A stretch of DNA of 31,836 nt from Bdellovibrionales bacterium (GCA_031428555.1 JANPPO010000025.1:1-31836); one strand, 5' to 3'. Positions 1 through 31,836 are shown, counted from the stretch's first letter. Notes: generated from the letters alone by a model not told the origin. Program-made: numbers and translations.

Positions 1-1
1 A

Positions 2-709
2 GCTTACGTGGATAAGCTAGCTTCTAAAGACAAGGGCACAAGCCAGATCATGAGAGATCTCGAAGATCTTACGATTGAAATGCCAAATGATGAGCTCAGT
101 GATTCGCAGCCGCAGCAGCCGTTACCGCCACAAGAGCAACCACCAATTGTCGAGCAACCGACGCCTCCGCAAGATGGAGGTTCTCAGCAGCAACCACCGC
201 GGCAAGGTCCAAGACCTGGCTTCAGAACTTGGAATAACGTTTTCAGACAGACACTAAAGGCAACAGGTTGGAAGCCAAACAAGGGTTATGGCGACGTCAA
301 AGAAGAGGCTGTGCTTTTCGGCGAAGCTCTCTACTATCCATTTATCGTTCAGTACACTGAGCTTCTTTACTCTCGCTTTGACTCATCAAAGAACGGCTTC
401 TTACAAGCAAGCGAAGCAAAGCGTGCCTTTCCAACATTTAAGCCGGTCTTGAAAGAATTAGCCGAAGATCAGCTTAAAAAAGGGTTGATCAAGGAAAGTG
501 ATTTGCTGTCAGTCTTTACGTTTATCATGCGCTACAAAGAGCAGCCTTCAGTTTCCACACTCTTTAAGTGGATTGGTTGGAGAAATAATGAATCCAAGTG
601 GGCAAAAGAAGTCTACGTAGGCCGTACAGATATCGCTCAAATCTTAGGTTTAATTGGCGAGAAAGCGGGCAGTGGATCTGATTCAGCTCCAGCCCCAGTC
701 TGCCGATAA
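2..709 (+). CDS. 3' part of a large hypothetical protein with an EF-hand-like loop (5'-truncated by the window edge); paralogue of 19821..22112
   Basis: The frame is open to the left edge (gct tac gtg...). EF-hand-like loop DSSKNGFLQASE at 380..415. The C-terminal pattern Y-x-E-x-x-Y-x-R/K-F/I-D...F-x-P-x-x-K...VF...E-x-P...R-x-x-I is shared with 19821..22112. Confidence 0.8.
   Translation, partial: AYVDKLASKDKGTSQIMRDLEDLTIEMPNDELSDSQPQQPLPPQEQPPIVEQPTPPQDGGSQQQPPRQGPRPGFRTWNNVFRQTLKATGWKPNKGYGDVKEEAVLFGEALYYPFIVQYTELLYSRFDSSKNGFLQASEAKRAFPTFKPVLKELAEDQLKKGLIKESDLLSVFTFIMRYKEQPSVSTLFKWIGWRNNESKWAKEVYVGRTDIAQILGLIGEKAGSGSDSAPAPVCR
107..220 (+). repeat. Pro/Gln-rich low-complexity coding stretch (QPQQPLPPQEQPP...QQQPPRQGPRPG)
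   Basis: Imperfect cagccg/caacca repeats; seen in the translation. Confidence 0.7.
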
Positions 710-717
710 GCTTAAAA

Positions 718-749
718 GAGTGAAGTCAGCTTCGGAGCTGGCTTCACTC
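718..749. terminator. Strong hairpin between convergent genes, probable bidirectional terminator
   Basis: GAGTGAAGTCAGCT-TCGG-AGCTGGCTTCACTC forms a 14-bp stem with one G-T wobble and a cTTCGg loop motif. It lies between the stop codons of two convergent genes. Confidence 0.8.
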
Positions 750-792
750 AATCTCAAAAATTAAATTTTCATGATTTAAATCGAAGGAAAAA

Positions 793-1329
793 TTAGAACT
801 GATTTTTCCACATCATAGATTCCATTGGTAATGGCTGAATCTGATTATATTTTGCTGAACCTTTTTTATTGTAAGGCGTGATAACTTCACCCTGGATCAC
901 AAAATAAATCAGCTGGCCAATCGGCATTCCGCCGTAAACTCGAACCGGTTTTTTAACCGAAATTTCAAGTGTCCAATAGTTGCAGAAACCAACATCACCT
1001 TTACCAGCAGTTGCGTGGATATCGATACCCAAACGACCAACGCTTGATTTTCCCTCCAGGAAAGGGACGTGAGCCAAAGTTTCAGTGTATTCTTGAGTGA
1101 CTCCTAAATAGAAATTATCAGGAGTTAAAACATATCCTTCTTCAGGAATTTCGAAGGATTCGATTGTGTTATGCTTTCGAGCATCTAGCACGCTGTCTTT
1201 ATAGACAGCCAGGGTTTTACCCAAATGAACATCGTAAGAATTCGTACCAAGACATTCCCGGCGGAAGGGTTCAACTTTAATTAAACCTTTTTCAATACTC
1301 TCGAGTATTTGTCCGTCGGTTAGAATCAT
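793..1329 (-). CDS. dcd: dCTP deaminase
   Basis: MILTD start, NSYDVHLG, EGKSSVGRLGI, GFCNYWTLEI, IGQLIYF and AKY motifs of the dCTP deaminase/dUTPase superfamily. Confidence 0.93.
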   Translation of the reverse strand: MILTDGQILESIEKGLIKVEPFRRECLGTNSYDVHLGKTLAVYKDSVLDARKHNTIESFEIPEEGYVLTPDNFYLGVTQEYTETLAHVPFLEGKSSVGRLGIDIHATAGKGDVGFCNYWTLEISVKKPVRVYGGMPIGQLIYFVIQGEVITPYNKKGSAKYNQIQPLPMESMMWKNQF

Positions 1330-1341
1330 CTCAAATTACCA

Positions 1342-1521
1342 CTACTTAGTTTCGCGATGTACAGTGTGTTTTTGCATGTTCGGATTGTACTTTTTCTTTT
1401 CCATGCGGCCAGGAGTTTTTGTTTTGTTTTTAGTCGTTGTGTAACGAGATACAGGTTTACCTGCTGCTTTCGCTTCAGTACATTCCAACGTAACGATAAT
1501 GCGACCGGATTTCTTTGCCAT
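1342..1521 (-). CDS. rpmG: 50S ribosomal protein L33 (no CxxC zinc motifs); start re-set to the ATG at 1521
   Basis: 59 aa MAKK...LECTE...SRYTTTKNK...KKYNPN...HRETK. SD GAAAGGA upstream of 1521. The ORF-track N-terminal extension is unlikely. Confidence 0.96.
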
Positions 1522-1596
1522 ACTTAAGGTCCTTTCAGCGCGTGAGCGAGACGAAATTGCAAAGGAGTGTTGTAGCAAAACAGGGGGGTCACTTCA

Positions 1597-2472
1597 ATGG
1601 GAAAATTGCGTACATTATTATTCCTTCAACTCTTAGCTCTTTGCTTTGCCACTTTGGCTTGCGCCTCCTCTCAAATCTGGGATTCTCAAGGGAATCCCTC
1701 AAGCACGGAGAGCCTGATTGAGAGCCTAAAGACGCATGGCGTAATCATTTTGGGAGAGAATCATGGTCTTAAAACTCACCAAGAGCAGCATTTGATGGTT
1801 CTTAATAACCTTAAAAATTCCGGGCGTTCGGTGCATGTGGGTTTGGAATTTTTTTCCTATCCCTTCCAAAATCAGGTCGATTCTTACCGATTGGGAAAAT
1901 TGGATGAGGCAGACTTCTTAAAAAGTGTCGAGTGGGGTGGAACTCCTTACGAATTTTATCGCCCGCAAGCTTTGTTTCCAGATTACTCATTGGGTGAAAG
2001 AACTTGGGCTCTCAACGCACCAAGAGCTTTAACAGGACAAATTGCAAAAGTAGGAATCGCGCAGCTAACGCCAGAACTAGCGGCTCTTATGCCACCAGAT
2101 TTTCAAGTTGGGCGCGATAGTTATAAAGAGCGGTTTTTAAAAATCATCGGTGATCATGTGAAAGATCCCGCAAAGCAGCAGTATTATTTCGAAGCTCAAA
2201 GTGTTTGGGATGATACGATGGCTTGGCGAATTCAAACATTTCGCGAGCAACACCCAAATGCAGCGCTTGTTGTCATCGTTGGAGAGTTTCACGTTCAATA
2301 TGGTGGTGGTTTACCAGCACGTTTAAAAAGTCGCGGGATTCATAATGTTCTCATCATCTCCCAAGTCGATACTCGCGAGCTGAATGCAGAGGAACTGCAA
2401 AAACAAATCAAACCGGACCCTGAATATGGACCAAGGGCTGATTGGATTTGGTCAGCACCTGCCGTAGACTAA
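1597..2472 (+). CDS. ChaN-family (haem/iron-regulated, Tiki/EreA-fold) lipoprotein
   Basis: Hydrophobic leader ending TLAC (lipobox-like); ILGENH..H..Q, VGLEFF, WDDTMA and VIVGEFHVQYGGGLPARL motifs. Confidence 0.85.
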   Translation: MGKLRTLLFLQLLALCFATLACASSQIWDSQGNPSSTESLIESLKTHGVIILGENHGLKTHQEQHLMVLNNLKNSGRSVHVGLEFFSYPFQNQVDSYRLGKLDEADFLKSVEWGGTPYEFYRPQALFPDYSLGERTWALNAPRALTGQIAKVGIAQLTPELAALMPPDFQVGRDSYKERFLKIIGDHVKDPAKQQYYFEAQSVWDDTMAWRIQTFREQHPNAALVVIVGEFHVQYGGGLPARLKSRGIHNVLIISQVDTRELNAEELQKQIKPDPEYGPRADWIWSAPAVD

Positions 2473-2476
2473 TCTC

Positions 2477-2881
2477 ATGTTTTCAAACGACATTCGCATC
2501 TTAGTAATCGATGATATGCCTTCAATCAGAGACCTGGTTAAATCTCAGCTTAAAACCATGGGCTTTAAAACAATCTATGAAGCAGAAGATGGTGAAGCGG
2601 GGCTTGAGGCTCTGAATCGACATTATAAAGCGGGCGAGCCGATCCAGTTGGTGATTTCTGATTGGAATATGCCAAAGCTAAAAGGCTTGGAGCTGTTGAA
2701 AAAAGTTCGAGCAAGCACTGAATTCAAAGATCTACCTTTCGTATTACTCACATCTGAAGCCGAGCGTGAGCAAGTGACAGAAGCTGTATTATCAGGTGTA
2801 TCTCAGTATGTGGTGAAACCTTTTTCTGCTAAAATTTTCGAAGACAAACTTAAAACTGTCTGGGAAAAACACAAAAAATAA
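2477..2881 (+). CDS. Single-domain CheY-like response regulator
   Basis: VIDD, SDWNMP (phospho-Asp), LLTSE and YVVKPF; 134 aa with no output domain. Confidence 0.93.
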   Translation: MFSNDIRILVIDDMPSIRDLVKSQLKTMGFKTIYEAEDGEAGLEALNRHYKAGEPIQLVISDWNMPKLKGLELLKKVRASTEFKDLPFVLLTSEAEREQVTEAVLSGVSQYVVKPFSAKIFEDKLKTVWEKHKK

Positions 2882-2896
2882 TTTTCAATTCAAACA

Positions 2897-4837
2897 TTAA
2901 GCGACTTTTTTGATATCAACCGGTGGCTGACTGATTTTCATTGGTAAAACAGCAGCGGATGCTAATGGTAATTTGAATTTGAAAGTCGTGCCAACACCTT
3001 CATGTGATTCGATATCAACTTGTCCACCTAAACGATCAACTTCATTTTTGACAGCATCAAGGCCAACACCACGGCCCGAAAGCTCTGTGATTTCGGTTTT
3101 AGTTGAAAACTGGGGCTCAAAAATAGACATCAAAATCTGGTGAGGAGTCAGTCCATCGACAGGTAATCCTTTTTCCTGGCGCTTTGCTTTTACTTTATCG
3201 ACCGCAATTCCACGGCCATCATCTTGGATTCGAATTTCAATTTCATTATCGGACTTGAAAGCCGAAATCTTGATTTCGCCTTGTTCAGGTTTTCCAGCGG
3301 CAGCTCTTTCTTCAGGAGTTTCCAAACCATGATCAATTGCATTTCTGAATACGTGAACGAGTGAAGAAAGAAAAGACTGATACGGCTCAAAGCTCCAGCG
3401 AAAGTCCGGAGTCACAAAATTGAGAGGCTTCACTTTTTTATGTAGTGATTCAGCCGTTTGTTGCATCATGTAGTCATAGGACTCAAAAGTTTGCTGAAGA
3501 GGTTCAGTTAAGTAGTGGCTTTTAAGTTGCGCTGCCCATTCACGAGTCTTCGACCACGATTCCATTAGCGAAAGAATTTGAGTCAATTCAGGTTTTGGAA
3601 CTTCAACAACCGGGACTTGTTTTGCAGGTAATTTTCCAAGTAATTCATTTACTTCTTTTGTTAAGTGATCGAAAGAAGTTTGGAGTGATTGTAAAAGCTC
3701 ATCCCATTTGTTTTCAGAAAAATTGTCCCAATTCTGGATCATACTTTCGAGTTCATGAGCCGAATTAGCGACGTCACGAACGGAAAAGCTGGCAGCGCCA
3801 CCCTTAATCGTATGTAGAATTCTAAAAAGCGAATCCCTATCCCAGTTAACTGGTGGAGCAAGGGTTGCGCGGTTTAATTCTGATACAAGTTTTTGTGCTT
3901 CCTCAAAAAATGAAAGGAAAGATCTTTTCTGCTTGAACATTTTCAAAATGAAATTAGCATTTGATTTTTCTTTTTCAGCTTCTTCTTGTGCTCTGACCAA
4001 CGAAGTAATATCGGTCGCAACTAATACGATACCTTGAATCACATTTTCAGCACTTCGCATTGGATAATAATCTAGCTTTACCTGATTTCCCTGGCTGTGT
4101 TCATATTTAGCTGGACCTAGTGAAGCTAAATCTTCGAATGGCAAGAGCTCGGAAAACACTGTGGTTAACCATCGGGAAAAGCCTCTCACTTGGCTTTCTG
4201 GAAGTTTTAAAACATCCCAGATTTTTTTGCCAGCAGGGGATGATTCTAAAACTTTTTCGCAAGCCTTAGAAGTGATTTCCCAACAAGTGCCTTCCATATC
4301 AAAAATAAGAAATCCCTGCTCTAAGCTATCGAGTAGGGCCTTTAATTTGATATTAAGGCCGCGAATTTCAGTTGTTCGTTCCTCTACCATTTTTTCTAAG
4401 TTGCGAGAGTAGTTTTCCAACTCGCCTTGAGCTTTTTTAAGTTCTTCAATGACGTCTTGTTTGGCATCTAATTCCGCACGGTATTTATTTTGAAGTCTTT
4501 CTTCTAAGGTAACGTCACGAATAAAAGTAATCCAATTTTCAACATCAGGTAATTTTTGAACTGTAATTTGGATTTTGCCAGTTAGACCGTCAGCTGTCGT
4601 AAAAGAGACTTCCTTGTATGGAGTTGGATCTTGCACTTCAGCTAACTTTTCTAACGCTTCAATTTTTTCGCTAAACTGAAAAAGTGTATTTAAGCTTGGC
4701 TGAGACCGCATAATCTTTCGAACGCTTGAGGAAAGCAAAACTGCCGCTGTTTCATTACAATAGATGACCTTGCATTCGCTATTTAGAATGAATATAGGTT
4801 CTAGTAGTGGATCAAACAGCATATAGTTCAGGTTCAT
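2897..4837 (-). CDS. CheA-like histidine kinase, PAS-coiled coil-PAS-Hpt-HATPase, with no CheW domain and no TM segment
   Basis: PAS-like segments (EPIFILNSECKVIYCN; QGFLIFDMEG). Hpt FRILHTIKGGA. CheA-type ATP boxes HVFRNAIDHG, DDGRGI, IFEPQFST and SGRGVGLDAV. The protein ends about 20 aa after the last box. Confidence 0.9.
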   Translation of the reverse strand: MNLNYMLFDPLLEPIFILNSECKVIYCNETAAVLLSSSVRKIMRSQPSLNTLFQFSEKIEALEKLAEVQDPTPYKEVSFTTADGLTGKIQITVQKLPDVENWITFIRDVTLEERLQNKYRAELDAKQDVIEELKKAQGELENYSRNLEKMVEERTTEIRGLNIKLKALLDSLEQGFLIFDMEGTCWEITSKACEKVLESSPAGKKIWDVLKLPESQVRGFSRWLTTVFSELLPFEDLASLGPAKYEHSQGNQVKLDYYPMRSAENVIQGIVLVATDITSLVRAQEEAEKEKSNANFILKMFKQKRSFLSFFEEAQKLVSELNRATLAPPVNWDRDSLFRILHTIKGGAASFSVRDVANSAHELESMIQNWDNFSENKWDELLQSLQTSFDHLTKEVNELLGKLPAKQVPVVEVPKPELTQILSLMESWSKTREWAAQLKSHYLTEPLQQTFESYDYMMQQTAESLHKKVKPLNFVTPDFRWSFEPYQSFLSSLVHVFRNAIDHGLETPEERAAAGKPEQGEIKISAFKSDNEIEIRIQDDGRGIAVDKVKAKRQEKGLPVDGLTPHQILMSIFEPQFSTKTEITELSGRGVGLDAVKNEVDRLGGQVDIESHEGVGTTFKFKLPLASAAVLPMKISQPPVDIKKVA

Positions 4838-6546
4838 TCGAAGAAAATGTCCTTCTTTTTAAATACAAGGTAAAAGCGATTCGCGCGAGACCAATCAGAA
4901 TCAGTTTCACCCTTATCTGCTAAGGCTTTAACTCTCCAGTAGTAACGTCCGTTTGGAATTCTCTTTTCTAAAAGAAGTCGATTCCTGTCGGTTTTTTCAC
5001 TCCAGATAATATGATTGAAGTCAGGATCGGTCGCGACCTGTACAGCAAAGGTCTCGGCGTCTATAACTGCACGCCAGTCCATCCATAAATAAGGATTGTC
5101 TTCTTTCTGCAAGAAGACAGTTGTTTCGCTAAATGGGCGGATTAATTGAGGCGTCTGGATTGGATTTTTCAGATCATAAGTAAAGCGCTCAATATTTGAA
5201 GATGGGCTGATGGGTAAGCCATCTTCATTCGCAGCAAAAACTCGAACTGAATAATCACCAGGAGTTTTGACTTTGATTGAAGCGGGGCCTCTTGTTGATT
5301 CCATAACTTGAGCATCTCTAAATGTGCCATCTTTTGAAATTTCAACGCGATATTTGGCCTGTTTGCCGGAATGTTTCCACTGAAGCTTCACGTTCTGTGG
5401 TCCAACAACTTGTTCATTAGAACGAATTAAAATTCTTGGAATTGGATCAAGACGAGGGGCAAGGGAAGACACTTCGATCGTACCGATGTCACTTGGTTCA
5501 CTAGATGAATCAGCGTTTTCGCTAAAGAGTCTTACGAAATAAGTACCGGGTTGAAAATCTCTCCACGGATAGAAAGACTGGCCTGATTGGTAACGCTTTA
5601 CTTGCTCGAAGCGTGGACTATTTGAAACTTCAATTCGATATTTTTCCGCTAATTGCACAGCTTCCCACTTGATAACAGGTGGAAAATCAAACGAGTCAGA
5701 ATGAGTAATATTTTTAGTTAACAGTATAGGTGGTGGTAGCATGCTTCGTTTTTTATCAGTTAAATTAAATGTATGGATGAGAGATGTCGCTGCAAGTTTG
5801 CGTTCTCTAGTGTAGCCCTTTAGGCGGACATAGTACTGACCGTCTGGAAGCTCGATTGGTATTCCTGATTCAGTTTTCGTTGTTTTGATTTGTCGATCTA
5901 CTAAGTCAAATTGTGGTGAAGTTGAAATCTCGACGACAGTTTCCTGAATGTTGCTAGTGGCAGCCCAATTTAGATTCTGGTAAGTACGTGGATCTTGTTT
6001 GTTCAAATTAAAGTGTTTAGGGCTCTTCCATACAAGTTGGTTTGCAATCGAGGCAAGATTCCGATTTCCTTTTTCAAGATTCTGACCAGAGAAATCTTTT
6101 TCAAAACGGAACTTTCCAGATAGATTTTCAAAGCCATCTTTTGTTCTTAATAATAATTTAGAATTCGAGCTGAGGTCCGCTGAAATTGAACCCGATTTCA
6201 AATCAAGAACGAGTTGACCCTTATGCATTGACATCACGATAAGAGATTGGCGATCAATTTTTAGAATACTTCCATCGTCTAATTTGATTGTTGCAGAAGA
6301 GTTATCTCCAGTAAAAATACTATCGAATGGAAAAAGTTTTTCTTTGTTTCGAGCTGGAATCCAACTAAAGCTTTCGCTTACTTTTAAACGAACATCTTTT
6401 GTTCTTTCGACAAGCTCTGCAATCGGAGCGTTGTTATTCTCGCGACTAGAAAATAATAAAGAGTCATCGTACAACAAGTACGAGAACACTAGTATCACTA
6501 GACAACATAAGATGAGTAAACGTCTCTCGATTTTATTCAGTTTCAT
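4834..6546 (-). CDS. Membrane-anchored FecR-domain protein with four FN3/Ig-like repeats
   Basis: N-terminal TM helix; FecR-like DSIFTGDNSSATIKLDDGSILKI. Repeats VVEISTSPQF, YRIEVSNSPRF, YRVEISKDGTF and FAVQVATDPDF; C-terminal GRYYWRVKA. ATGA overlap with the kinase. Confidence 0.8.
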   Translation of the reverse strand: MKLNKIERRLLILCCLVILVFSYLLYDDSLLFSSRENNNAPIAELVERTKDVRLKVSESFSWIPARNKEKLFPFDSIFTGDNSSATIKLDDGSILKIDRQSLIVMSMHKGQLVLDLKSGSISADLSSNSKLLLRTKDGFENLSGKFRFEKDFSGQNLEKGNRNLASIANQLVWKSPKHFNLNKQDPRTYQNLNWAATSNIQETVVEISTSPQFDLVDRQIKTTKTESGIPIELPDGQYYVRLKGYTRERKLAATSLIHTFNLTDKKRSMLPPPILLTKNITHSDSFDFPPVIKWEAVQLAEKYRIEVSNSPRFEQVKRYQSGQSFYPWRDFQPGTYFVRLFSENADSSSEPSDIGTIEVSSLAPRLDPIPRILIRSNEQVVGPQNVKLQWKHSGKQAKYRVEISKDGTFRDAQVMESTRGPASIKVKTPGDYSVRVFAANEDGLPISPSSNIERFTYDLKNPIQTPQLIRPFSETTVFLQKEDNPYLWMDWRAVIDAETFAVQVATDPDFNHIIWSEKTDRNRLLLEKRIPNGRYYWRVKALADKGETDSDWSRANRFYLVFKKKDIFFE

Positions 6547-6651
6547 CCAGTTTCTATTTCGGAGAAATTGTGCAAAAGATTGACAGGAAAAGGTCTAGTA
6601 TAAGTCCTGTCATTCTCCCTCTTGAAAATGGTTCATGAGACCCTTTAACGA

Positions 6652-8523
6652 GTGAAGCTTTCTAAACTTTCCATTCGTTATAAGATCTTGTTAATACTGA
6701 CGGTTATGCCTGCAGCTGCACTAATGGCTTACCTTGCAATTGCATTAAAAGTTTTTAAGGATGATAAGGTTGCTTACGTATTCGATACGACTAGTCAGAT
6801 GTCGAGCTCAATTGCCGGACAATTAAAGACTCGACTCGACAATATTGTGAAGCTGACTCAACCCATTTTAGTCGATTTAGCTCAGTATCAGGACTTTAGC
6901 CGATTGTCTCGAGCCTTCCTTCAGTTTGATTCTTCACTTCAATCAATGGCGATTATGGTTTGGGATGATACGACGGGTGGTTATAAAGTCGGACCCGTCT
7001 TAGAAAAAGAAGCTTATGGCTTTGAAAAGTTTTGGACTCAATGGAAAGATCAGTGGAATCCAAGTTTGGTTCAGTTGTTCATGAATCAAACTGTCGTGAC
7101 GAATCCATTTTTAGATGATCGTTTTACATTGGTTCAAAAGATCGAACGTCCGAATGGCCGTCCTTTGCTTGTTGTTTTGTTATTTCAATTAAGTGATTTT
7201 TCACAACAGTTTCAAACTCTGTCGGCGCAAAATTTTTTCCTTATTCAAAAAGATGGAAAAATACTTTTAGGGCCTGAAACCTACCTTGGTCAAAATTTAA
7301 AAGATTCATTGCCCGTCAGATTTCTTGATTTAAATCGACAAGCGGGTGGTAGCGGAGTCGAAACCATAACTGACAAAAAAGATGTCAACCGACTTGTTTC
7401 TTATGCTTCAGTTGGTTGGGGAGATCTTTACGTTGTCTCGACGGTTACAGAGGCAAATGCACTCGGTGCTGTTGAAATTTTAAAAAGAAAGTCGCTTCTT
7501 TTCCTAATCGTCCTGATTTCTGCGACTACAATCTTAAGTCTATTCGCATCGAGCTCAATTACTCATGCATTAACAAAATTATTTGAAGCCACCGGAGAAA
7601 TCTCGAAAGGGCACTTCGATGTAAAAGTCGAAGTGGAATCAAGTGATGAAGTGGGCGCCCTAGCAGAGAACTTCAATAAAATGGCGGCAGAGGTTTCAAG
7701 GCTTGTTGTTCAGACTGCAGAAAAAGCTCGAATGCAGGGGGAATTAGAAACTGCAAGAATGGTTCAGGAAACATTATTTCCTCCTCCGCGCGCGGATTTT
7801 GGTAGTTTAGAGATAGCTGGATTTTACGAGCCAGCCAGTGAAGTCGGCGGTGACTGGTGGAGTTACACTCGCATTGGTGACCATGTTTATCTTTGGATTG
7901 GCGATGCGACTGGGCATGGTGCCGGTGCCGCACTTATCACCAGTGCTGCAAAGTCTGCTGCAGGACTTATTGAAACTTTAGGTTTTAGCCCTGCTAATGC
8001 GCTCCAGGCTTTGAATAAAAGTATTTACGATGTATCACGCGGCAAGGTCATGATGACGTTCTTCCTGGGAAAACTAAATATCAAAACTTATGAAATGGTT
8101 TACTGTAACGCTTCTCATGAGGCGCCATTTTTATTTAAAAGCAAAGATGGTCCTTATAAGAAAAAAGATATCGAATTTTTAGATCAAAATAATAATCCAC
8201 GTCTAGGTCAAGGTCGAGATTCGGAATACACTGAAACTACACTGCAATTAAGCGAAGGTGACCTGCTATTTTTCTATACAGACGGGGTTCCCGATATCAG
8301 AAATCCAAAGAATGAAGCGTGGGGAGAACGTGAATTCATAAAGGGATTGCTCACATCATTAAACACTTCCCCGAGTAGCCATGAAGCGCTGTCACATTTT
8401 TGCGAATCATTTCAGGTCTATCGTCAAGGTACTACATTAGCTGATGACCTCACCTTCTTCATAGTGAAAAATAAGGAAGATAAAAATCGAGAGGTAAGCA
8501 GCAATGAGCAAGTTTCAATGTAA
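6652..8523 (+). CDS. SpoIIE/RsbU-family PP2C phosphatase with an extracytoplasmic (Cache-like) sensor and HAMP domain
   Basis: Two TM helices. HAMP SDEVGALAENFNKM. PP2C motifs GGDWW, IGDATGHG, NASH, FYTDGV and DDLT with the metal-binding Asp residues intact. Confidence 0.93.
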   Translation: MKLSKLSIRYKILLILTVMPAAALMAYLAIALKVFKDDKVAYVFDTTSQMSSSIAGQLKTRLDNIVKLTQPILVDLAQYQDFSRLSRAFLQFDSSLQSMAIMVWDDTTGGYKVGPVLEKEAYGFEKFWTQWKDQWNPSLVQLFMNQTVVTNPFLDDRFTLVQKIERPNGRPLLVVLLFQLSDFSQQFQTLSAQNFFLIQKDGKILLGPETYLGQNLKDSLPVRFLDLNRQAGGSGVETITDKKDVNRLVSYASVGWGDLYVVSTVTEANALGAVEILKRKSLLFLIVLISATTILSLFASSSITHALTKLFEATGEISKGHFDVKVEVESSDEVGALAENFNKMAAEVSRLVVQTAEKARMQGELETARMVQETLFPPPRADFGSLEIAGFYEPASEVGGDWWSYTRIGDHVYLWIGDATGHGAGAALITSAAKSAAGLIETLGFSPANALQALNKSIYDVSRGKVMMTFFLGKLNIKTYEMVYCNASHEAPFLFKSKDGPYKKKDIEFLDQNNNPRLGQGRDSEYTETTLQLSEGDLLFFYTDGVPDIRNPKNEAWGEREFIKGLLTSLNTSPSSHEALSHFCESFQVYRQGTTLADDLTFFIVKNKEDKNREVSSNEQVSM

Positions 8524-8980
8524 AGTAGACCGACAAGGACAGAAGCTGACACTTCAATTGGGTGGAATAATTGATGAGGACGCAGACTTTGCGCCCTTAG
8601 CACTTCAAGGTGCACAAGAAGTCCAAATTGATCTCGATGCAATTAAAAGTATTAATTCATGTGGCATTCGAGAATGGATCAAGTGGATTGGCGCCAATTC
8701 GACTGCAAAAGTTGTCTATGCAAAATGTCCAAAAGTAATTGTTGATCAAATGAATATGGTTGATGGTTTTTTGCCGGCATTTGCAAAAGTCGAATCTTTC
8801 TATGTCCCGTATTATCATGAAGATTCTGGTTCTGAAAAAAATATCCTGTTTCGTTATGGTGTTGAATTCAAGGAAGGCCAAATCCAACCACCGACTGAAG
8901 TAAAGGATGAGAGCGGAAATCCGATGGAAATGGACATCATCGAGTCGAAGTACTTCAAGTTTATCAAGGCTAAGGTCTAG
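8504..8980 (+). CDS. STAS-like (anti-sigma-factor antagonist type) protein with a C-terminal extension
   Basis: LQLGGIIDED and IDLDAIKSINSCGIREW (Ser at the position of the DSSG phospho-Ser). 20-nt overlap with the phosphatase. Confidence 0.75.
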   Translation: MSKFQCKVDRQGQKLTLQLGGIIDEDADFAPLALQGAQEVQIDLDAIKSINSCGIREWIKWIGANSTAKVVYAKCPKVIVDQMNMVDGFLPAFAKVESFYVPYYHEDSGSEKNILFRYGVEFKEGQIQPPTEVKDESGNPMEMDIIESKYFKFIKAKV

Positions 8981-8990
8981 AAGTCTGGCA

Positions 8991-9011
8991 AGTGTTCCTT
9001 TCTGGAACACT
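8991..9011. other. Intergenic 8-bp hairpin with no U-tract (possible mRNA stabiliser or processing site)
   Basis: AGTGTTCC-TTTCT-GGAACACT. Confidence 0.5.
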
Positions 9012-9050
9012 CAAACTGTAATTTTAATTCAGAAAAACCGATAGAGAACT

Positions 9051-10991
9051 GTGGCAGAAGTCGGTTTTAAAATCTTAATTGTAGAAGATGACGCTAATCT
9101 AGGCGCAACCTTACGGGAAGCATTAACCCGTAAAGGTCATTTCGTATTTCACGTTACGAAGCCAGATGATGCAATTCAGCTCATGACTAAGCAGGTATTT
9201 AATTACGTGCTAGCCGATTGTTTACTTCCACAAATGACTGGTATTGATCTGATCAAAAAAATCAGAGCAGAAATTCCAAATGAAAGCCCTACAAAATTTC
9301 TACTCATGAGCGGTATTTACACGGATAAAGCTTTCCAGCAGGAAGCACTTCAAGAATCAAAAGCGGTTGGCTTTTTAAAGAAACCATTTCAGCTTGAAGA
9401 ACTAGATCAATTTATCAAAAAAGTTGAGCTTCCAAGTTTGCCAAATGCTTCCATTGAGAGTCCTCGTAAAAGGCTTTACGAAATCTTTGAAAAAGAAAAA
9501 GTATCTCCGCGTGAAAAAAGAAAGCTAATTGAGTCGCTAGAAGAGGTAGATGGCTACGATCTGCCATTTATTTACAGTTTGCTTGCTGAAACGAAGACCT
9601 CAGGTCACCTTAATATTTTCACTGACCGCGGTACTGTTTCCGGAGTCACGTTCTTCCAAGGCCTGATTGTTGGAGTTGACGTTGAAGACCAATCTACATT
9701 CCTAGGGCACATGTTAATCCAAAGTGGTTACTTGGCTCCGCAAGATTTAAAAGATGTCTTAAGTGATAAGAGTCCACGTCGTATCGGTCAAAAGTTGATT
9801 GATGCTTCAAAGTTAAGTCCTCATGCATTTGATATGATTTTAAATGAACAGATGAATGTCAGGCTAACTCGAACAATTACGGACGGTAAAGTTCGTGTTA
9901 ACTTTGTATCGACCGAGGTGGAAGAAATTTCTCCATCAATTGATTCCGATCAATTGACTGAATATCTTCATGATTGGGTTGCTTCAAAGATTCAACTGAG
10001 CTGGCTCGAGTCTTTATATCTGATGTGGTCAGGTCAAAGGATTCTTAAAAGCAGCCAATGGAAAGACGATCACGCTGTTTTTAAGACATCATTTTTAAAA
10101 CGTTTAAAGAATTTGCCAGAGAGACTTGCCCAAGGCGCAAACATCAATGAGCTATTAAGTACAGATGGCTACGATCCTACGTCTATCTACAAAGCACTTC
10201 ACCTTTTACTATTAAAAGGTTTGATTATATTTTCCTCTGAAAAAGTGGCTCTTGATGCGAGTGCTCAGCGGCAGCATGTAAAAAAGATATATGGTCAGAT
10301 TAGTAACAAAGAATCAAACGAAGTTCTAGAGCTGTTCCAAGATCTTCTGGCTTCGAAGCGCGAAGCTGAATGGTTAGATGAGCTCATGAAATTTATCGGA
10401 CCGGCTCCGCTGGATCCGGAAGTATTAAAGTTGTGGCAGGTTGTTAAGGATAAGTTTGATAAAGCTCTCAGAATTCATTGGAGCGAAACTGATACTCAAC
10501 TAACTGCAACTCGAAAAGAAGACAGTTCTGAAAAGAAAATCAAATCTATCCGTCTTATGGACGAAGCAAAAGCGCAGCTTCAATTGAATCGTTATAAAAA
10601 AGCGAACGAGCTATTAGCTGAAGTTTCAAAGCTTTATCCTCAGGCAACGGGCTTACGTGTTTGTGTGGCTTGGGGACAACTTGGAGCTTTGGATCCAGCC
10701 AAGAAACAGTTCCAGCTAAAGGACATCGAATTAGAATTGATGCAAGTACCGCCAGACGAGAGATACGATGCTATGTATCCATTCGTGATGGGTCTGTACC
10801 AAAAAGCGAAGGGCGACCTTGCAACTGCTCGCAAATCTTTTGAGAAAGCTCAGGCTATGGATCCAAGTTTTATTGCTCCTAAGCGAGAGTTGTCACAGCT
10901 AGATACAGCTAAAAATACTCCGAAGCAGGACGTATTTAACATGGATTTAAAAGATGTAATTGGCGGATTTTTCAAAAAGAAATCGGGCTAA
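9051..10991 (+). CDS. Response regulator: REC + DUF4388/PATAN-like domain + tandem MshEN-like motif + C-terminal TPR-like helices
   Basis: IVEDD, ADCLLPQMTG, LMSG and KKPF (REC). LLAETKTSGHLNIF..G.VTFFQGLIV (DUF4388-like). YQKAKGDLATARKSFEKAQAMDPSF (TPR). Confidence 0.85.
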   Translation: MAEVGFKILIVEDDANLGATLREALTRKGHFVFHVTKPDDAIQLMTKQVFNYVLADCLLPQMTGIDLIKKIRAEIPNESPTKFLLMSGIYTDKAFQQEALQESKAVGFLKKPFQLEELDQFIKKVELPSLPNASIESPRKRLYEIFEKEKVSPREKRKLIESLEEVDGYDLPFIYSLLAETKTSGHLNIFTDRGTVSGVTFFQGLIVGVDVEDQSTFLGHMLIQSGYLAPQDLKDVLSDKSPRRIGQKLIDASKLSPHAFDMILNEQMNVRLTRTITDGKVRVNFVSTEVEEISPSIDSDQLTEYLHDWVASKIQLSWLESLYLMWSGQRILKSSQWKDDHAVFKTSFLKRLKNLPERLAQGANINELLSTDGYDPTSIYKALHLLLLKGLIIFSSEKVALDASAQRQHVKKIYGQISNKESNEVLELFQDLLASKREAEWLDELMKFIGPAPLDPEVLKLWQVVKDKFDKALRIHWSETDTQLTATRKEDSSEKKIKSIRLMDEAKAQLQLNRYKKANELLAEVSKLYPQATGLRVCVAWGQLGALDPAKKQFQLKDIELELMQVPPDERYDAMYPFVMGLYQKAKGDLATARKSFEKAQAMDPSFIAPKRELSQLDTAKNTPKQDVFNMDLKDVIGGFFKKKSG

Positions 10992-10992
10992 T

Positions 10993-12666
10993 CTAAAATA
11001 CCCAAACCCATGCAGCTTCAAGTAATCCGCCAGATCTCTTTTCGGTGGATTCTTCGCTATAAAGTCCAACAGAATATCTAAGTTTACTTTGATCCTTAAG
11101 CGGGTGGTAAAGCTTCCATTTAAGTTCAGTTCTAGATTTTACTTCTAAACTACCAGCTTTAGCCGGCATTGAAGTTTTTAGAAAAACTTCCTGCCAAGTG
11201 AAATACTTAAACTTTTTAAAGCCATTTCCGATCCATCCAACGAACGGTGCTAGTGTTTGAACACTTGCAGATTCGAAAGACATGTTCTGAAGACCTGCGC
11301 CAACAACAAAGCTGGGATCAATTAGCTGGAGTCCTTTTTTTAATCGCCAGTAAAGATCAAATTCAATTAACATTGTTTTGAAATCGCCGGTCAGATCTTG
11401 ATTGAAGATCACCCCGAGGCCAACTCGCTGTTGAGTGATGTAAGTCAGAAAAGGTAAAGATTCGAACCACATTTGACCTTCTGCACCCAGGTACAAAGTA
11501 CTTTCAAAAGTATTCATACCGCCCAATAATTCAATCCGATTTGAATAAGCTCTAGAAAATGAATAGCCAGCAGTAAAGATGTCTTTTCCATCTACGACTT
11601 GGATTGATGAAACTTTTTCGTCTCCCACACTTAAATTCTTAAGTGACCAAGCGAATCGATTTCCAGTTACCGAAACATCAGATGCAGGATCCGAAGCTTG
11701 TGGTATTCCTTTTTCTGGTGACCAACCACGAAGTTCGAGGCTTGAAGCATATGCTAAAGTCGGACTCGATTTTTCCAGATAAAGGCGATGATCTTCAGTC
11801 GGTAGTGCACCTTGAACAACAAACTCCTGGCGCAGCGGAACTTTGCCTTCACCTGCAATGTACACTAAAGCCCGATCCTTTTTCAGACTGACACTCCAGA
11901 CGCCATCGCGAATAATTCTATATTGCGAAGGCGCAAGTGGGTAGGGCCCTTTGATCGTTATCGACATCAGATTTTCATTAACACTAATAACATCCATGAA
12001 ATCGAGATTAATGCTTCTTGTATCCATCTTAAATTCAGCACCAGAGGCTGCGATTGCGCGAAATGATAAACTTTCATTTGCATCATTTAAAAAAACAATT
12101 CCATGTGGAGTTACAGAGCGTCCATTAATCTGAATTCGCGGTTTATTGGGTAAAGTATTGTTTTGAATGACCAACTTTTTACCAGAACCTTTTGCAATCA
12201 TCTCCGGAGAGCAAATTTCCATCCCGGTACTGAGTTCATACTGACTTATGCAGTATTTAAAAAAAGACAGCCCTAAAAGTTTGGTTACAAGATCTGTACC
12301 ATTTTCAATTGATATAAAATTTTGATTATCTTGTAAGGTGGTCGACCAAACAGATACTCCGGATGGACTTAAAATATTGAGTGAACCCTTGGAAAAAAGA
12401 TTATTTGGCCATCTAATATCAACTTCAACTTTTGAATCGAGTGGGCGAACAGTGAGTTCGAAAAGGGAAGTATCAATGATTCGATTACCCAAAAGAAACC
12501 GGTAAGCATCACGGAGACTGTATTCGAATTTTTGTGGCAATACTTGAATATTATTCTGAGTTGCAGGAAATAAAAGGGGTTGTCCTTTTTCTGCGGCCTG
12601 ACTATGGTAGGACACCAATGAAAACAAAAATATTTGGAGTCCAAGCAAAGTTCTTTTAAAGATCAC
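10993..12666 (-). CDS. Exported hypothetical protein, beta-rich, probable C-terminal outer-membrane barrel
   Basis: Signal peptide ending SQA; alternating amphipathic strands in the last ~190 aa; ends EAAWVWVF. GTG start with SD GAGGA. Confidence 0.7.
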   Translation of the reverse strand: MIFKRTLLGLQIFLFSLVSYHSQAAEKGQPLLFPATQNNIQVLPQKFEYSLRDAYRFLLGNRIIDTSLFELTVRPLDSKVEVDIRWPNNLFSKGSLNILSPSGVSVWSTTLQDNQNFISIENGTDLVTKLLGLSFFKYCISQYELSTGMEICSPEMIAKGSGKKLVIQNNTLPNKPRIQINGRSVTPHGIVFLNDANESLSFRAIAASGAEFKMDTRSINLDFMDVISVNENLMSITIKGPYPLAPSQYRIIRDGVWSVSLKKDRALVYIAGEGKVPLRQEFVVQGALPTEDHRLYLEKSSPTLAYASSLELRGWSPEKGIPQASDPASDVSVTGNRFAWSLKNLSVGDEKVSSIQVVDGKDIFTAGYSFSRAYSNRIELLGGMNTFESTLYLGAEGQMWFESLPFLTYITQQRVGLGVIFNQDLTGDFKTMLIEFDLYWRLKKGLQLIDPSFVVGAGLQNMSFESASVQTLAPFVGWIGNGFKKFKYFTWQEVFLKTSMPAKAGSLEVKSRTELKWKLYHPLKDQSKLRYSVGLYSEESTEKRSGGLLEAAWVWVF

Positions 12667-13252
12667 TTTTAATTTCCTCGTAGGTCTTGTTCATCATGAT
12701 ACTTTGGATCAGGTGTAAGCATAAAGCCATTTTTGAGAAAAAGTCTGCATTTGATGGAACAATTAAGTGTCTAGGGTGTTGAGACCAGGCTTTCTTTATA
12801 CGTTCATTTAACTTCCAAGCTTCGCTATGAGTTTCTGTTCTAATTGAATTGGTGGTTTCATAGGCGTCGTTAGTTGCTGTGTCCAAGTGAAGGACCCATT
12901 GATACCGTTCTATTTCTTTCTGTGGCGTTGTCTGAAGGGATTCATAAAACGAGAGAGAGTTATCAGGCCAATACGCTATTCCATCAAGAGAACCCCTGTC
13001 GCAAACAATAGTGCCACTTGGGATTTGGTCTAGCGCTAGGCCTTCGAGTTCACGCTGAAGAAAATAAATCGCTCGTTGAATATGAATCATAGATGAATCA
13101 TTTTGCGCACGAGGCAATCCTCCCCTGTACAAAAGGCTAGCGGCTTCTGGAACAGTTTTTACTTCTTTTCCGAGTTCCTTTTTTATTGCTTCGATCAAAG
13201 TGGTTTTACCGCCAGAAGGGCCGCCAGTTATGACTATCGTATTGAAACTCAT
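12656..13252 (-). CDS. AAA_28/NadR-like P-loop NTPase (nucleotide-kinase-like)
   Basis: Walker A VITGGPSGGKTT, VPEAA, CDRGSLDGIAY and NSIRTE. Confidence 0.85.
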   Translation of the reverse strand: MSFNTIVITGGPSGGKTTLIEAIKKELGKEVKTVPEAASLLYRGGLPRAQNDSSMIHIQRAIYFLQRELEGLALDQIPSGTIVCDRGSLDGIAYWPDNSLSFYESLQTTPQKEIERYQWVLHLDTATNDAYETTNSIRTETHSEAWKLNERIKKAWSQHPRHLIVPSNADFFSKMALCLHLIQSIMMNKTYEEIKSDL

Positions 13253-13343
13253 TTTTATTCCGCCTAGTTATCTCTGGAATATTTTGATTTTGCTTTGGAA
13301 ACTTACTTAAATCTAGTTCAATATAAAGTAACCGAGGAGTCAA

Positions 13344-14036
13344 ATGACTAAAATTTCTATCCTACTTTGCTTCATACTTTCTGCCTCTACTCTTCAGGCA
13401 GAAATGAAGCCTCGCGAAACCATCCTAGTTGGTTTCGTTTCTCCGCAGTCGAAAGATTTTTTCGAGAGAACGGTAATTCCTTACTGGCGCAAGCTTGATG
13501 CAGGTACGACAGTTCAACTGATTTCGTTAACTCCATTCAATTCTAAGGGTGAAGTTGATTTAGAGTTGTTAGCATTTAAAATTCGAAATGCTCCACCAGC
13601 GATGAAATCAATTTATATTCATTGGAACGAAAAATATGAACCAGTCCACAGACATTGGTTAGCAGAACTACACAAGAAAACTTTAAGCGGCACGCGTGTT
13701 GCTTTTTTCGCTGGGTTATCAAAACCTGGATCTAAAACAATTCCACTTAGAAAAACTTTGGCTTCTCAAGTTCCAAAAGCGCTCGTGTTGGGCGAGCTAC
13801 TTGAAAGAGAACGGTTGCCGCCACTTCATTTTTACGGGCCTGAATTGTTTTCAGCTTTTAATAGGCAAAAGCAGGTCAAGGCAACGGGCCTGGCACCTTT
13901 GAACTTTGTGAGTCGTTGGGCTTTGCAAACAAATGGCAAAGACCTTGATCAATCTTTAGATGAACTTAAAATTAAGAAAATGAAATCTTTAAGAATCTGG
14001 CCAACGACCGATGAACTTCTTGGTCGCTATAACTAG
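13344..14036 (+). CDS. Secreted protein resembling a catalytically inactive subtilase (S8) core
   Basis: Signal peptide ending LQA; SD GAGGAG. Collinear resemblance to subtilisin elements by eye (see findings). Confidence 0.6.
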   Translation: MTKISILLCFILSASTLQAEMKPRETILVGFVSPQSKDFFERTVIPYWRKLDAGTTVQLISLTPFNSKGEVDLELLAFKIRNAPPAMKSIYIHWNEKYEPVHRHWLAELHKKTLSGTRVAFFAGLSKPGSKTIPLRKTLASQVPKALVLGELLERERLPPLHFYGPELFSAFNRQKQVKATGLAPLNFVSRWALQTNGKDLDQSLDELKIKKMKSLRIWPTTDELLGRYN

Positions 14037-15355
14037 TTCTTACCCACTTCAGCGAAGGCTACGAAATCGTGGCCAATCCAGCGAACAGGTTCCTCTGGTT
14101 TATAGGAATCGTGAAACATTCCCCAACCGCAAGAGTTGAAAACAATTTCGCTCATCAATCCAACCATTAATTTTTTATCACTCAAGTGGCATTCAACTAT
14201 TTCATGAGAAATACCTAATAGCTTTTCAAGTTGATACTTAGAGCTATGAGACGGCCAATTTTCAAAATTAATCGTCTTCTTAATTTCTGGATCTTGGTAA
14301 AAATCATCAACTAACTTATAAATCTTTTCTAACAACTGAGGCTGCTTCAATAGCTGAGTTGTTTCGTGAATCAAGCGGTGAGTCCGACCATGATCCGGAT
14401 ACATCTTTTGAAAAATTCGAATAAGAGAATAAAGCGCAACTTCAACACCTTGAAAGATTGAACTGGAATTAGTTAAAATTTCAGGACAATTATAAACACA
14501 AGATTTAACGCCTTTTTTAAACCAGTCTGTCGAAACGTCTTCAAGAGCAATTTTAGCCCAGCCTTGTAGATAGGGCGAATAACTTTGCCATTCTAAGCCA
14601 GTGCCGATCCATACTTCAGTTCCATGGTAACCGTAAGCAACGTAAGACACATGGCCACCAGCTTTTTCAATTTTTTCTCTTAAAGCGGTGGTTTCTTCGA
14701 TCAAAATATCTAAGGTTTTTGCCGTTACTTCTTTAAAACTAATTGCACAAAGTTCACCGATCGATGAATTCCAAAAGTCGGTACTTGGCATGTAGCGATC
14801 GCCCGTACCTTTGAACACTCGATTCATAAGAGGCATCACAATCTTAGCACGGGGTACACCGCCAGCCATTAGATGCGCGAACAATAGATTCGTATCTTTT
14901 GTTGGAACTATTTTTTCAAGCTCCTTTACGTAAGCTTTTACATTTTGGCGAAAGCGGGCATCGCCCTTTTCTTGAGACTGCTTAAGAGAGCCCTTCGGCC
15001 ACTTAAATTCTGACCAATCTTTCAATCCTAGTTCTTTCAAGCGATCAACGGGACTCAGTCCTTCACTGTCTTTTTCCATATCAAAGCCGGCTTCAAGTGG
15101 AATGTTGATAAAGGCATCGCAATCGGATGGCCTTTCCGAATCCAACAATGGACGTAACTTCTGATCAGCATCCCTTCGGCCCACCGTGCTCTTAATAATT
15201 TTGTATCCGTTATTAACAGCCTCATCCACGAGTCCATTTGCATAGCCTCTAGAAAAGAGTTCGCCGAATAAAACAAGATAGGATGCAGAATTAGATTTTC
15301 TTTGATTTACTGTTTCTCGAAGAGCAGAACCAGAAGAATTAAATGACTTTTCCAT
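14033..15355 (-). CDS. fabMG: FabMG-type enoyl-acyl-carrier-protein reductase
   Basis: LVLFGELFSRGYANGL, TVGRRD, PLEAGFD, AHLMAGG, YGYHGTE, WQSY.PY.QG.AK and YNCPEI.TNSS.IF.GVE match the metagenome-derived FabMG family as I recall it. Confidence 0.85.
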   Translation of the reverse strand: MEKSFNSSGSALRETVNQRKSNSASYLVLFGELFSRGYANGLVDEAVNNGYKIIKSTVGRRDADQKLRPLLDSERPSDCDAFINIPLEAGFDMEKDSEGLSPVDRLKELGLKDWSEFKWPKGSLKQSQEKGDARFRQNVKAYVKELEKIVPTKDTNLLFAHLMAGGVPRAKIVMPLMNRVFKGTGDRYMPSTDFWNSSIGELCAISFKEVTAKTLDILIEETTALREKIEKAGGHVSYVAYGYHGTEVWIGTGLEWQSYSPYLQGWAKIALEDVSTDWFKKGVKSCVYNCPEILTNSSSIFQGVEVALYSLIRIFQKMYPDHGRTHRLIHETTQLLKQPQLLEKIYKLVDDFYQDPEIKKTINFENWPSHSSKYQLEKLLGISHEIVECHLSDKKLMVGLMSEIVFNSCGWGMFHDSYKPEEPVRWIGHDFVAFAEVGKN

Positions 15356-15395
15356 AAGCCCTAAGTTCTAAATAATATGAAAAGAGGTCAAGAGA

Positions 15396-16139
15396 GTGCG
15401 CATCATTTCGTTAGTTCCGTCATGGACAGAAACCTTAATTGAATCAGGTATTTATCCAGTAGGGCGGACGCGGTTTTGTATCCATCCTTTGGGGATGGTT
15501 GAGAAAATTCCGATCGTCGGTGGAACTAAACAAGCTAATTGGGAATTGATTCAACAACTAAAGCCCGACCTCATTATTTTAGATAAAGAAGAAAACCCAA
15601 AAGACTTTAGTGAAAAGGGATTTAAGTTTTGGGCTTCACATGTGACGGACGGCAAAAGTTTGGAAAAAAATTTGCGAGAACTTTCATCGCTACTAAAAAA
15701 TGACCAGCTTAAAGTTTTGGCGCAGCAGTGTGCAGTGATTAACCAGGCCCCTACCATAGACCCACCATCTCTCAGCACAGCTCTGATACAAGCTATTCGA
15801 CCTTGGCGTGGTGATGAACAAGTCGCTTACATGATTTGGAAAAAGCCGTGGATGTCGATTTCCAAAGGAACCTACATCGCGTTCGTTTTGGAAAAATTAG
15901 GGTTTCAAATTTATAATTGGAAAAATTCGGAAGCAAAATATCCAGTCGTCGAGATCGAGCGTGATCAGGATCTTATTTATCTCTTTTCTTCAGAGCCGTA
16001 TCCGTTTCTGAAAAATACAGATGAAATAGAAAAAATGAATATTAAAAGTGCAATAGTTGATGGTGAATGTTTAAGCTGGTTTGGAATTAGATCTTTGAGG
16101 TTTCTTCAAAAAGCCCTTGGGATTTCAGATCCTCTATAA
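15396..16139 (+). CDS. Helical-backbone metal receptor (TroA/BtuF-like) protein with no signal peptide
   Basis: MRIISLVPSWTETL, VGRTRFCIHP, VGGTK, LKPDLII..KEEN, LFSSEPYPF and VDGE.LSWFG.R. Confidence 0.85.
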   Translation: MRIISLVPSWTETLIESGIYPVGRTRFCIHPLGMVEKIPIVGGTKQANWELIQQLKPDLIILDKEENPKDFSEKGFKFWASHVTDGKSLEKNLRELSSLLKNDQLKVLAQQCAVINQAPTIDPPSLSTALIQAIRPWRGDEQVAYMIWKKPWMSISKGTYIAFVLEKLGFQIYNWKNSEAKYPVVEIERDQDLIYLFSSEPYPFLKNTDEIEKMNIKSAIVDGECLSWFGIRSLRFLQKALGISDPL

Positions 16140-17331
16140 GTTTTTTTGTAACTCCTAGGCGCTTTTGAATTTCAAGCTCAAGTTTTGGAGCTAAGGTTGC
16201 AACCTGACTTTTCAGTGCTTCAGTCGCATTTACCATTTGTTCGACATTATTTACTTCAACTACAAATCCCAGCTTTTTAAATTCTATAGCCTCGCGATTG
16301 TTTTCGTGAAAAGGGCCCACTATGACAGGAGATTTCGTTGCCAAAGCTTCCATCACTGAATGGACCTGTTTTCGAAATGAGCCGCCAATAAATGCAACGT
16401 GCGCTTGCGAATAAAGGGACGCTAAAATTCCAACTTGATCGACTAACAAAACATCAATGTGATCCCAAGAAAACGAGTTAACTCCCTGGCTTGAAAAATG
16501 ACACTTCAACGTTGTTTGTTCAAGTTTCGCGCGAATTGTAACCATGTGATGAGCGCTCACTTCGTGGGGAACTAAAATAAACTTCCAATTTTTTCGTTTT
16601 AATTTTTCAAAAGCTGGAATCACAATTTCTTCGTCTTCAGCCCAAGTTGATCCCGCGATTAAAATTTTCGGCGCCTCGGGAAGTTTTATATTGTGAGCTT
16701 CTTGAAGGCGATAAATAACCTGATCATAACGTGTGTCGCCTTTGATTTCGCCTCTGACATTGGGGAAGAATGTCTTGCAAATTTTTTCGTCAGCCGAACT
16801 TACGAAATAAATTTTTTTGATCAGCGGTAGTGCTGTCTTCAAAAGTTGTCTTGCTAGCAGAGAGATCTTTTTGCTGCCTTGGGCAAACGTCGCCGAGAAA
16901 AGATAAATTGGAATTTCCGCATTGTGAAGCTCCAGTAGAGTCTGTGGCCAAAGATCAGTTCTGGCAATCAGGCATGCGCGAGGATTCCACTTCGCGATAA
17001 ATGCTTTTACGTCTATCGAACTATCAAGAGGTGAGACTCCCCAGGCCGCAACTTCAAGTTTCTTGACCGCGTTTTCAGAAGAAATTGAGGTATGAGTTAC
17101 CAGCAGGGGAACGTGGGAATATTGAATTTTTAGTTCTCGAATTAATGACTTCGCATATTCGATTTCACCACTCGAAGCATGGATCCAAAGTGGTCTTGCT
17201 GTTATTGTTCCAGACAAGTGAATCCTTCCTTCGTTTTTAAAGAAGAATTTTACTTTTTCGTGAGGTATGAATTTCAAAACTGGTTTTAAGTGGTAAATAA
17301 TTTGAAGTAAGAATTGATAAACACGCATCAT
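16087..17331 (-). CDS. waaA: 3-deoxy-D-manno-octulosonic acid (Kdo) transferase
   Basis: LWIHASSGE, TDLWP, GDTRYDQV, IAGSTWAEDE, LVPHE, DQVGILASLY and AFIGGSF...HSVMEA. Confidence 0.93.
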   Translation of the reverse strand: MMRVYQFLLQIIYHLKPVLKFIPHEKVKFFFKNEGRIHLSGTITARPLWIHASSGEIEYAKSLIRELKIQYSHVPLLVTHTSISSENAVKKLEVAAWGVSPLDSSIDVKAFIAKWNPRACLIARTDLWPQTLLELHNAEIPIYLFSATFAQGSKKISLLARQLLKTALPLIKKIYFVSSADEKICKTFFPNVRGEIKGDTRYDQVIYRLQEAHNIKLPEAPKILIAGSTWAEDEEIVIPAFEKLKRKNWKFILVPHEVSAHHMVTIRAKLEQTTLKCHFSSQGVNSFSWDHIDVLLVDQVGILASLYSQAHVAFIGGSFRKQVHSVMEALATKSPVIVGPFHENNREAIEFKKLGFVVEVNNVEQMVNATEALKSQVATLAPKLELEIQKRLGVTKKLIEDLKSQGLFEETSKI

Positions 17332-18335
17332 AATTTAATTTTTTCTTGAAGGTGATTATAAACTTCCCGTGGACTGATACTTTTTAAGCATTCATGAAAT
17401 TTAGGATTAACACACGGACCTTGTCCGTGTTTACTACACGGTCTGCAAACGAGATCTCTTTCTAAAATAACTGTTGTTGGCCTTGAAGGAAAACCAAATG
17501 GCGCTGGCCCCATAAGTGCAATTGTGGGATGGCCCTGCTGTTCGGCGGTATGAAGTATCCCGGTATCATTTGAAATCAGAAGTTGAGATTTTTTAACGAC
17601 TGCACTTGTTTGGCGAAGGTCCGTTTTACCAGCCAAATTGATAACTCGGTCTGGAGCTACTTTTTGTATTTCATTTATAAAATGATCTTCGGGTCCACCC
17701 AATAAAACGAATTTCTGACTGCCGGAAATTTTAATCAGTTCCTGCCAGTATTCTAAGGGCCAACGTTTAAGTTCGAAAGCTGCCGATGGCGCAAGTGCAA
17801 TAAAGGGTTCAAATGGCAAAAAACTTTGAACCCCAGCTAGCTCTTCTGATTTTAAAAACAATTGAGGTGTCGAAGGAAGTTCTTCTGTTATTCCCCACTT
17901 TTTCAGAGGCTCTAATAAATCTCTTTGTCCACTGCGGGGCATTCTGTAAGTGTTTTTATGAAATTTAAAAAGCAAGAATCGTTTCCATCTTTTTTGTGAT
18001 TTGCGAAGGACAGTCGTGTTCCAGTTTGAAATTTTTAAATAGATCGAAAGGAAAGTTGAACGAGTACTGTTGTGAGCATCATATACATGCGTGAAATTTT
18101 CCGAACTTAAATCTTGAGCTAGTTTCATAAGTTCTTGGCGTCCGGATTTTCGAGGCAAAGACCAAATTTTATGAATGTGAGGATGGTTTTCTAAAAGGCT
18201 TGAAAGATCGGCCCGAATGGCCCAATGAATGACTGAATCAGGAAATTTTTCCGCGATTTTAGTGGGGACGCTAAGGCACTGAGTGACATCACCAAAGCTA
18301 GAAAATCGTAGAATAAGAAATTTTTTTTGAGTCAT
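17328..18335 (-). CDS. Glycosyltransferase family 9 (LPS heptosyltransferase-like)
   Basis: ILRFSSFGDV, LAPSAAFELKRWP, LGGPED, NLAGKTDL and ISNDTGILH. 4-nt overlap with waaA. Confidence 0.92.
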   Translation of the reverse strand: MTQKKFLILRFSSFGDVTQCLSVPTKIAEKFPDSVIHWAIRADLSSLLENHPHIHKIWSLPRKSGRQELMKLAQDLSSENFTHVYDAHNSTRSTFLSIYLKISNWNTTVLRKSQKRWKRFLLFKFHKNTYRMPRSGQRDLLEPLKKWGITEELPSTPQLFLKSEELAGVQSFLPFEPFIALAPSAAFELKRWPLEYWQELIKISGSQKFVLLGGPEDHFINEIQKVAPDRVINLAGKTDLRQTSAVVKKSQLLISNDTGILHTAEQQGHPTIALMGPAPFGFPSRPTTVILERDLVCRPCSKHGQGPCVNPKFHECLKSISPREVYNHLQEKIKL

Positions 18336-18487
18336 TTTTACAAGTCACGATCTCACGAAAAGCCACAATTTGGCAAGTGACCAACCTCTAGACATAAACC
18401 CCCTGGAATCAGAGTGGAGTCTAGGCTTTAAAAGCCCCAATCTACCCAGTGCATGGCATAAAACTTGGAACTTCAAGTCCTTGAATT

Positions 18488-19831
18488 ATGGTACGTATGC
18501 GAGGGTTCTTTTTTGCTTTTCTTTTGAGTTTTTCTTCATTTAGTTGGGCCCAGCTCAATTCTCATCTTATTTTGCAAAATGAGTCTTTTTTAAGTCCTGA
18601 GTTCGAAGCAAGTAACCAAAGCGAGTACCAGTTCATTGGTTTTGGTTTACGCAACAGGTTGGATTCGGAAAAAATAATATTGGATGCTGAAGCCGTCATG
18701 GCTGTTGGAAACCCGATTTTGAATTACATCAAATTCAAAGAAGCCGCGCTTATCATGCCCAATTCCTCTAGTGAAACTTTGATTTTGGGAAGAAGAAAAG
18801 TTCTTTGGTCTGAAATGGATGAAGCTTGGGCGCTTGGAACTATTGAACCTGCTTTTGAGTGGAATCCCCTCAACCGTGAAAGTCATGGCTTAACCGGACT
18901 CTTTTGGGTCACTCAGCAGCCTTGGCTTCAGTTAACTGCGTTCGTATCTCCAGTTTATTTGCCAGATCAGGGGCCTGGATTTGATATTAACAGCGAAGGA
19001 CAATTTTCTAAAGCTAATCCTTGGTTTCAAAGACCGCCTAAAACATTTCAGCCATTCCCGGGCTCTAGTGCAAGTTCTGATATTCAATATAAGGTTCGAA
19101 AACCACCCGAATCAGAGATCGTGACTCAGACTAGTTTAGGTGGCTCTTTAGAAAGCGAAATTGGATCGAGTTTGCTATTAAGATCATCTTATTTTTATAA
19201 GCCAATGAATCAATTAGCATTGGCCTATGACGGTATCTACAACACAGGTACAAACACCGGCGAAGTCGAGATTCTGCCACAGGTTGGTCATCACCGTGTG
19301 ACAGCAGCCGACCTTATCTACACAAAAGAAAATTACCGGCTGGGCGTTTCCTACATGAAAGATCAACCCGATAAGATCGAGTTCGATCCAGAGTGGACTG
19401 CACCAAGTTTTAGTACTGCTCAGATGTATTCAACTTTTGCGCAAATCAGTTCTGCCAAACAGCTGTTAAGAGTAGAATATCTGAATATCAACGGTGGTGA
19501 AGTTAAAGAAACGGGTGAATTCGCAAGTTCCACGCGTGCACCAATTACTTCCAGATATCCATTTCGCGAAGCCCTTCGCGGCCGATATGAATTCAATTTG
19601 CCACTTGATCGACTCCAAAAGATAAAAATGAATTTTTCGTGGACTCATAGTAAGAAAAACGAATTCGATCTTGTTCAGATTAAGGGTCAGTATCAGCTAT
19701 CTCGGAGATGGAATACTTATGCTGACATGCAATTCGTAAAAGCAAAGCCTTTGACCAAAGAAAACACAAATGAGATTTCTCCTCATGAAAATAATGACCG
19801 TTTTATGATCGGAATGTCTTATGAGCTTTAA
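18488..19831 (+). CDS. Outer-membrane beta-barrel protein of unknown function
   Basis: Signal peptide ending SWA; amphipathic strands; BAM-type C-terminal strand FMIGMSYEL. The start may be the ATG at 18497. Confidence 0.75.
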   Translation: MVRMRGFFFAFLLSFSSFSWAQLNSHLILQNESFLSPEFEASNQSEYQFIGFGLRNRLDSEKIILDAEAVMAVGNPILNYIKFKEAALIMPNSSSETLILGRRKVLWSEMDEAWALGTIEPAFEWNPLNRESHGLTGLFWVTQQPWLQLTAFVSPVYLPDQGPGFDINSEGQFSKANPWFQRPPKTFQPFPGSSASSDIQYKVRKPPESEIVTQTSLGGSLESEIGSSLLLRSSYFYKPMNQLALAYDGIYNTGTNTGEVEILPQVGHHRVTAADLIYTKENYRLGVSYMKDQPDKIEFDPEWTAPSFSTAQMYSTFAQISSAKQLLRVEYLNINGGEVKETGEFASSTRAPITSRYPFREALRGRYEFNLPLDRLQKIKMNFSWTHSKKNEFDLVQIKGQYQLSRRWNTYADMQFVKAKPLTKENTNEISPHENNDRFMIGMSYEL

Positions 19832-22112
19832 AAATATTTTACTTATTTTAACTATTTGTTCAGTAACTGGTTGTTCTGAATTCATCAATGGAAAAAAGAA
19901 AGAAGAAGAAGTACTAAGATTTAACAGCGACAGATTTGCTTGCTTAAGCAAAGTCCCAGAGACCCTTCGAAGTCTAAACAGCGAAGAATCGAGTCCAGAA
20001 AATCTAGAAGAATCACTAGTCTGTCTAGAGACCAGCTTAACCTATTTTAAGAAGCGTACAAAAGGTACAGTTCCCGACGGATATTCCGTTCAAGATATTA
20101 GATCATTTTTTGGCAATTATTTAGGTGATAAAGACCGAGTCTCTGACCAAATGGCCGCCCAAATGATGAAAGTAAAAAAAGCATTATTCGGTGGAACAGA
20201 ATTGATAATCGCAAAGTCAGAACTGCAGGGACTCATTGATTTGGTTGCAAACATTCGTCAGGAAATTCCGAATTTAAAACCTGTCTGGTCCATTATGTTA
20301 ATCAATAACTTCATCAAGCCGGATAAGAGTCAGATTCTCCATAGTCATAAGTTGCTTCAAGAAAGTTTAACTAAGTTAGTTCTAAGCACAAATTTAGTCA
20401 GATCAGAATATTCGTTTGCTGATTTCAAATCCTTAATGACTGAAGCGGAAAAATTTGTAAAAGCGGCGCCTGGGCAAAGCAGCGTCGACATTATGAGATG
20501 GCTTCCCCTTGCGGAATCTGTGAAAGTTCATTTGTTCAGTGACCGAGCCGACATGAGCTCCACAATTAAATGGAAAGAAGCCGTCAATATGGTGATGGAG
20601 CTTCATCTTATTTTCTCATTGTATCAGTACCACTATAAAGGGCTTGAATTTTATTCTCCGGCTGCGTTTCAGACTGGCGATGAAATTTTGGTTGCGGCCA
20701 TTAGCCTCCTTGATAGGTCATGGTGGATGAACAAAGATGGTATTCCCTTTAAGGAAACTGAAAAACTACTTCAAGCATTCGAGACTCTTAAAATTATTCC
20801 CGAAGGTACTACGGCTAAGACGATGAATGAATCTTATCAGGTCATCGTCAGAAAATTTTTAGACCGTGATAAAGCGAATAAGGCAGTAGGACTTAAAACT
20901 TTAGCGAAAAAACATCTTGCGACTTTAAAAAGTGAATATCGTGGCTTCAAAGCGGTGCAAGATTTTAATAATTCGTTACCTGGATCATTCACGTATGATC
21001 AATTAATCGAAATATTGAACAACAAACAAACCGTCCAGGTCCAAACTTTTTCTGAAATATCTGATGAGTTGCTTCAACTGTCTTGGAAAGATTGGCATTT
21101 TCATTTAAAGCAACCGCTGCCATTACTCTATCTTAAGACAGGCGAACTTGTTTTAGATCGTAACGTGAAGGCTTCAAGCGAATGGTCATGGGATGCTTTA
21201 ACTCGTCTGAATTTGATGAAATTTTTGAACCGTCTCTTGATGATGAGTTTCGGGACAACGCGAACAATGGATTTAAGTAAAGAAGTTTTAGATGAAGACT
21301 CAATGAGACAGTTCTATGCTGACTTTTGGAACCTTGGGGTGCAGATAAAAGCTTTCGACGAAAGAAGCGGCAACTCGGGAAAACGAACATTTTTCGAAGC
21401 CGATCATTTTGTATATGCAGGAAATGGCGACAAAGAAGTTCGCTTGGATGAATCTTATGAGCTTGTGAATATTATTTTCTCTGCAGGGTTAAACGGCCTT
21501 AAGAAAATTCAGAATGACCTTTTGAAGTCTTCCTGTGCACTTGCTGAAAATGATGACTTCGGCAATCCATGGTTAGATGAAGCGTGCTTTAAGAAGTTAT
21601 TGCGCCAGAACTTCAGCAGGTACTTTAAAAACTTAACCGCACTTGATAAGTGGGTATCCGGATTAAACGACGAGGAGTGGGATTACTACTATAGTCAGCT
21701 TATAAACTTTGCACGAAGTAAACCCGATACAGTAGGGCGGATCGAAACGGGAGATTTGCGTACTCTAGTTGTTATCAATCATTATATCGAAAGCATGTAC
21801 CTAAAGATTGATCTGGATGAAGACGATAAACTATCTGTGCCAGAACTAATTGATGGCTCTGCGCGATTTGTTCCATTTTTTAAAAATCATTTCAAGCTAG
21901 AGCCTCGCGGCCCATTTTTAAGAGAGACCCAAGAGTACTTGATCGATTACGCCTTATCTAGAGTCTTTGCTTGCATGGTTATCACTGGCGAAATGCCTAA
22001 AATTAAATCATGTACGCCGGCTTTTTTTAAGGATGCGTTTTTAACCAAGCCATATTCGAATCGTTCTCTTATTTTGAGAACATTGAACTCGCTCAAATCC
22101 TCGATTAAATGA
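19821..22112 (+). CDS. Large alpha-helical lipoprotein with an EF-hand-like loop
   Basis: Lipobox VTGC at residues 15-18; DLDEDDKLSVPE at 21810..21845; 11-nt overlap with the barrel gene. Confidence 0.8.
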   Translation: MSFKNILLILTICSVTGCSEFINGKKKEEEVLRFNSDRFACLSKVPETLRSLNSEESSPENLEESLVCLETSLTYFKKRTKGTVPDGYSVQDIRSFFGNYLGDKDRVSDQMAAQMMKVKKALFGGTELIIAKSELQGLIDLVANIRQEIPNLKPVWSIMLINNFIKPDKSQILHSHKLLQESLTKLVLSTNLVRSEYSFADFKSLMTEAEKFVKAAPGQSSVDIMRWLPLAESVKVHLFSDRADMSSTIKWKEAVNMVMELHLIFSLYQYHYKGLEFYSPAAFQTGDEILVAAISLLDRSWWMNKDGIPFKETEKLLQAFETLKIIPEGTTAKTMNESYQVIVRKFLDRDKANKAVGLKTLAKKHLATLKSEYRGFKAVQDFNNSLPGSFTYDQLIEILNNKQTVQVQTFSEISDELLQLSWKDWHFHLKQPLPLLYLKTGELVLDRNVKASSEWSWDALTRLNLMKFLNRLLMMSFGTTRTMDLSKEVLDEDSMRQFYADFWNLGVQIKAFDERSGNSGKRTFFEADHFVYAGNGDKEVRLDESYELVNIIFSAGLNGLKKIQNDLLKSSCALAENDDFGNPWLDEACFKKLLRQNFSRYFKNLTALDKWVSGLNDEEWDYYYSQLINFARSKPDTVGRIETGDLRTLVVINHYIESMYLKIDLDEDDKLSVPELIDGSARFVPFFKNHFKLEPRGPFLRETQEYLIDYALSRVFACMVITGEMPKIKSCTPAFFKDAFLTKPYSNRSLILRTLNSLKSSIK

Positions 22113-22138
22113 TTTATGTGTTGCTTGCTTATATGAAC

Positions 22139-22160
22139 GCTCCTAGCTTAGGCTAGGGGC
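22139..22160 (+). promoter_or_regulatory. Hairpin that sequesters the MFS gene's ribosome-binding site
   Basis: GCTCCTAGC-TTAG-GCTAGGGGC is a 9-bp stem with one G-T pair. The SD-like AGGGG is in the 3' arm, and the ATG is at 22164. Confidence 0.5.
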
Positions 22161-22163
22161 GAT

Positions 22164-23318
22164 ATGCATCGGATTACACAGGGGCTTTGGCTCGCGCTTA
22201 CATTTCTCAGCATGATAGCCCTTGGATTCAACGACAATCTTCGTGGCCCTTTATTTTTCGATATCCTAAAAGAATTTGAGTTATCGGATCTAGAAGGTGC
22301 CTGGTTTTATTCAACTTCGTCTTTGCTGGGATTTTTCGCTAGCATTGCCTCTGCTTATATTCTAAAACGGCAGCATCTCTTGCAGCTGCTAATGTTATCT
22401 TTGTTACTGATGTCTGCTTCAGTTTTTGGAATAGGATACTTCAACAATTATTACCTGACTCTCATTGCGGCAGCACTTTTCGGTATGTCGATGGGATTCA
22501 TGAGTGTCGCGCAAAATTCCTCGATCAGTTACTTAACCACCCTCAAAACTCAATCCCGATTTTATTCGGCACTTCATTCAATGTATGGACTTTCTAGTTT
22601 TCTTGCTCCTCTCGCGGTTGGTTGGGGACTTAAAAATGGCTGGGTCTGGCGAGATTTTTTCATTCAGTCAGCTGTAGTCATTCTGATTCTTTTTGTACTT
22701 TCAATTTTCCTACCTTTCCCAGCTTGGGCCAAAAATCACCGAACAACCCCCCAGCCCGAAAAGAACACCATTCGCGGCTTGGGACGGGTTTCCGTCTTCA
22801 TGAGTTTGTCTTTAGGTTTCTACGTGATCGCGGAAATTCTTGTCGGTTCGAGACTCTCGCTTTACACGATTCGGGAAATGGGACTTACAACCGAAGAGGC
22901 CAGCAAGTATGTCACCGGTTTTTATCTGTGCATGCTAGCGGGACGAGTATTAGGTGTTTTTGTTAAGTGGCCGGGCCCCATTAGAAAACAGCTTTATGTC
23001 TCGCTGAGTTTGAGTTTTTTAACTTTGCTGATGGGCCTGTATCATAATCCTTGGTGGTTTGCGGTCACCGGCCTTGCGATGTCTATGTTTTACCCTATTT
23101 TCATGGTGTATCTTTCCGACATTTATCAAAAACGAATTGGCGTGATGATGTCTTTGGCGATTGCCATTCAGTCACTTTCAATTGTAATCATGCACCAGAT
23201 AGTCGGGTTCATTTCAGATTTTTCAGGAATTAGAATGGCTTTTCATACAGGCCTCATTTTTCTGATCTTAAGTGGATTCTTCCTATGGAGAGGCGAACTT
23301 GAAAGAAAACAGTACTAA
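22164..23318 (+). CDS. MFS transporter (FucP/TsgA-like)
   Basis: About 12 hydrophobic helices; GFNDNLRGP in TM1; HSMYGLSSFLAP. Confidence 0.9.
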   Translation: MHRITQGLWLALTFLSMIALGFNDNLRGPLFFDILKEFELSDLEGAWFYSTSSLLGFFASIASAYILKRQHLLQLLMLSLLLMSASVFGIGYFNNYYLTLIAAALFGMSMGFMSVAQNSSISYLTTLKTQSRFYSALHSMYGLSSFLAPLAVGWGLKNGWVWRDFFIQSAVVILILFVLSIFLPFPAWAKNHRTTPQPEKNTIRGLGRVSVFMSLSLGFYVIAEILVGSRLSLYTIREMGLTTEEASKYVTGFYLCMLAGRVLGVFVKWPGPIRKQLYVSLSLSFLTLLMGLYHNPWWFAVTGLAMSMFYPIFMVYLSDIYQKRIGVMMSLAIAIQSLSIVIMHQIVGFISDFSGIRMAFHTGLIFLILSGFFLWRGELERKQY

Positions 23319-24510
23319 AATTCCAGCTACTCAAAATCCTGCGGCAAAAAAGCCAGCAACGAAAAGCATAACGCCTCCTGCAAAAGCTGGAATTGAAGAC
23401 TTCTTTCTCATTGGACCTTTGGGCTTTGAAGAAACATTTCAAAACGAAATTGCAAAAGTTCAGCCTTGGTTGCTCGGTTTAGATTCAAGACCCACGTCTC
23501 ATGCGATTGAAGTATTAAATGTTCGTAAAGGTGGCCTGGAACTTCGCGCACCTAAGCTAGAAGGTTTTCAGTTAGTCCATCATTTAAAAACTCCTGTGCG
23601 AATTCTTTGGAGATGGAAATCTAAAAATCTTTCTCATGTAGCAGAATTAAAAAGTTATATTCGCGGCCTGAGGCCTCAGGAAATTTATGATGGACCCCTT
23701 AAGGTCGTAATCAGTTCTCGAAAATCCAGACTCAATAACGAAAAAATGATCGAGCGAGTTTTTCAAGAAGAATGGAAATTCTTAAACGCAAATGCGGAAC
23801 AAGCTATCTACGTTGATGTTTACGATGATCAATTTACCTTAAGCTGGGACCTCTGCGGAGAACCCCTGTATAAAAGATCGTGGGCAAAACTTAAAGGACA
23901 AGCACCCATTCGGGAAAACCTCGCAAGACTCTTACTTGAAGATTTAACTTCTGGATTCACGGGCCCCGAGCTCGCGCAAATGACTTTAATTGATCCCATG
24001 ATGGGTTCAGGAACATTTTTGTGGGAAGCCCTAGGTTGGAACCGCCCCAATATTGAAAGAAAATTTTCTTACCAAGATTGGAAAGGTTTGCCAGGCCTCT
24101 TAAAAGTCCAATGGTGGACAAATTTATCTTTACCTCATCAGGGACTTTTCAAAAGTTATTTGGGCCTTGATCAAGATGCCGAGATCGTTTCAAAAGCGAT
24201 GCAGAACTCGACATTTTTCAAACATGAAAACTTGGAACTCCAAGTTCAAAATGTTTTAGAGACACCTAAAACAAAAGCGACCGGTCCAACCCTTTTGATT
24301 TGTAATCCACCCTACGGCGAACGCTTAGCCGTTAACTCTATTGAAAAGCTCATCAGCTCTGCTTTGCAGTTTCACAAGCCATTAAAAGCGTTATTTGTTT
24401 GGCCTGAAGGGCCTCTATTCAGCTTTCCAGGTTATGAAACCAAACTAGTCAGAAATTTTTTGCAGGGTGGCATCCCGGTCCAAGTGGTTGTTTTCTCAAA
24501 GCTAGATTAA
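23299..24510 (+). CDS. RlmL/RlmK-like (THUMP/UPF0020) class I SAM-dependent RNA methyltransferase; start re-set to the TTG at 23299
   Basis: LYKRSW, APIRENLA, IDPMMGSGTF, GLDQD and CNPPYGERL. SD GGAGAGG precedes TTG 23299. Confidence 0.88.
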   Translation: MKENSTKIPATQNPAAKKPATKSITPPAKAGIEDFFLIGPLGFEETFQNEIAKVQPWLLGLDSRPTSHAIEVLNVRKGGLELRAPKLEGFQLVHHLKTPVRILWRWKSKNLSHVAELKSYIRGLRPQEIYDGPLKVVISSRKSRLNNEKMIERVFQEEWKFLNANAEQAIYVDVYDDQFTLSWDLCGEPLYKRSWAKLKGQAPIRENLARLLLEDLTSGFTGPELAQMTLIDPMMGSGTFLWEALGWNRPNIERKFSYQDWKGLPGLLKVQWWTNLSLPHQGLFKSYLGLDQDAEIVSKAMQNSTFFKHENLELQVQNVLETPKTKATGPTLLICNPPYGERLAVNSIEKLISSALQFHKPLKALFVWPEGPLFSFPGYETKLVRNFLQGGIPVQVVVFSKLD

Positions 24511-24573
24511 AACATCTTTAAATCCAAATTTGTTGCAAGATTTCAGGCCCTTTTTGTGACATACCTTGAGTCT

Positions 24574-25410
24574 ATGAATAACTCTTTTTTAAATTCAATT
24601 TTATTAGCAGTTTTAAGTCTCGGTTTCCTTGCCTGCAGCCCAAAAGATAAGAATTTGAACCGCCCTTTTTTCAACCAAGCAAATGGTGGAAAAGGTTTAC
24701 GTGTCGGCGCTTACGGGCAAACAATCTGGGCCGCACAAAATGTTGTTCAAGTGGGGGCGTTGATAAATAACTGCCTTAACAATCAGTCTGTTCCTTTGAA
24801 GCAGGCAAATGGTGTTTTTGAAAAGTCATGCACTGCAAAGTTTGAAGTTGAACAGCGAGTACTTGAGATTTGGAAAATCAATTTAAAATTAACTGAAAAT
24901 AATGTTTCTTCGGTCGTATTGCTGGCTGAAGGAAAATTGGAAAGAGGCGACGCCTTTGCCAAATTCAATACAACTGATGTTTTAATGATATACGATGCAA
25001 AAACTTTCAAATTTACCTCGTCTGAAGCGAACCAGTTCGCAATCGAATTGAAGTCGACTGGCGCAATGGGTTCTACTTCCGATAAGATTCGGTTCTCACA
25101 TCAAATTAAATCTCAAGGTGAAATCAAAACAGATTCATGGGCCGTTACTAATTTAGAACACAACTTAGATTTGCCTGATCGATCACGGAATTACTCAGTT
25201 ACTTCAAGTAATCTGAACTTGGCGTGGGTTAATTCTCAGTGCGCAGAAATTTCTGGAGAAACTCAAGCGATTGAGACAGGTCGGCCGCCAGCAACGATTG
25301 TTCTAAATAAAACTGAAGCAAAACAAGTTGGTAAAAGCTGGGCTCAGGAGTTTAAGGGTTGCACAGAAAGAAGTGCAACCGAGTTGAACTTTGAATTTTT
25401 ATTTTTCTAA
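24574..25410 (+). CDS. Hypothetical beta-rich lipoprotein
   Basis: ATG 24574 gives MNNSFLNSILLAVLSLGFLAC (lipobox FLAC). The ORF-track start is GTG 24556. Confidence 0.75.
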   Translation: MNNSFLNSILLAVLSLGFLACSPKDKNLNRPFFNQANGGKGLRVGAYGQTIWAAQNVVQVGALINNCLNNQSVPLKQANGVFEKSCTAKFEVEQRVLEIWKINLKLTENNVSSVVLLAEGKLERGDAFAKFNTTDVLMIYDAKTFKFTSSEANQFAIELKSTGAMGSTSDKIRFSHQIKSQGEIKTDSWAVTNLEHNLDLPDRSRNYSVTSSNLNLAWVNSQCAEISGETQAIETGRPPATIVLNKTEAKQVGKSWAQEFKGCTERSATELNFEFLFF

Positions 25411-25439
25411 TTGGTAATGAGATTAGTTTAGATTTTATG

Positions 25440-25470
25440 ACCCGCATTTCTTAAGAGGTGCGGGTTTTTT
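25440..25470 (+). terminator. Rho-independent terminator
   Basis: ACCCGCATTTC-TTAA-GAGGTGCGGGT followed by a T run, 30 nt after the lipoprotein stop. Confidence 0.85.
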
Positions 25471-25472
25471 CG

Positions 25473-25679
25473 TTCTTGCAGCAGTGATTGCTAGGTACAA
25501 GAGTGCATCCATCCGTGTGAACGCTATCCCAGACTTGCCGTCCGCGTGGCATCGTGCCACTGGGAACAAAAGACCGAAGACGGGGACAAGAAACTTTATT
25601 CCCCAATGGCACGATGCCATTGGGGTAGCTAGCTCATGGATGGCCAAACTAACGTTTACCCAGAGAGCAGCTGTAAGAA
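25473..25679. ncRNA. Candidate structured ncRNA (rod-like, 6S-RNA-sized) or palindromic element
   Basis: Nested complementary segments: 25473-82/25670-79, 25509-17/25635-43, 25523-32/25620-29 and 25547-59/25607-19. The region is GC-richer than its surroundings, with no credible ORF. Confidence 0.5.
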
Positions 25680-25681
25680 AC

Positions 25682-26803
25682 CTATTTAGTTTCTGCTGCG
25701 GGCACCGCACCCTTCAAGCGAAGTCTCGCGTAAATCGGAAAGTGATCCGACACGCCTTCACCGGCATCACTAAATCTCTTCGGAGTATTACCTTTGAACA
25801 GGTGCACAGGCGCATATCTTACAACATCAACTGTCTTCGTATCTAAGACATAAGGTGCAGTGCCTTTTTCTTCCATGTTTTTTGAGAAGATCAAAGTATC
25901 AAGAAATGACCAATCGTTACGGTAACTGTGAGTGCCGTCGCAATGCTTACAACCCACCAAGTGAGCAACTAATCCGACGCTTGAAAAATCCTTCGTGAAG
26001 TAGCCAGCTTCTTCGTTTTCATCGTGAGTGATATTGAGGTCGCCACCGAAGACGATCATTTCGTTAGGGCGTTCTTGCATGAGTTTTTTTGCGAATTGAA
26101 CTGACTGTTCACGCCAGTAACGGGGATTTCGTTGAGACGGGAAGTGAGCCACCATCGCGATTAATCTTGCTCCGTTTGGAAGCTTTAATGGAACTTCTAA
26201 AATTCCGCGAGAGCGATTCATCCACTTTTGATCTTCTTCATTTTTTCCGACATATGGAATTTTATGAAGCTTAGCTTTTCCGTCTAATGGAAGTCGCGAA
26301 AGGACTGCGACGTCGATACCGCGTTCATCGGGTCCTTCGATGAGAACTTGAGTTTTATATCCAGCGGCTTGGAGATAGTTTTTGTTGAGTTGTCCCAAGA
26401 TGTTGTCGTTTTCAACTTCAACCAACATCAAGACATCAGCACCTTTGTTTCCATCGACACTTAAGATGACTTCGGAGATGTTTTTCATTTTCTTTTCGAT
26501 AATGGCGCTATTCCAGTCGGATTCGAGGCACTCACGCTTGTAATAACCTTTTTGGGTGTTACAGAATGCCTGAATTTCGGGTTTCTTTTTTTCTGCGAGG
26601 GGCATGTAAGTAAAGTCTTCACGATTGGCGTCATGTTTATCGTCAAACAAATTTTCGACGTTGAAGCTCATGATGCTGATTTCTTCAGTGGCTTTAGGCT
26701 GCAGTGCAGGCGCGGTTTTAACGCTTTTAGAGATGCAGCCAGGTAAGTTGAGTGTGCAAACAAACAAGAGTGTAATAGAGAGTGGTAAAATCGAGTTTTT
26801 CAT
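25682..26803 (-). CDS. Endonuclease/exonuclease/phosphatase (EEP) family lipoprotein; start re-set to the ATG at 26803
   Basis: MKNSILPLSITLLFVCTLNLPGC (lipoprotein-like leader); SFNVENLFD, VEVEN, GGDLN, FLD and SDHFPI catalytic motifs. Confidence 0.9.
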   Translation of the reverse strand: MKNSILPLSITLLFVCTLNLPGCISKSVKTAPALQPKATEEISIMSFNVENLFDDKHDANREDFTYMPLAEKKKPEIQAFCNTQKGYYKRECLESDWNSAIIEKKMKNISEVILSVDGNKGADVLMLVEVENDNILGQLNKNYLQAAGYKTQVLIEGPDERGIDVAVLSRLPLDGKAKLHKIPYVGKNEEDQKWMNRSRGILEVPLKLPNGARLIAMVAHFPSQRNPRYWREQSVQFAKKLMQERPNEMIVFGGDLNITHDENEEAGYFTKDFSSVGLVAHLVGCKHCDGTHSYRNDWSFLDTLIFSKNMEEKGTAPYVLDTKTVDVVRYAPVHLFKGNTPKRFSDAGEGVSDHFPIYARLRLKGAVPAAETK

Positions 26804-26938
26804 GAGCAGAACCTTAAATTCGGGGAATGCGTTTCGCAAGTAGAAAAATTTTGAGGATTTGGTCAAAGTGCGAAAGGGCTCTTGAATGCCACTTTGCATC
26901 AGGTTAAAACATTCTTGGCTGTGCAAAAAGGGGTGGAA

Positions 26939-27898
26939 ATGTCTTTTTTATTCAGAGTAGTTTTGGTGTCCGTTTTTTGTCCGCTTTTCGTCATGGCTCA
27001 AATCAATGATGAACCGGAAGCCTCAGTTCAAGGCGAACCTGCGCAATCCTCATCAGGGGTGAAGTTCAGGGGATTCAAATCTGCAACAGAAGATCTTCCC
27101 TTCATGAGCGAAGATTGGAAAATCAGTTATTTCCAATTGGCGGCAACAGAGCCTGCAAGATTCGACGATGATAAGTCAGCCGGAGTTTTCTTTTACAATT
27201 ATTTTTCATTTAACTACAAAATTGACGATACATCTCGATTTGCAGTCAGACCTGTTTTCACAATGGAATCGCCAGGCGTAAATAAGTATAACGACGAGGT
27301 TCGTGATTGGAATGCAAATTGGGGCGACTGGTATGCTCAGTATTCTAAATTTGATTTATTTGAAATTGGTCCATTTGGTTCTCGAATGAATGTTCGCCTT
27401 TACGCTCCGACAAGTGAAAATTCAGTGACGAACGGAATGATCACTCAGTTTCACCCAGAGCTTTTTTTCGAAACAAGTTTAAGACGTGGCACGAGTGTGG
27501 AAATTGCGTTCAAGGGTGACTATTATTTCCATAGCCAAAGAGCTTATAAATTTAAAACGGACTCGGGAAAAGAAATTTACACTTCGAATAAAGTTGCAGA
27601 GCTTGAAACGTATATCGAACTCAATCAGAAACTTAATTCAAAGTTCAGTATCAAGCCTCGGGTCGCATGGTTTGACGAGTGGAAGCATCGCAGTCCTGTG
27701 AATGGATTTTCAAGTACGCACTCAACTGCAGTCGCTGCCGGTGTTGGTCTTGATTGGCGACCGACGGAGAATTTTAATACGTTGCTGATCTATTCCAACG
27801 TCACAACTTATTACGGTAATCGTCCATTTATTCGAAAAGATAAAAAGTTTGATCCTAATAACGATCAGTTAGTTGCATTAACAAATTATCGTTTCTAA
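26939..27898 (+). CDS. Outer-membrane beta-barrel (porin-like) protein; start re-set to the ATG at 26939
   Basis: SD AAGGGG; signal peptide ending VMA; aromatic-rich amphipathic strands; C-terminal LVALTNYRF. Confidence 0.75.
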   Translation: MSFLFRVVLVSVFCPLFVMAQINDEPEASVQGEPAQSSSGVKFRGFKSATEDLPFMSEDWKISYFQLAATEPARFDDDKSAGVFFYNYFSFNYKIDDTSRFAVRPVFTMESPGVNKYNDEVRDWNANWGDWYAQYSKFDLFEIGPFGSRMNVRLYAPTSENSVTNGMITQFHPELFFETSLRRGTSVEIAFKGDYYFHSQRAYKFKTDSGKEIYTSNKVAELETYIELNQKLNSKFSIKPRVAWFDEWKHRSPVNGFSSTHSTAVAAGVGLDWRPTENFNTLLIYSNVTTYYGNRPFIRKDKKFDPNNDQLVALTNYRF

Positions 27899-28771
27899 TT
27901 ATTTGGTCATTTGCAGTGGCTGATTCAGCGGTTGATTTAAATGGCACTCTAAAAGCTTTCCCTTCCACGGAAAGCTTAAGTACATACATCTTAATTGAAT
28001 GACCTCGTCCTGAATTCTTGAATCATAATCTGCGTACATAGAATCTCCTACGATAGGAAATCCCAAAAACGATAATTGCGCTCTGATCTGGTGAGTTCTT
28101 CCTGTTATGAGCTCGATTTCCAATCTTGTGTAAGAATCAAATTCTTCTTTGCTTAAAATTTTGAGTTGGCAAACTTGAGTATTTGCTTTTTGTCGATCAC
28201 CAACAGTTTTGGGTGCGTAGGGCGTTTTGTCCATGAAGTGTTCATGAAGACCTAGTTCAGGTCCCGGTGATTTTACAAGAGCGTGATAGATTTTATTTAC
28301 CTTTTTATCTTTTAATAGATTCTGAAATTCAGTTTGGCTTTTAGGATCTTTTGTTAACACAAGAAGTCCAGAAGTTGGAACGTCAAGACGGTGAGTGGGA
28401 AAGAGAGTTTTGTGAAGTTGGTTCTGCAGATCAAACCATAGATTTTCTTCTAAGTTATCAACAGTCGGATGACATGGAAGGCCTGCAGGTTTATTTACGA
28501 TCAAAATTTCATCTGTCTCTAAAATGACTCGATCTTGAACTTTTAAGCGTGGGAAGCGCCTGGGGTCAGTGTGAATTCGAAGATAATCTTCCTGTCTAAT
28601 TTCCAAGTCGTCATAAACTCGAGAATCATTCAAATAAACGGCACCAAACTTAGCTAGTGCTAAGAGTTTAGAAATTTCAAAATGAGTTTCTTCAGAGACA
28701 ATCTTGGTCCAAAGGCCAGCTCGATTGCTGACGAAGTGAACAATTCCGGTATCTGTCTTTTTCCATGGCAT
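27899..28771 (-). CDS. RluA-family pseudouridine synthase
   Basis: NKPAGLPCHP, HRLDVPTSG (catalytic Asp), TGRTHQIRAQL and PIVGDSMY; S4-like GAVYLND. Confidence 0.94.
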   Translation of the reverse strand: MPWKKTDTGIVHFVSNRAGLWTKIVSEETHFEISKLLALAKFGAVYLNDSRVYDDLEIRQEDYLRIHTDPRRFPRLKVQDRVILETDEILIVNKPAGLPCHPTVDNLEENLWFDLQNQLHKTLFPTHRLDVPTSGLLVLTKDPKSQTEFQNLLKDKKVNKIYHALVKSPGPELGLHEHFMDKTPYAPKTVGDRQKANTQVCQLKILSKEEFDSYTRLEIELITGRTHQIRAQLSFLGFPIVGDSMYADYDSRIQDEVIQLRCMYLSFPWKGKLLECHLNQPLNQPLQMTK

Positions 28772-28843
28772 TGAATAATCGTTGTTAGCACAGTGTGACG
28801 AATGTGTTCAAGCAGGCTTGCGCAAGCCAATATGGTGATACTA

Positions 28844-29503
28844 ATGGAAATAGCCAATCAACCGATCTTTCACTACTTGGCGCAGTACGCGTACCAGCCC
28901 GAATGGGTTTATGCTGCGGTATTCGGAATGATGCTCGCTAGTGGATTTGGTTTGCCGCTTCCCGAAGAAGTCACACTGATTAGTTTAGGCGCATTAGCTT
29001 TTATGGGAACAAGACCCGATCTTTTTCCACCACCTGAGCCAGGCCTTACCCCTATTAATATGCATCATGCTGCGATTGTTGCGTTTACGGCGGTCGTGTT
29101 AAGTGACTGTCTAATCTATTGCTTGGGAAGAATATGGGGAAGGAAACTTCTCTACCATGAAAAAATGCGAAAGCTTGTTTCGGTGGAAGCTCTTAAAAAA
29201 GTAGAGGAAAGAACGAAGCGCTATGGAATGATAGCAGTTTTCGCATTTCGTTTTACGCCAGGAGTTCGTTTTCCAGGACATCTCGCTTGTGGAGCAATGA
29301 AATTTGAATTTTGGAGATTTTTGTTAGTCGATTGTTTCGCCGCTGCGATCAGTGTTCCAACTCAAATCTACCTTGTTGCGATTTATGGCGAGCCTATTAT
29401 TAACTTTTTAAAAGAAGTTAAGATGGTGCTGTTCGTATTGATTGGAATTGCTGCTGTCGTTTATCTCTTCCGAAGATTTTATCTTCGTCAAAAGACAGCT
29501 TAG
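28844..29503 (+). CDS. DedA-family membrane protein (start at ATG 28844 or 28832)
   Basis: GLPLPEEVTL, D..IY.LGR.WG and FRFTPGVR motifs; hydrophobic profile. Confidence 0.92.
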   Translation: MEIANQPIFHYLAQYAYQPEWVYAAVFGMMLASGFGLPLPEEVTLISLGALAFMGTRPDLFPPPEPGLTPINMHHAAIVAFTAVVLSDCLIYCLGRIWGRKLLYHEKMRKLVSVEALKKVEERTKRYGMIAVFAFRFTPGVRFPGHLACGAMKFEFWRFLLVDCFAAAISVPTQIYLVAIYGEPIINFLKEVKMVLFVLIGIAAVVYLFRRFYLRQKTA

Positions 29504-29535
29504 AAAAACGGGCAGCTCATTAAGCTGCCTTTTTT
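29504..29535. terminator. Bidirectional Rho-independent terminator overlapping the stop codon of the convergent gene
   Basis: AAAAA-cg-GGCAGCT-CATTA-AGCTGCC-TTTTTT. The minus-strand TAA at 29520-22 lies in the loop. Confidence 0.85.
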
Positions 29536-30575
29536 CTGAAATCCATCTGGCTTAATTCACAAGCAATTTTGAGAGCGGTCGGCTGATTCCAGTCGCGATC
29601 TTGCCACTCGTGCCAGAAAACTTTTTCATAGCCATTTTCGATGCCGTAAATTTCTTCACGAATTTTAAATAGTAAACCAAGGCCTGAACCCATTAACCAA
29701 TCCATTTGAACCAAATAAAGAGCTTCTTCAAGATCTTCAGGGCCCATTTCAGAAAGGAATGCGGTAGGTAATTGATCAATTAAAGAACATGCGTTGTGTA
29801 GATGTTTTTTAAATGTTTGAAAAATCGGCTCGACTAATAGTTTTTCAACTTTCACATCACTGCGAGTTCCTGCAGTAAAGGGCATTGAAAGCTTTTTGAA
29901 TTGCCAATACATGAGCGCATCAGTCACCACGTAATCAGCACGTGGAATATAATCCTGAACTGAATCAACTTTTACTGCTTCAAATGCAGGTTCACTTACA
30001 TGAGCATTGTGGTCTAAAGCCACGACACTTCGTAAATGAAATAGAAATGAATCCAAAGCTAAAAGCTTTTCTTCAAACTGAGCAGAAAATTTAACTCTAA
30101 AATTATAAATTAATGAACAGCCTATTTCCGCTTCGAATCTTTCGATCTCACTTACGAGTTCAGAAAAATCTTTTAAATCATATCCCCAAGGTTGCTGCAT
30201 TTTCTGTAAAGTCTCTGTGAAGCGCTTTTCAAATTTTTGAACAAGAGCTGGAGCAATCGGTTTTGTTTCTGAATAAAGAGCTTCAACACGCTTTTGAGAT
30301 TTTTTAAATAATTCTCTGTGAGGCTCGAACTCATTCCAAACAGTTTGAGCAAAACCCGCGTCAATATAAGGAACAGCAAGCGGAGATGCGCAGTAACTGT
30401 TGAGTCTTAAAAAAGAAGCTCCAAGCAGTAAATCTGAATTGTAAGCACTTGGTTTAGAAGGAGGATTCTTATCGAAATCCGACATCTGTTTCCAAAAGTG
30501 AAATGCCAATGGTCTAAAAGTTGAGCCTTTATCCAAAGTAATGTGATAACCCAAACGAATTCCGTCACGCTTCAT
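29520..30575 (-). CDS. Cytoplasmic hypothetical protein (alpha-helical), ending RKKAA
   Basis: 351-aa ORF with a strong SD (GGAGG) 7 nt before the ATG. No motif recognised. Confidence 0.8.
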   Translation of the reverse strand: MKRDGIRLGYHITLDKGSTFRPLAFHFWKQMSDFDKNPPSKPSAYNSDLLLGASFLRLNSYCASPLAVPYIDAGFAQTVWNEFEPHRELFKKSQKRVEALYSETKPIAPALVQKFEKRFTETLQKMQQPWGYDLKDFSELVSEIERFEAEIGCSLIYNFRVKFSAQFEEKLLALDSFLFHLRSVVALDHNAHVSEPAFEAVKVDSVQDYIPRADYVVTDALMYWQFKKLSMPFTAGTRSDVKVEKLLVEPIFQTFKKHLHNACSLIDQLPTAFLSEMGPEDLEEALYLVQMDWLMGSGLGLLFKIREEIYGIENGYEKVFWHEWQDRDWNQPTALKIACELSQMDFRKKAA

Positions 30576-30596
30576 AGGAATCCTCCAATATGAATC

Positions 30597-30624
30597 GTTT
30601 CGGCAAACATTTGATCAGGCTGAA
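30597..30624 (-). promoter_or_regulatory. Candidate sigma-28 (FliA) promoter
   Basis: Minus strand reads TTCAG-N15-GCCGAAAC, against the consensus TAAA-N15-GCCGATAA. It lies just upstream of the SD of 29520..30575. Confidence 0.5.
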
Positions 30625-30660
30625 GCTAGATTTATTGTTTAAGATATTTATAGGACTTCG

Positions 30661-30721
30661 GTCTTGGATTCCTTCAGATTTGCGAGAATCCAAGACTAGG
30701 AAGTGGGGGCTCAAAAGCCCC
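30661..30721. other. Two intergenic hairpins with no U-tracts
   Basis: GTCTTGGATTC (30661-71)/GAATCCAAGAC (30686-96) form 11 bp. GGGGCT-CAAA-AGCCCC at 30706-21. Confidence 0.55.
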
Positions 30722-30755
30722 GTGTAACGAATAGAAAGTTGGTCTACTAAAACGA

Positions 30756-31460
30756 TTAGTTTCGAACAGGCCAGTTGACTGTGTTAGAACCGAAGTTCGA
30801 TTGAGGATATGAGCTTGGGAATCCCTGGCTCGATTCTTTAGTCGCGATACAGGCTTCAACTCGTTTTGCAACTTCAACCCAAGTTTTAGATTTAGGAATT
30901 TCCGAAAGTAAGCAAGCATCCCAATAAGTGTATCGTGTATCAGGTGAACAACCGAATGATGGACGATCGTGGATCGCAGCTGTCATGATGACGCGGTTTG
31001 GACCTTTTAATTCATTCGTAACAAATTGTCCTGAATAACACGCAGAAATCAAAATAATCGTCGGTGCATTTCCGCACTTCTTATTGACCATTTGTGCAAA
31101 TGCGCTTGGGCTTAAGATTCCGCTCATAGAAAGATAGAAACCCTGATTTTTTGCTCCATGAGAAGTCATGTGAACAAAACAACCTTCATTCGTTTTAACT
31201 GGAGAAGCAAATGCCGCACCGATATTTTGCACTGTTGCTGCCGCAACGTCGCTAGTAACTTTATTTTTAGAAGAAGTTAATTGAACTGTTTCTAAAGCCA
31301 TTAATTTCCCGAGCATGTTAGAAATATCAACTCGGCCGTTATCGAAATTTTCGATTGAATCATCGCCTGCGATGAAAACACCTTTCCAAGTTAATGATTG
31401 AGCTTGTGCAGATAAAAAACCAAATAGAACAAATAAAATTGCGAACTGATTTAACTTCAT
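30756..31460 (-). CDS. Secreted clan CD cysteine peptidase (C13/legumain-caspase-like)
   Basis: Signal peptide ending AQA; HMTSHG and ILISACYSG His/Cys dyad; SFGC..D..YTYW. Confidence 0.85.
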   Translation of the reverse strand: MKLNQFAILFVLFGFLSAQAQSLTWKGVFIAGDDSIENFDNGRVDISNMLGKLMALETVQLTSSKNKVTSDVAAATVQNIGAAFASPVKTNEGCFVHMTSHGAKNQGFYLSMSGILSPSAFAQMVNKKCGNAPTIILISACYSGQFVTNELKGPNRVIMTAAIHDRPSFGCSPDTRYTYWDACLLSEIPKSKTWVEVAKRVEACIATKESSQGFPSSYPQSNFGSNTVNWPVRN

Positions 31461-31591
31461 TTTTTAACCCCTGTTTGTGAGATTCTTTTTTGCACAGGCC
31501 TCACGTTCTGACATGGCTTTTTTTACTTATTGTGAAAATTTCAAGGTTTCCTTTTGTTGCTCTCATGTGTGCGTGTTAGGATCACTGTCAT

Positions 31592-31836
31592 ATGAAATGG
31601 ATTGACGCTCACTCGCATTGGGCAGACTCACGTTTAGATTTGACTCGGGATCTTTTGATGACCCAGGCGCTGGAATCAGGGCTCAAGTATTCATTGCAAG
31701 GCGGAGTCGATCCAGAGGATTGGGAAAAGCAAAAAATATTTCAGGCGAAATTTCCCCAAAATGTTGGCTTATGTTTCGGACTTCATCCCTATTGGGTGGC
31801 CGCTCATAATGAAATTGAATTGGAAGAAGGTTTAGA
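31592..31836 (+). CDS. tatD: TatD-family hydrolase/DNase (3'-truncated; absent from the ORF track)
   Basis: My translation from ATG 31592 is MKWIDAHSHWAD...QGGVDPEDW...FGLHPYWV, which carries the DxHxH and GLHP motifs. Confidence 0.9.
   Translation, partial: MKWIDAHSHWADSRLDLTRDLLMTQALESGLKYSLQGGVDPEDWEKQKIFQAKFPQNVGLCFGLHPYWVAAHNEIELEEGL

Follow-up and report, generated by a model that had tools for sequence, protein, structure and literature searches.

The question raised by this locus is whether six adjacent genes of a Bdellovibrionales bacterium (GCA_031428555.1 JANPPO010000025.1), which together carry parts of a His-Asp relay and of a serine partner switch, form one signaling system or simply lie side by side. 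The window, that is, the whole 31,836-nucleotide stretch analyzed here, had earlier been described as holding a divergent six-gene island of this kind with two intact receivers, an intact PP2C phosphatase, possible c-di-GMP input, and no transcriptional output, and as a candidate undescribed system. Reading the window sequence, we found all six ORFs where this preliminary description had placed them, and the 105-bp divergent intergenic region (6547..6651) was likewise real, separating a FecR-like/CheA-like unit from a PP2C/STAS/REC-PATAN unit. Because a promoter scan of this spacer returned sites no more numerous than in shuffled sequence, no promoter is claimed for it. Pfam searches detected no sigma factor, HTH, or recognizable RsbW within the island, in keeping with the proposed lack of a transcriptional output. 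Our preferred reading, of moderate confidence, is that this locus represents, in local form, a single conserved Bdellovibrionota system in which a sigma-less partner switch is joined to a His-Asp relay; we infer a protein-level output for it, together with the direction of signaling and the target outlined below.

The phosphatase gene (6652..8523, plus strand) encodes a 623 AA sensor protein of the SpoIIE family with the order TM-periplasmic-TM-HAMP-PP2C (Pfam: SpoIIE E 2e-34, HAMP E 8e-10), in which helices at residues 12-30 and 281-299 enclose a periplasmic domain of ~250 AA. Its metal-binding motifs are intact (GGD399, DATGHG418 for DxxGHG, TDG543, and DDLT598 for DDxT), and by tblastn it is the only PP2C in its own genome. 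The next ORF (8504..8980, plus strand) overlaps it by 20 nt and encodes a 158 AA protein matched by no Pfam or NCBIfam model. The AlphaFold model of this protein (pLDDT 88.8) had as its top PDB matches SpoIIAA (1tid_D, E 9e-5) and also RsfB, RsbV, and 4hyl; since the sequence models are silent while the predicted structure matches SpoIIAA, RsbV, and RsfB, the earlier STAS assignment is upheld by fold only. Residues N51, S52, and G54 are invariant, and Ser52 begins a helix (residues 52-64) at the position of the SpoIIAA phospho-site, Ser58. A profile of the family retrieved 3729 cluster representatives, and the conserved β-rich C-terminal extension (residues ~95-158) is a degenerate zinc ribbon, with CxxC...CxxC in the tail of fused relatives. 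That the membrane PP2C and the STAS-fold protein are a partner-switching pair is strongly supported.

The remark that an RsbW/SpoIIAB-type kinase is lacking holds for the island but not for the system, which has one in the form of a very divergent, unannotated GHKL family missed by Pfam. In this genome, PF13581 matched only long histidine kinases and no RsbW-type kinase, and the search for an orphan RsbW-like gene found a single copy of the divergent family on a separate contig (C8:2711-3571, 286 AA), adjoining lgt; each of the three gene types (PP2C, STAS-like, and kinase-like) is represented once in the genome. The residues of the N-box (E..xNA), G1 (D..G), and G2 (GAGxG) are invariant among the kinase-like proteins, and the structural model matches SpoIIAB (E 4e-6, TMt 0.71), RsbW, UsfX, and SiaB (6kko), with an extra N-terminal domain that is alpha/beta or, in Bdellovibrio, cNMP-binding. 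Relatives have the kinase gene flanked by those for the PP2C and the STAS protein, or show it as a fusion with one of them: some proteins join kinase and STAS parts (405-471 AA), others PP2C and kinase parts (850-868 AA). It is directly upstream of the best STAS match in ~30 of 99 family genomes, and across the 101 family genomes sampled the kinase and STAS phyletic patterns are identical, both being present in 99 and absent from the same two. The predicted kinase-STAS complex reached an ipSAE of 0.83 against 0.00 for the best of three controls, a passing score that may reflect the predictor's training on SpoIIAA-SpoIIAB; 58 of 80 solved complexes attain this mark, as do 2 of 110 mismatched pairs. 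Runs agreed in at least 81% of contacts with partner pLDDT of at least 88, and Ser52 contacted the N-box helix and the lid. A SpoIIAB/RsbW-fold serine kinase, encoded in trans here, is therefore a strongly supported third member of the switch, and its binding and phosphorylation of the STAS serine are predicted by the modeled complex. The trans copy falls in the lineage that has the cNMP-binding domain in Bdellovibrio, the in-locus kinase being missing here, and because of this lineage it may serve another circuit.

This triad resembles the RsbU-RsbV-RsbW and SpoIIE-SpoIIAA-SpoIIAB switches of Bacillus in its PP2C, its STAS protein, whose helix 2 opens with a serine, its GHKL serine kinase, and the predicted facing of the STAS serine by the N-box helix and lid. 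A classical circuit, in which the kinase would hold a distantly encoded sigma factor captive and so control transcription, would be suggested by the closest solved folds of the kinase and STAS protein, which are the SpoIIAB-SpoIIAA and RsbW-RsbV pairs. We nevertheless regard this as very improbable: none of the loci examined in 13 families, this island among them, has a sigma factor gene next to the triad, and the kinase, with its added N-terminal domain, is not the minimal anti-sigma body. Further differences from the Bacillus switches are that neither the STAS nor the kinase family is recognized by Pfam or NCBIfam models, that the STAS protein has a 60-residue zinc-ribbon-derived tail, and that the kinase is encoded in trans.

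On the other side of the spacer, the minus-strand gene at 2897..4837 encodes a soluble CheA-type kinase of 646 AA (PAS-PAS-Hpt-HATPase_c; Hpt E 3e-13, HATPase_c E 3e-21 in Pfam) with no predicted TM helix, Hpt His342 in LHTIKGG, and the N box, G1, and G2 at 498, 539, and 588. Its best NCBIfam matches are CheA models, at scores far under their cut-offs. No CheW domain was matched by Pfam, the protein stops shortly after the catalytic domain, and the island has no CheW or MCP gene. The kinase is the orthologue of B. bacteriovorus Bd2406: orthologues of the B. bacteriovorus type have an AAA-encoded Lys306 just ahead of the Hpt domain, matching the account of Bd2406 in PMC6428892, where the PAS part of Bd2406 is subpolar and binds RomR in a two-hybrid assay. 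The adjacent FecR-domain gene (4834..6546, minus strand) overlaps the kinase start by 4 nt and is translationally coupled to it. Its 570 AA product scores 27.5 bits for FecR against a cut-off of 24, with weak Pfam matches for the Ig/FN3-like repeats, and with a single N-terminal TM helix (residues 10-28) it is membrane-anchored and mostly periplasmic. A FecR-like gene adjoins the PP2C gene in families f1, f12, f17, f20, and f22, and the FecR/Ig protein is, on strong support, a recurrent envelope neighbor of the phosphatase. The CheY-like single-domain receiver (2477..2881, plus strand, 134 AA; Response_reg E 5e-22) has CheY as its best NCBIfam match (1e-33, under the model cut-off) and carries Asp12/13, Asp62 (DWNMP), Thr92, and Lys114. 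Its gene begins 4 bp past a ChaN-like gene and adjoins the CheA-like gene in most family loci.

The last gene of the island (9051..10991, plus strand) encodes a REC-PATAN (DUF4388)-TPR protein of 646 AA, P0005, with an intact receiver Asp56. PATAN (PF14332) scored 21.6 bits in P0005, under the cut-off of 25, but 13 of 14 orthologues gave a match (the strongest at E 2e-8); the domain order is REC-PATAN. Inside the PATAN region, at residues ~217-267, are tandem motifs of the c-di-GMP-binding MshEN_N type, for which the reference is two 24-residue units of RLGxx(L/V/I)(L/V/I)xxG(L/V/I)(L/V/I)xxxxLxxxLxxQ. In P0005, unit 1 has F in place of R and K in place of Q, and unit 2 has S in place of G. 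The protein is the orthologue of Bd2402, whose unit 1 is altered in the same way and whose unit 2 has N in place of G; block 206-282 of Bd2402 (PMC5013675 supplement) matches the L021 orthologue residue for residue, and at the motif positions P0005 otherwise has the same residues. PMC5013675, citing Rotem 2016, reports that Bd2402 (REC-MshEN_N) binds c-di-GMP, and on the basis of this orthology c-di-GMP binding by P0005, and hence the c-di-GMP input suggested earlier, is plausible. PATAN regulators are also stated to bind PilB1 in Synechocystis in the discussion of PMC9090330.

Gene order across relatives bears directly on whether these parts act together. In two genomes of sister family f2, the PP2C, kinase, STAS, CheA-like, CheY, and REC-PATAN-TPR genes form one tightly packed, co-directional cluster, with the CheY-like gene between the CheA-like and REC-PATAN genes. 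In family f12, the FecR-like gene diverges from a PP2C-kinase fusion followed by the STAS gene, a HisKA-type kinase, and a REC protein, the HisKA-type kinase being non-orthologous to the CheA-like kinase yet in the equivalent position. In genus g3, the PP2C-kinase-STAS-PATAN/TPR genes are contiguous on a different backbone in G075, G083, and G089, and all four are absent from the 99-100% complete genomes G002 and G043. A REC domain is present on the PATAN protein where the PAS-CheA-like gene is present (the main clade and g31); in g3 that gene was not found and the PATAN protein has no REC. A different account is that two or three independent modules (FecR/PP2C/STAS, CheA-like/CheY, and REC-PATAN-TPR) are adjacent by inherited order without cross-signaling. 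This would fit genus g31, where each of the three modules has a locus of its own and REC-PATAN-TPR stands alone in the DCD-ChaN-AAA_28 backbone, as well as strain HD100, in which bd2406 is a pseudogene and both its deletion and the lack of its kinase part are without predation phenotype (PMC6428892). It is also true that the flanking DCD, ChaN, and AAA_28 housekeeping genes keep their order within the family as well as the island does, and part of the local synteny is therefore plain inheritance. Against independence stand the single cluster of the sister family, the kinase of another class with its receiver trailing the f12 STAS gene, and the joint retention or loss of PATAN-TPR with the triad, and we consider it unlikely. 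Scattering of the genes in relatives was thus seen in g31 only, and the earlier view that the genes belong together is borne out. We conclude that the phylum as a whole conserves this combination of partner switch, chemotaxis-type kinase, and paired response regulators, and that membership of the REC-PATAN(MshEN_N)-TPR protein in the same unit as the PP2C/STAS switch is strongly supported.

One of the closest known systems is SiaABCD of Pseudomonas aeruginosa, in which the switch also lacks a sigma factor, the sensor phosphatase is a HAMP-PP2C protein, and the output is linked to c-di-GMP rather than to transcription. If the locus worked as such a circuit, unphosphorylated STAS would activate a diguanylate cyclase encoded elsewhere and the REC-PATAN-TPR protein would merely read c-di-GMP. 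SiaA is indeed the best NCBIfam match of the PP2C, but it scores 57.7 bits where the cut-off is 700 and spans the HAMP region, and the kinase model also matches SiaB, but SiaC was not among the top matches of the STAS model, which were SpoIIAA/RsbV. A PAS-GGDEF gene opens the PP2C-kinase-STAS operon of g3, but neither the island nor the loci examined in the family, f2, and f12 contain a GGDEF gene, and the three GGDEF matches in our genome align with the g3 gene in its GGDEF domain only. The c-di-GMP binding ascribed to Bd2402 would suit this circuit as well; here, in contrast to SiaD, the link is a receptor rather than a cyclase, and the relay kinase is CheA-type. We judge the Sia-type circuit to be improbable.

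Under the preferred reading of a switch joined to a relay, an envelope signal would be sensed by the FecR-like protein and the PP2C periplasmic domain, and phosphatase activity would be set through HAMP. The phosphorylation state of Ser52 would then reflect the balance of the PP2C and the trans kinase, and unphosphorylated STAS might capture the kinase or itself be released. This change may alter the activity or partners of the receptor-less PAS-CheA-like kinase, a step suggested by gene order alone, and that kinase would pass phosphate to the CheY-like protein as well as to the PATAN-TPR receiver. The PATAN-TPR protein could thereby integrate Ser, Asp, and c-di-GMP inputs and may act by protein-protein contacts at the cell pole (the RomR/MglA hub and type IV pili) rather than on transcription. 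The narrower proposal that a STAS/SpoIIAB-like pair directly gates a CheA-class kinase without a CheW-like domain, and so feeds a c-di-GMP-binding PATAN-TPR polarity regulator in predators, is tentative. If true, a serine partner switch with an envelope-sensing PP2C and a FecR-like co-sensor would stand in for the input that chemosensory arrays receive from receptors and CheW.

The HptB-HsbR-HsbA pathway of P. aeruginosa couples a partner switch with a His-Asp relay, and there the HsbR receiver is fused to the phosphatase or kinase; here the receiver is fused to neither. The RsbU-RsbV1/V2-RsbW switch of Chlamydia trachomatis, which has no agreed sigma target, likewise uses a membrane-bound PP2C that senses through a periplasmic domain, but it is not known to include a CheA-like kinase, receivers, a FecR-like partner, or a receptor for c-di-GMP. 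HD100 encodes direct orthologues of both the CheA-like kinase (Bd2406) and the REC-PATAN-TPR protein (Bd2402). Each has already been studied singly, Bd2402 as a c-di-GMP binder and Bd2406 as a decayed RomR partner, and in this respect the parts are not undescribed; no paper among those searched places them in a partner-switching system. The arrangement of one CheA-type kinase with two response regulators is shared with Tax1 (PixL/PixG/PixH) of Synechocystis, in which, according to PMC11181946 and PMC10519157, one regulator is a PATAN-receiver and type IV pilus polarity is controlled, and with Chp (ChpA/PilG/PilH) of P. aeruginosa. The Tax1 and Chp kinases have CheW-like domains, receptors, and CheW, whereas ours contains PAS domains and lacks a CheW-like one; the order is REC-PATAN here and PATAN-REC in Tax1/PatA, and, unlike in Tax1 and Chp, a partner switch sits in the operon here.

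The six open reading frames of the island lie exactly where the preliminary description had placed them, and Pfam assigned their products as a CheY-like receiver (2477-2881), a PAS-PAS-Hpt-HATPase_c kinase without a CheW-like domain (2897-4837), a FecR-domain protein with Ig/FN3-like repeats (4834-6546), a HAMP-SpoIIE (PP2C) protein (6652-8523), a 158-aa product with no Pfam match (8504-8980) and a REC-DUF4388-TPR protein (9051-10991), hereafter REC-PATAN-TPR. By hydropathy, the FecR protein has a single N-terminal helix, the phosphatase has two helices either side of a periplasmic domain of ~250 residues, and the CheY-like, CheA-like, 158-aa and REC-PATAN-TPR proteins are all soluble. The CheA-like kinase has Hpt His342 and the N, G1 and G2 boxes, the PP2C domain has its metal-binding motifs (4/4), the CheY-like protein keeps Asp62 (in DWNMP), Thr92 and Lys114, and the second receiver, that of the PATAN-TPR protein, keeps Asp56, Ser87 and Lys111. 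There is a 4-nt overlap between the FecR and kinase genes and a 20-nt overlap between the PP2C and 158-aa genes. Read directly, the 105-bp divergent spacer was as previously described; a promoter and terminator scan gave sites no more numerous than in shuffled sequence, and we claim no promoter.

Just before the island, a haem-binding protein of ChaN/Tiki type, its N-terminus signal-like, is encoded at 1597-2472 (+). With 4 bp between the end of its gene and the CheY-like gene, co-transcription of the two is probable; in genus g31, the REC-PATAN-TPR gene directly follows the same ChaN gene. At the other end, a gene for a 557-aa protein matching nothing in Pfam or NCBIfam (10993-12666, minus strand) is convergent with the REC-PATAN-TPR gene, with 1 bp between their ends, and is overlapped by an AAA_28 P-loop gene (12656-13252, minus strand). 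Both are conserved neighbours in most loci of the family, and in g31 no 557-aa gene stands beside REC-PATAN.

For the 158-aa protein, no match was found with Pfam at E values up to 10, with NCBIfam, or with a 20-sequence profile against PDB sequences. The best PDB match of its AlphaFold model (from alignment A1; pLDDT 88.8) was SpoIIAA in its complex with SpoIIAB (1tid_D, E 9e-5, TM 0.58 by target), and further matches were RsfB, RsbV and a Haliangium anti-sigma antagonist. We take it, on predicted fold only, to be a STAS protein. Asn51, Ser52 and Gly54 are invariant within the motif INSCGIREWI, and Ser52 opens the helix (52-64) after strand 39-50, in the place of SpoIIAA Ser58. A conserved beta-rich tail occupies residues ~95-158. 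In the kinase-STAS fusion proteins P0265, P0270, P0271, P0285, P0298, P0344 and P0357 the tail after the STAS domain contains CxxC...CxxC, from which we read the STAS tail as a decayed zinc ribbon; in the window's protein and its family the cysteines are lost and the tail kept, and in the predicted kinase complex described below the tail contacts the kinase. A profile search returned 3729 cluster representatives of this STAS-like family, which occurs in 67 of the 121 genomes sampled from the phylum (13/22 families) and whose members are annotated at source as "hypothetical". Neither Pfam nor NCBIfam detects two large protein families, the STAS-like one, with about 3700 clusters at 50% identity, and that of its partner kinase.

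The partner kinase was found in trans. In more distant genera of the family, the PP2C and STAS genes flank a gene for a protein of 263-310 aa that has the motifs ExxxNAxxDAP, DxxGxL and GGAGxG and escapes all Pfam and NCBIfam models. The window's genome encodes exactly one homologue, of 286 aa, on another contig (C8:2711-3571, minus strand, locus L039) between lspA and lgt. The island had been described as lacking an RsbW/SpoIIAB-type kinase, and a genome search for an orphan one had been proposed; that search recovers this divergent homologue outside the window, and the absence holds for the island and not for the genome. PF13581 (HATPase_c_2), run on the whole genome, gave weak matches inside long histidine kinases only and missed the candidate. 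The structural model of the C8 protein (pLDDT 84) matches SpoIIAB (E 4e-6, TM 0.71 by target) and also RsbW (0.77), UsfX and SiaB, all over the C-terminal ~170 residues, which are preceded by an extra alpha/beta domain. The ATP-binding residues of the kinase family are invariant across its alignment (A2). Judged by its position next to lgt, the C8 gene is orthologous to a Bdellovibrio gene whose 475-aa product bears a cyclic-nucleotide-binding domain at its N-terminus; in the window's genus the product is 285-300 aa long and has no such domain. The window's layout is derived: the in-locus kinase is gone, the sole member of its family is encoded in trans and has shed the cNMP-binding domain, and the CheA-like and FecR-like genes are coupled.

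Fusions, adjacency, co-occurrence, a SpoIIE-protein neighbour and a predicted complex form five lines tying the kinase family to the STAS family. The two are fused in proteins of 405-471 aa, and a single protein of 850-868 aa in family f12 combines the HAMP-PP2C phosphatase with the SpoIIAB-like kinase (L058:9972-12575 (-) and L059:6794-9346 (+)). Both kinase and STAS genes occur in 99 of 101 family genomes sampled, the same two genomes being without both, and the best STAS match is directly downstream of the kinase gene in about 30 of 99. The fusion P0265, on an unrelated contig, adjoins a Pkinase-GAF-SpoIIE protein, the only SpoIIE-domain neighbour seen; the contexts of four other fusions were short or uninformative. 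Finally, residues 100-286 of the C8 kinase were modelled with the STAS protein alongside three controls, giving an ipSAE of 0.83 versus 0.00 for the best control; of 80 solved complexes, 58 reached that mark, as did 2 of 110 mismatched pairs. Contacts agreed by at least 81% between runs, with partner pLDDT of at least 88, and Ser52 is predicted to contact the N-box helix (residues 145-152) and the lid (243). This prediction indicates likeness to SpoIIAA-SpoIIAB and may reflect memory, since that structure has already been solved.

Whether the six genes belong together was addressed by a synteny survey. In about 14 of 20 family loci, across many genera, the order is DCD, ChaN, CheY, CheA-like and FecR, then divergently PP2C, STAS, REC-PATAN-TPR, the unknown gene and AAA_28. 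Because the flanking genes are conserved to an equal degree, this order by itself proves little, and rearranged relatives are the stronger evidence. In two genomes of the sister family f2, the PP2C, kinase, STAS, CheA-like, CheY and REC-PATAN-TPR genes form one co-directional cluster in which they abut, overlap or lie no more than ~80 bp apart. In f12, the gene for a FecR-like protein of ~1000 aa is divergent from the PP2C-kinase fusion, followed by STAS, a HisKA-type histidine kinase and a single receiver, so that a kinase of another class holds the position of the CheA-like one. The FecR-like gene adjoins the PP2C gene in f1, f12, f17, f20 and f22. Genus g3 yielded no PAS-CheA-like orthologue, and its PATAN-TPR protein is without a receiver; PP2C, kinase, STAS and PATAN/TPR are contiguous in G075, G083 and G089, as are PP2C, STAS and PATAN/TPR in G067, where the kinase is absent, and all four are missing from G002 and G043 (99-100% complete). 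The f2 cluster and the four genes contiguous or lost together in g3 support the view of the genes as one island; the one counter-example is g31, where the CheA-like gene, the REC-PATAN-TPR gene and a FecR/PP2C/kinase/STAS unit occupy three separate loci. That the modules are independent and together merely by descent, as the g31 arrangement would allow, we consider unlikely.

A g3 gene directly 3' of STAS (488-518 aa) was considered as a PATAN relative and rejected, as it reads as a secreted, beta-barrel-like protein. Separately, G002, which lacks the whole switch, has a weak FecR-like gene and, divergent from it, a gene for a TM-HAMP sensor that has no PP2C domain (C5:22568-24369); this suggests that the pairing of a FecR-like protein with a periplasmic sensor can be reused as an input cassette.

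A SiaABCD-type circuit, acting through a diguanylate cyclase, draws on g3, where a PAS-GGDEF gene is the first of the PP2C-kinase-STAS operon in a SiaABCD-like layout (L042:5932-7353 and L043:5947-7320). An orthologue of that gene in the window's genome was sought and rejected, GGDEF matches there being at domain level only, and we hold such a circuit to be quite improbable. The regulation of sigma factors by partner switches is textbook knowledge. A classical anti-sigma circuit is very improbable here; the picture is of a phylum-wide partner switch without a sigma factor, operon-tied to histidine kinases and receivers, and these ties point to unstudied cross-talk between Ser and His-Asp phosphorylation.

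Two island proteins have counterparts studied in isolation in Bdellovibrio. Bd2402 appears, in the part of PMC5013675 that cites Rotem et al. 2016, as a response regulator that contains MshEN_N and has been shown to bind c-di-GMP tightly. Its block 206-282, printed in the supplement of that paper (Wang et al. 2016), matches the L021 orthologue of the REC-PATAN-TPR protein at every residue, and the window's protein (P0005) has the same residues at the motif positions. Lowry et al. 2019 (PMC6428892) present Bd2406 as a homologue of CheA containing PAS, HPT and HATPase domains. In HD100, a stop replaces codon 306 (AAA, Lys); the PAS fragment of Bd2406 is subpolar and binds RomR in a two-hybrid assay, and deleting the gene gives no predation phenotype (PMC6428892). 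In B. bacteriovorus-type orthologues of the window's kinase, Lys306 is AAA, just before Hpt, and the gene lies four genes from the Bd2402 orthologue. From the block identity, this lysine codon and the four-gene spacing, the window carries orthologues of both. A full-text literature search for Bdellovibrio with "partner-switching" found no treatment of the island genes as a partner switch, and the island supplies context for Bd2402, a c-di-GMP binder, and Bd2406, which has been taken for a decayed RomR kinase.

The evidence shows or strongly supports a PP2C/STAS/SpoIIAB-like triad whose kinase is in trans, its genomic coupling to a histidine kinase, receivers and a PATAN-TPR protein, and reported c-di-GMP binding by an orthologue of the latter. 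We propose that an envelope cue would be sensed by the FecR-like protein and the PP2C periplasmic domain, and that phosphatase and kinase would set phosphorylation of Ser52. In one possible direction of signalling, the switch would then modulate the receptor-less CheA-like kinase, and this kinase would phosphorylate both receivers. The PATAN-TPR protein would integrate Ser, Asp and c-di-GMP inputs and act on polar machinery, suggesting a possible route from envelope contact signals to the polar invasion machinery.

STAS-like paralogues also occur in other settings. In the B. bacteriovorus-type genome G047, one (L055:5221-5700) is followed at 5757-8756 by a gene for a 1000-aa protein with no Pfam match, in which the C-terminal region is similar to the FecR-like protein's Ig-like repeats. 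Another paralogue (L054) lies downstream of an MscS-type channel gene.
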